From a virus (taxonomy: Duplodnaviria > Caudoviricetes): a DNA stretch of 38,042 nucleotides. Position 1 is the first letter of the stretch. Each line of letters opens with the position of its first letter. The notes beneath the pieces were generated by a model. That model ran no database searches and was not told the origin of the DNA. It was given only the letters and a program-made list of their open reading frames with translations. A program made the translations under genes and the position numbers. This document shows positions 1 through 38,042 of the stretch, piece by piece. The stretch lies in the IMG/VR virus record IMGVR_UViG_3300027732_000057, positions 1 to 38,042 of that record. One strand, 5' to 3'.

Positions 1-2673
1 TGCTGTATTTGCTTGTGTAAAAGCAGCATTAGCGAATGAAGCACCAGAAGTTGCTGTAGTGGTTGCTGAATTAGCTGCTGTAAAAGCACCATTAGCAAAT
101 GATGCACCAGAAGTTGCTGTAGTGGTTGCTGAATTAGCTGCTGTAAAAGCACCATTAGCAAATGATGCACCAGAAGTTGCTGTAGTGGTTGCTGAATTAG
201 CTGCTGTAAAAGCACCATTAGCAAATGATGCACCAGAAGTTGCTGTAGTTGATGCCGAATTAGCTGTTGTAAAAGCACCATTAGCAAATGATGCACCAGA
301 AGTTGCTGTAGTGGTTGCTGTATTTGCTTTTGTGAATGCACCATTAGCAAAACTGCCAGCAGAGTTTGCTGTATCATATGCATTGTTGGCTTGTGTTCTA
401 ACCCATGCATCTGTACCGCCAGTATTAGCTTGAGCATAGGCAGCATTGGCTCTATCAAAGGCACCATTAGCGAATAAAGCACCAGAAGTTGCTGTAGTGG
501 TTGCTGAATTGGCTGCTGTAAAAGCACCATTAGCAAACCCGGCCGTTATGTTTTGTGATGCATAAGATGTATTTGCAGTTAAGTATGCACCATTTGAATT
601 GAGTCTTGCCCATGAATCTAATTGAACCGATGAAGTCAAAGTAGAAGAACTTATGTCAACCCAATAACTACTGGTGCCATCATTTATATATTCATAAAGA
701 ATATCGATTGCAATAAAATACCATTGGTCGCCAATGGTTGCTGTAACTGGTGTACTATTTGCAGCGGTGTATGTTATACCTGTATTGGTATTTGCTGCAG
801 CATAAGCCGCATTGGCTCTTGCAAAGGCACCGTTTGCAAATATTGCACCAGAGTTGGCCGTTACAAAAGAACCATTAGCGAATGAAGCACCACTATTTGC
901 TGTATTGTATGCATTGTTGGCTTGAGTTCTAACCCAAGAATCAGTAGCATTATTGGCAGTATTATATGCAGCATTGGCTCTATCAAAGGCACCATTAGCG
1001 AATGAGGCACTAGAATTGGCCTTATCATATGAGTTATTAGCATGAGTTCTAACCCATGCATCTGGCGTGCTGGTATTTGCAGTATATTGTTTTGTACCGT
1101 CCGAAAATGTGATTGCATTATCACCAGTACCTGTTATGGTTAATACACCATTAACAGTTGTATTTGCATTAATAATTAAACTACCTGAAATTGTACCACC
1201 AGTTAATGGTAATGCATTATTTGCCTTGGTGAATGCACCATTAGCAAACGATGCACCAGAGTTGGCTGTTACAAATGCACCATTAGCAAACGATGCACCA
1301 GAGTTGGCTGTTACAAATGCACCATTAGCAAACGAAGCACCAGAATTTGCTGTATCGTATGCATTATTAGCTTGATTTCTAACCCACGGATCTGTTGCAT
1401 TGTTTGCAGCATTAAAGGCTGCGTTAGCAGTTATGAAGGCACCATTAGCAAACGAAGCACCAGAATTTGCTGTATCGTATGCATTATTAGCTTGAGTTCT
1501 AACCCAAGAATCAGTAGCATTATTGGCAGTATTATATGCAGCATTGGCTCTATCAAAAGCACCATTAGCAAATGAAGCACCAGAATTGGCTGCTAAGAAG
1601 GCACCATTTGCGAATGAACCGGCTGAATTTGCTTGGCCATAACCAGAGTTGGCTCTTAAGAAAGATGCATTAGCAAACGTTGCACCAGAATTGGCCTTAT
1701 CATATGCATTGTTGGCTTGTGTTCTTACCCATACATCTAGTGAAGTGGAATTAGCTGTATATTGTTTTGTGCCATCAGAAAATGTGATTGCATTATCACC
1801 AGTACCTGTTATGGTCAATACACCATTAACAGTTGTATTTGCATTAATAATTAAGTCACCAGTTAAAGTACCACCAGTTAATGGTAATGCATTATTTGCC
1901 TTGGTGAATGCACCATTAGCGAATGAACCTGCTGAGTTTGCTGTATCATATGCATTATTAGCTTGTGTTCTAACCCATGCATCAGTACCACCAGTATTTG
2001 CTTGAGCATAGGCAGCATTGGCTCTATCGAAAGAACCATTAGCAAATATTGCACCAGAGTTTGCTGTATCATATGCATTATTAGCTTGAGTTCTAACCCA
2101 AGAATCAGTAGCATTATTGGCAGTATTATATGCAGCATTGGCTCTATCAAAAGCACCATTAGCAAATGAAGCACCAGTATTTGCCTGTGCATAAGCATCA
2201 TTGGCTCTATCAAAGGCACCATTAGCAAATGAAGCACCAGAATTGGCTGCTAAGAAGGCACCATTAGCAAATGATGCAGCAGAGTTTGCTTGGCCATAAC
2301 CAGAGTTGGCTCTTAAGAAAGATGCATTAGCAAATGAACCTGCTGAGTTTGCTTTGTCGTATGAGTTATTAGCTTGTGTTCTAACCCATGCATCCATGGA
2401 ATTTGCAGTATATTGTTTTGTACCATCAGCAAACGTAATAGCATTATCACCAGTACCTGTTATGGTCAAAACTCCATTAACAGTTGTATTGGCATTAATA
2501 ATCAATGCACCTGTTAATGTACCACCAGTTAATGGTAATGCATTATTTGCCTTGGTGAAAGCACCATTAGCGAATGATGCAGCACTATTAGCAGCTGCAA
2601 ACGCACCATTGGCATCCAAGGATGATATTCTTACATCCTTATTTTCTTGGTTGCCAATGTATCCAAACTTCAT
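1..2673 (-). CDS. Repeat-rich fibre protein (Ala/Asn heptad coiled-coil stalks with interspersed beta-rich domains); 3' end runs off the window, >=891 aa
   Basis: Absent from the ORF track because there is no stop in the window. ATG at 2673, 1 nt after the TAA of the upstream gene. Reads MKFGYIGNQENKDVRISSLDANGAFAAANSAASFANGAFTKANNALPLTGGTLTG... and the same frame reads ...FTQANTA at position 1. Contains a GDQWY..LYEYINDGTSSYWVD domain near 650-790. Confidence 0.85.
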   Translation of the reverse strand, partial: MKFGYIGNQENKDVRISSLDANGAFAAANSAASFANGAFTKANNALPLTGGTLTGALIINANTTVNGVLTITGTGDNAITFADGTKQYTANSMDAWVRTQANNSYDKANSAGSFANASFLRANSGYGQANSAASFANGAFLAANSGASFANGAFDRANDAYAQANTGASFANGAFDRANAAYNTANNATDSWVRTQANNAYDTANSGAIFANGSFDRANAAYAQANTGGTDAWVRTQANNAYDTANSAGSFANGAFTKANNALPLTGGTLTGDLIINANTTVNGVLTITGTGDNAITFSDGTKQYTANSTSLDVWVRTQANNAYDKANSGATFANASFLRANSGYGQANSAGSFANGAFLAANSGASFANGAFDRANAAYNTANNATDSWVRTQANNAYDTANSGASFANGAFITANAAFNAANNATDPWVRNQANNAYDTANSGASFANGAFVTANSGASFANGAFVTANSGASFANGAFTKANNALPLTGGTISGSLIINANTTVNGVLTITGTGDNAITFSDGTKQYTANTSTPDAWVRTHANNSYDKANSSASFANGAFDRANAAYNTANNATDSWVRTQANNAYNTANSGASFANGSFVTANSGAIFANGAFARANAAYAAANTNTGITYTAANSTPVTATIGDQWYFIAIDILYEYINDGTSSYWVDISSSTLTSSVQLDSWARLNSNGAYLTANTSYASQNITAGFANGAFTAANSATTTATSGALFANGAFDRANAAYAQANTGGTDAWVRTQANNAYDTANSAGSFANGAFTKANTATTTATSGASFANGAFTTANSASTTATSGASFANGAFTAANSATTTATSGASFANGAFTAANSATTTATSGASFANGAFTAANSATTTATSGASFANAAFTQANTA
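41..320. repeat. 63-bp tandem repeat, ~4.4 copies (21-aa unit SFANGAFTAANSATTTATSGA)
   Basis: gcaccagaagttgctgtagtggttgctgaattagctgctgtaaaagcaccattagcaaatgat recurs at 63-nt period; coding repeat within the fibre ORF. Confidence 0.9.
1080..2570. repeat. Three dispersed copies of a ~150-bp module (LPLTGGT..G.LIINANTTVNGVLTITGTGDNAITF.DGTKQYTAN)
   Basis: Identical 26-bp core gcattatcaccagtacctgttatggt at 1115-1140, 1790-1815 and 2441-2466; spacings 675 and 651 nt, both in frame. Confidence 0.9.
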
Positions 2674-2674
2674 G

Positions 2675-3001
2675 TTATGTTATTTCCAATAAACTTAAAA
2701 TAACATCAGCTGCTGAAGCATTACTTGTTGAAACTTTAATTATATCATTGGCTTCCATAACCAATTTTTGTTCACCACCAATTGTGATGAGAGAACTTCC
2801 CGGCTCAATATCGGCCATCTTAACCATGTAATAATCTGAACCACCGGAAGTTAAGATTACATTTGCTGTTATGGTTGTGGTTAATATATTTGCAATCGTC
2901 ATACCAATAACTGTGGTTGATACACCAATACCAGCTGTATAGATTGTGGTAGGTGATGTTCCGACTGCTGCTTGTAGTTGATTTTTAAAAGTATTTGCCA
3001 T
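2675..3001 (-). CDS. Small beta-rich virion protein (MANTFKN type), putative fibre adaptor
   Basis: 108 aa; MANTFKN...TTVIGMTIANI...QKLVMEANDIIKV pattern recalled from phage fibre clusters; late-promoter motif and SD-like AGGGA upstream. Confidence 0.7.
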   Translation of the reverse strand: MANTFKNQLQAAVGTSPTTIYTAGIGVSTTVIGMTIANILTTTITANVILTSGGSDYYMVKMADIEPGSSLITIGGEQKLVMEANDIIKVSTSNASAADVILSLLEIT

Positions 3002-3021
3002 TTAAATTCCCTGTTATCTTC

Positions 3022-3029
3022 TATTTATT
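3022..3029 (-). promoter_or_regulatory. T4-type late promoter motif (AATAAATA)
   Basis: Intergenic match to TATAAATA upstream of 3001. Confidence 0.6.
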
Positions 3030-3032
3030 CTA

Positions 3033-3443
3033 TCAACTAAAGGCGATTGTGAATGCAATAATATCAGCATTCACATCTAATGCTACTGCGGCGTTGTTTG
3101 CCTTATCAAAGGCCGAATTGGCGTGTGTATATGCTGACGCATCAGTTGTTGAATCAATGGAATTGATAGTGATTGTTTTTGTGCTTGTGTTGGTGCTGAT
3201 GGTTATGTTATTACCAGCAACGAAAGACAGGGTGTCTGAAGCACTTCCCGCAAATATTAGGGAGTTGTTTGAGTTGATTGTATCAAACGATAGTTGGTTG
3301 TAGATGTAAGAGGTACCACCACCACTATTTTTATAATACAGTTTACCATCAGCGTAGTTAAGCGCAACCTCACCAAATGATAGTCCAGATGGTGTGTTGC
3401 CTGAAGCGCCTGATTTTTTTAACTGTATTGCTGTGTTTGACAT
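3033..3443 (-). CDS. Short fibre/adaptor protein with Mtd_N-like N-terminal domain
   Basis: N-terminus IQLKKSGASGNTPSGLSFGEVALNYADGKLYYKN; short AN coiled coil; hydrophobic C-terminus IIAFTIAFS. Confidence 0.7.
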   Translation of the reverse strand: MSNTAIQLKKSGASGNTPSGLSFGEVALNYADGKLYYKNSGGGTSYIYNQLSFDTINSNNSLIFAGSASDTLSFVAGNNITISTNTSTKTITINSIDSTTDASAYTHANSAFDKANNAAVALDVNADIIAFTIAFS

Positions 3444-3447
3444 TTAC

Positions 3448-4173
3448 TTAAAACGTTCCGCCATCCTTGAGTACGCCATCGGCACCAACTAAACTTGTTA
3501 TGGTAGTTGATACCACTTCTTTATTCAGCTGTTCTTCAATTTTTTTACGCTTGGCAGGAGGTAGTTGTAAGTAATCAATTTTTTCAGTTAATGATGCAAT
3601 TGTATTGTGTAGATTGCTCTTTTCAGTTTCATGTCTTTGGATTAATTCTCTGGTATTTTTTTCGTTTTCTTCCTTAATACCATTAACTTTTCCATTGGTT
3701 TCGGCAGAGATTGAGTTGATTCTATTTTCCAGTTCTGAACGAACCCGATTAGTTTCTTCTCTAGCCTTCATCAATTCACTCTTGAATGTATCAACGTGTG
3801 TGGCCTGATTCTTGACACTCTCGTAATCACGATATTTGGTGGCCAATTCATCAAGTTCAGTACGATGTTTACTATTCAATTCATTAATGTCGTTACCTTG
3901 TTTGGTAATAAGTTGTTCTTTTTCATTCAACTTATTTTTCAAATCTTGTATAACATTACTTTCATTTACAACATTTGAACTTTTTAACTGTTGAATTGCT
4001 TGTTGCAGTTCTTCAGTTAAATTACTCAACGATTCAATCTTTTCAGTCTGTTCTTTTACAACCTCATCAGTAATTTTTTGATTCGCTTGCATTGAGACAT
4101 TTCGGACAACACAATCAGTCATGGTTGCCGTCAATGTCTCAATATAATAATTTAAATACTTTTCATTTCCCAT
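3448..4173 (-). CDS. Coiled-coil protein with C-terminal DGGTF motif
   Basis: 241 aa, E/K/L/N-rich heptads; AGGAG SD before the ATG. Confidence 0.75.
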   Translation of the reverse strand: MGNEKYLNYYIETLTATMTDCVVRNVSMQANQKITDEVVKEQTEKIESLSNLTEELQQAIQQLKSSNVVNESNVIQDLKNKLNEKEQLITKQGNDINELNSKHRTELDELATKYRDYESVKNQATHVDTFKSELMKAREETNRVRSELENRINSISAETNGKVNGIKEENEKNTRELIQRHETEKSNLHNTIASLTEKIDYLQLPPAKRKKIEEQLNKEVVSTTITSLVGADGVLKDGGTF

Positions 4174-4206
4174 TTCAAACTCCTATCATAAAAAAATCTA
4201 TTACAT

Positions 4207-4214
4207 TATATAGT
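4207..4214 (-). promoter_or_regulatory. Possible late promoter variant (ACTATATA)
   Basis: Lies in the 45-bp gap upstream of 4173; TATATA variant of TAAATA. Confidence 0.35.
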
Positions 4215-4218
4215 CAGC

Positions 4219-6135
4219 TTAGAATTGACCTCCATCCAAAGCGGATGACCAAACAGGAACACCTGCATTGGTTACTGTAAGTATTTGATTCGACCATGTT
4301 TGGTCGGATGAACCGGCCACAGCAGTAACACCCAGCGCACTAGTGCCTGAACCGTATACGATACCGTTTGTGGCAAATGTAGAAGCACCAGTACCGCCTT
4401 GTGTTACAGTCAGACCAGAAATGTCTTGTGCAGTTGCCGCACTTACACGACCATATGCATCAACAGTCAATGATGTGATTGTCTTAGCTGCACCTAGTGT
4501 ACCAGTTAATGAGTAAGTAACGTTTGCAAGTGTAGAAACTGCACCTGTTCCGTTACCAATTAACAAACCACCTGCACTTAATGTTGATGCACCAGTACCA
4601 CCTTGAGCAACTGATAGACCAGAGATTGCTTGTTGTGAGAATCCTGTTACACGGCCGTATACATCTGTTGTAATGTTGTTAACTGTATTTGATGTTGCAA
4701 CGTTTGTATTGATAGAAGAAACGTTTGCTTGTGATGCTAGACCACCTGTACCGTCACCAAGAAGAACTTGACCAGCAGTGAATGTATTTCGTCCTGTACC
4801 GCCTTGTCCAACTGTTAGACCAGAGATTTGATTGAATGTAGCAGCAGTGAATCTACCATATGCATCTACTGTTACGGATGTGATGGTATTATTTTGTGCG
4901 CCAGCACCAGTTTCAACATAAGTTGTATTAGCAAGTAGTTTTAATGAGTTTGAACCATCACCAACAAGAATAGAACCAGCAGTGAATGAACTTGCGCCAG
5001 TACCACCGTTAGATACTGTTAGGTCATCAGTTAGTGTTAATGATTTTAGTGATGATGCACCAGCAACTGTTAATGTACCAACTTGTAATACTGTTGTGTT
5101 TGCCCATGCAGCAACTAAGTTTGATCTCAAGTTTGCTTGGCGGAATGTTCCATCAGAAACATTAATTACGTTACTTGTTGGATCGCCTGTATAGTTATCG
5201 AATAGATAATATGCACCATCACCAGCGTGACGAATCAAACCAGCAGAACGAGCTGATCCATCATTATACGAACCAACAAAACCAATATCGACTGCATCAC
5301 CTGCATTGTTTGCTGCAAGACCAATCAACGAATCTTCAACTGTCATTGTTGTTACATCATATTTTGTAACTGCACCTAGAACAGCAAGGTTACCACTGAT
5401 GGTAATATTACCATCAATAGTTTGATTCATTGATGCGGTATTTGCACGAACAACTGTCGTATCTACATCAAAGGTTACAGCATTTGAACCAGCTACTGAT
5501 GTAATACCTTGGCCGCCAGTGAAGGTGAATGTGTCAGTTACCAAATCAATTGCATCTGTACCAGTATCACCAGCATAATTCAATGTTGTTGAGATTGCAG
5601 ACGAATTGGCAATGGTCATAACACGACCGTTTGCAGACACTTGAATGATAGGTATTACTGTTGAACCACCATATACACCAGCATTTAGACCAGCAACCGC
5701 ATTAAGTGATGCACTTAATGTTGCGTTTGCAGTACCATTAAACAACTGTGCAGACGCAGTAATGTCACCACCAGAAACATTAATGAATCTGTCTGTTTGG
5801 AATTGCGTTGCAGAGTTTGCGTTACCTGAGAAAGCGCCAGTACTTAATGTTCCACCATCAGAGAAACTAATACTTCTAACGTTTGCATGGCCAACAAAAA
5901 TGTTACCAGCAGCATCACGTTTAACTAAGGTGCTTACCGTATTTGCACTGGTCGCTGCATCAACTATTTGTGTGTAATATACACCACCAACATTGATAAC
6001 ACCAGTACCTGCTGGTGAACCAATGAACATCGTGTTCGATGAGTATGAATATCCTAATTCACCCGCTTGTAGACTTACTGGTTTGTCTACCGTGGTGGAA
6101 CGTTTGATTAGAATTGAAGTATTTCCGATAGCCAT
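4219..6135 (-). CDS. Tail fibre-like protein
   Basis: 638 aa, G/T/S/A-rich; N-terminal ILIKRS..KPVSLQAGELGYS; repeats of LTVxxGGTGAS and TVDAYGR; ends LDGGQF; AAGGA SD. Confidence 0.8.
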   Translation of the reverse strand: MAIGNTSILIKRSTTVDKPVSLQAGELGYSYSSNTMFIGSPAGTGVINVGGVYYTQIVDAATSANTVSTLVKRDAAGNIFVGHANVRSISFSDGGTLSTGAFSGNANSATQFQTDRFINVSGGDITASAQLFNGTANATLSASLNAVAGLNAGVYGGSTVIPIIQVSANGRVMTIANSSAISTTLNYAGDTGTDAIDLVTDTFTFTGGQGITSVAGSNAVTFDVDTTVVRANTASMNQTIDGNITISGNLAVLGAVTKYDVTTMTVEDSLIGLAANNAGDAVDIGFVGSYNDGSARSAGLIRHAGDGAYYLFDNYTGDPTSNVINVSDGTFRQANLRSNLVAAWANTTVLQVGTLTVAGASSLKSLTLTDDLTVSNGGTGASSFTAGSILVGDGSNSLKLLANTTYVETGAGAQNNTITSVTVDAYGRFTAATFNQISGLTVGQGGTGRNTFTAGQVLLGDGTGGLASQANVSSINTNVATSNTVNNITTDVYGRVTGFSQQAISGLSVAQGGTGASTLSAGGLLIGNGTGAVSTLANVTYSLTGTLGAAKTITSLTVDAYGRVSAATAQDISGLTVTQGGTGASTFATNGIVYGSGTSALGVTAVAGSSDQTWSNQILTVTNAGVPVWSSALDGGQF

Positions 6136-6177
6136 TATGTTATCCTTTTTGTTTAGTTGGATTTAAATCCTATTATC

Positions 6178-6185
6178 TATTTATG
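6178..6185 (-). promoter_or_regulatory. T4-type late promoter motif (CATAAATA)
   Basis: Overlaps the stop of the 74-aa gene, upstream of 6135. Confidence 0.6.
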
Positions 6186-6405
6186 AAAAATTGCCTGCAT
6201 CAATTATACTAATTGCATTGGCAATGTACTCTGGTCCACCTATACTAACAATATTATTAGTCCATAACTGAGTTTCCACATTTAATCTGTTACTGCCAAT
6301 GAAAAGAGTGTTAGAAACAAAAGAAAAAGCCAACTCACCATCAACTAAATTGCTTGGTGATGTATTCGCATAAGAACGCAGTATCTGAATCGTTGTATTT
6401 GCCAT
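6181..6405 (-). CDS. Minimal adaptor: Mtd_N-like domain plus DAGNF tail
   Basis: 74 aa; IQILRS..SPSNLVDGELAFSFVSNTLFIG is paralogous to the N-termini of 4219..6135 and 3033..3443. Confidence 0.7.
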   Translation of the reverse strand: MANTTIQILRSYANTSPSNLVDGELAFSFVSNTLFIGSNRLNVETQLWTNNIVSIGGPEYIANAISIIDAGNFS

Positions 6406-6413
6406 AACTTATT

Positions 6414-6947
6414 TTAAAAGAAACCCATATCAACGCCTTGGAAGGCCAAATAAGTTATAGAATTTGCAACTGCCCGTTGAATTGCATCTTCCGGAATCAC
6501 ACCTTGAATGGTCTGCACTGGTGTAAGACCACCAACTGGTGATATAACAAGCGCAATCGGATTAGGATTTGCTGCTGTTGGTGCCGCTGAAAATGAAAGC
6601 GCACCAGTTGTTGCTTCGGCTTTAATGACTGTACCATCCAAGTCAATCGTGTTACCACTTAAAAATAGACTTCGGAATTTTTGTGTTCTACTACCAAGGT
6701 CAAATGTTCTTGACTGTGTTGGTAATAAATTACCACGTATTGGTGTATCAGTACCAAGGCCTTTGGCAGAAAATGTTTTGGTGGTTGAATTATAAACTAT
6801 CACATCACCAGTGTTTGCACCAGTAAGTGATAAGTCAGTTAAACTTCTAAGTGTTTGTGTACCATAGGATAACGTTTGAACTTTGGTTTTTTGTCCTTCT
6901 ATTCTTACCCTAACTGTGGCTGGTTGTCTTACTGTTACCGTTGGCAT
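6414..6947 (-). CDS. Virion fibre-associated protein
   Basis: 177 aa; LTDLSLTGANTGDVIVYNSTTKTF and GNLLPTQSRTFDLGSRTQKFRSLFLSG fibre motifs; ends VDMGFF; AAGGA SD. Confidence 0.7.
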   Translation of the reverse strand: MPTVTVRQPATVRVRIEGQKTKVQTLSYGTQTLRSLTDLSLTGANTGDVIVYNSTTKTFSAKGLGTDTPIRGNLLPTQSRTFDLGSRTQKFRSLFLSGNTIDLDGTVIKAEATTGALSFSAAPTAANPNPIALVISPVGGLTPVQTIQGVIPEDAIQRAVANSITYLAFQGVDMGFF

Positions 6948-6956
6948 GATATTCCT

Positions 6957-7298
6957 TTAAAATACAGTAACTTGGGGTATCACATTCACTATTCCTTCTA
7001 AAACTCTTGTAACGGTATTAGAAGAATCTTTTATAACAACATCATACACATATCTACCGGCAGAAATGTTTGCAGTATTTGCATATGGCAAAGACATAAT
7101 CAAAATACCTTCAGTTGGATCATTAATAGTTATGACAAATTGTGCCGTTGTGCTGCTTGAATAATAAGATTTTTTCATCACAGCTTTAACTTGGCAATTA
7201 ACCAATTGAAACGGCGAACCGTCAGCCTCATCTAATGTTATTGATGTATTGAAGCTTGAACCTTGTTCTAAAAATAATTCTTGGTAACCTGCTGCCAT
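6957..7298 (-). CDS. Small Ig-like virion structural protein
   Basis: 113 aa; LEQGSSF...AGRYVYDV...TRVLEGIVNVIPQVT pattern recalled from T4-like aquatic phage fibre clusters. Confidence 0.7.
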   Translation of the reverse strand: MAAGYQELFLEQGSSFNTSITLDEADGSPFQLVNCQVKAVMKKSYYSSSTTAQFVITINDPTEGILIMSLPYANTANISAGRYVYDVVIKDSSNTVTRVLEGIVNVIPQVTVF

Positions 7299-7317
7299 TT
7301 TTTAACCCCTTTAGAGG

Positions 7318-7325
7318 TATTTATT
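7318..7325 (-). promoter_or_regulatory. T4-type late promoter motif (AATAAATA)
   Basis: Intergenic, upstream of 7298. Confidence 0.6.
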
Positions 7326-7327
7326 AC

Positions 7328-8302
7328 TTATGCGGTTCGCATCCAGACATATAATGGATTAATATTTGGTGTCCAAGCTGTATTGGCCACTGCGGCCCAT
7401 GTACCAAAACCCAATAATGTTCCTGGATTTGCACTGTTCTGTCCGTTCATGTATATAGAACCAATTGGATATCCAGTGGACAGTGTGTTTATGACCGTTG
7501 GAATGGATGGTTTATCTGACAAATCAAAATATGAACCTGATGTTGCTACAGCAGCAAGGCCTGAAACTGAACCTGCACCAATTGAGATTGATATACTATT
7601 TGCAGAAGTGATTCTACCATAAGTATCAACAGTGAATCTTGCGGATGCTGATTGTGAACCTTGTGAACTAGCCGTTACACCAGATGCAGCCAATCTAGCG
7701 GAAGGTAATGTACCTAATGTAATATTGACTGCATTAGTAGTATCTGTCGTTGCTGATGCGGCTAATCCAGTTACTTGTGATGGTATAATTTGAATCGAAA
7801 CGTTTGCGGAAGATGTAATTCTACCATAAGAATCGACCACAAATCTTGAATATGATGTACCTGCTGATGATCCGTATGTACCAATTGTTACTGCTGTTGT
7901 TGGTAATCTGTCCACAGGTAATGTACCTGATGTAATGTTGTCAGCATCGGTCGTATCTGTCGTTGCTGATGTTGCAAAGGTTGGATAACCAGTAATCTGT
8001 GAAGTTGCAATTTGAATCTGTATACTGTTGGCAGATGTGATTCTACCTTTGGCATCCACGGTAAAACGTGGAGCAGAACTTGCGGAACCAACCGATGTTG
8101 CAGACACCTTATCTGGTAATCTAGCATCAACAAATGTACCGGATGATACTTGATTTGTGGTTATTGAAACAGCCTGTTGTGATGCCGATGTAATTCTACC
8201 TTGTGCATCAGTGACAATTGTTGGTATTTGTGCGGCCTCACCATATGTACCAGCAGTCACTGCTGTGTTTGCCAGTACTGACGGCGTTATCTTTGTTGTC
8301 AT
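7328..8302 (-). CDS. Fibre protein with VDxxGRITSA repeats and reduced T4 gp10-like C-terminal domain
   Basis: Four (T/V)D..GRITS repeats; C-terminus YPIGSIYMN..NPGTLLGFGTW...YVWMRTA; start overlaps the upstream stop. Confidence 0.75.
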   Translation of the reverse strand: MTTKITPSVLANTAVTAGTYGEAAQIPTIVTDAQGRITSASQQAVSITTNQVSSGTFVDARLPDKVSATSVGSASSAPRFTVDAKGRITSANSIQIQIATSQITGYPTFATSATTDTTDADNITSGTLPVDRLPTTAVTIGTYGSSAGTSYSRFVVDSYGRITSSANVSIQIIPSQVTGLAASATTDTTNAVNITLGTLPSARLAASGVTASSQGSQSASARFTVDTYGRITSANSISISIGAGSVSGLAAVATSGSYFDLSDKPSIPTVINTLSTGYPIGSIYMNGQNSANPGTLLGFGTWAAVANTAWTPNINPLYVWMRTA

Positions 8303-11300
8303 TTAATCTGTCCTTTTAATTCTTCAATCTCTGATTTAAGTTCTTTAATGGCTTCAATCAAAACACCAACAATATTACCATAAGCTACTGACATAAACTC
8401 ATCATCACTTGCGGCTTCCATAACAACTTCAGGCAATACTTCCTTCATTTCTTGTGCAATGACACCAACACCCTTTGTGCCTGAATCAATTCGTTCATAA
8501 GTAACACCACGCATTTTTAATACGGTGTCTAAAGCATTTGTAATGGTTTGAATGTTTGTTTTCAATCTCTCATCAGAGTATGCGGTAACGTTGTTTCTGA
8601 ACACAGCATTACCAACAGTATCCAACGTCATTCTATAAGTAACTGATCCATCAGACCAACCACCAATTCTGAAGATGTTATCATTATCCATACCAAGATT
8701 AATACCATATGCAGAACTAAGTCCTACAATAGGTCTGTAGAACGACATATTAGCGTGGTTGACACCGGCAGAGGTTGGTGTTCCGTGTACAACTAATCTT
8801 CCTGCTTGGCCCGCAGTACCAACCGATGCATCGGAACGATAATATCTATTGCCAGTGATTGTAAATTCGTCGGATGTATTTAATACGGTAGCACCATTAA
8901 CTTCTAGGCTTTGGCCAGGTAAAGAATATTTTGTTCCATCATTAATTAGACCTCTGGTTTCAGCATTATTTAACCATATCGCACCCGTTGTTGTGACGGT
9001 TCTATATGCAGTGATATCACCTGACATTGCCAATTTAATTTTAGCAGAATTTGTACCTGTTAATGTTGTCTCACCAGTGAATGCTGCGCCAGCCAACTTC
9101 GCATATCCAGTAGGCATTCTTGCATCAGGTAATGTACCTATAGTGATGTTTGTTGCATTGGTGGTATCAGTTGTTGCTGATGCGGCTAGTGTTGGGAAAT
9201 CCGAAATTGCTGATTTGCCAATAGATATTTGTGAATCAGATACAGCAGTAATTAAACCTTTTGCATTGACTGTAAATCTACCAACTTTGTCTGCACCACC
9301 ATAAGTACCAGCAGTCAAACCTGTTTTGCTGGCCAATCTATCTTCAGGTAATATACCTGTTGTAATGTTGTCAGCATTGGTGGCATCAGTGAAAGTTGGA
9401 AAGTCTGAAATTTGTGTCTTAAGAATTGAAATTGCGGTGTTGGTTACACCTGTAACTCTACCCTTCGCATCAACTACAAATTTTGGAATAGTATTTGCAT
9501 TACCGTAAGTAGCTGCAGCTACACCAGAATTATTCAATTGACCATCAGCAATAGTACCAGTAATTTTTGTATTTGCGAGACTTGTTATAAAATTTGGATT
9601 GGTATATGATTCACTTGAATACAATCCATTTGTTACTGTGCCTGCATTACCAGTAATGCTATGTGAAAGTGTGTAACCTGAATTTGCATGGTTGGTTACA
9701 TATAAACCTGTTGCAAACACTGTGTTGGATGCCTGTGCCAATGGCATTGTTAGGCCTTCAACACGGCCCGTGAATGTACCACCAATTTTTGGCATCTTTC
9801 TAGATTCTAGGTTGTCAATTGCAGCTTGAATGGTTGCACCCTCCATAGCACCTTCTGCAGGACCATATACAATATTGTTTGCAAAGTATTCGTATATCAT
9901 ATAACCGTCAACTTCAACTAATATTTTATCGCCAGTTGCCGGTGGATTTGTGAACCATATGATTGAGTTTGCAGTGAATGAATAATATTCCGATTCTAAT
10001 TGACGAACACCGTTAATGTATGCACGTAATTGTGTGCCTGCACTGAATGTTGGTGTGGTAAATTTTGCGGTCGTATTATCACCAGAATAGGTTAAACGGA
10101 CTGATGAGATTCTAGAACCTGGCTGTGTGCCGCCGCCGTCACCGCCGGTGCCAGCAGTTACCCAAGAATAAGTTCGGTTTCCATCTGTACTAAGTACTTT
10201 ACCTACTCCACCTACACCCGCTGCGGCAAATATTGCTAAGTCGAATAATGATGCGTGTGAACTGGTTGATGTACCGCCTTGGCCAACCGGTAATGGAGTT
10301 GTTAAGGACAGTCCAGCAAATGTTGGTGATGCTGTTGTTCTTAGGTCTTGTGGTGTACTAATTGTAAGTGTGTTACCTGTATTGTTATCATTTGTTGCAA
10401 ATATAACGATACCATTATTACTCTTTAATGTAACACCAGCTAAACTTGCTGCAACTGCACCTGTTGTTCCTTTGATTGAAGATATAACATTATTTGCTTT
10501 ATCGAAAGATGCATTTGCATGTGCATATGCTGGTGCTACTTGAGGTGCAACGTTGTTTGCTGAATCATATGCTGCATTGGCATGTCTGAAAGCGGTATTA
10601 GCAAATAATGCTGTTATGTTCTGAGATGTATAAGAAGAATTGGCTCTTAAGAAAGCACCGTTAGCAAAACTTTCAGCAGAAGTAACACGAGCTTTTAGAT
10701 ATGTGTTTGCTGTTGCAATGTTATTGTTAACAGTATTGGCCGCAACTGACGTTGCAACAACCAATGAACTAGTCGATTCTACCGAGTCACTTAGGTGTTC
10801 ATTGGTTAAAATTCTATAATAGGTACCATTAGTTGTTTTAAGTATGTCCCATATACCTGAAGCTTCATTCCAACGAATTGCTGCATTTGCACCAGTCACA
10901 CCTCTGTTAACTGTAAAACTACTAATCAGACCTTCATTTGAACCTGCGTTTATTGTAAAGACATTTGAATTGTATACTGTTGCACCATTGATAACAAAAT
11001 TGCCGTCAACAGAAAATTGGTTGAGCACCTGTAATGAACCCACAAATGCCGCCGCATTGTTGGCATCAATCTTGTCTGCCACAAACATTGTTGCTGTGTT
11101 AACTGATGTGTTGGCCTGTACTCTGTTTGTTATTGTATTACCAGTTACACTTATAACGGCCGTATTAACAGAACTATTTGCTTGTAATTTATCCACAAGT
11201 GCAGTAGTAGATACACTTAAAATTTGTGTATTTACGGATGTATTAGCCTGTACTTGGTCAATCAAAGCCCGTTGAGTAACAGATATGGTTTCTGTATTGG

Positions 11301-12555
11301 CTGAAGTGTTGGCCTGTAAAGTATTTGTATGTGTCTTACCTGTTGAATTTAAACCAGCAGTTGTGACTAATGTGTTTGCTACCAAATATTTGGTGTAACT
11401 TGTATTAACAACACTAGAATGGGACGTATTTATAGAAGAATTTGCCTGTACAAAACGAGTTAGGGTCGTACCTTCAACGTCTATTGCAGGTGTATAAATG
11501 TGTAGGTTGGCAGTGAGATAATCACCATAAGAATTAACTGAATGTAATGTTGGTGTAGTTACATTTGAACTCGCAAAAAATGATGCAGAGTTTGTATTAC
11601 CTACAGTAACAACATTATTCTGGATATAAACAGTATTCGCATAAAATATATCCGTATATGAGGTGTTGGTAGTATATTGGTCGTATGCATAGGCCGCAAT
11701 ATTTGCAAACAATGTATTGGTGGTTATTATATTAGACGCAATTATATTTGAAGAACTAATAAATGAATTGGCTAATAAGTTCTTTGTGTAAACTGTACCA
11801 GTTACTGAAGCGTTTTCTGTATTGGTTGATACGTTTGCTTGTACAACATTTGCATACAATGTATAAACAATAGAAGCATTGGCTGTATTAACAGTTGAAT
11901 TGGCCTGTAATGTATTGGTATAAATTCCTGTTGTTGCAGAGATTGCCGCAGCATTTATAACTGTGTTTGCTTGCAGAGATGTTGTTGTTATAGAAGTATT
12001 AGATTGTAATCTACTAGTGTATACTGCACTGTTTGCAGTAAGAACGTCTGTTACAATTTGGTTATTTGATTGTAATTTACTTGTGTAGGTTGTTCCTGTA
12101 ACAGAAACGGTTGAAGTGTTAACGTATTGTCTTGCTTCTAATACATTTAAATCTAAATCACCACCAACATACAAGTCGCCTACAACTCTAGCATTATTGG
12201 CAACTACTAAAGCAGAACCAGAACCAAGAACATGCAATACATTCGCAATGTTTGCACTACCCGATGTTGTTAAACTAAGACCAGTGTTGGTAAATAAACC
12301 TTGACGTTGTACAGTTAAATCTTTTTCGATTGTTGCGGATGAACCTGCACCAGTAACTGAGAAGGCTTTCTGAACAATAACGTTACCATTTGATTGTAAA
12401 GCAGTCAACGTTCCTTCTGAAAGATATATCGTTCCAGAATCCTTTACATAATTATTTGCTGCCAAGTCATTATTTTCAGAAATCAATGCACTGGTTGCGG
12501 TCAACCAATGTCCGAATGTATTGGCATTACTTAATGAGGTAACTGTATTAGCCAT
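8299..12555 (-). CDS. Long tail fibre with C-terminal peptidase S74 intramolecular chaperone
   Basis: 1418 aa; LQAN-type beta repeats and AN coiled coil; C-terminal YSDERLKTNI..ALDTVLKMRGVTY..GVIAQE..VAYGNIVGVLIEAIKEL (8299-8580). Confidence 0.9.
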   Translation of the reverse strand: MANTVTSLSNANTFGHWLTATSALISENNDLAANNYVKDSGTIYLSEGTLTALQSNGNVIVQKAFSVTGAGSSATIEKDLTVQRQGLFTNTGLSLTTSGSANIANVLHVLGSGSALVVANNARVVGDLYVGGDLDLNVLEARQYVNTSTVSVTGTTYTSKLQSNNQIVTDVLTANSAVYTSRLQSNTSITTTSLQANTVINAAAISATTGIYTNTLQANSTVNTANASIVYTLYANVVQANVSTNTENASVTGTVYTKNLLANSFISSSNIIASNIITTNTLFANIAAYAYDQYTTNTSYTDIFYANTVYIQNNVVTVGNTNSASFFASSNVTTPTLHSVNSYGDYLTANLHIYTPAIDVEGTTLTRFVQANSSINTSHSSVVNTSYTKYLVANTLVTTAGLNSTGKTHTNTLQANTSANTETISVTQRALIDQVQANTSVNTQILSVSTTALVDKLQANSSVNTAVISVTGNTITNRVQANTSVNTATMFVADKIDANNAAAFVGSLQVLNQFSVDGNFVINGATVYNSNVFTINAGSNEGLISSFTVNRGVTGANAAIRWNEASGIWDILKTTNGTYYRILTNEHLSDSVESTSSLVVATSVAANTVNNNIATANTYLKARVTSAESFANGAFLRANSSYTSQNITALFANTAFRHANAAYDSANNVAPQVAPAYAHANASFDKANNVISSIKGTTGAVAASLAGVTLKSNNGIVIFATNDNNTGNTLTISTPQDLRTTASPTFAGLSLTTPLPVGQGGTSTSSHASLFDLAIFAAAGVGGVGKVLSTDGNRTYSWVTAGTGGDGGGTQPGSRISSVRLTYSGDNTTAKFTTPTFSAGTQLRAYINGVRQLESEYYSFTANSIIWFTNPPATGDKILVEVDGYMIYEYFANNIVYGPAEGAMEGATIQAAIDNLESRKMPKIGGTFTGRVEGLTMPLAQASNTVFATGLYVTNHANSGYTLSHSITGNAGTVTNGLYSSESYTNPNFITSLANTKITGTIADGQLNNSGVAAATYGNANTIPKFVVDAKGRVTGVTNTAISILKTQISDFPTFTDATNADNITTGILPEDRLASKTGLTAGTYGGADKVGRFTVNAKGLITAVSDSQISIGKSAISDFPTLAASATTDTTNATNITIGTLPDARMPTGYAKLAGAAFTGETTLTGTNSAKIKLAMSGDITAYRTVTTTGAIWLNNAETRGLINDGTKYSLPGQSLEVNGATVLNTSDEFTITGNRYYRSDASVGTAGQAGRLVVHGTPTSAGVNHANMSFYRPIVGLSSAYGINLGMDNDNIFRIGGWSDGSVTYRMTLDTVGNAVFRNNVTAYSDERLKTNIQTITNALDTVLKMRGVTYERIDSGTKGVGVIAQEMKEVLPEVVMEAASDDEFMSVAYGNIVGVLIEAIKELKSEIEELKGQIK

Positions 12556-12556
12556 T

Positions 12557-12784
12557 TTAACCTTTTTCTAATAGTTTTTGTAACAAACTTTTAATGTCTG
12601 TCAAATCTTGTTTCATTTCGTCCATATCGGACTTTACTTTATTTATTTCTTCCCTCTGAGACTTCATACCACGGCGTTTAGCTAGATATTCCTCCAAACC
12701 AACTCCGTCTTGATTAATAATGGCACCGTTTCTAGAATCTCTTACTAATTTAGTGCCTTGAACCTTTAATAAATGCATAATCAA
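12557..12784 (-). CDS. Small conserved protein downstream of the VrlC-like gene
   Basis: LVRD..NGAIIN motif plus C-terminal coiled coil; translationally coupled. Start could be 12778. Confidence 0.7.
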   Translation of the reverse strand: MIMHLLKVQGTKLVRDSRNGAIINQDGVGLEEYLAKRRGMKSQREEINKVKSDMDEMKQDLTDIKSLLQKLLEKG

Positions 12785-15700
12785 AAGACAGTATCGGTAT
12801 TAGGAGGTAATGCAATACATCTCATGTCAGAAAGATATGGAATAAGTGTATTATCTGTCGTTGTCAATACAATTTTGATAGAAAATTGACTAAATGTATA
12901 GTATGTTTGGCCATTATTACTTAGGTAAGAAATGAAACCTTGGCTTTTACCAATAGTTCCTGGTGCAAACGTATATTCACGCACATCTTCTCTTGATTGT
13001 GAGTGTGCTCCATCAGAACTGTTTGTCTTAGTCATTAATTGCCAGTAACCATCATCAAATGTTTGTGTATCGTTTCTACTTAAAACTTTATAGTATACAT
13101 TAACATCCGTTCCAACTGGACGATATGCAGATAGGTACACATTCAAATCACCCGAATCGAAACCACCGTCCAACACAACCTTTTTAGTAATATATTTTGT
13201 AGCGGCTGGTCCACCTTTAACTGAAGTTTCACCTGCAATGATTGCGGTTGCGCCTGTTCCTGGTGTATTATTTGCATCAACGATTGTAACTGTTGGTGTT
13301 TCAATATAACCTGCACCTGGAGTGATAACATAGATGTAGTCGATTACACCACCAACCACATTGGCTGTTGCATAAGCTTGTTCACCATTCTTACCTGTTG
13401 GTGAAGAAATGGTAACTGATGTACATGATGTGTTGTAACCACTACCACCGGCCGTGATTGAAATTAAACTGTTTGATAAAGGACAGTTGTTGATATCATA
13501 TTGAATTGTAAACAATGAGGTACCTGCATCCGAAATAACAGGAGATACTGCATCATCAGCTGATTCTAAGTAACCATACATTGAGAATGATGTACTAGAA
13601 TTTGATTTCAAAATTCTTTCACCTTTGTTATCATTCAAATAGATATGTTCATACATTGTGGTACCATATTTACCTGGATTAATATTAACTTCAGGTGTTG
13701 CTGTTCCACTTTGCAATGTTGCTGTGTATGTATATGTAATGGCCGTAGACGATGGAACAAAATCGGTTGTTGTTAAATTAAATGCGTCAACTAACTGGTC
13801 ATCGTTTGAAGTTGTGCCAACATTGTTTGTCATGGTATTGGCATTTGTAAAATATTGAATATTATTTTCTACCAATGTACGTTGTGGTAATTTCTTAGGA
13901 ACAATCATTCTGATAGATGGTGTTTTTGTTATATCAAATTTTGCACGTTCCATTGTAAACATTAAACTTTGATTTTGATCCACAGTCCATGTTTGTGCAT
14001 TTTGTGATAGGAATAAACCACCAACATATGGTGCAGAAGAAATCTTTGTGATTGAACTTGGATAAGGATCAGTTGCAAGGTTCTTAACAGATGAAGGCAA
14101 TGCATTATCACCATTGGCCGCTGTCCACAAAGTATATTCATTTGATGTTGACTGGGCAATAAAAGCATATAGTGTATCTGATTGTATATAAACCGGTGAA
14201 TTAAAAACAAACTCTGTATATGTGGTTGAGTCTAAATTCTGTGGTGAACTAGATGTATTAATTCTGTATGTAGGTAATTTAACGATGGAATTATCTAATG
14301 TGGATCCATTTGGATAACCATTTAATGTTCCAACAATAGATAAAGTTACTGGTGCTGAATCTGTTGCTGGTTTTGAAGCAAAGAATAATCTAACACTAGA
14401 AATAAATGCACCATTTGGAAAATTATCTTTGTCTATGATGAATGTTTGTGCAACAGGATCATAACGAGTATAGTATACACTCTTAGCTACAGTTGTTCCT
14501 GTTGTTTGTGTTACTACATCTCTTGTATTTACTTGTGTGAATGTATCTTTTGCACCAGATGGTGATGCACCAAAATCTATGCTCTGACTATTGGTTTGTA
14601 AGCCTTGTGCATAAAATGTACCTTCAGCAAAAGTTGTTACTGAATCTTCATTGTTATTAATACGATTGTCCATACGGAACACTCTTGTACCTGTGTGAAA
14701 AGTATTTTCTGGTAAAGTAAATATACCAAAGAAACTACCCTCTTCATTTGTGGTGAAGATACCAATAGAGTATATGTCATTCACAGAACAAGAGATTGCT
14801 GTGATTAGAGTTACAACTTTTGTTGATCCATTGTATGCAGAAATCTCAGCAGATTGTCCTTTGCCTGTTCCTGATGTTATGTATATTCTTTTACCAACAT
14901 AATTCGTATCATTGTTTGTTGCAGAAGCAAGAGTTGATAGTGTTAAAGATGTTGTGCTATCAACAGTTTTTATTTGGCCACCAAAATGTGTTTGACTACT
15001 AAATGTGCCTTGTGCTGTACTGGTTTGATACGTACCTTCAGCATTAAAGAATGCATTTTGTAATGTTAGACTGTTGTTATATGTGGTTGTTGCACCATCA
15101 CCAGCAACATACAATCTCATATTGGTTGAATCTGGATAATCATATACACCAACAACTATACCAGTTGGCACAAATGTTCCTGCTGAATAGTAACCAATAA
15201 TATCATTTTCATCAAAAGTTCCAAATGTATTTGTCAGTTCAATTATGTTTGTTTTTCTTATGTAATTATCTACATTAATCGTGTCAAAGAAACTGTGTAC
15301 TTGTGTTTGATATAATAATCCTACCGTCTTAACAACAATTTCTTGTGTTCTCATCCATGGAAGAATAGTAATATCAGTAATGTATCCATTGTTATCTGCA
15401 TATGTGTTGTCGATTTTACTATATGCACCTAACAAATTTGTTTGTTGTTGGTTATTCACAATCTCATATGTTGAGGTGGTTGTGACTGATGTTATGTTTT
15501 CTGTGTAACCAACATTTTTACCAAATGGACCATTAAATTTACCGTGATTTGCGTGATTAACCTGACTAAAAGATGATGAAGTGGCTTGTGATAATAGGGT
15601 CGATGTGCCTGATACTGTCTGCCAATCACCAGCAATTAATGTGTTGATCGTATTTGAACCTTGATAGATGTGTAGGTCTGGATTAGTAATCAATAATGAT

Positions 15701-18700
15701 GGTGAATATGTGGTGTCTACCCAGTTATCAATGTTTGGTGATAATGTTACCAAACCTTTTGCTGATGTGACAGAGAACGGATTAATGTTGACCGTTCTAC
15801 TTGCCAATTTTTGTGCAACCATATTGGTTGATGTGTATGGTAACATGAAGTAATTTGTCCAACCATCCCTTGTTCTAGAAAAATTCGCAGACTGTATGGT
15901 ACCAACACTTGCACGACCCATATTGTAGGACAAAGCTAAGCTTTTTAATGGGAAATTTTTGACAGTTTGTGTGGCTGTCATTTGTTTTGTTCTACGATTA
16001 ATAGAAGCATTGAAATCTTCTATGCCGGCCTCAGCAGCCGAGTAACCCGAAAAATCATCTACCATAATACCGTTTTTGAATCTATTCAATCCGTATGCAT
16101 CAGAAATTTGCAATGAGTTTGCGTTTTGTTCTAATGCATTTAGTGCAGTGTAGTATTCAATACGATTAATTCTGGTATCTAATCCAGCAATGTCTGCCAT
16201 TGTATAACGGCGGTGTTGTGTGGCTTCAATTGAAAGGTCTGATAGTCCTGTAGTTAATTCAGTAGGAACATAACCCGTATATGGCCTATGTGTAAGGTTT
16301 GCGATAATCAATGATCCATCAGGTTCATTTGGTGAAATGGGATTCAATGAAGGAGAACCTTCTATAATTTGTATTGATTTATCTTTAGTGATAACCAATT
16401 TATCTTTACGTCCAAGATAGTATGTGTAGTCACAAACAAAAGTTGTTAAGTCGGCTGGTTGCAACACACCCAATCTCGCTGAGGATGGATTTGAATAACG
16501 GAAAGTAAATTCTGCTTGTGCGTTAAGTCTTGCTGGTCTAAAATCAATACAATCTCTTAATGCATATGATGCACCATGTGTACTGATGTAAACTGGAATT
16601 TCTCTATAATCTTCTGGTGAACTTGAGTTGTCAATATAGGACATTTTACTAAAGTAACCATCACCGCCAGCGTGTTGGTAATAATCCAATAGAATAAGTA
16701 AATTACCAATTGGTTTTGTTGCACCAGGTCTTAGTGCAATATACGCATGGTCATAGTAACTATCTCTTTGTCCATTGTCAAATGTATATCTATTAGTAAC
16801 ATCATAAGATGGATTAGTTAACATTGCTACTGTTGGTAATGCAGAAGATTTGGTGTCAATAATTTTTTTGATTCGTTTAACGTCAGACAAATACAATGAT
16901 TGATTTTGTCCTGTAGGTAAAACACCCGCAGCCTTGATGTACACATGACCTTTTGAGCTTGCTGAATCATCAACAAATGTATTTGTGTTTACAGTTGTTA
17001 CATATCCGGAACTATTACTCGTCACAGCAGTTGTATTTGCGGCAACCAAATTTTTAATTCTTAACACATGACTTGTGTTTGTTCCATCAACAACAAAAGC
17101 TTTTGCGATAACTGTTGCGGTAAAACCAGTCAAATCGGATGTTAGTGTTGAAAATGTTGCAATCGAACCATCGCCATTTAAAGTAACTGATCTACTTCCG
17201 GTTGTCCAAGGAAGAATCTGACCGTTTTCTATAGCATTTGAACCTCTGTCTGTAACAATGATGGTGTAACATTGTTCAATTACATCGGCCGACAATGTTG
17301 TTCCTTCATTACCCAAATGCTTAATTACGCCCGCATAACTGCCTGTGAAAGACACTTGTGTAGATAGTGTGCTACCCGACACGTTGAATGTTACACCTTT
17401 AATTTCTTGGTATGTGGTATAAGAAGGTGATGTGATACCAGAAACGTATGGATTACCAATAGGGTAAATCATTTCGGGTACGTTTGGATTATTAAATTGT
17501 GCATCACCAGAGGCCAAGTTACCTACTTTGCCTGTGTTATCAATCTTAGCACTTGCATATCTAATTCTTGGATATGTACCATCACTGTTTGTGAACACCA
17601 TAGATTCAATATCTGGTGTATCAAAGTTTAAAACATAAACAGATGTGCTGTCTGGTGTAACACTCCATGATTGACTTACTGTAGCTTTTCTTGTTGTACC
17701 ATTGTAGTTGGAGATGGTTCTTGTTTCACCTGCGTTTGTGCCTGTAACAATTGTAACATCAACACCTTCATATGCAGCATCAACCGAAGATGTTTTACCA
17801 TTCACATTTGGTAATTCAATACATGTTGAGTTAGCGGTGATAACATTGGCTGTGATTGATTTGTTTACTAGGTCATAGATGTGTGCCTTGTAAATGTATG
17901 TACTAGCAGTTCCGTTTGTTGGACTGCTTTCAAATTGCAAACCACGTAGATATGCTGTTGCAACCAATGTGGAGTTGTATGTAAATGCATTGGCACTATT
18001 GATATTTGTATTGGCCACACAGTGAAAGTCTACTGTGTTTGCAGTTGTGGCTGGAAATGTAACTGATCCTATACCGGAAACGTTGCTGACCAAGAAATAA
18101 CTACCATAATCTATGAAAGATGGTTCATTATTCTGTGATGATATAGTTCTTGCACGATTAGAAATGATATTCAGTGGTGCTGGATTCTCTGCACGATAAC
18201 CATGCACGTATGCTAGACCTTTACCTACACTTAGTGTGTACTTGTCCGCATCAGCTGCGTATGTTTTTGGTGTAAATTTAAAATCGTTGATGATGTAATC
18301 ACCATTGGTTTCATAATCTCTCTTTGCAAAGTAGTCATCAATGGTTGCATAGACTGATCCATCTACCATTTTAAAAACACTACCTGTCTCTACACGAACC
18401 AGTTCAATAAACAATGCATCATCACCAAAGAATAGTGGTCTTGATGATAGTTGTAGACTGATAACATATCGGTCTGCACCAGGTGCCTGATAGTTTGATG
18501 CACCTACGGCCGGATCCAACAATGAATTATCGTTTGCATAATCAAAAATTGTTTCTGTAATTTCTAAACCAACACGTTTGGATGGTGTGTTGCTATACTT
18601 ATCTAAGATAACTGTTTGTGGACTAACTTGTACGAAATTACCTAAAACATAAAACACACCTTGTGCAATTGATGCAACAGAAGATGATCCGATTGCTTCA

Positions 18701-19164
18701 CTTGGCATGGCCTGACATGTTAGATTTGAATTTGAATCATAGATAACATCATTGTCGGTAAATTCGGTGCCAGTTTTGTAAACAACAACCAATGTTGCTG
18801 GATCACCTTCACCTACTGTGCCTGTTGCAACAGCTGTTGCCAATACTCTTGCAATAATTGTACCATTAGCATTTTTGATTAATTTATTTTCAAATAATTC
18901 AATATCAGTTGTAATACCATTGTAAGATGCTTGTACTTTAATATATTTTACGTCAAAATTTGTTGTTACTTGGCCACCAGTTACAGGAGAATTTTGTTTG
19001 AATATATTATCTGCAAAACTGGTGATTTGATTTTGTAATATTGTTTGTGCCTGTGTTAATTCTCTGGCCTGTACTGCAACACCAGGTTTAAACAATATAC
19101 GGTGGAAGTTTTTTGTTCCATCAAAATCGTCATAGTATGGATCAACGTTAAAATTTAAAGCCAT
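12781..19164 (-). CDS. Large virion structural protein, VrlC/DUF4815-like
   Basis: 2127 aa; NFNVDPYYDDFD..KNFHRILFKPGVAVQARELTQAQTILQNQI, APGADR, NRFKNGIMVDDF and DPVAQTF motifs; follows gp8. Confidence 0.88.
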   Translation of the reverse strand: MALNFNVDPYYDDFDGTKNFHRILFKPGVAVQARELTQAQTILQNQITSFADNIFKQNSPVTGGQVTTNFDVKYIKVQASYNGITTDIELFENKLIKNANGTIIARVLATAVATGTVGEGDPATLVVVYKTGTEFTDNDVIYDSNSNLTCQAMPSEAIGSSSVASIAQGVFYVLGNFVQVSPQTVILDKYSNTPSKRVGLEITETIFDYANDNSLLDPAVGASNYQAPGADRYVISLQLSSRPLFFGDDALFIELVRVETGSVFKMVDGSVYATIDDYFAKRDYETNGDYIINDFKFTPKTYAADADKYTLSVGKGLAYVHGYRAENPAPLNIISNRARTISSQNNEPSFIDYGSYFLVSNVSGIGSVTFPATTANTVDFHCVANTNINSANAFTYNSTLVATAYLRGLQFESSPTNGTASTYIYKAHIYDLVNKSITANVITANSTCIELPNVNGKTSSVDAAYEGVDVTIVTGTNAGETRTISNYNGTTRKATVSQSWSVTPDSTSVYVLNFDTPDIESMVFTNSDGTYPRIRYASAKIDNTGKVGNLASGDAQFNNPNVPEMIYPIGNPYVSGITSPSYTTYQEIKGVTFNVSGSTLSTQVSFTGSYAGVIKHLGNEGTTLSADVIEQCYTIIVTDRGSNAIENGQILPWTTGSRSVTLNGDGSIATFSTLTSDLTGFTATVIAKAFVVDGTNTSHVLRIKNLVAANTTAVTSNSSGYVTTVNTNTFVDDSASSKGHVYIKAAGVLPTGQNQSLYLSDVKRIKKIIDTKSSALPTVAMLTNPSYDVTNRYTFDNGQRDSYYDHAYIALRPGATKPIGNLLILLDYYQHAGGDGYFSKMSYIDNSSSPEDYREIPVYISTHGASYALRDCIDFRPARLNAQAEFTFRYSNPSSARLGVLQPADLTTFVCDYTYYLGRKDKLVITKDKSIQIIEGSPSLNPISPNEPDGSLIIANLTHRPYTGYVPTELTTGLSDLSIEATQHRRYTMADIAGLDTRINRIEYYTALNALEQNANSLQISDAYGLNRFKNGIMVDDFSGYSAAEAGIEDFNASINRRTKQMTATQTVKNFPLKSLALSYNMGRASVGTIQSANFSRTRDGWTNYFMLPYTSTNMVAQKLASRTVNINPFSVTSAKGLVTLSPNIDNWVDTTYSPSLLITNPDLHIYQGSNTINTLIAGDWQTVSGTSTLLSQATSSSFSQVNHANHGKFNGPFGKNVGYTENITSVTTTSTYEIVNNQQQTNLLGAYSKIDNTYADNNGYITDITILPWMRTQEIVVKTVGLLYQTQVHSFFDTINVDNYIRKTNIIELTNTFGTFDENDIIGYYSAGTFVPTGIVVGVYDYPDSTNMRLYVAGDGATTTYNNSLTLQNAFFNAEGTYQTSTAQGTFSSQTHFGGQIKTVDSTTSLTLSTLASATNNDTNYVGKRIYITSGTGKGQSAEISAYNGSTKVVTLITAISCSVNDIYSIGIFTTNEEGSFFGIFTLPENTFHTGTRVFRMDNRINNNEDSVTTFAEGTFYAQGLQTNSQSIDFGASPSGAKDTFTQVNTRDVVTQTTGTTVAKSVYYTRYDPVAQTFIIDKDNFPNGAFISSVRLFFASKPATDSAPVTLSIVGTLNGYPNGSTLDNSIVKLPTYRINTSSSPQNLDSTTYTEFVFNSPVYIQSDTLYAFIAQSTSNEYTLWTAANGDNALPSSVKNLATDPYPSSITKISSAPYVGGLFLSQNAQTWTVDQNQSLMFTMERAKFDITKTPSIRMIVPKKLPQRTLVENNIQYFTNANTMTNNVGTTSNDDQLVDAFNLTTTDFVPSSTAITYTYTATLQSGTATPEVNINPGKYGTTMYEHIYLNDNKGERILKSNSSTSFSMYGYLESADDAVSPVISDAGTSLFTIQYDINNCPLSNSLISITAGGSGYNTSCTSVTISSPTGKNGEQAYATANVVGGVIDYIYVITPGAGYIETPTVTIVDANNTPGTGATAIIAGETSVKGGPAATKYITKKVVLDGGFDSGDLNVYLSAYRPVGTDVNVYYKVLSRNDTQTFDDGYWQLMTKTNSSDGAHSQSREDVREYTFAPGTIGKSQGFISYLSNNGQTYYTFSQFSIKIVLTTTDNTLIPYLSDMRCIALPPNTDTVF

Positions 19165-19173
19165 TTTTTTCCC

Positions 19174-20550
19174 TTAGAAACCTAATACGAATCTGAATTG
19201 TTCTATGCCATCAGTACTTCTCTGAACAGCGGATCTATTCTGCACATAAATCATGTAACCTGAATTAACTGCAAAATTTGGAGTACTATATGATAACAAT
19301 GTTCTTGTGGTTGTAGATGATTGTCCAAATATAGGACTATTATTTGCCGGAACTCCTGAAGTATTTATCAGCTTAATTAGGTTGATACCAGCATCAAAAC
19401 TCAAAACAGTTGCATAAAAGGATGGATTTGCCAATGTTCCTTGATAAACAAATTCATCTGGTGTGTATCCTAAATCGGAACCTGGTGCAACAACTACATT
19501 TGTTGTTGCACTGTATATAATACCGTTGGCTGGATTTGGACTACTCTGTCTTGTGGTTGGATTAACTACTACACCAACTTGATGATAGTCTATGTCTGTT
19601 GGCACATAACCATTTTCAGTGCCATCAAACTGTGCAGTCATCATAATATGTTCAGCACCTAACTCAGCAACTGGATCAAAACCGTGGCCACCAATTGGTG
19701 AGGTTGCCCAAGTGACGTTTGCATTAGCACCAATTGTGGAAGTTACTGCAACGTTTGCATAGGTATAATTACTACCTGGATTAACAACAATGATATCTCT
19801 AACTTGGCCACCAGTTGCAAGTGAGGACACGTTGGCTGTTGCAGCTGCACCAGTTCCATCACCTGTTATTGTAACATACACCACCGCATTGGTGGTGTCG
19901 TATCCTGAACCACTATTCAATACATTGATAGCATCTATACTACCTGCACCTGCGGTAGTAATCAATGGGTTTGGTGTGTTGGATCCAATTTGCACTGGCA
20001 TCCATTCTTTGTCCATGAATTTAAGTTTTAGTCCGGTGTCAATGGTATACATAAACTTCCATTTATATCCATCATCACCTTGAAAAATCCTGTTGGCCGA
20101 ATACGTTCCTGGTTCAAAGTATGGTTCTCTTGTTGATGCACCACCATTATTGTTCCATAGGCACTTGAATACTTGGTCGTATTTGTTCTTTGCATAAAAC
20201 TTTTTGGTTATAAAACCATTAACGTCTTTAACTAACATATTAATATCATCACGGTAATAATCGTATATTGTTCCTGTGGTCCAATTAACACGTTGTATGA
20301 CTGGTGAAATGTCACTGGTCTTAATTTGTTTTGCAACAAAAATATTCTTTTGAATTTGTTTGATGGATTTTACGTCAGCACCTGGAACTGGTGGATTATT
20401 ATTATCTGCCCATGGTGTTGGTTTCGATAAGAAACAATAGTAGGTGTGAATAGGTACCGATACTTCAGGTGGTACAACAGAGACCGGTGCAAAATACACC
20501 AGGTCTATCAGTGATATTTTTGAAGCGTTTGTGAGTAGATTTTGTGCCAT
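19174..20550 (-). CDS. gp8: Baseplate wedge subunit gp8
   Basis: RVNWTTGTIYDYY, VFKCLWNN, DGYKWKFMYTI, GGHGFDPVAELG and C-terminal IEQFRFVLGF; synteny. Confidence 0.88.
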   Translation of the reverse strand: MAQNLLTNASKISLIDLVYFAPVSVVPPEVSVPIHTYYCFLSKPTPWADNNNPPVPGADVKSIKQIQKNIFVAKQIKTSDISPVIQRVNWTTGTIYDYYRDDINMLVKDVNGFITKKFYAKNKYDQVFKCLWNNNGGASTREPYFEPGTYSANRIFQGDDGYKWKFMYTIDTGLKLKFMDKEWMPVQIGSNTPNPLITTAGAGSIDAINVLNSGSGYDTTNAVVYVTITGDGTGAAATANVSSLATGGQVRDIIVVNPGSNYTYANVAVTSTIGANANVTWATSPIGGHGFDPVAELGAEHIMMTAQFDGTENGYVPTDIDYHQVGVVVNPTTRQSSPNPANGIIYSATTNVVVAPGSDLGYTPDEFVYQGTLANPSFYATVLSFDAGINLIKLINTSGVPANNSPIFGQSSTTTRTLLSYSTPNFAVNSGYMIYVQNRSAVQRSTDGIEQFRFVLGF

Positions 20551-20554
20551 GATT

Positions 20555-20562
20555 TATTTATT
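20555..20562 (-). promoter_or_regulatory. T4-type late promoter motif (AATAAATA)
   Basis: 4 nt upstream of the gp8 ATG. Confidence 0.6.
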
Positions 20563-21418
20563 ATGCCTTTGTAATAGCTACAAAAGTATTTTGTGTCGTT
20601 CCGTCAATACTCATGTATCTTGCCAAGATGGTTGTTGTTGCCGGTATTGTATATGTTGTTGCATTAATTGTTGAATTTATTGCAGAAACTCCGTGTGTAA
20701 ACACTTGACTTGTTGCATCAGTATTTGTAATCCATGCAACAACTTCTTTACCTGTTAACAAATTAGATAGTGTAACTACCAATCCAGCGGCAGTCTGAGC
20801 ACGAACCAATGATTGTGTTGTCATATTAATTGTGATTGCAGTCTGAACACCAGCTGAAACTGTCGGTGTATAAACGAAACCGTTTTTTGGTTCAATTGAT
20901 CCGGTGGTAATCAGGCTACCATCAAGTGTGCCACTTGCATTTGCTAATGCGTTGTTTGCTTTGGTGAAAGCACCATTAGCAAATAATGCACCACTATTAG
21001 CAGTTATAAAAGCCGCATTGGCAAATAATGAATTTGAGTTTGCCTTATCATAAGAAGAATTTGCTGTAACAAAAGCTCCGTTTGCAAACGCTGCAGCACT
21101 ATTGGCCTGTCCATAACCAGAGTTGGCTCTTACAAATGCACCGTTAGCAAAAGATGCGGTAGTATTTTGTGAATCATAAGAAGCATTAGCAGTTACATAC
21201 GCACCATTAGCAAATGAAGCACCAGAGTTTGCTTGGCCATAACCAGAGTTGGCTCTTAAGAAAGCCGCCTGTGCATATGCATTCGACAGACTGAAGATAT
21301 CATCCAACGAGTATGTACTAGTTACACTTGTTTGTTTATTGACACCAATAACTATGGTGTTGGCTGTGTTTGTGGTAGGACTACTCTGCGGCAGTGCTGA
21401 TATTTTTACTGTTGACAT
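20561..21418 (-). CDS. Short fibre-like protein with AN-heptad stalk, between gp7 and gp8
   Basis: 285 aa; N-terminus VKISALP; ANSGASFANGAF repeats; beta-rich C-terminal domain. Confidence 0.75.
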   Translation of the reverse strand: MSTVKISALPQSSPTTNTANTIVIGVNKQTSVTSTYSLDDIFSLSNAYAQAAFLRANSGYGQANSGASFANGAYVTANASYDSQNTTASFANGAFVRANSGYGQANSAAAFANGAFVTANSSYDKANSNSLFANAAFITANSGALFANGAFTKANNALANASGTLDGSLITTGSIEPKNGFVYTPTVSAGVQTAITINMTTQSLVRAQTAAGLVVTLSNLLTGKEVVAWITNTDATSQVFTHGVSAINSTINATTYTIPATTTILARYMSIDGTTQNTFVAITKA

Positions 21419-21421
21419 TGA

Positions 21422-24400
21422 TTACCCCAATAGGATTGTTGTTCCATCTTCTGTTGTTATTGAATCGCCATCTTCCGTGGCAAGTTCCGGTATATATGCG
21501 GTACCATTTGGACCATATATCTTAATTTGGCTTGATGTTGGTGTACTGTTGGCCACAAAAGTTCTCTTTACAGAAAGATATGAATTGGCCGCCGAAGATA
21601 GATTGCTCGTTAGATAAATCTTTCCGTTTGTATAATCTACTGTGTTGACTACCATACTGCTATTGTTGTCAACAAGTATAACATCACCTTTATATACAAT
21701 ATCTCTTATTGGATATTCATTATCACTATAGTCACCATTGTTAATCAAGTCATATCGGCCAGTCAATGATGTAATATTTAGTGCATTAGAACCAGAATTA
21801 CCAGTTACTACCGCCACATTTGCATATGTTAACCAAACATTGCTTGCAATTGTGATTGTGTTTGCTACTGAGTTGACCGAAACCACTTCTGAGAAAACAT
21901 TAGGTCCATTTTTACTCTGAATAAAGATACTACTTTGACCTGGAAAAATAAAGTCAGCCAAATTTGCACCAAGTAAATTATTAAATCTAATTATGTTGTT
22001 ACTCTTATTGGTAAAATCTGTTACGATTGTGATTGCATCCGATACATGTTCACCTATGTGGTAGTGTAGTTTGCTAGCAGTATATGCAGCAGTATATACG
22101 TGTTGGTTTACATTGTTGCTTGATTTCAAACCATAACGGCCTAGAACATTTGTGCCTAACGGATGCAAGAGACCTAAAAGAACATCTCTATACTTTGAAA
22201 TTTCTTTATCAACTGTAATCAAATATGTAAAGTTATTATATCTATCGTTTTGCATAACATCATATGAACTTGGTTGTCCTTGTGTGGTCAAATATTGGCC
22301 ATCACCAATAACCAATCCATTTAAGAAGGTTGCATTGGCAGCTGCCGAACCATCTCCATATGTTATGTAACCTTGTTTGTTATATTTTCTTGTGTATACA
22401 CTTCTATTACCTACTGCATCAAAGTATGTGTATGATTTATCAAACTGTGGAAATGCCGAATTGGCCATTTTCATATTGATATTTCTACTTTCATCTAATA
22501 CTTTTATTATTAAGTTTGTATTTGGATTGCCGTTGTTGTTAAAAACTTGGAGATTATATAACGACAGTTGTGTATTTGCATCTGATGACAACAAAGAAAC
22601 CGAATTAACTCTAGCATTATACGTTGATAGGTTGATTGATGGACCCTGATAAACATACTCACCTCTTTTTGGTAAGTTTTCAATTGCAACATTTGACACA
22701 ACAATATCTTGTACCTTTAATGACACACTCGGTTTTGATTCATAATCTTCACCATAATTTTCAACACCAATTGTTGTAACAGAACCAACTCTATCAACAA
22801 CTAAAGAAAAAGTTGCACCTGTTCCTAGAATTCCGGGCACTGTAAGTATTGCACCAGATGCGGTTATTGCACCAGATGCGTCAACATTTGCTGATTGTAC
22901 CGTTACTGATGGTAATAATTCGGTTTTATAACCAGAACCACCCAATGTATATTCTGCCACACTAGATGCTGGATTGTAAACATATGATACACCTGTTATT
23001 TTTCCATTTGCACCAATGGAGGTTACGTTTGCAAATGCACCACGGCCAGAACCACCACTGAATATAATCTTATCGTTTGCTTGATACCAACCACCACCAT
23101 TAATAATTTGTATTGGTGCCAGAATACCTAATGGTGCAATATCAGCATTTGAACCATTATATACATTAGAAATATCTTCAGTAAATATGGTAGATTTAAT
23201 TTCAATATCTGGTATGGAAGATAACCCTCCGCCACCATTTTCTACAACCATACTGTAAATAGAACTTGTTTGTAATGTTACAAAAGAAAATGCATCAATC
23301 AATCTGGTGTTGATGTTTGCAGTGGCCATATTGGCAAAATTGTAATTACTGCTACTCAATATAATTTGGTCTTTGAAACCAATAACATCTTTTGGTATGT
23401 AAGCTACATTAGCTCTTGCATTTCCTGTTGCTGGTGCCGTTGTTATGACTGCACCAGTGGCCAATGGGTTTGATGATTCAACTACACCAGTTAAACTTAA
23501 TATAGCTCTCGCATTCACAGAAGGTATGTATTTTATACTTGTTATAACACCACTACTTGTAACACTATCAACATATGCAAACGCAGCATCAGCATAGTTA
23601 ACTCTATCGTTGATTCTATATCCAGAACCACCATTTACTATCGTGTAAGCTGGTGGTAAGAAGTCTGTCAATGAATATATGTTTGCTTTAGCTGCACCAG
23701 CATTTAATAGGGTTACAATTGTATTTGGTTTTAATGTGTAACCGAAGCCACCATTGACAACATTGATACGTTGTATAGAACCTCTAGTTGTTTCTGATAC
23801 AATAGCTGTTGCACCAATGCCTGTGGTTGTATCTTCCATGCCATCATATACTACCACTGGATCACCAGGTTGATATAATGAACCCCTCTTAATTGGATTG
23901 ATTTTGATTTGACTAATTTGACCAACAATTTTTGCTGTAAGTATTTGGCCACCAAATAAAACATCTTGGTTATTTGAATCAATAATTTTAATGAACTCAC
24001 CAGACTCAAACAAACGTTCTATATTTGATATGAATATCTCTGTCTTTTCACCAATAAGTACAGCAGCCTCAATTGTTGCAATTGATTTTGATTCTAGGCC
24101 AAATACTCTGAGGTTTTTGGTGTTTAAAAAATTTCTATTACTTGATGCAAGTTTCAAACTCTTAGAAACATACCATGTACCAGCAGAGGCTTTGAATACG
24201 GCCTCTTTGGTATTGAATACTTCAAAGTCTGAGTTGAAAAGAATACGGAAAAGAAACTCATATGATGCAGGTGTACCTTTGGTTTGATACAACTGTCGTG
24301 CAACCTTAATTGTTTCTTCTTTATCTAGTAGTGTTTCTTTTGGAAAAAACGGTAAGAAATCGTTTGTAAAGTAATCTAAAAATTCTGTTGTTGTATCATC

Positions 24401-24577
24401 AACATCTTTATATGACAATAGATTTTGAGTTCGTTCAGTAACTTTACCAGTTTGTTCCATCCATTCATAGTATGCCTTGAGGAAGGTATGAAACTTTACA
24501 TACTGGTCATTGTCACGAATGTGTTCAGGTAATTGGTCTTTGACCAATAGTGAGGTTAAATGGCCGGTTTCTATCAT
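21422..24577 (-). CDS. gp7: Baseplate wedge subunit, gp7-like
   Basis: 1051 aa; QLPEHIRD..FLKAYYEWME, LYQTKGTPASYEFLFRILF, YNNFTYLI..LLHPLG; located between gp6 and gp8. Confidence 0.75.
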   Translation of the reverse strand: MIETGHLTSLLVKDQLPEHIRDNDQYVKFHTFLKAYYEWMEQTGKVTERTQNLLSYKDVDDTTTEFLDYFTNDFLPFFPKETLLDKEETIKVARQLYQTKGTPASYEFLFRILFNSDFEVFNTKEAVFKASAGTWYVSKSLKLASSNRNFLNTKNLRVFGLESKSIATIEAAVLIGEKTEIFISNIERLFESGEFIKIIDSNNQDVLFGGQILTAKIVGQISQIKINPIKRGSLYQPGDPVVVYDGMEDTTTGIGATAIVSETTRGSIQRINVVNGGFGYTLKPNTIVTLLNAGAAKANIYSLTDFLPPAYTIVNGGSGYRINDRVNYADAAFAYVDSVTSSGVITSIKYIPSVNARAILSLTGVVESSNPLATGAVITTAPATGNARANVAYIPKDVIGFKDQIILSSSNYNFANMATANINTRLIDAFSFVTLQTSSIYSMVVENGGGGLSSIPDIEIKSTIFTEDISNVYNGSNADIAPLGILAPIQIINGGGWYQANDKIIFSGGSGRGAFANVTSIGANGKITGVSYVYNPASSVAEYTLGGSGYKTELLPSVTVQSANVDASGAITASGAILTVPGILGTGATFSLVVDRVGSVTTIGVENYGEDYESKPSVSLKVQDIVVSNVAIENLPKRGEYVYQGPSINLSTYNARVNSVSLLSSDANTQLSLYNLQVFNNNGNPNTNLIIKVLDESRNINMKMANSAFPQFDKSYTYFDAVGNRSVYTRKYNKQGYITYGDGSAAANATFLNGLVIGDGQYLTTQGQPSSYDVMQNDRYNNFTYLITVDKEISKYRDVLLGLLHPLGTNVLGRYGLKSSNNVNQHVYTAAYTASKLHYHIGEHVSDAITIVTDFTNKSNNIIRFNNLLGANLADFIFPGQSSIFIQSKNGPNVFSEVVSVNSVANTITIASNVWLTYANVAVVTGNSGSNALNITSLTGRYDLINNGDYSDNEYPIRDIVYKGDVILVDNNSSMVVNTVDYTNGKIYLTSNLSSAANSYLSVKRTFVANSTPTSSQIKIYGPNGTAYIPELATEDGDSITTEDGTTILLG

Positions 24578-26652
24578 GTTGGTTTAGCTGTTACATTGAC
24601 AACGATTGATTGTGGATCAAATTCGTCTACTGTAATGATTCTATTGTAGGAAGATGATACTATAGTTGTTGTTGGACTTGCAGTCATAGTCAATTGTCCC
24701 AAAGGATTATCAACTGTTAAAGGTGCAAACGCATTTAATGTAATGATGCCTTCATTATAATCTACCGTACCAATGTTTCCATCAAATATGGTCTTAACAT
24801 TCAATGTATCATTGAAGTAAGTTCTTAGTGTACCATATCTACCATCAAGTGTTACTGTGCCTGCACCTAATAAACCTGTTGTATCACCAGAAGAATTTGT
24901 AATCTTTAAAATTGCTGAAGTGTATCCTGTGCCTGGAGTTACCACTTTGATTTTTCTGATGACACCATTAACTATTGTGGCCTGTGCTGTTGCACCAGTA
25001 CCATCTCCTAGTATAGTAACTGTTGGTGAATATTGATAACCAAAACCTGGATTGGTAACTGTTATTGATTCAACGCCACCTGTAGATGATGGAACTTCTT
25101 CAATATAAAGTCCTTGAATAGTTTCAGCCAAGTTCAATGGATTTCTGAATACAACTGTTGGTGAACTCAATATGCCACTTAAAAACATTCCTTTTTTCAG
25201 AGGTGCACCATAATATAATTTATATGTTGTTGGTGTACTTAAATTTGGAAAGAATTTCTTTTGTAACTTAATAGAAATTTCATTGGTGATAATGGAAGAA
25301 TCTGTTGCATTGATTCTGTTATTAAAATCAGATGACTTGAATGTGGAATTAAATGTATTCAGTGTTGTTTTTGCATAATTATTAATCACACTTCTAACCG
25401 CAGCCTTAATCTGTGTGGCTGTTGATGTTGTTTTCTTTGGATCATACAGAACATTGGCTGTAATCTGTACATACGTATAATCTGGATCAACAATGGTTGG
25501 TTCGACCGTCATTATTGAGATTGGCTTCAGTACATCTGTAATCAATTTTAATTTTTGATTCTCTGTGATTGTATACGCACCAGTTGGTTTCATACAAACA
25601 AATACTCTGCCATACACAGGAGGATCATTCAGTTGACCACCCCAAACATTCACTGCATCAAAAGAATAACCTAAGTTGTTTTGTTGAATCGCTGTGATGT
25701 AATCATCTTTGGTAACTGCACGACCTTGTGCTGCATATGCTTTTGGTGCTTGAAATTTAATTGAATCAATAGATTCTTTCACTGCACCTTGTGTTGATGA
25801 AGTTATTGGAGATATGACAGTGTTTCCATACCCACCAACTGTACCCATTATTACAAAATTGTTTGCACCAGTAGAACCTGTTCCTTTTGTCACAACATAT
25901 GATACTCTAACAATGTTACCATTGTTTAAAGATTTGCCTAATACATTGTTACCAAAATAAATTTCATAGTAACCATTCATACCTTCTTGTAGAAAATATA
26001 CAAGTGAATTATTATTCAACGTCAAATAATCCGAAGATAAGGAATATGTTGTTATGTAGTTGTTTGAAGTTGATTCTTGTACTGCAACCAAAAGTGTGGT
26101 TGTATCAATACCAATTTCAGGTAATTTGAAAAGAGATTTTGGATTATCGGTTTTATTAACAGTAAAAGCATAAGTCGTTGCTTGGCCTTGTTTTAGTGTT
26201 ATGTCATTGAACTGTGCAACACCGTTCACAACGTTTACTGTTTCTGAATCTGTGTTAACAAAATTATAATTGACTCCATCAATAGATTCTGAAAGAAAGT
26301 TTGTGTATTTTGGTAACGTTAATGATGCATCAGTGACTTCATTTACTCTCAAATTGATTGTGGCTGAAGGTGCGATTGCAGATGTTGGCACATAATTTAA
26401 TAATTTTGCTTGAGAAACAACAGAGTTTCTTTGTAATGCGGTATCCATAAACATTTCGTTTGCGACCATGTTTAGATAATATGCATTATATTGTGTATTG
26501 TATGTCAAAACATCCAACAAAGTGGATATAGCAGAACCTTCATAATCATAATCTTGAAGAACACCGTTGTCCTTCATATAGTTTTTTAAACTAGTTTTTA
26601 TTGAATTGAAATCCAATTCAGTGATGTTGAAATTTGAGTTAGCACCTGCCAT
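24574..26652 (-). CDS. gp6: Baseplate wedge subunit gp6
   Basis: ELDFNSIKTSLK, DYDYEGS, ANEMFMDTA, ESIDSIKFQAP..AQGRAVTKDDY, PPVYGRVF. Confidence 0.93.
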   Translation of the reverse strand: MAGANSNFNITELDFNSIKTSLKNYMKDNGVLQDYDYEGSAISTLLDVLTYNTQYNAYYLNMVANEMFMDTALQRNSVVSQAKLLNYVPTSAIAPSATINLRVNEVTDASLTLPKYTNFLSESIDGVNYNFVNTDSETVNVVNGVAQFNDITLKQGQATTYAFTVNKTDNPKSLFKLPEIGIDTTTLLVAVQESTSNNYITTYSLSSDYLTLNNNSLVYFLQEGMNGYYEIYFGNNVLGKSLNNGNIVRVSYVVTKGTGSTGANNFVIMGTVGGYGNTVISPITSSTQGAVKESIDSIKFQAPKAYAAQGRAVTKDDYITAIQQNNLGYSFDAVNVWGGQLNDPPVYGRVFVCMKPTGAYTITENQKLKLITDVLKPISIMTVEPTIVDPDYTYVQITANVLYDPKKTTSTATQIKAAVRSVINNYAKTTLNTFNSTFKSSDFNNRINATDSSIITNEISIKLQKKFFPNLSTPTTYKLYYGAPLKKGMFLSGILSSPTVVFRNPLNLAETIQGLYIEEVPSSTGGVESITVTNPGFGYQYSPTVTILGDGTGATAQATIVNGVIRKIKVVTPGTGYTSAILKITNSSGDTTGLLGAGTVTLDGRYGTLRTYFNDTLNVKTIFDGNIGTVDYNEGIITLNAFAPLTVDNPLGQLTMTASPTTTIVSSSYNRIITVDEFDPQSIVVNVTAKPT

Positions 26653-26653
26653 T

Positions 26654-27046
26654 TTATCTGTTTCTCTCTAAAAAAACTGTTACAGTAGTTGGTTGTGTTG
26701 CATTTGCTATAAAAAATGTCATGGTAACATCATATGCATTTTTATCTGGATATGGTTGTACTGTGACATTCTTCAGATTTATTCTAGGTTCATAGTTGGT
26801 TATTGCAACAGTAATTTCTTTTTCCAAGGCCGATGCAGCCATAAATGAGATGTTTTCAAATAAAAGTGCATCAACATTTGATCCGAAGTCTGGATTCCAA
26901 GGTTTTTCAAATTTCTTAGTCAATAATATATTTCTGACTGAACGTATGATTGCTTGACTATCATAACTCAATGCAATATCATTCACAGCTGGACGCTTGG
27001 CCAATGTGAAGTCTATGTCGGAGTAAAGTTTTTGTATGGTTGCCAT
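26654..27046 (-). CDS. gp25: Baseplate wedge subunit gp25
   Basis: YSDIDF, AIIRSVRNILLT..EKPWNPDFGS, ITNYEPRI; precedes gp6. Confidence 0.93.
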   Translation of the reverse strand: MATIQKLYSDIDFTLAKRPAVNDIALSYDSQAIIRSVRNILLTKKFEKPWNPDFGSNVDALLFENISFMAASALEKEITVAITNYEPRINLKNVTVQPYPDKNAYDVTMTFFIANATQPTTVTVFLERNR

Positions 27047-27050
27047 CTTT

Positions 27051-27058
27051 TATTTATG
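27051..27058 (-). promoter_or_regulatory. T4-type late promoter motif (CATAAATA)
   Basis: 4 nt upstream of the gp25 ATG. Confidence 0.65.
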
Positions 27059-27080
27059 TGTAGGAGTAAAACGCTTTTTT

Positions 27081-27137
27081 GAACTTTCGAAGCTGTGGGA
27101 GAAAATTCTTAGGCCGGAACGCAAAAATTCGAAATTC
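27081..27137. other. Intergenic inverted repeat / possible structured element
   Basis: GAACTTTCGAA (27081-27091) pairs with TTCGAAATTC (27128-27137) with one bulge, in the largest intergenic gap (97 bp). Confidence 0.4.
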
Positions 27138-27143
27138 TGGTAA

Positions 27144-27956
27144 TTATCCAATTCTTGATTTGGCCTTATCAGTGCCTATTAAGTTATTAATTAAGTAGTT
27201 ACCAGTCTCACCCAGCCCACCCAACTTTTTTGTCTCATTGTATAAATCTACAAAATTCTTAACATTGGTGTAGTAATTTACATCTGAGTTTCTTCTATAA
27301 TCCATAAAAGTCTTTAAATTTGTCATATGTGTATTAATTGTTGTCATTAATGAACCACTCATATTTGATGTTGCAGTTGGTCCTGTTATCACAATACTGG
27401 TTTGAACATTTGTTGCATATGTTGTTAGAGTATTATTATTTGCAATAAGTTGTGGTTCAATCATCAGACTCGTAAAACTACCCATAATTGGTGTTGAATT
27501 TATTACTCCATCAGTTTGATTTGTAATATACATTGCAGTTCTACCTACACCCATGGCCATACTTAAATGTGGAAGAGATGAATTTTCACCAGTGAATGGA
27601 GTTACTCCAGAAAGTCTGTGTGTATGATTTAAGAAATCAAAAGCTGACGCTTCTAATGCAGCAGCTGCGGTTCTTACATTCGCCATATTTGTTACACCAC
27701 TAGATGTATTTGCTGACACATATATTGCATTTGCATTTAACTTGATTAACATAGTTATACTTTGCACTGGATTTTGGTAATAACCACCAACATCATTATT
27801 GGCAATATCTTGTGCCTGCCATTCTTCAATAAATGGCGGCATAGAACTCATATGTTCTTGTGTGTTTGCTGATAGTGTTTGTATATGACCATTTGGATCA
27901 TCAAAATTATAACCAAATGAATGAAAAATACCTGTTGAATTCGCTACTGTTGTCAT
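27144..27956 (-). CDS. Hypothetical, probably helical virion protein between gp5 and gp25
   Basis: 270-aa ORF co-oriented within the baseplate operon; no family recognised. Confidence 0.7.
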   Translation of the reverse strand: MTTVANSTGIFHSFGYNFDDPNGHIQTLSANTQEHMSSMPPFIEEWQAQDIANNDVGGYYQNPVQSITMLIKLNANAIYVSANTSSGVTNMANVRTAAAALEASAFDFLNHTHRLSGVTPFTGENSSLPHLSMAMGVGRTAMYITNQTDGVINSTPIMGSFTSLMIEPQLIANNNTLTTYATNVQTSIVITGPTATSNMSGSLMTTINTHMTNLKTFMDYRRNSDVNYYTNVKNFVDLYNETKKLGGLGETGNYLINNLIGTDKAKSRIG

Positions 27957-27960
27957 ATTA

Positions 27961-28842
27961 TTATCCTACAAATGGGCCAGAGGCTGGTGATGTTGTTGGC
28001 GAGCCATTATTTCCGTTTCCGTGTATATGTGTATTAAATACGGCACTGTTTATCTGGTCCGACATTAATATTGATTTTAATACACCGATGTTACCTAAAG
28101 AGAAATTGGCTATCGGTGCATTTACTGATATAACTGCATTGACTGTTCCGAGAGCATTTATTTGACCTATAATTGCAATTGGTGCTAGTGGTGTTGGAAA
28201 CGAAGCGGATACACCACCACATGTGGTGAATCCATCTAATCCAGCATACACACCACCACCCTTTAAATCACCGCCAATAATTCTGTCCGCTTTGATAATA
28301 TCACCAGTTAATGTTCCTGAAACTTCTAAATCAGAACGCACTGAAATGTGATCAGCTGCACCCAAATACATTGTTCCACCAAAACCTTCAGATGCTGATA
28401 ACTCTACATCTCCATCACCAGATAAAACCAATGAACCTTTAGACCTGATTTGAGTATTTCCACCAACCAACATTTCATAATCACCAGCAACTTGAACACC
28501 CATGTTACCAGCAACAGATAAATTACAGTTACCGTCTATTTGTATGCTACAATTACCTGATATTCTGACATTGTTATTTTGCACAATAATTGTGTAACCA
28601 TTACCAAAGACTTTGTGAACCTCACTGCCATCAGGATGCATCTCAATGAATGTTCCTACACGATGTGATAAACGAATTCGTTCTCTGGTTGGAGTATCAT
28701 CCATTTCCAATTTGTGACCGGCTTCTGTTGCAGTAACATTATTATATGGATATATTGGTTGATAGTCGGTGTTGGCCGCAGATTCTGGTTCTGTCCATGC
28801 ACCTTCAACAAAAGGCATTTCATCTGAGTATATTGTTGTCAT
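27961..28842 (-). CDS. gp5: Central spike, gp5 C-terminal part (beta-helix with HxH tip)
   Basis: YPYNNVTATEAGHKLEMDDTPTRERIRLSHRVGTFIEMHPDG; 8-residue VxGN/D repeats; ends THIHGNGNNGSPTTSP. Confidence 0.85.
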   Translation of the reverse strand: MTTIYSDEMPFVEGAWTEPESAANTDYQPIYPYNNVTATEAGHKLEMDDTPTRERIRLSHRVGTFIEMHPDGSEVHKVFGNGYTIIVQNNNVRISGNCSIQIDGNCNLSVAGNMGVQVAGDYEMLVGGNTQIRSKGSLVLSGDGDVELSASEGFGGTMYLGAADHISVRSDLEVSGTLTGDIIKADRIIGGDLKGGGVYAGLDGFTTCGGVSASFPTPLAPIAIIGQINALGTVNAVISVNAPIANFSLGNIGVLKSILMSDQINSAVFNTHIHGNGNNGSPTTSPASGPFVG

Positions 28843-28853
28843 AATTTAAGGAG

Positions 28854-29753
28854 TTAAGGAGTTGAGTTATTAATTACTTTGGGTATTATACTTGCTGCAA
28901 CACTATCGTTTGAAGGTAGTGTTGATTCGTAAGCTGAAATTGTTCTATTTGCGGCATCCAGGTCTGCCTGTGAAACTGGAACTGCAAAGCCGGCAGTAGC
29001 ATAACCAGCAATTGTAACTGCACCTACGGCTACAGCTGTTGCTGCTTTAACTGTAGTAACTGCTTCGTTGACCGTATTTCTTGTTTCCTTAATAAGATCT
29101 ACTGCGCCTGTCGGATCTGAACCTGTTCCTAATTCTGTTAAGAAATCGGTGAATATGTTTTTTATCAACTTTAAAAATTTAACCAAACATTCAGCCAAAA
29201 GTTTCAATAACTTTGCAGGTAGACTTATGATCCATTGAATGATTGCTCTTATTTTAACTATGTATGCGAGAACATATTTTTGAAAATCTAGAACCTTTTT
29301 TAAATAATATTGTACCTGCTGTAAAAATCTTTGAATTCTTCTCAGTTCAACCATAATTCCAGCAAAAAAACCAGTTTTATCAGTGAAACCTAATGCTTTC
29401 ATAACTGCACGTATACCTTCTCTGATGTAGCTGGCAGTTACTTTTATAAATTCTTTCAAATACACATTCTTACGCATCTCATCAATGAAACCACAAACGT
29501 GTGTTCTTCTTGTGTTTGTGTAATGTGTTGATGTTCCGATTATTTTACCCCTTGCGGATGCATGAATTGATGGTGTACCGGCAATTCGGCCTTCATTACC
29601 AAATCTGCCTGGAGGACTTAAATTTGCTTCAGCACACTGCGCTGGCAAATCTTTAGGAGAATCTTTTGGATATGTAAATTGTGATTGTGAAATGATATAC
29701 GCTTGATATTCTTGTGCGGTAACTTCTGTACCATTAGGTAATGTAAATGCCAT
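28854..29753 (-). CDS. Amphipathic helical protein occupying the middle of the gp5 locus (299 aa)
   Basis: Preferred start is ATG 29753 (ACAGGAGAATAATATG, with SD, coupled to the upstream stop) rather than 29792. Confidence 0.75.
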   Translation of the reverse strand: MAFTLPNGTEVTAQEYQAYIISQSQFTYPKDSPKDLPAQCAEANLSPPGRFGNEGRIAGTPSIHASARGKIIGTSTHYTNTRRTHVCGFIDEMRKNVYLKEFIKVTASYIREGIRAVMKALGFTDKTGFFAGIMVELRRIQRFLQQVQYYLKKVLDFQKYVLAYIVKIRAIIQWIISLPAKLLKLLAECLVKFLKLIKNIFTDFLTELGTGSDPTGAVDLIKETRNTVNEAVTTVKAATAVAVGAVTIAGYATAGFAVPVSQADLDAANRTISAYESTLPSNDSVAASIIPKVINNSTP

Positions 29754-29754
29754 A

Positions 29755-30090
29755 TTATTCTCCTGTGTCCGTAACTTCTGTGCTGGTTGCATATTCAGGT
29801 GTAACTATACCAGGTAAAACACCCATCATGATAGGCGCCTGTGCCGCATCGCCATCCATAAAGAAACCAACAATCCATTCACCTAACATAGGTGATGAGA
29901 AAGATTTTGAATTGTTTAATGGATACATTGGTAAGGCCCAAGGTAGGTCCTCTGTAGGTAAATTCATTTTGTTATCTGTGTGCCATCCAAAAATCCTGAC
30001 ACGGCACCTACCCAGTCCTAGTGGGTCACCTCTAGATTCCAAAATTCCAACCCACCATATGAAACCATCTTTACCAATAAAATTATTCAT
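29755..30090 (-). CDS. gp5: gp5 N-terminal OB-fold as a standalone protein
   Basis: FIWWVGILESRGDPLGLGRCRVRIFGWHT..LPTEDLPWA..GEWIVGFFMDG..AQAPIMMG; GAGG SD. Confidence 0.9.
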   Translation of the reverse strand: MNNFIGKDGFIWWVGILESRGDPLGLGRCRVRIFGWHTDNKMNLPTEDLPWALPMYPLNNSKSFSSPMLGEWIVGFFMDGDAAQAPIMMGVLPGIVTPEYATSTEVTDTGE

Positions 30091-30102
30091 TTAAACCTCA
30101 TT

Positions 30103-31407
30103 TTATATTACAACTGTCTGGCTTGGAAATCCAAGTTTTGGTTTTGTTTGAATCATAGTGTTTTTCGCTAACTCCAAAACTGTTTGAAAAACACCTTGTG
30201 ATTGTATAATATGCCTTAACGCAGTCACAAGATAGTTACCAGAATAATATTCATCTTGAGTCGATGAACTTCCATCATTAACACCTAAAGCAGGTAACGA
30301 AATAAAAATTATTTTTCCCACTGTTATATCACTATTACCTGGAATTATGACTTTCATTATTGTGCGGTTGGCCAAGGCAACTTGCGCTGTTCTATTTGGA
30401 ATATATGTTTCAGCACGAATATTTTCTGCAACACTATTTGGACTTTTCTTTATATAGTCTGTTTCTTTTTGAGTTGAATTTCCGAATGACAATTTTAAAT
30501 TACTTTCATACATTTCTTCTGAATATTTACCAAATCTATTTAATGATGTGCCGCCAGAATCATGGCCATTTAAATCACCTTTAGTGAAATATGTTATCGT
30601 TTGTGTCCTTGTTATGGGGTCAATTGTAATCAATTTACTTGCATAGATTCCAGCACTTGTTGCACTTAATGAATCGAAAGTTTTTATGAATTCATAATCC
30701 AAAATGGTGAAATAGTTTTCAAGTGGCTGGCCAGGCAAATCTGATGGTTGATACTTATATACTGCATAAGGATTTTTATCAAACAAAGTCTTTAATGAGT
30801 TGAAATAGAAACCTTTTTTGGTTTCAAAAAATAACATATCGGCCCCTGCACCTTCAGCTGGTAAAGCATAATTAGATAACCAACTTATTGCTTCTAATGG
30901 TTTTAATTTTGGTATGACAAAACTATAGGTTCCGTAACTTTCCTGTATACCTTTAATTCTACCAATATTCACATTCATACCATTATCTTCATCATACAAA
31001 ATTCTAGCAATCATGTTGCTTATATCCATTCCTTTGAAGGACTTGGTTATTTTTAATTGTTCTGATATAAACAATTCTTCAGAAGTGAAGTACATTGTGA
31101 AATATTCTAAATTTTTATTACCTTTAGGCTTTCTATTACCAATTTTGTATATTCTAAATCTTCTTTGATCTACTTCACCATCTGCAAATTTTCTGTATCC
31201 CATATCAAGTATTTCAGAACCATCTAATTTTAATTTTTCAATTAAACCAAGAGCATCCTCCAATATTACATTGCCTGAACAAGTAAATGAAAACAAGTCC
31301 TCAAATAGATTTAGTTCCACAAACATTAATTTGAGTTTAATGGATTGGCCGTTGTCAATGATGATATCAAGCCATTCTAAATTAAAATCTTGTGCGTACT
31401 TAGACAT
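30103..31407 (-). CDS. Baseplate hub protein, gp27-like
   Basis: 434 aa between gp53 and gp5; FFETKKGFYFNSL, IPGNSDITVG, YSGNYLVTALRH. Confidence 0.7.
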   Translation of the reverse strand: MSKYAQDFNLEWLDIIIDNGQSIKLKLMFVELNLFEDLFSFTCSGNVILEDALGLIEKLKLDGSEILDMGYRKFADGEVDQRRFRIYKIGNRKPKGNKNLEYFTMYFTSEELFISEQLKITKSFKGMDISNMIARILYDEDNGMNVNIGRIKGIQESYGTYSFVIPKLKPLEAISWLSNYALPAEGAGADMLFFETKKGFYFNSLKTLFDKNPYAVYKYQPSDLPGQPLENYFTILDYEFIKTFDSLSATSAGIYASKLITIDPITRTQTITYFTKGDLNGHDSGGTSLNRFGKYSEEMYESNLKLSFGNSTQKETDYIKKSPNSVAENIRAETYIPNRTAQVALANRTIMKVIIPGNSDITVGKIIFISLPALGVNDGSSSTQDEYYSGNYLVTALRHIIQSQGVFQTVLELAKNTMIQTKPKLGFPSQTVVI

Positions 31408-32032
31408 TTGTTTCCATCAATGTCATAAATTCTTCTTCCAATTGTGCAGCATAATCTTTATTTAATAGTTGTATATTTCTTTTGGATTCATTTAAATCGT
31501 ATTCATAATCAAAATTTGTAACTCCTCTGGCCTCAATTAACACCGTTATATTTTCATTTGGTAAACTATATGTATATGTTCTTGAACCATTTGTTAAGGT
31601 TTGTGATAATGTCGTATAATCTTCTGTTGAAATTTCATATTTTTCCACAGTGGTGGTGATATCATTATCTGTACCTGATGTTCGATTTGTTGTGGTTATG
31701 ACTTTTTCATAGTGGTGTAAATTATCTTTGGTATTACCCAATTTAGATTCAATGTAACTATTAAATTTATTACCACTCAATGGCCAATCCCACTGTGGAT
31801 CTATAATTTGATTAGAATATAAAACTATCCAAAAACGATTCATGTCGCCATAATATTTGTGAGCAATAATTTCGGGAGTATCATCATCTTTTATATCATA
31901 TTGATAATAAGAAAGAACATTTCTTAATATACTTGGAATGATATTGGTTCTAGCCAGTAAATTGGTATACACAGTTGATATATTACTTTTATCTCTGTAT
32001 ATAATTTTTGGTAAAGAATTGAAATATTGCAT
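31400..32032 (-). CDS. gp53: Baseplate wedge subunit gp53 (210 aa)
   Basis: MQYFNSLPKIIY..YDIKDDDTPEIIAHKYYGD..WIVLYSNQIIDPQWDWPL..HHYE..NESKRNIQLL; start moved to 32032, just after the gp48 stop. Confidence 0.88.
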   Translation of the reverse strand: MQYFNSLPKIIYRDKSNISTVYTNLLARTNIIPSILRNVLSYYQYDIKDDDTPEIIAHKYYGDMNRFWIVLYSNQIIDPQWDWPLSGNKFNSYIESKLGNTKDNLHHYEKVITTTNRTSGTDNDITTTVEKYEISTEDYTTLSQTLTNGSRTYTYSLPNENITVLIEARGVTNFDYEYDLNESKRNIQLLNKDYAAQLEEEFMTLMETNV

Positions 32033-32034
32033 TT

Positions 32035-33087
32035 TTAATATCCGTCTGATATTTGGTCTCGGCCAACAAGATAAATTTCTTGTAAATCGAGTGTCATTAT
32101 TGTTTGTATCGGTGCACCATCCGTATGAGTTGTCCATCCATTTGGTGCATAATTAACATCAATATTGTTGATAATACATTTTTGCAATTTTGGTAAATGT
32201 TTATTGTGAGCACCATTCATTCTGAAATCAATATCAAAGATTGCTGGTGGTACCCAAAACATATTGCCAATTAGTTCGGGATTTCTTTTTGGTGATGCAT
32301 ACATTCTAAATTTTTGAATTATTTGTTTAACTTGTTCCGCTTCATCTTGTGAATAAGGAGTAAATGTGAAAGACATATTAAATTGTCTGAATTCAATGCC
32401 TTGGAATAATACTTGTCTCTGTGGATTAAAAACAAATCCTGCTCTATTTAAAGCAACTTTAAATGCCTCGTTGCCTGCACCTTCGGCCACATTTGTTACT
32501 CCTTTAACCAATCTTCCCAACAAAGGTATTGCACCCATAGATGTAGCAATACTAGTAGTACTATCATACTGGATAGATGTAGCCAAATTAAAAGCCTCAG
32601 GCATATATAGACTTATGTGACCAATATTTGTGGTTTCTGGTTCTCTTAAAAACTGGCTGCCTTTTTCTATCAAACTTGAACCTGTTTTAAGTAAACTGGG
32701 TCCCATACCAAAAGCTGCTTTTGTTGCGTTGCCGATCATTTGTTCTGGACTTGGGCCTTTTTTTGCCTCATCAACTACTGTTGTAGCAGCACCCGCAATA
32801 CTATCAAGTGTATTAGCACCCAAATCCAAAACTGCGTCACCGGTTGCACCGCTAGTGAGGTTATCAATCTTAGCTTGGACCACATTTACTATTGTTTGTA
32901 ATTTAACTTCTTTTATTTCCTGAAATGTAAAATCAACAGAATGTGCTCTTGTTGCACTTTCCAAGTCCCTCGGATACTTATAGAAGAATGTTCCGTCTTT
33001 TTTGTCTAGGTCAGACAGTGGACCATCAAATATCCCGCCCGGTATATTAATTCCGCCAATTGATGTTGGTATTGAGATTATTGCCAT
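32035..33087 (-). CDS. gp48: Baseplate tail-tube cap gp48
   Basis: ISLYMP, FNPQRQVLFQGIEFRQFNMSFTFTPYSQDEAEQVKQIIQKFR, CIINNIDVNYAPNG..DGAP. Confidence 0.85.
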   Translation of the reverse strand: MAIISIPTSIGGINIPGGIFDGPLSDLDKKDGTFFYKYPRDLESATRAHSVDFTFQEIKEVKLQTIVNVVQAKIDNLTSGATGDAVLDLGANTLDSIAGAATTVVDEAKKGPSPEQMIGNATKAAFGMGPSLLKTGSSLIEKGSQFLREPETTNIGHISLYMPEAFNLATSIQYDSTTSIATSMGAIPLLGRLVKGVTNVAEGAGNEAFKVALNRAGFVFNPQRQVLFQGIEFRQFNMSFTFTPYSQDEAEQVKQIIQKFRMYASPKRNPELIGNMFWVPPAIFDIDFRMNGAHNKHLPKLQKCIINNIDVNYAPNGWTTHTDGAPIQTIMTLDLQEIYLVGRDQISDGY

Positions 33088-33106
33088 CGTTGTTTTCTAA
33101 AAAAGT

Positions 33107-33123
33107 GATATATACTATTTATG
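33107..33123. promoter_or_regulatory. Divergent late promoter region: CATAAATA on - (33116-33123) for gp48; possible GATATATA on + (33107-33114) for gp4
   Basis: 33-bp divergent junction; the minus-strand motif overlaps the gp4 ATG. Confidence 0.55.
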
Positions 33124-33555
33124 GCATATTCAGGACGATTTAAACCTTCAAACCCACAGAAGTACATGGGAAACCACGAAAATATCGTATATCGCTCTTC
33201 ATGGGAATGTAGAGTGATGAATTGGCTCGACAAAAATCCAAGTATTGTGTCGTGGGCATCAGAAGAATTGATAATTCCATACAAATCACCTGTCGATGGC
33301 CGTATGCATCGTTATTTTCCTGATTTTGTTGTCAAAGTCCGTGGTCAAGATGGTAAAACAAAAACGATGATGCTTGAAGTTAAACCAAAATATCAAACAA
33401 AACCACCTGAACAACAAAGACGAGTGACTAAGCGATATATCACTGAGGTAGCAACTTGGGGTGTCAATCAGGCCAAATGGGCTGCCGCAACAGAATACTG
33501 CAAAGATAGGGGTTGGGAGTTTAAGTTAATAACTGAGGATCACTTAGGACTCTAA
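33121..33555 (+). CDS. gp4: Head completion nuclease gp4 (TnsA-like PD-(D/E)XK fold)
   Basis: MAYSGRFKPSNPQKY.G, YRSSWE, WASEE, HRYFPDF, EVKP, NQAKWAAA, ITEDHL. Confidence 0.93.
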   Translation: MAYSGRFKPSNPQKYMGNHENIVYRSSWECRVMNWLDKNPSIVSWASEELIIPYKSPVDGRMHRYFPDFVVKVRGQDGKTKTMMLEVKPKYQTKPPEQQRRVTKRYITEVATWGVNQAKWAAATEYCKDRGWEFKLITEDHLGL

Positions 33556-33562
33556 CTAAATA
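33555..33562 (+). promoter_or_regulatory. T4-type late promoter motif (ACTAAATA)
   Basis: 4 nt upstream of the gp2 ATG. Confidence 0.6.
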
Positions 33563-33566
33563 TCCA

Positions 33567-34184
33567 ATGACAACAAAATCCATACTTACTAAACTATCCG
33601 AACAAAAGGCTGAAGCTCAATATCCAACGATGAGCCGTGAGTCTTTGCGTTGGTTAATGCAAAAAATTGCAGGTCTTAGAAATCCTAGCCGACTATCTCT
33701 TCCTATTACGAAAGAACAAGGTAGATGGACTAGACCAGGCGATAGACAAAAATTCTTGATGGGTGGTATGTATTACTTTGTTTATGATCCAAAAGGCAAG
33801 GCAGATTTACCATATTATGATAGATTTCCATTGGTATTGCCACTCAAAAGACAAACTGATGGGTTCATAGGTCTAAACCTACATTATTTACCGTTACGTT
33901 ATAGGGTTCTTTTCCTGCGTAAGTTACTGAACTTTGCAATCTATGATGAGAATGATGAAATAAAGCGAATCCGCATCACCTATCAAATCCTGGAGGCTTC
34001 TTCCAAGCTAAAAGAATTTAGGCCTTGTATCAAACACTACCTATACAGCCACATAAAATCTAGAATTCTGGCTGTGGAACCTAATGAATGGGATATTGCA
34101 ACATATCTACCAATTCAGCAGTTCAAGAAGGCAAAACCACAAGAAGTCTGGAAAGATTCCGTTCAAGAAATAAGGAACTCATAA
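33567..34184 (+). CDS. gp2: DNA end protector gp2
   Basis: GGMYYFVYDPK..LPYYDRFPLV..GFIGLNLHYLP..PCIKHYL..LPIQQFKK. Confidence 0.92.
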   Translation: MTTKSILTKLSEQKAEAQYPTMSRESLRWLMQKIAGLRNPSRLSLPITKEQGRWTRPGDRQKFLMGGMYYFVYDPKGKADLPYYDRFPLVLPLKRQTDGFIGLNLHYLPLRYRVLFLRKLLNFAIYDENDEIKRIRITYQILEASSKLKEFRPCIKHYLYSHIKSRILAVEPNEWDIATYLPIQQFKKAKPQEVWKDSVQEIRNS

Positions 34185-34856
34185 ATGGCACGTTCAATTA
34201 ACGATTTCAAATCAAGCTTTAAGGGAGACTTAGCACGAAGCAACAGATTCGATGTTGATATTCCTGTACCTTTAACCTTGATTCCGTATATCAAAACATC
34301 TCGCAATCTGGTTTACCGATGTGAGAATGCTAATTTGCCTGCTCGCACATTTGCAACAACAGAACAAAAAACATACGGTCCGGTGGAAAAACATCCGTAC
34401 CTAACAACATATAACGATATTGATTTGACATTTATTGTTGATGATGATATGCAACAAAGGGTTTTCTTTGATGCATGGTTGAACTATATCAACCCAACAT
34501 ACAATTACAATATGCGTTATAAAGAAAATTATACAACAACTATAACAATCAATCAATATGATGTTACAAACAAATTGTCATACACAATAAATTTGTTTGA
34601 TGCATATCCAATTTCTATGAATCAACTAGACTTAGATTGGAATGGCGATAGTTACCACAAATTGACGGTGACTTTTGCGTACACATATTGGAAAAACAAT
34701 TCCCTACAATCATTGGGTATGGAATTACTGGATGCTGGCCTCGATTCTGTGGTCAGTGAAATGGGTGGACTTGGTGGATCAATCAGTGGTGCTATTGGAA
34801 GTGGTTTCAATTCAATGGCAACATCACTAGAAAAACCAACAACTTTTAATAAATGA
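34185..34856 (+). CDS. Tail tube initiator, gp54/gp19-like
   Basis: LARSNRFDV, RCENANLP, YNDIDLTF, LFDAYPI..LDW, LTVTFAY: tail-tube fold motifs. Confidence 0.8.
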   Translation: MARSINDFKSSFKGDLARSNRFDVDIPVPLTLIPYIKTSRNLVYRCENANLPARTFATTEQKTYGPVEKHPYLTTYNDIDLTFIVDDDMQQRVFFDAWLNYINPTYNYNMRYKENYTTTITINQYDVTNKLSYTINLFDAYPISMNQLDLDWNGDSYHKLTVTFAYTYWKNNSLQSLGMELLDAGLDSVVSEMGGLGGSISGAIGSGFNSMATSLEKPTTFNK

Positions 34857-34869
34857 TATAGGAGTTATT

Positions 34870-35595
34870 ATGGCTTTACCAAAACTTGAAGTGCCAACAT
34901 ACGAATTGGAATTACCTCTTTCCAAGAAGTATATAAAATTTAGACCATACTTAGTCAAAGAACAAAAATCTTTGATGATGGCCATGGAATCATCAGATGC
35001 AAAAACGATTCAACATAATGTGAGAGAAATCTTAAATGTCTGTACATTGAACAAAGATGTAGACATTGATGAACTTCCAATCATTGATATTGAGTATTAC
35101 TTCCTGCAATTGCGGGCAAAATCCGTTGGTGAGGTTGCCGATTCTAAGTATCGTTGCAACAATGAGGTTGAAGATGTGGCCTGTGGTAACATCATGGAGG
35201 CCAAAATTGATTTGACTCAAATTATGCCAGTACAAGAAGAATATGTGGATCCAGAAATTCAATTGAATGACAAGATTATGATTAAGATGAAATATCCACC
35301 ATTCAAATTGATTAGTGATTCTATTGAAATGGATGACATTACAGAAGTTACCTTTCATATGATAGCCAATTCTATTGAACACATTTATGACGGCGAACAA
35401 TTTCACTATGCAAGAGACCAAACCACGGAAGAATTGGTTGATTTCATTGAACAATTAAGCCAAGAACAATTTGAGAAACTTGAAAAATTCTTCAATAGTG
35501 TACCTAAGTTAAAGAAAGACCTTGATATTACATGCTCTAAATGTGGTTTTGAACACCACTTGCATGTGGAGGGCCTTGAAAGTTTTTTCGCCTAA
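34870..35595 (+). CDS. gp26: Baseplate hub assembly protein gp26-like
   Basis: MALPKLEVPTYELELP..FRPYLVKEQK, YFLQLRAKSVGE, MKYP, CSKCG, EGLESFF; AGGAG SD. Confidence 0.9.
   Translation: MALPKLEVPTYELELPLSKKYIKFRPYLVKEQKSLMMAMESSDAKTIQHNVREILNVCTLNKDVDIDELPIIDIEYYFLQLRAKSVGEVADSKYRCNNEVEDVACGNIMEAKIDLTQIMPVQEEYVDPEIQLNDKIMIKMKYPPFKLISDSIEMDDITEVTFHMIANSIEHIYDGEQFHYARDQTTEELVDFIEQLSQEQFEKLEKFFNSVPKLKKDLDITCSKCGFEHHLHVEGLESFFA
35568..35589 (+). promoter_or_regulatory. Putative -1 frameshift signal: internal SD GGAGG plus slippery heptamer T TTT TTC
   Basis: GGAGG at 35568-35572; heptamer at 35583-35589 in X XXY YYZ phase with gp26; 10-nt spacer. Confidence 0.7.
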
Positions 35596-35780
35596 TACTT
35601 GGTTATGATGATTTAAGAAATTACTACAAGACTAACTTTTCATTGATGCAACACCATAAGTATAGTCTTACCGAACTTGAAAATATGATACCTTGGGAAC
35701 GAGATATCTATGTCGCCATGTTGATTCAATATTTGGAAGAAGAAAACCAAAAACTTAAAGAACGACAAAGAAATAAATGA
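35583..35780 (+). CDS. gp51: gp51-like frame, probably expressed as a -1 frameshift extension of gp26 (alternatively a 44-aa ORF from ATG 35646)
   Basis: Not in the ORF track. FFRLILGYDDLRNYYKTNFSLMQHHKYSLTELENMIPWERDIYVAMLIQYLEEENQKLKERQRNK*; stop overlaps the next ATG (ATGA). Confidence 0.8.
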   Translation, partial: FFRLILGYDDLRNYYKTNFSLMQHHKYSLTELENMIPWERDIYVAMLIQYLEEENQKLKERQRNK

Positions 35781-38026
35781 AATTGTTTGGAAATAAAAAA
35801 GAAGATACTGGCGATAAATCGTCAAGTCCTGTTGCGTCTGAAAAAACAAAAAGTTCCGCTAGTTTTCTGAAAAAAACTTTCAACAAAATAGGTGATGTTT
35901 TACATAAAAAATTTGGTTCAACTAAACACACAACAGATGCTGAACCTATGTCTAATGTTGAATATCTTGGTGAAATTTATAAATTGATGATGCAGAACCA
36001 AGATGATATAAAATTTGAAAGACAAGAATCTGTCGAAAAGAAAAGATCAGATGACACTGATGAAGAAAATAGACATAAAGAGATAATCAAGGCCTTAACT
36101 TTACGTAGACGACCTACGAAAACTACTCGGCGTGTCAAAGAAGAAAAAAAACCAGAAGCTAAGAAAAAAGAACCTGGTAAAGAAACGGATAAAGATAAGG
36201 CCGGTAAAAACAAAGCAGCTGCTGAAGCTCAGAAAAAAGCAGCTGCTGATAAAGCCAAAGCTGATAAAGCAGCTGCTGAGAAAAAGGCTGCAGCTGAGAA
36301 AGCTGCAGCTGAGAAAGCTGCAGCTGAGAAAGCCAAAGCAGATAAAGCAGCTGCTGATAAAGCTGCAGCTGAGAAAACCAAAGCAGAAAATGAACGTGTA
36401 GCTCGAGAAAGACAAAAACAATTAGAAAAAGAAGAACAAAAAAAAGCTGCAGAAAGACAAAAACAATTAGAAAAAGAAGAACAAAAAAAAGCTGCAGAAA
36501 GACAAAAACAATTAGAAAAAGAAAAACAAAAAGCCAAAGAAGATAAAGATGCTGCTGATAAAAAAGCAGGAGAAGCACAATCAGAAGCAGATAAAAGAGC
36601 TGCAGCACGTGCTCAAGAAGAAGCAAATAAAAAAGTAGCCGAAGCTGAAAGAAAAGCAGTTGAAGAAGCTAAGAAAAAGGCTGCAGCTGAGAAAGCTGCA
36701 GCTGAGAAAGCTGCAGCTGAGAAAAAGGCTGCAGCTGAGAAAGCTGCAGCTGAGAAAGCTGCAGCTGAGAAAGCTGCAGCTGAGAAAGCTGCAGCTGAGA
36801 AAGCTGCAGCTGAGAAAGCTGCAGCTGAGAAAGCTGCAGCTGAGAAAAAGGCTGCAGCTGAGAAAGCTGCAGCTGAGAAAAAGGCTGCAGCTGAGAAAGC
36901 TGCAGCTGAGAAAAAAGCAGCGGAAGAAGAAAAGAAAAGGTTAGCTGAAGCGGAAAAGAAAAGGTTAGATGAAGAAAAAGCTCGTACAGCTGAAAAAGTT
37001 CCAGAAACAAAACCTCCGGCAAAACCAGAAACTGCAACACCTAAACCAGAAACTGCAAAACCAGAAACTGCAACAAAGCCTGCACCAGGAACTGCAAAAC
37101 CAGATGCAGGAACAGCTACAAATATACCTAAAGCTGGTGTTGGTCTTGCAACTGTTACCGTAGGATCAGCAATCGCTGCTGCCGAGTCAAAAGGTAATTA
37201 TGATGTTTCATTTGGTGATTCATATGATGAAAAACTTCGTAAATATGTTAATTATGCAACAGATCCAAAAACAAAAGAACGATTAAAATTAAAAACTCCT
37301 GAAGAATTTTCTGGAAAAAAATTAACAGAAATGACTCTTGCAGAAGTTAAGGCTTTTGGTGAATATCGGTCACAAGGTGGTGCAGGAGCAGGTGCTGTAG
37401 GTGCATATCAATTTATGCCATCAACTCTTTTTGGCACATGGAGAACAAACCGTAAAGGTAAACGTGTTTGGCACGATGGGTTGGTCCAGCGGCTAAACAA
37501 GCCGATGGATACCGTATTCAATAAAGATTTACAACAAGAATTTTTTGAATTGTTACATTCTGATGATGTTAAAATGTTAAAAAAATTAGGTTTACCTATA
37601 ACACCGGGTTATGAATATATGGCACATTATCTTGGTGCTGGTGGTGCCAAAATTGTTTTTGATGCAATAAAAAATAAAGAAAATATAACTGTTGATGAAG
37701 CTCTTATAAAAGCAGGCAAAGAAGTTGGAAACAATCCCGACCTCAAAAAATGGAAAGTACAAGAGTTTGAAAAAGAATTGGAAAGAAGATTAGTGGAAAA
37801 AGGTGGATTCAAAATACCCTCAGCTGATTTGAATAAACCAACAAATAATAACGGTATTAATTTAGACCAAGAATCCACAGTAAACAAAAATATAAAGAGT
37901 AATTTGAATAACTCAAACAATAAAAATTCCGATAGTTCTGTAGGAGGGTTCTTCAGTAATTTTTTTGGCGGTGAATCAAATACAGCACCAACAGTTAAAG
38001 ACGGACCAATACACTTAAGAAAATAA
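35777..38026 (+). CDS. Tail-associated protein at the tape-measure position: A/E/K helical rod, Pro linker, lysozyme-like (transglycosylase) domain
   Basis: 749 aa; AIAAAESKGNY (putative catalytic Glu, 37184-37186), AVGAYQFMPSTL, YMAHYLGAGGA. Confidence 0.8.
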   Translation: MKLFGNKKEDTGDKSSSPVASEKTKSSASFLKKTFNKIGDVLHKKFGSTKHTTDAEPMSNVEYLGEIYKLMMQNQDDIKFERQESVEKKRSDDTDEENRHKEIIKALTLRRRPTKTTRRVKEEKKPEAKKKEPGKETDKDKAGKNKAAAEAQKKAAADKAKADKAAAEKKAAAEKAAAEKAAAEKAKADKAAADKAAAEKTKAENERVARERQKQLEKEEQKKAAERQKQLEKEEQKKAAERQKQLEKEKQKAKEDKDAADKKAGEAQSEADKRAAARAQEEANKKVAEAERKAVEEAKKKAAAEKAAAEKAAAEKKAAAEKAAAEKAAAEKAAAEKAAAEKAAAEKAAAEKAAAEKKAAAEKAAAEKKAAAEKAAAEKKAAEEEKKRLAEAEKKRLDEEKARTAEKVPETKPPAKPETATPKPETAKPETATKPAPGTAKPDAGTATNIPKAGVGLATVTVGSAIAAAESKGNYDVSFGDSYDEKLRKYVNYATDPKTKERLKLKTPEEFSGKKLTEMTLAEVKAFGEYRSQGGAGAGAVGAYQFMPSTLFGTWRTNRKGKRVWHDGLVQRLNKPMDTVFNKDLQQEFFELLHSDDVKMLKKLGLPITPGYEYMAHYLGAGGAKIVFDAIKNKENITVDEALIKAGKEVGNNPDLKKWKVQEFEKELERRLVEKGGFKIPSADLNKPTNNNGINLDQESTVNKNIKSNLNNSNNKNSDSSVGGFFSNFFGGESNTAPTVKDGPIHLRK
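36407..36530 (+). repeat. 45-bp tandem repeat, ~2.7 copies (ERQKQLEKEEQKKAA)
   Basis: gaaagacaaaaacaattagaaaaagaagaacaaaaaaaagctgca units start at 36407, 36452 and 36497. Confidence 0.9.
36680..36913 (+). repeat. 15-bp tandem repeat x15 (gctgcagctgagaaa, AAAEK) with three extra Lys codons
   Basis: Counted directly; a shorter related array lies at about 36270-36375. Confidence 0.95.
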
Positions 38027-38042
38027 GAAAAGGCAAATAAAT

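Follow-up and report, generated by a model that had tools for sequence, protein, structure and literature searches.

The gp26-like gene and its second frame

The window, as the whole stretch of viral DNA analysed here is called (38,042 bases, 36.8% G+C), is one complete contig. It comes from a T4-like phage and contains its module of tail and baseplate genes, with tail fibres, wedge genes, gp5, gp48, gp53, gp4, gp2 and a tube-family gene according to their PHROG labels. The T4 gene names used across the window are those that we take to correspond to these labels. The sequencing runs containing the stretch are labeled lake, freshwater or aquatic. Two observations were made elsewhere in the module: the gp5-like sequence is split into two ORFs (29755–30090 and 27961–28842) separated by an ORF of 312 aa that is unrelated (region 27961–30090, minus strand), and several tandem arrays of 42, 63 and 120 bp occupy positions 1–2354 within a tail-fibre-like ORF, also on the minus strand.

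The gp26-like gene (34870–35595, plus strand, as are all features described below) encodes 241 aa, predicted to be a short tail assembly chaperone (TAC-N), and matches PF12322 (E 5e-57) and phrog_150 (E 2e-61). Directly 5′ of it lies a tail-tube-family gene (gp54/gp19-like; 34185–34856; phrog_45 E 5e-46, PF06841); the gene at this position in phi-pp2 and RHph_Y68 is annotated as baseplate-tail tube initiator. The next gene on the 3′ side is an ORF of 749 aa (35777–38026). The final codons of gp26 read GAA AGT TTT TTC GCC TAA and contain the slippery heptamer T TTT TTC (35583–35589), in phase with gp26 and separated from the stop codon TAA (35593–35595) by one sense codon. Ten nucleotides 5′ of the heptamer is an internal, Shine-Dalgarno (SD)-like GGAGG (35568–35572; anti-SD duplex −9.8 kcal/mol), a likely stimulator of shifting. 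The −1 frame is closed by a TGA (35577–35579) just 5′ of the slip site and open from there on (35580–35780, 66 codons), with the first TTG at 35643 and the first ATG at 35646. Entered at the heptamer (35589–35780), it would add an extension of 63 aa, a predicted TAC-C that matches phrog_634 (E 1.6e-30) and positions 230–276 of phrog_150.

The earlier note had proposed from this region that a −1 frameshift fuses gp26 to a gp51-like frame in a product of ~303 aa. The positions it gave for the gp26 end, the heptamer, the TGA, the −1 frame, GGAGG and the starts were all confirmed in the sequence, and the fusion computes to 240 + 63 = 303 aa. In the 11,501 codons of 26 window ORFs, T TTT TTC occurs in phase only once, at the end of gp26. 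A sequencing or assembly error was considered and is ruled out, since the T run is free of gaps in contigs from all four of the lake or freshwater RNA runs that were aligned to it (contigs that can show neither rare variants nor rare slippage nor expression level, from a kind of library that can hold DNA) and the relatives agree.

The T run in relatives

Relatives were taken from IMG/VR with a single-protein query (best 80 of 85 loci) and with an alignment query against 2 of the 64 parts of the collection (best 80 of 595 loci), and from 12 GenBank records chosen from a spread of 60 among 1,154 matches. Together with the window this gave 173 loci, two without a complete gp26 ORF and four with less than 70 nt downstream. 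Merging identical junctions left 126, from which L089 (a T4-type two-gene layout) and L096 (a frame break inside gp26) were dropped; among the remaining 124, the junction of the window is represented by the identical L001. The relatives reach down to about 25% protein identity, and the proteins form 47 clusters at 60% identity, with 44 representatives having Phe239.

An in-phase T6 is present in 121 of the 124 distinct junctions, as TTTTTTC in 110, TTTTTTT in 8, TTTTTTG in 2 and TTTTTTA in 1. Synonymous variation of the Phe-Phe codons, which had been named as a sign against frameshifting, was not found: the Phe239 codon is TTT in 121/121 relatives with Phe there and in all 44 representatives (<60% identity). 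Codon 238 ends in T in 44/44 representatives as well, across five forms (AGT, GAT, AAT, TCT and ACT). Equally conserved Phe columns that served as controls are split between the two codons in the same representatives (for example F78, 25 TTT and 19 TTC; F207, 16 and 26). A conserved Arg codon read in the −1 frame accounts in part for the C that ends the heptamer. In three junctions (L131, L150 and L153), gp26 runs on for another seven codons before its stop, which lengthens the dual-coding overlap; the position of the heptamer is unchanged. The three junctions without T6 (L087, L090 and L091, from Vibrio K369, Shigella AG3 and Vibrio YC) retain only T TTC. In these three, the −1 frame has an ATG that overlaps the stop codon of gp26, and their Ackermannviridae-type phages would either use slippage of a single tRNA or have switched to translational coupling.

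Correspondence to T4-type gp26 and gp51

In Escherichia phage vB_EQ1, gp26 (P0002, 208 aa) and gp51 (P0001, 250 aa, one ORF) are separate, divergent genes, an assignment that is our own and comes from profile matches. P0001 covers positions 13–281 of phrog_150, window gp26 positions 5–232, and the −1 frame continues where gp26 ends, at 230–276. Likewise, the PF12322 match ends at P0001 residue 201, and residue 200 is where the alignment of the −1 frame begins (15/46 identities over residues 200–244). A profile of in silico fusions scores P0001 at E 8e-17, the two parts alone at 2e-9 and 2e-8. P0001 spans both parts, so that the predicted fusion has a natural counterpart read in a single frame, in which the two domains meet at the position of the slip site. 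The characters of the T4 gp26/gp51 family are thus found in both products, PF12322 and phrog_150 in gp26 and the phrog_634 domain in the long form, and the gp51-like identity that had been proposed for the −1 frame holds.

We therefore consider it very likely that a minority of ribosomes shifts by −1 at T TTT TTC, so that the locus yields a major product of 241 aa and a minor one of 303 aa, which are probably short and long tail assembly chaperones of the lambda gpG/gpGT type. Frameshifting itself we infer from the sequence.

Predicted fold and neighbouring genes

The AlphaFold2 model of gp26 (mean pLDDT 87.6) was compared with 48,161 chains. The best matches were 3FGX (Z 7.5, rmsd 3.9, 86 aligned), 3KLU (Z 7.3, rmsd 4.0, 86 aligned) and 2OB9 (Z 6.8, rmsd 3.6, 80 aligned), all three within gp26 residues 1–96 and all with Z-scores below 8, a middling range that the tool calls common. 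They were followed by 5IR0, of unknown function (5.7), and the rest stood at 3.8 or lower. The three top chains are named tail assembly chaperones (TAC) in a passage of PMC9603447, and gp26 is accordingly predicted to have a TAC-like fold. Foldseek of gp26 against the PDB returned nothing at E ≤ 0.001, with 2OB9 only at E 3.0. When the second half of gp26 was folded alone, 3KLU and 2OB9 again came first, weakly (Z 5.4 and 4.5), and by these models gp26 may consist of two TAC-like folds in tandem; profile-profile alignment gave no signal for an internal repeat in gp26 (probability 0.3). Cys96, Cys105, Cys222 and Cys225 of gp26 are retained in 42–49 of 54 relatives and could form a zinc site.

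The 749-aa ORF matches phrog_4067, a transglycosylase (E 2.9e-5). It contains an array of 15 units of 15 bp (36680–36913) and a 45-bp array, which encode helical repeats rich in Ala, Lys and Glu, followed by a C-terminal part resembling SLT/lysozyme domains (Atlas SLT-like matches 0.92–0.93); its N-terminus differs widely among relatives. A tblastn search against GenBank phages found no match, and Pfam gave nothing above the cut-off. Judged by its repeats and its SLT-like end, the ORF is possibly a tape measure or an internal virion protein. In some relatives, the gene after the gp26/−1-frame locus is gp5 or gp55: gp5 adjoins it 3′ in the Ackermannviridae-type records, and in Synechococcus phage BUCT-ZZ01 the gp55 late sigma gene follows, so that the locus is not beside a tape-measure-like gene there. 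T TTT TTC is retained in this phage. For the chaperone switch of the lambda G/GT type proposed in the earlier note, the site, the frame, the homology and the predicted TAC fold stand; a tape-measure identity of the next gene is possible, with gp5 or gp55 in its place in some relatives.

These neighbours bear on a different role for the same two products. The frameshift could be real and the proteins be assembly factors of the baseplate hub (gp5/gp27/gp28) rather than chaperones of the tape measure, which we regard as unlikely, though the least so of the alternatives. In its Table 2, PMC3004832 (part consulted) counts T4 gp26 and gp51 among the hub assembly chaperones, and genetic studies cited in the same source place T4 gp26 in the hub; lambda gpG, in contrast, is absent from virions, which counts against the chaperone reading. 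The position of gp5 next to the locus in Ackermannviridae-type records points the same way, as do a length of gp26 about twice that of HK97 gp13 and its four partly conserved cysteines. Against the hub role stands the fact that the best-matching structures for each half of gp26 are TACs. Moreover, the same part of PMC3004832 includes gp29, the tape measure, among the components of the hub, so that the two roles overlap.

Coding signal and starts in the −1 frame

Whatever the role of the long form, its C-terminal part could in principle be translated as a small gp51-like gene of its own, from ATG 35646, from TTG 35643 or by re-initiation at an ATA over the gp26 stop. This we hold to be quite improbable. 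A separate CDS is indeed annotated in 11/11 non-T4-type GenBank records examined, and in 33 of the 124 relatives a canonical start lies at codons 3–6 past the site, several of these starts overlapping the gp26 stop. Another 26 have ATG, GTG or TTG 14–17 codons upstream in the open −1 frame, which brings those with a possible start at either position to 59/124; some relatives could thus start the second frame independently. In 47/124, the window included, the first canonical start is at least 16 codons past the site.

The frame itself is constrained from the slip site on. It is free of stops over codons 0–44 past the site in 124/124, with a −1 stop no more than 15 codons 5′ of the site in 107/124; in 120/124 the +1 frame meets a stop in the first 21 codons. 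Over −1 codons 5–20, which precede the ATG, third positions are the most variable (entropy 0.99, 0.62 and 1.33 for the three codon positions), and by this substitution pattern the −1 frame already codes for protein some 20 codons ahead of the first ATG. A conservation starting only at Met 35646, which had been named as evidence against the shift, was therefore not observed; like the gp51 homology, it begins about 20 codons earlier, at the slip site. The ATG is retained in only 90/124. As had been noted for the window, it lacks an SD (anti-SD pairing +0.3 kcal/mol, that is, none), and an SD of −5 kcal/mol or better precedes it in 0/121 relatives; the AG3 record states "no identifiable ribosome-binding site." The codon overlapping the gp26 stop takes 20 forms (ATA in 36 and ATG in 10 of 124), and a separate gene leaves the invariance of T6 unexplained. 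Two specific start mechanisms were tried and rejected: re-initiation at the ATA, which is not conserved, and use of GGAGG as initiation SD of the second frame. GGAGG is about 22 nt 5′ of the codon at the gp26 stop and 73 nt 5′ of ATG 35646, too far in both cases.

Signals flanking the slip site

Under the criterion that PMC4066793 sets for motif and spacing, an SD-like motif precedes the site in 82/121 relatives and in 31/44 representatives. In 500 synonymous simulations, which treat the sequences as independent and ignore their relatedness, the counts were 51 on average and 67 at most for the relatives, and 17 on average and 25 at most for the representatives; none reached the observed values. 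Along gp26, the stretch adjoining the site ranks first of 60 (z −5.2). Much of this SD-like signal derives from conserved Glu-Gly codons, and exact GGAGG is found in only 36/121 relatives and 7/44 representatives. Given this number and the way the simulations handle relatedness, the motif is better described as a conserved tendency than as an invariant element. The earlier note had offered GGAGG as an upstream stimulator: its distance of 10 nt from the heptamer and the enrichment of SD-like motifs fit such a candidate role, although the exact sequence is kept in only a minority of relatives. On the 3′ side, three folds of the window gave no stimulatory structure above shuffled sequences (z 0.31 for 61 nt and −0.29 for 91 nt).

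Slippage of RNA polymerase on T6, which would put an extra U into some transcripts and so produce the fusion, is the least probable reading of all: the run is mostly six T and always in one phase, usual transcriptional slippage tracts are longer than that, contigs of all four RNA runs are free of indels (a weak point, as contigs cannot show rare variants), and the enrichment of SD-like motifs 5′ of the run points to the ribosome, against which can be set a T7 in 8/124 relatives and the link between seven-U runs and transcriptional slippage drawn in an excerpt of PMC4066793.

Discussion

According to the preferred reading, a −1 ribosomal shift, most ribosomes would stop at TAA 35593 and release the product of 241 aa. 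The remaining minority, likely held up by pairing of 16S rRNA with GGAGG 10 nt upstream of the heptamer, would undergo a tandem slip of two tRNA-Phe from UUU UUC to UUU UUU, without a 3′ structure, and would resume at CGC 35589 to complete the 303-aa fusion with its gp51-type C-terminal domain. The ratio of short to long form would presumably be low and fixed. By analogy to lambda, as described in passages of PMC5009743, the tape measure would be coated by the 241-aa form, and the role of the extension would be to bring in tube protein. Heptamers of the form H_HH.U_UU.Y, to which U_UU.U_UU.C belongs, rank with the most efficient ones in E. coli; among the tetramers, U_UU.C comes second (PMC4066793, excerpt).

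The arrangement appears not to be new. TAC genes with polyT slippery sites were reportedly assigned to T4-like phages in 2022 by Vladimirov, Gautam and Davidson, in work reported to be bioinformatic, the T4-like TAC genes reportedly being genes 26 and 51. This identity of the two genes agrees with the profile and alignment matches of vB_EQ1 P0001. To judge from the passages that cite it, the gp26/gp51 frameshift arrangement of T4-like phages thus appears to be already in print (Vladimirov et al, 2022), and the tables of that work may cover the freshwater clade of the window. PMC12846349 (excerpt) likewise treats polyT sequences as an established −1 signal of the TAC-N genes in T4-like phages, and according to PMC10885494 (excerpt) there are T4-like phages that have two separate genes, one short and one long, instead. 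No experimental proof of the gp26/gp51 frameshift in T4-like phages was found among titles and the beginnings of abstracts, in a search that most subscription journals lay outside. With the arrangement apparently in print, the present analysis contributes a further example with thorough quantification, along with an SD that is a candidate stimulator. A more specific proposal can be put forward tentatively, and we would not give it even odds: the gp26/gp51 frameshift of aquatic T4-like phages may be tuned by an internal SD selected within Glu-Gly codons, without a 3′ structure, and gp26 may combine TAC folds in tandem. Neither the tuning by an internal SD nor the tandem TAC detail was found in the literature searched, which includes Vladimirov et al (2022) only through citing passages.

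In a 2016 review, G-T frameshifting is called conserved "except T4" (PMC5009743, in part). The present locus supports the view that T4-like phages are no exception to the rule of two-length tail chaperones, and suggests a likely function for T4 gp26 and gp51. In the 11 non-T4-type records, the CDS of 40–65 codons that follows gp26 under the name "gp51" or as hypothetical is probably no gene of its own.

The closest counterparts are T4 gp26 and gp51 themselves: the short product of the window corresponds to gp26 and the fusion to full-length gp51, and the domain boundary falls at the slip site. The two layouts differ in that T4-type phages have two divergent genes and no heptamer at the gp26 end, whereas the window has one gene and a −1 frame. 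A short protein with a −1 C-terminal extension from one gene is what the locus would share with lambda gpG/gpGT and the TACs represented by HK97 gp13 (2OB9), YqbN (3KLU) and Rbstp2171 (3FGX), as far as these are described in the consulted part of PMC5009743. With lambda it further shares a TAC-like fold, here predicted, and a tail-tube-family gene upstream, but of the lambda-type layout the 3′ neighbour is only a possible tape measure, and the heptamer is U UUU UUC in place of the Lys-tRNA site of lambda. Compared with 2OB9, at about 100 aa, gp26 is about twice as long (241 aa) and possibly holds two TAC-like folds. An internal SD 10 nt 5′ of the shift site is known from E. coli dnaX (PMC5009743 and PMC4066793, excerpts), which has another heptamer; the 3′ stem-loop was not detected in the window. 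The TAC genes of Pakpunavirus Adele and the Andersonviridae, in the passages available of PMC12846349, belong to another phage family and use a GTTTTT motif, but resemble the locus in a conserved T run near the 3′ end of TAC-N, followed by an uninterrupted −1 frame that is annotated as a separate hypothetical gene.
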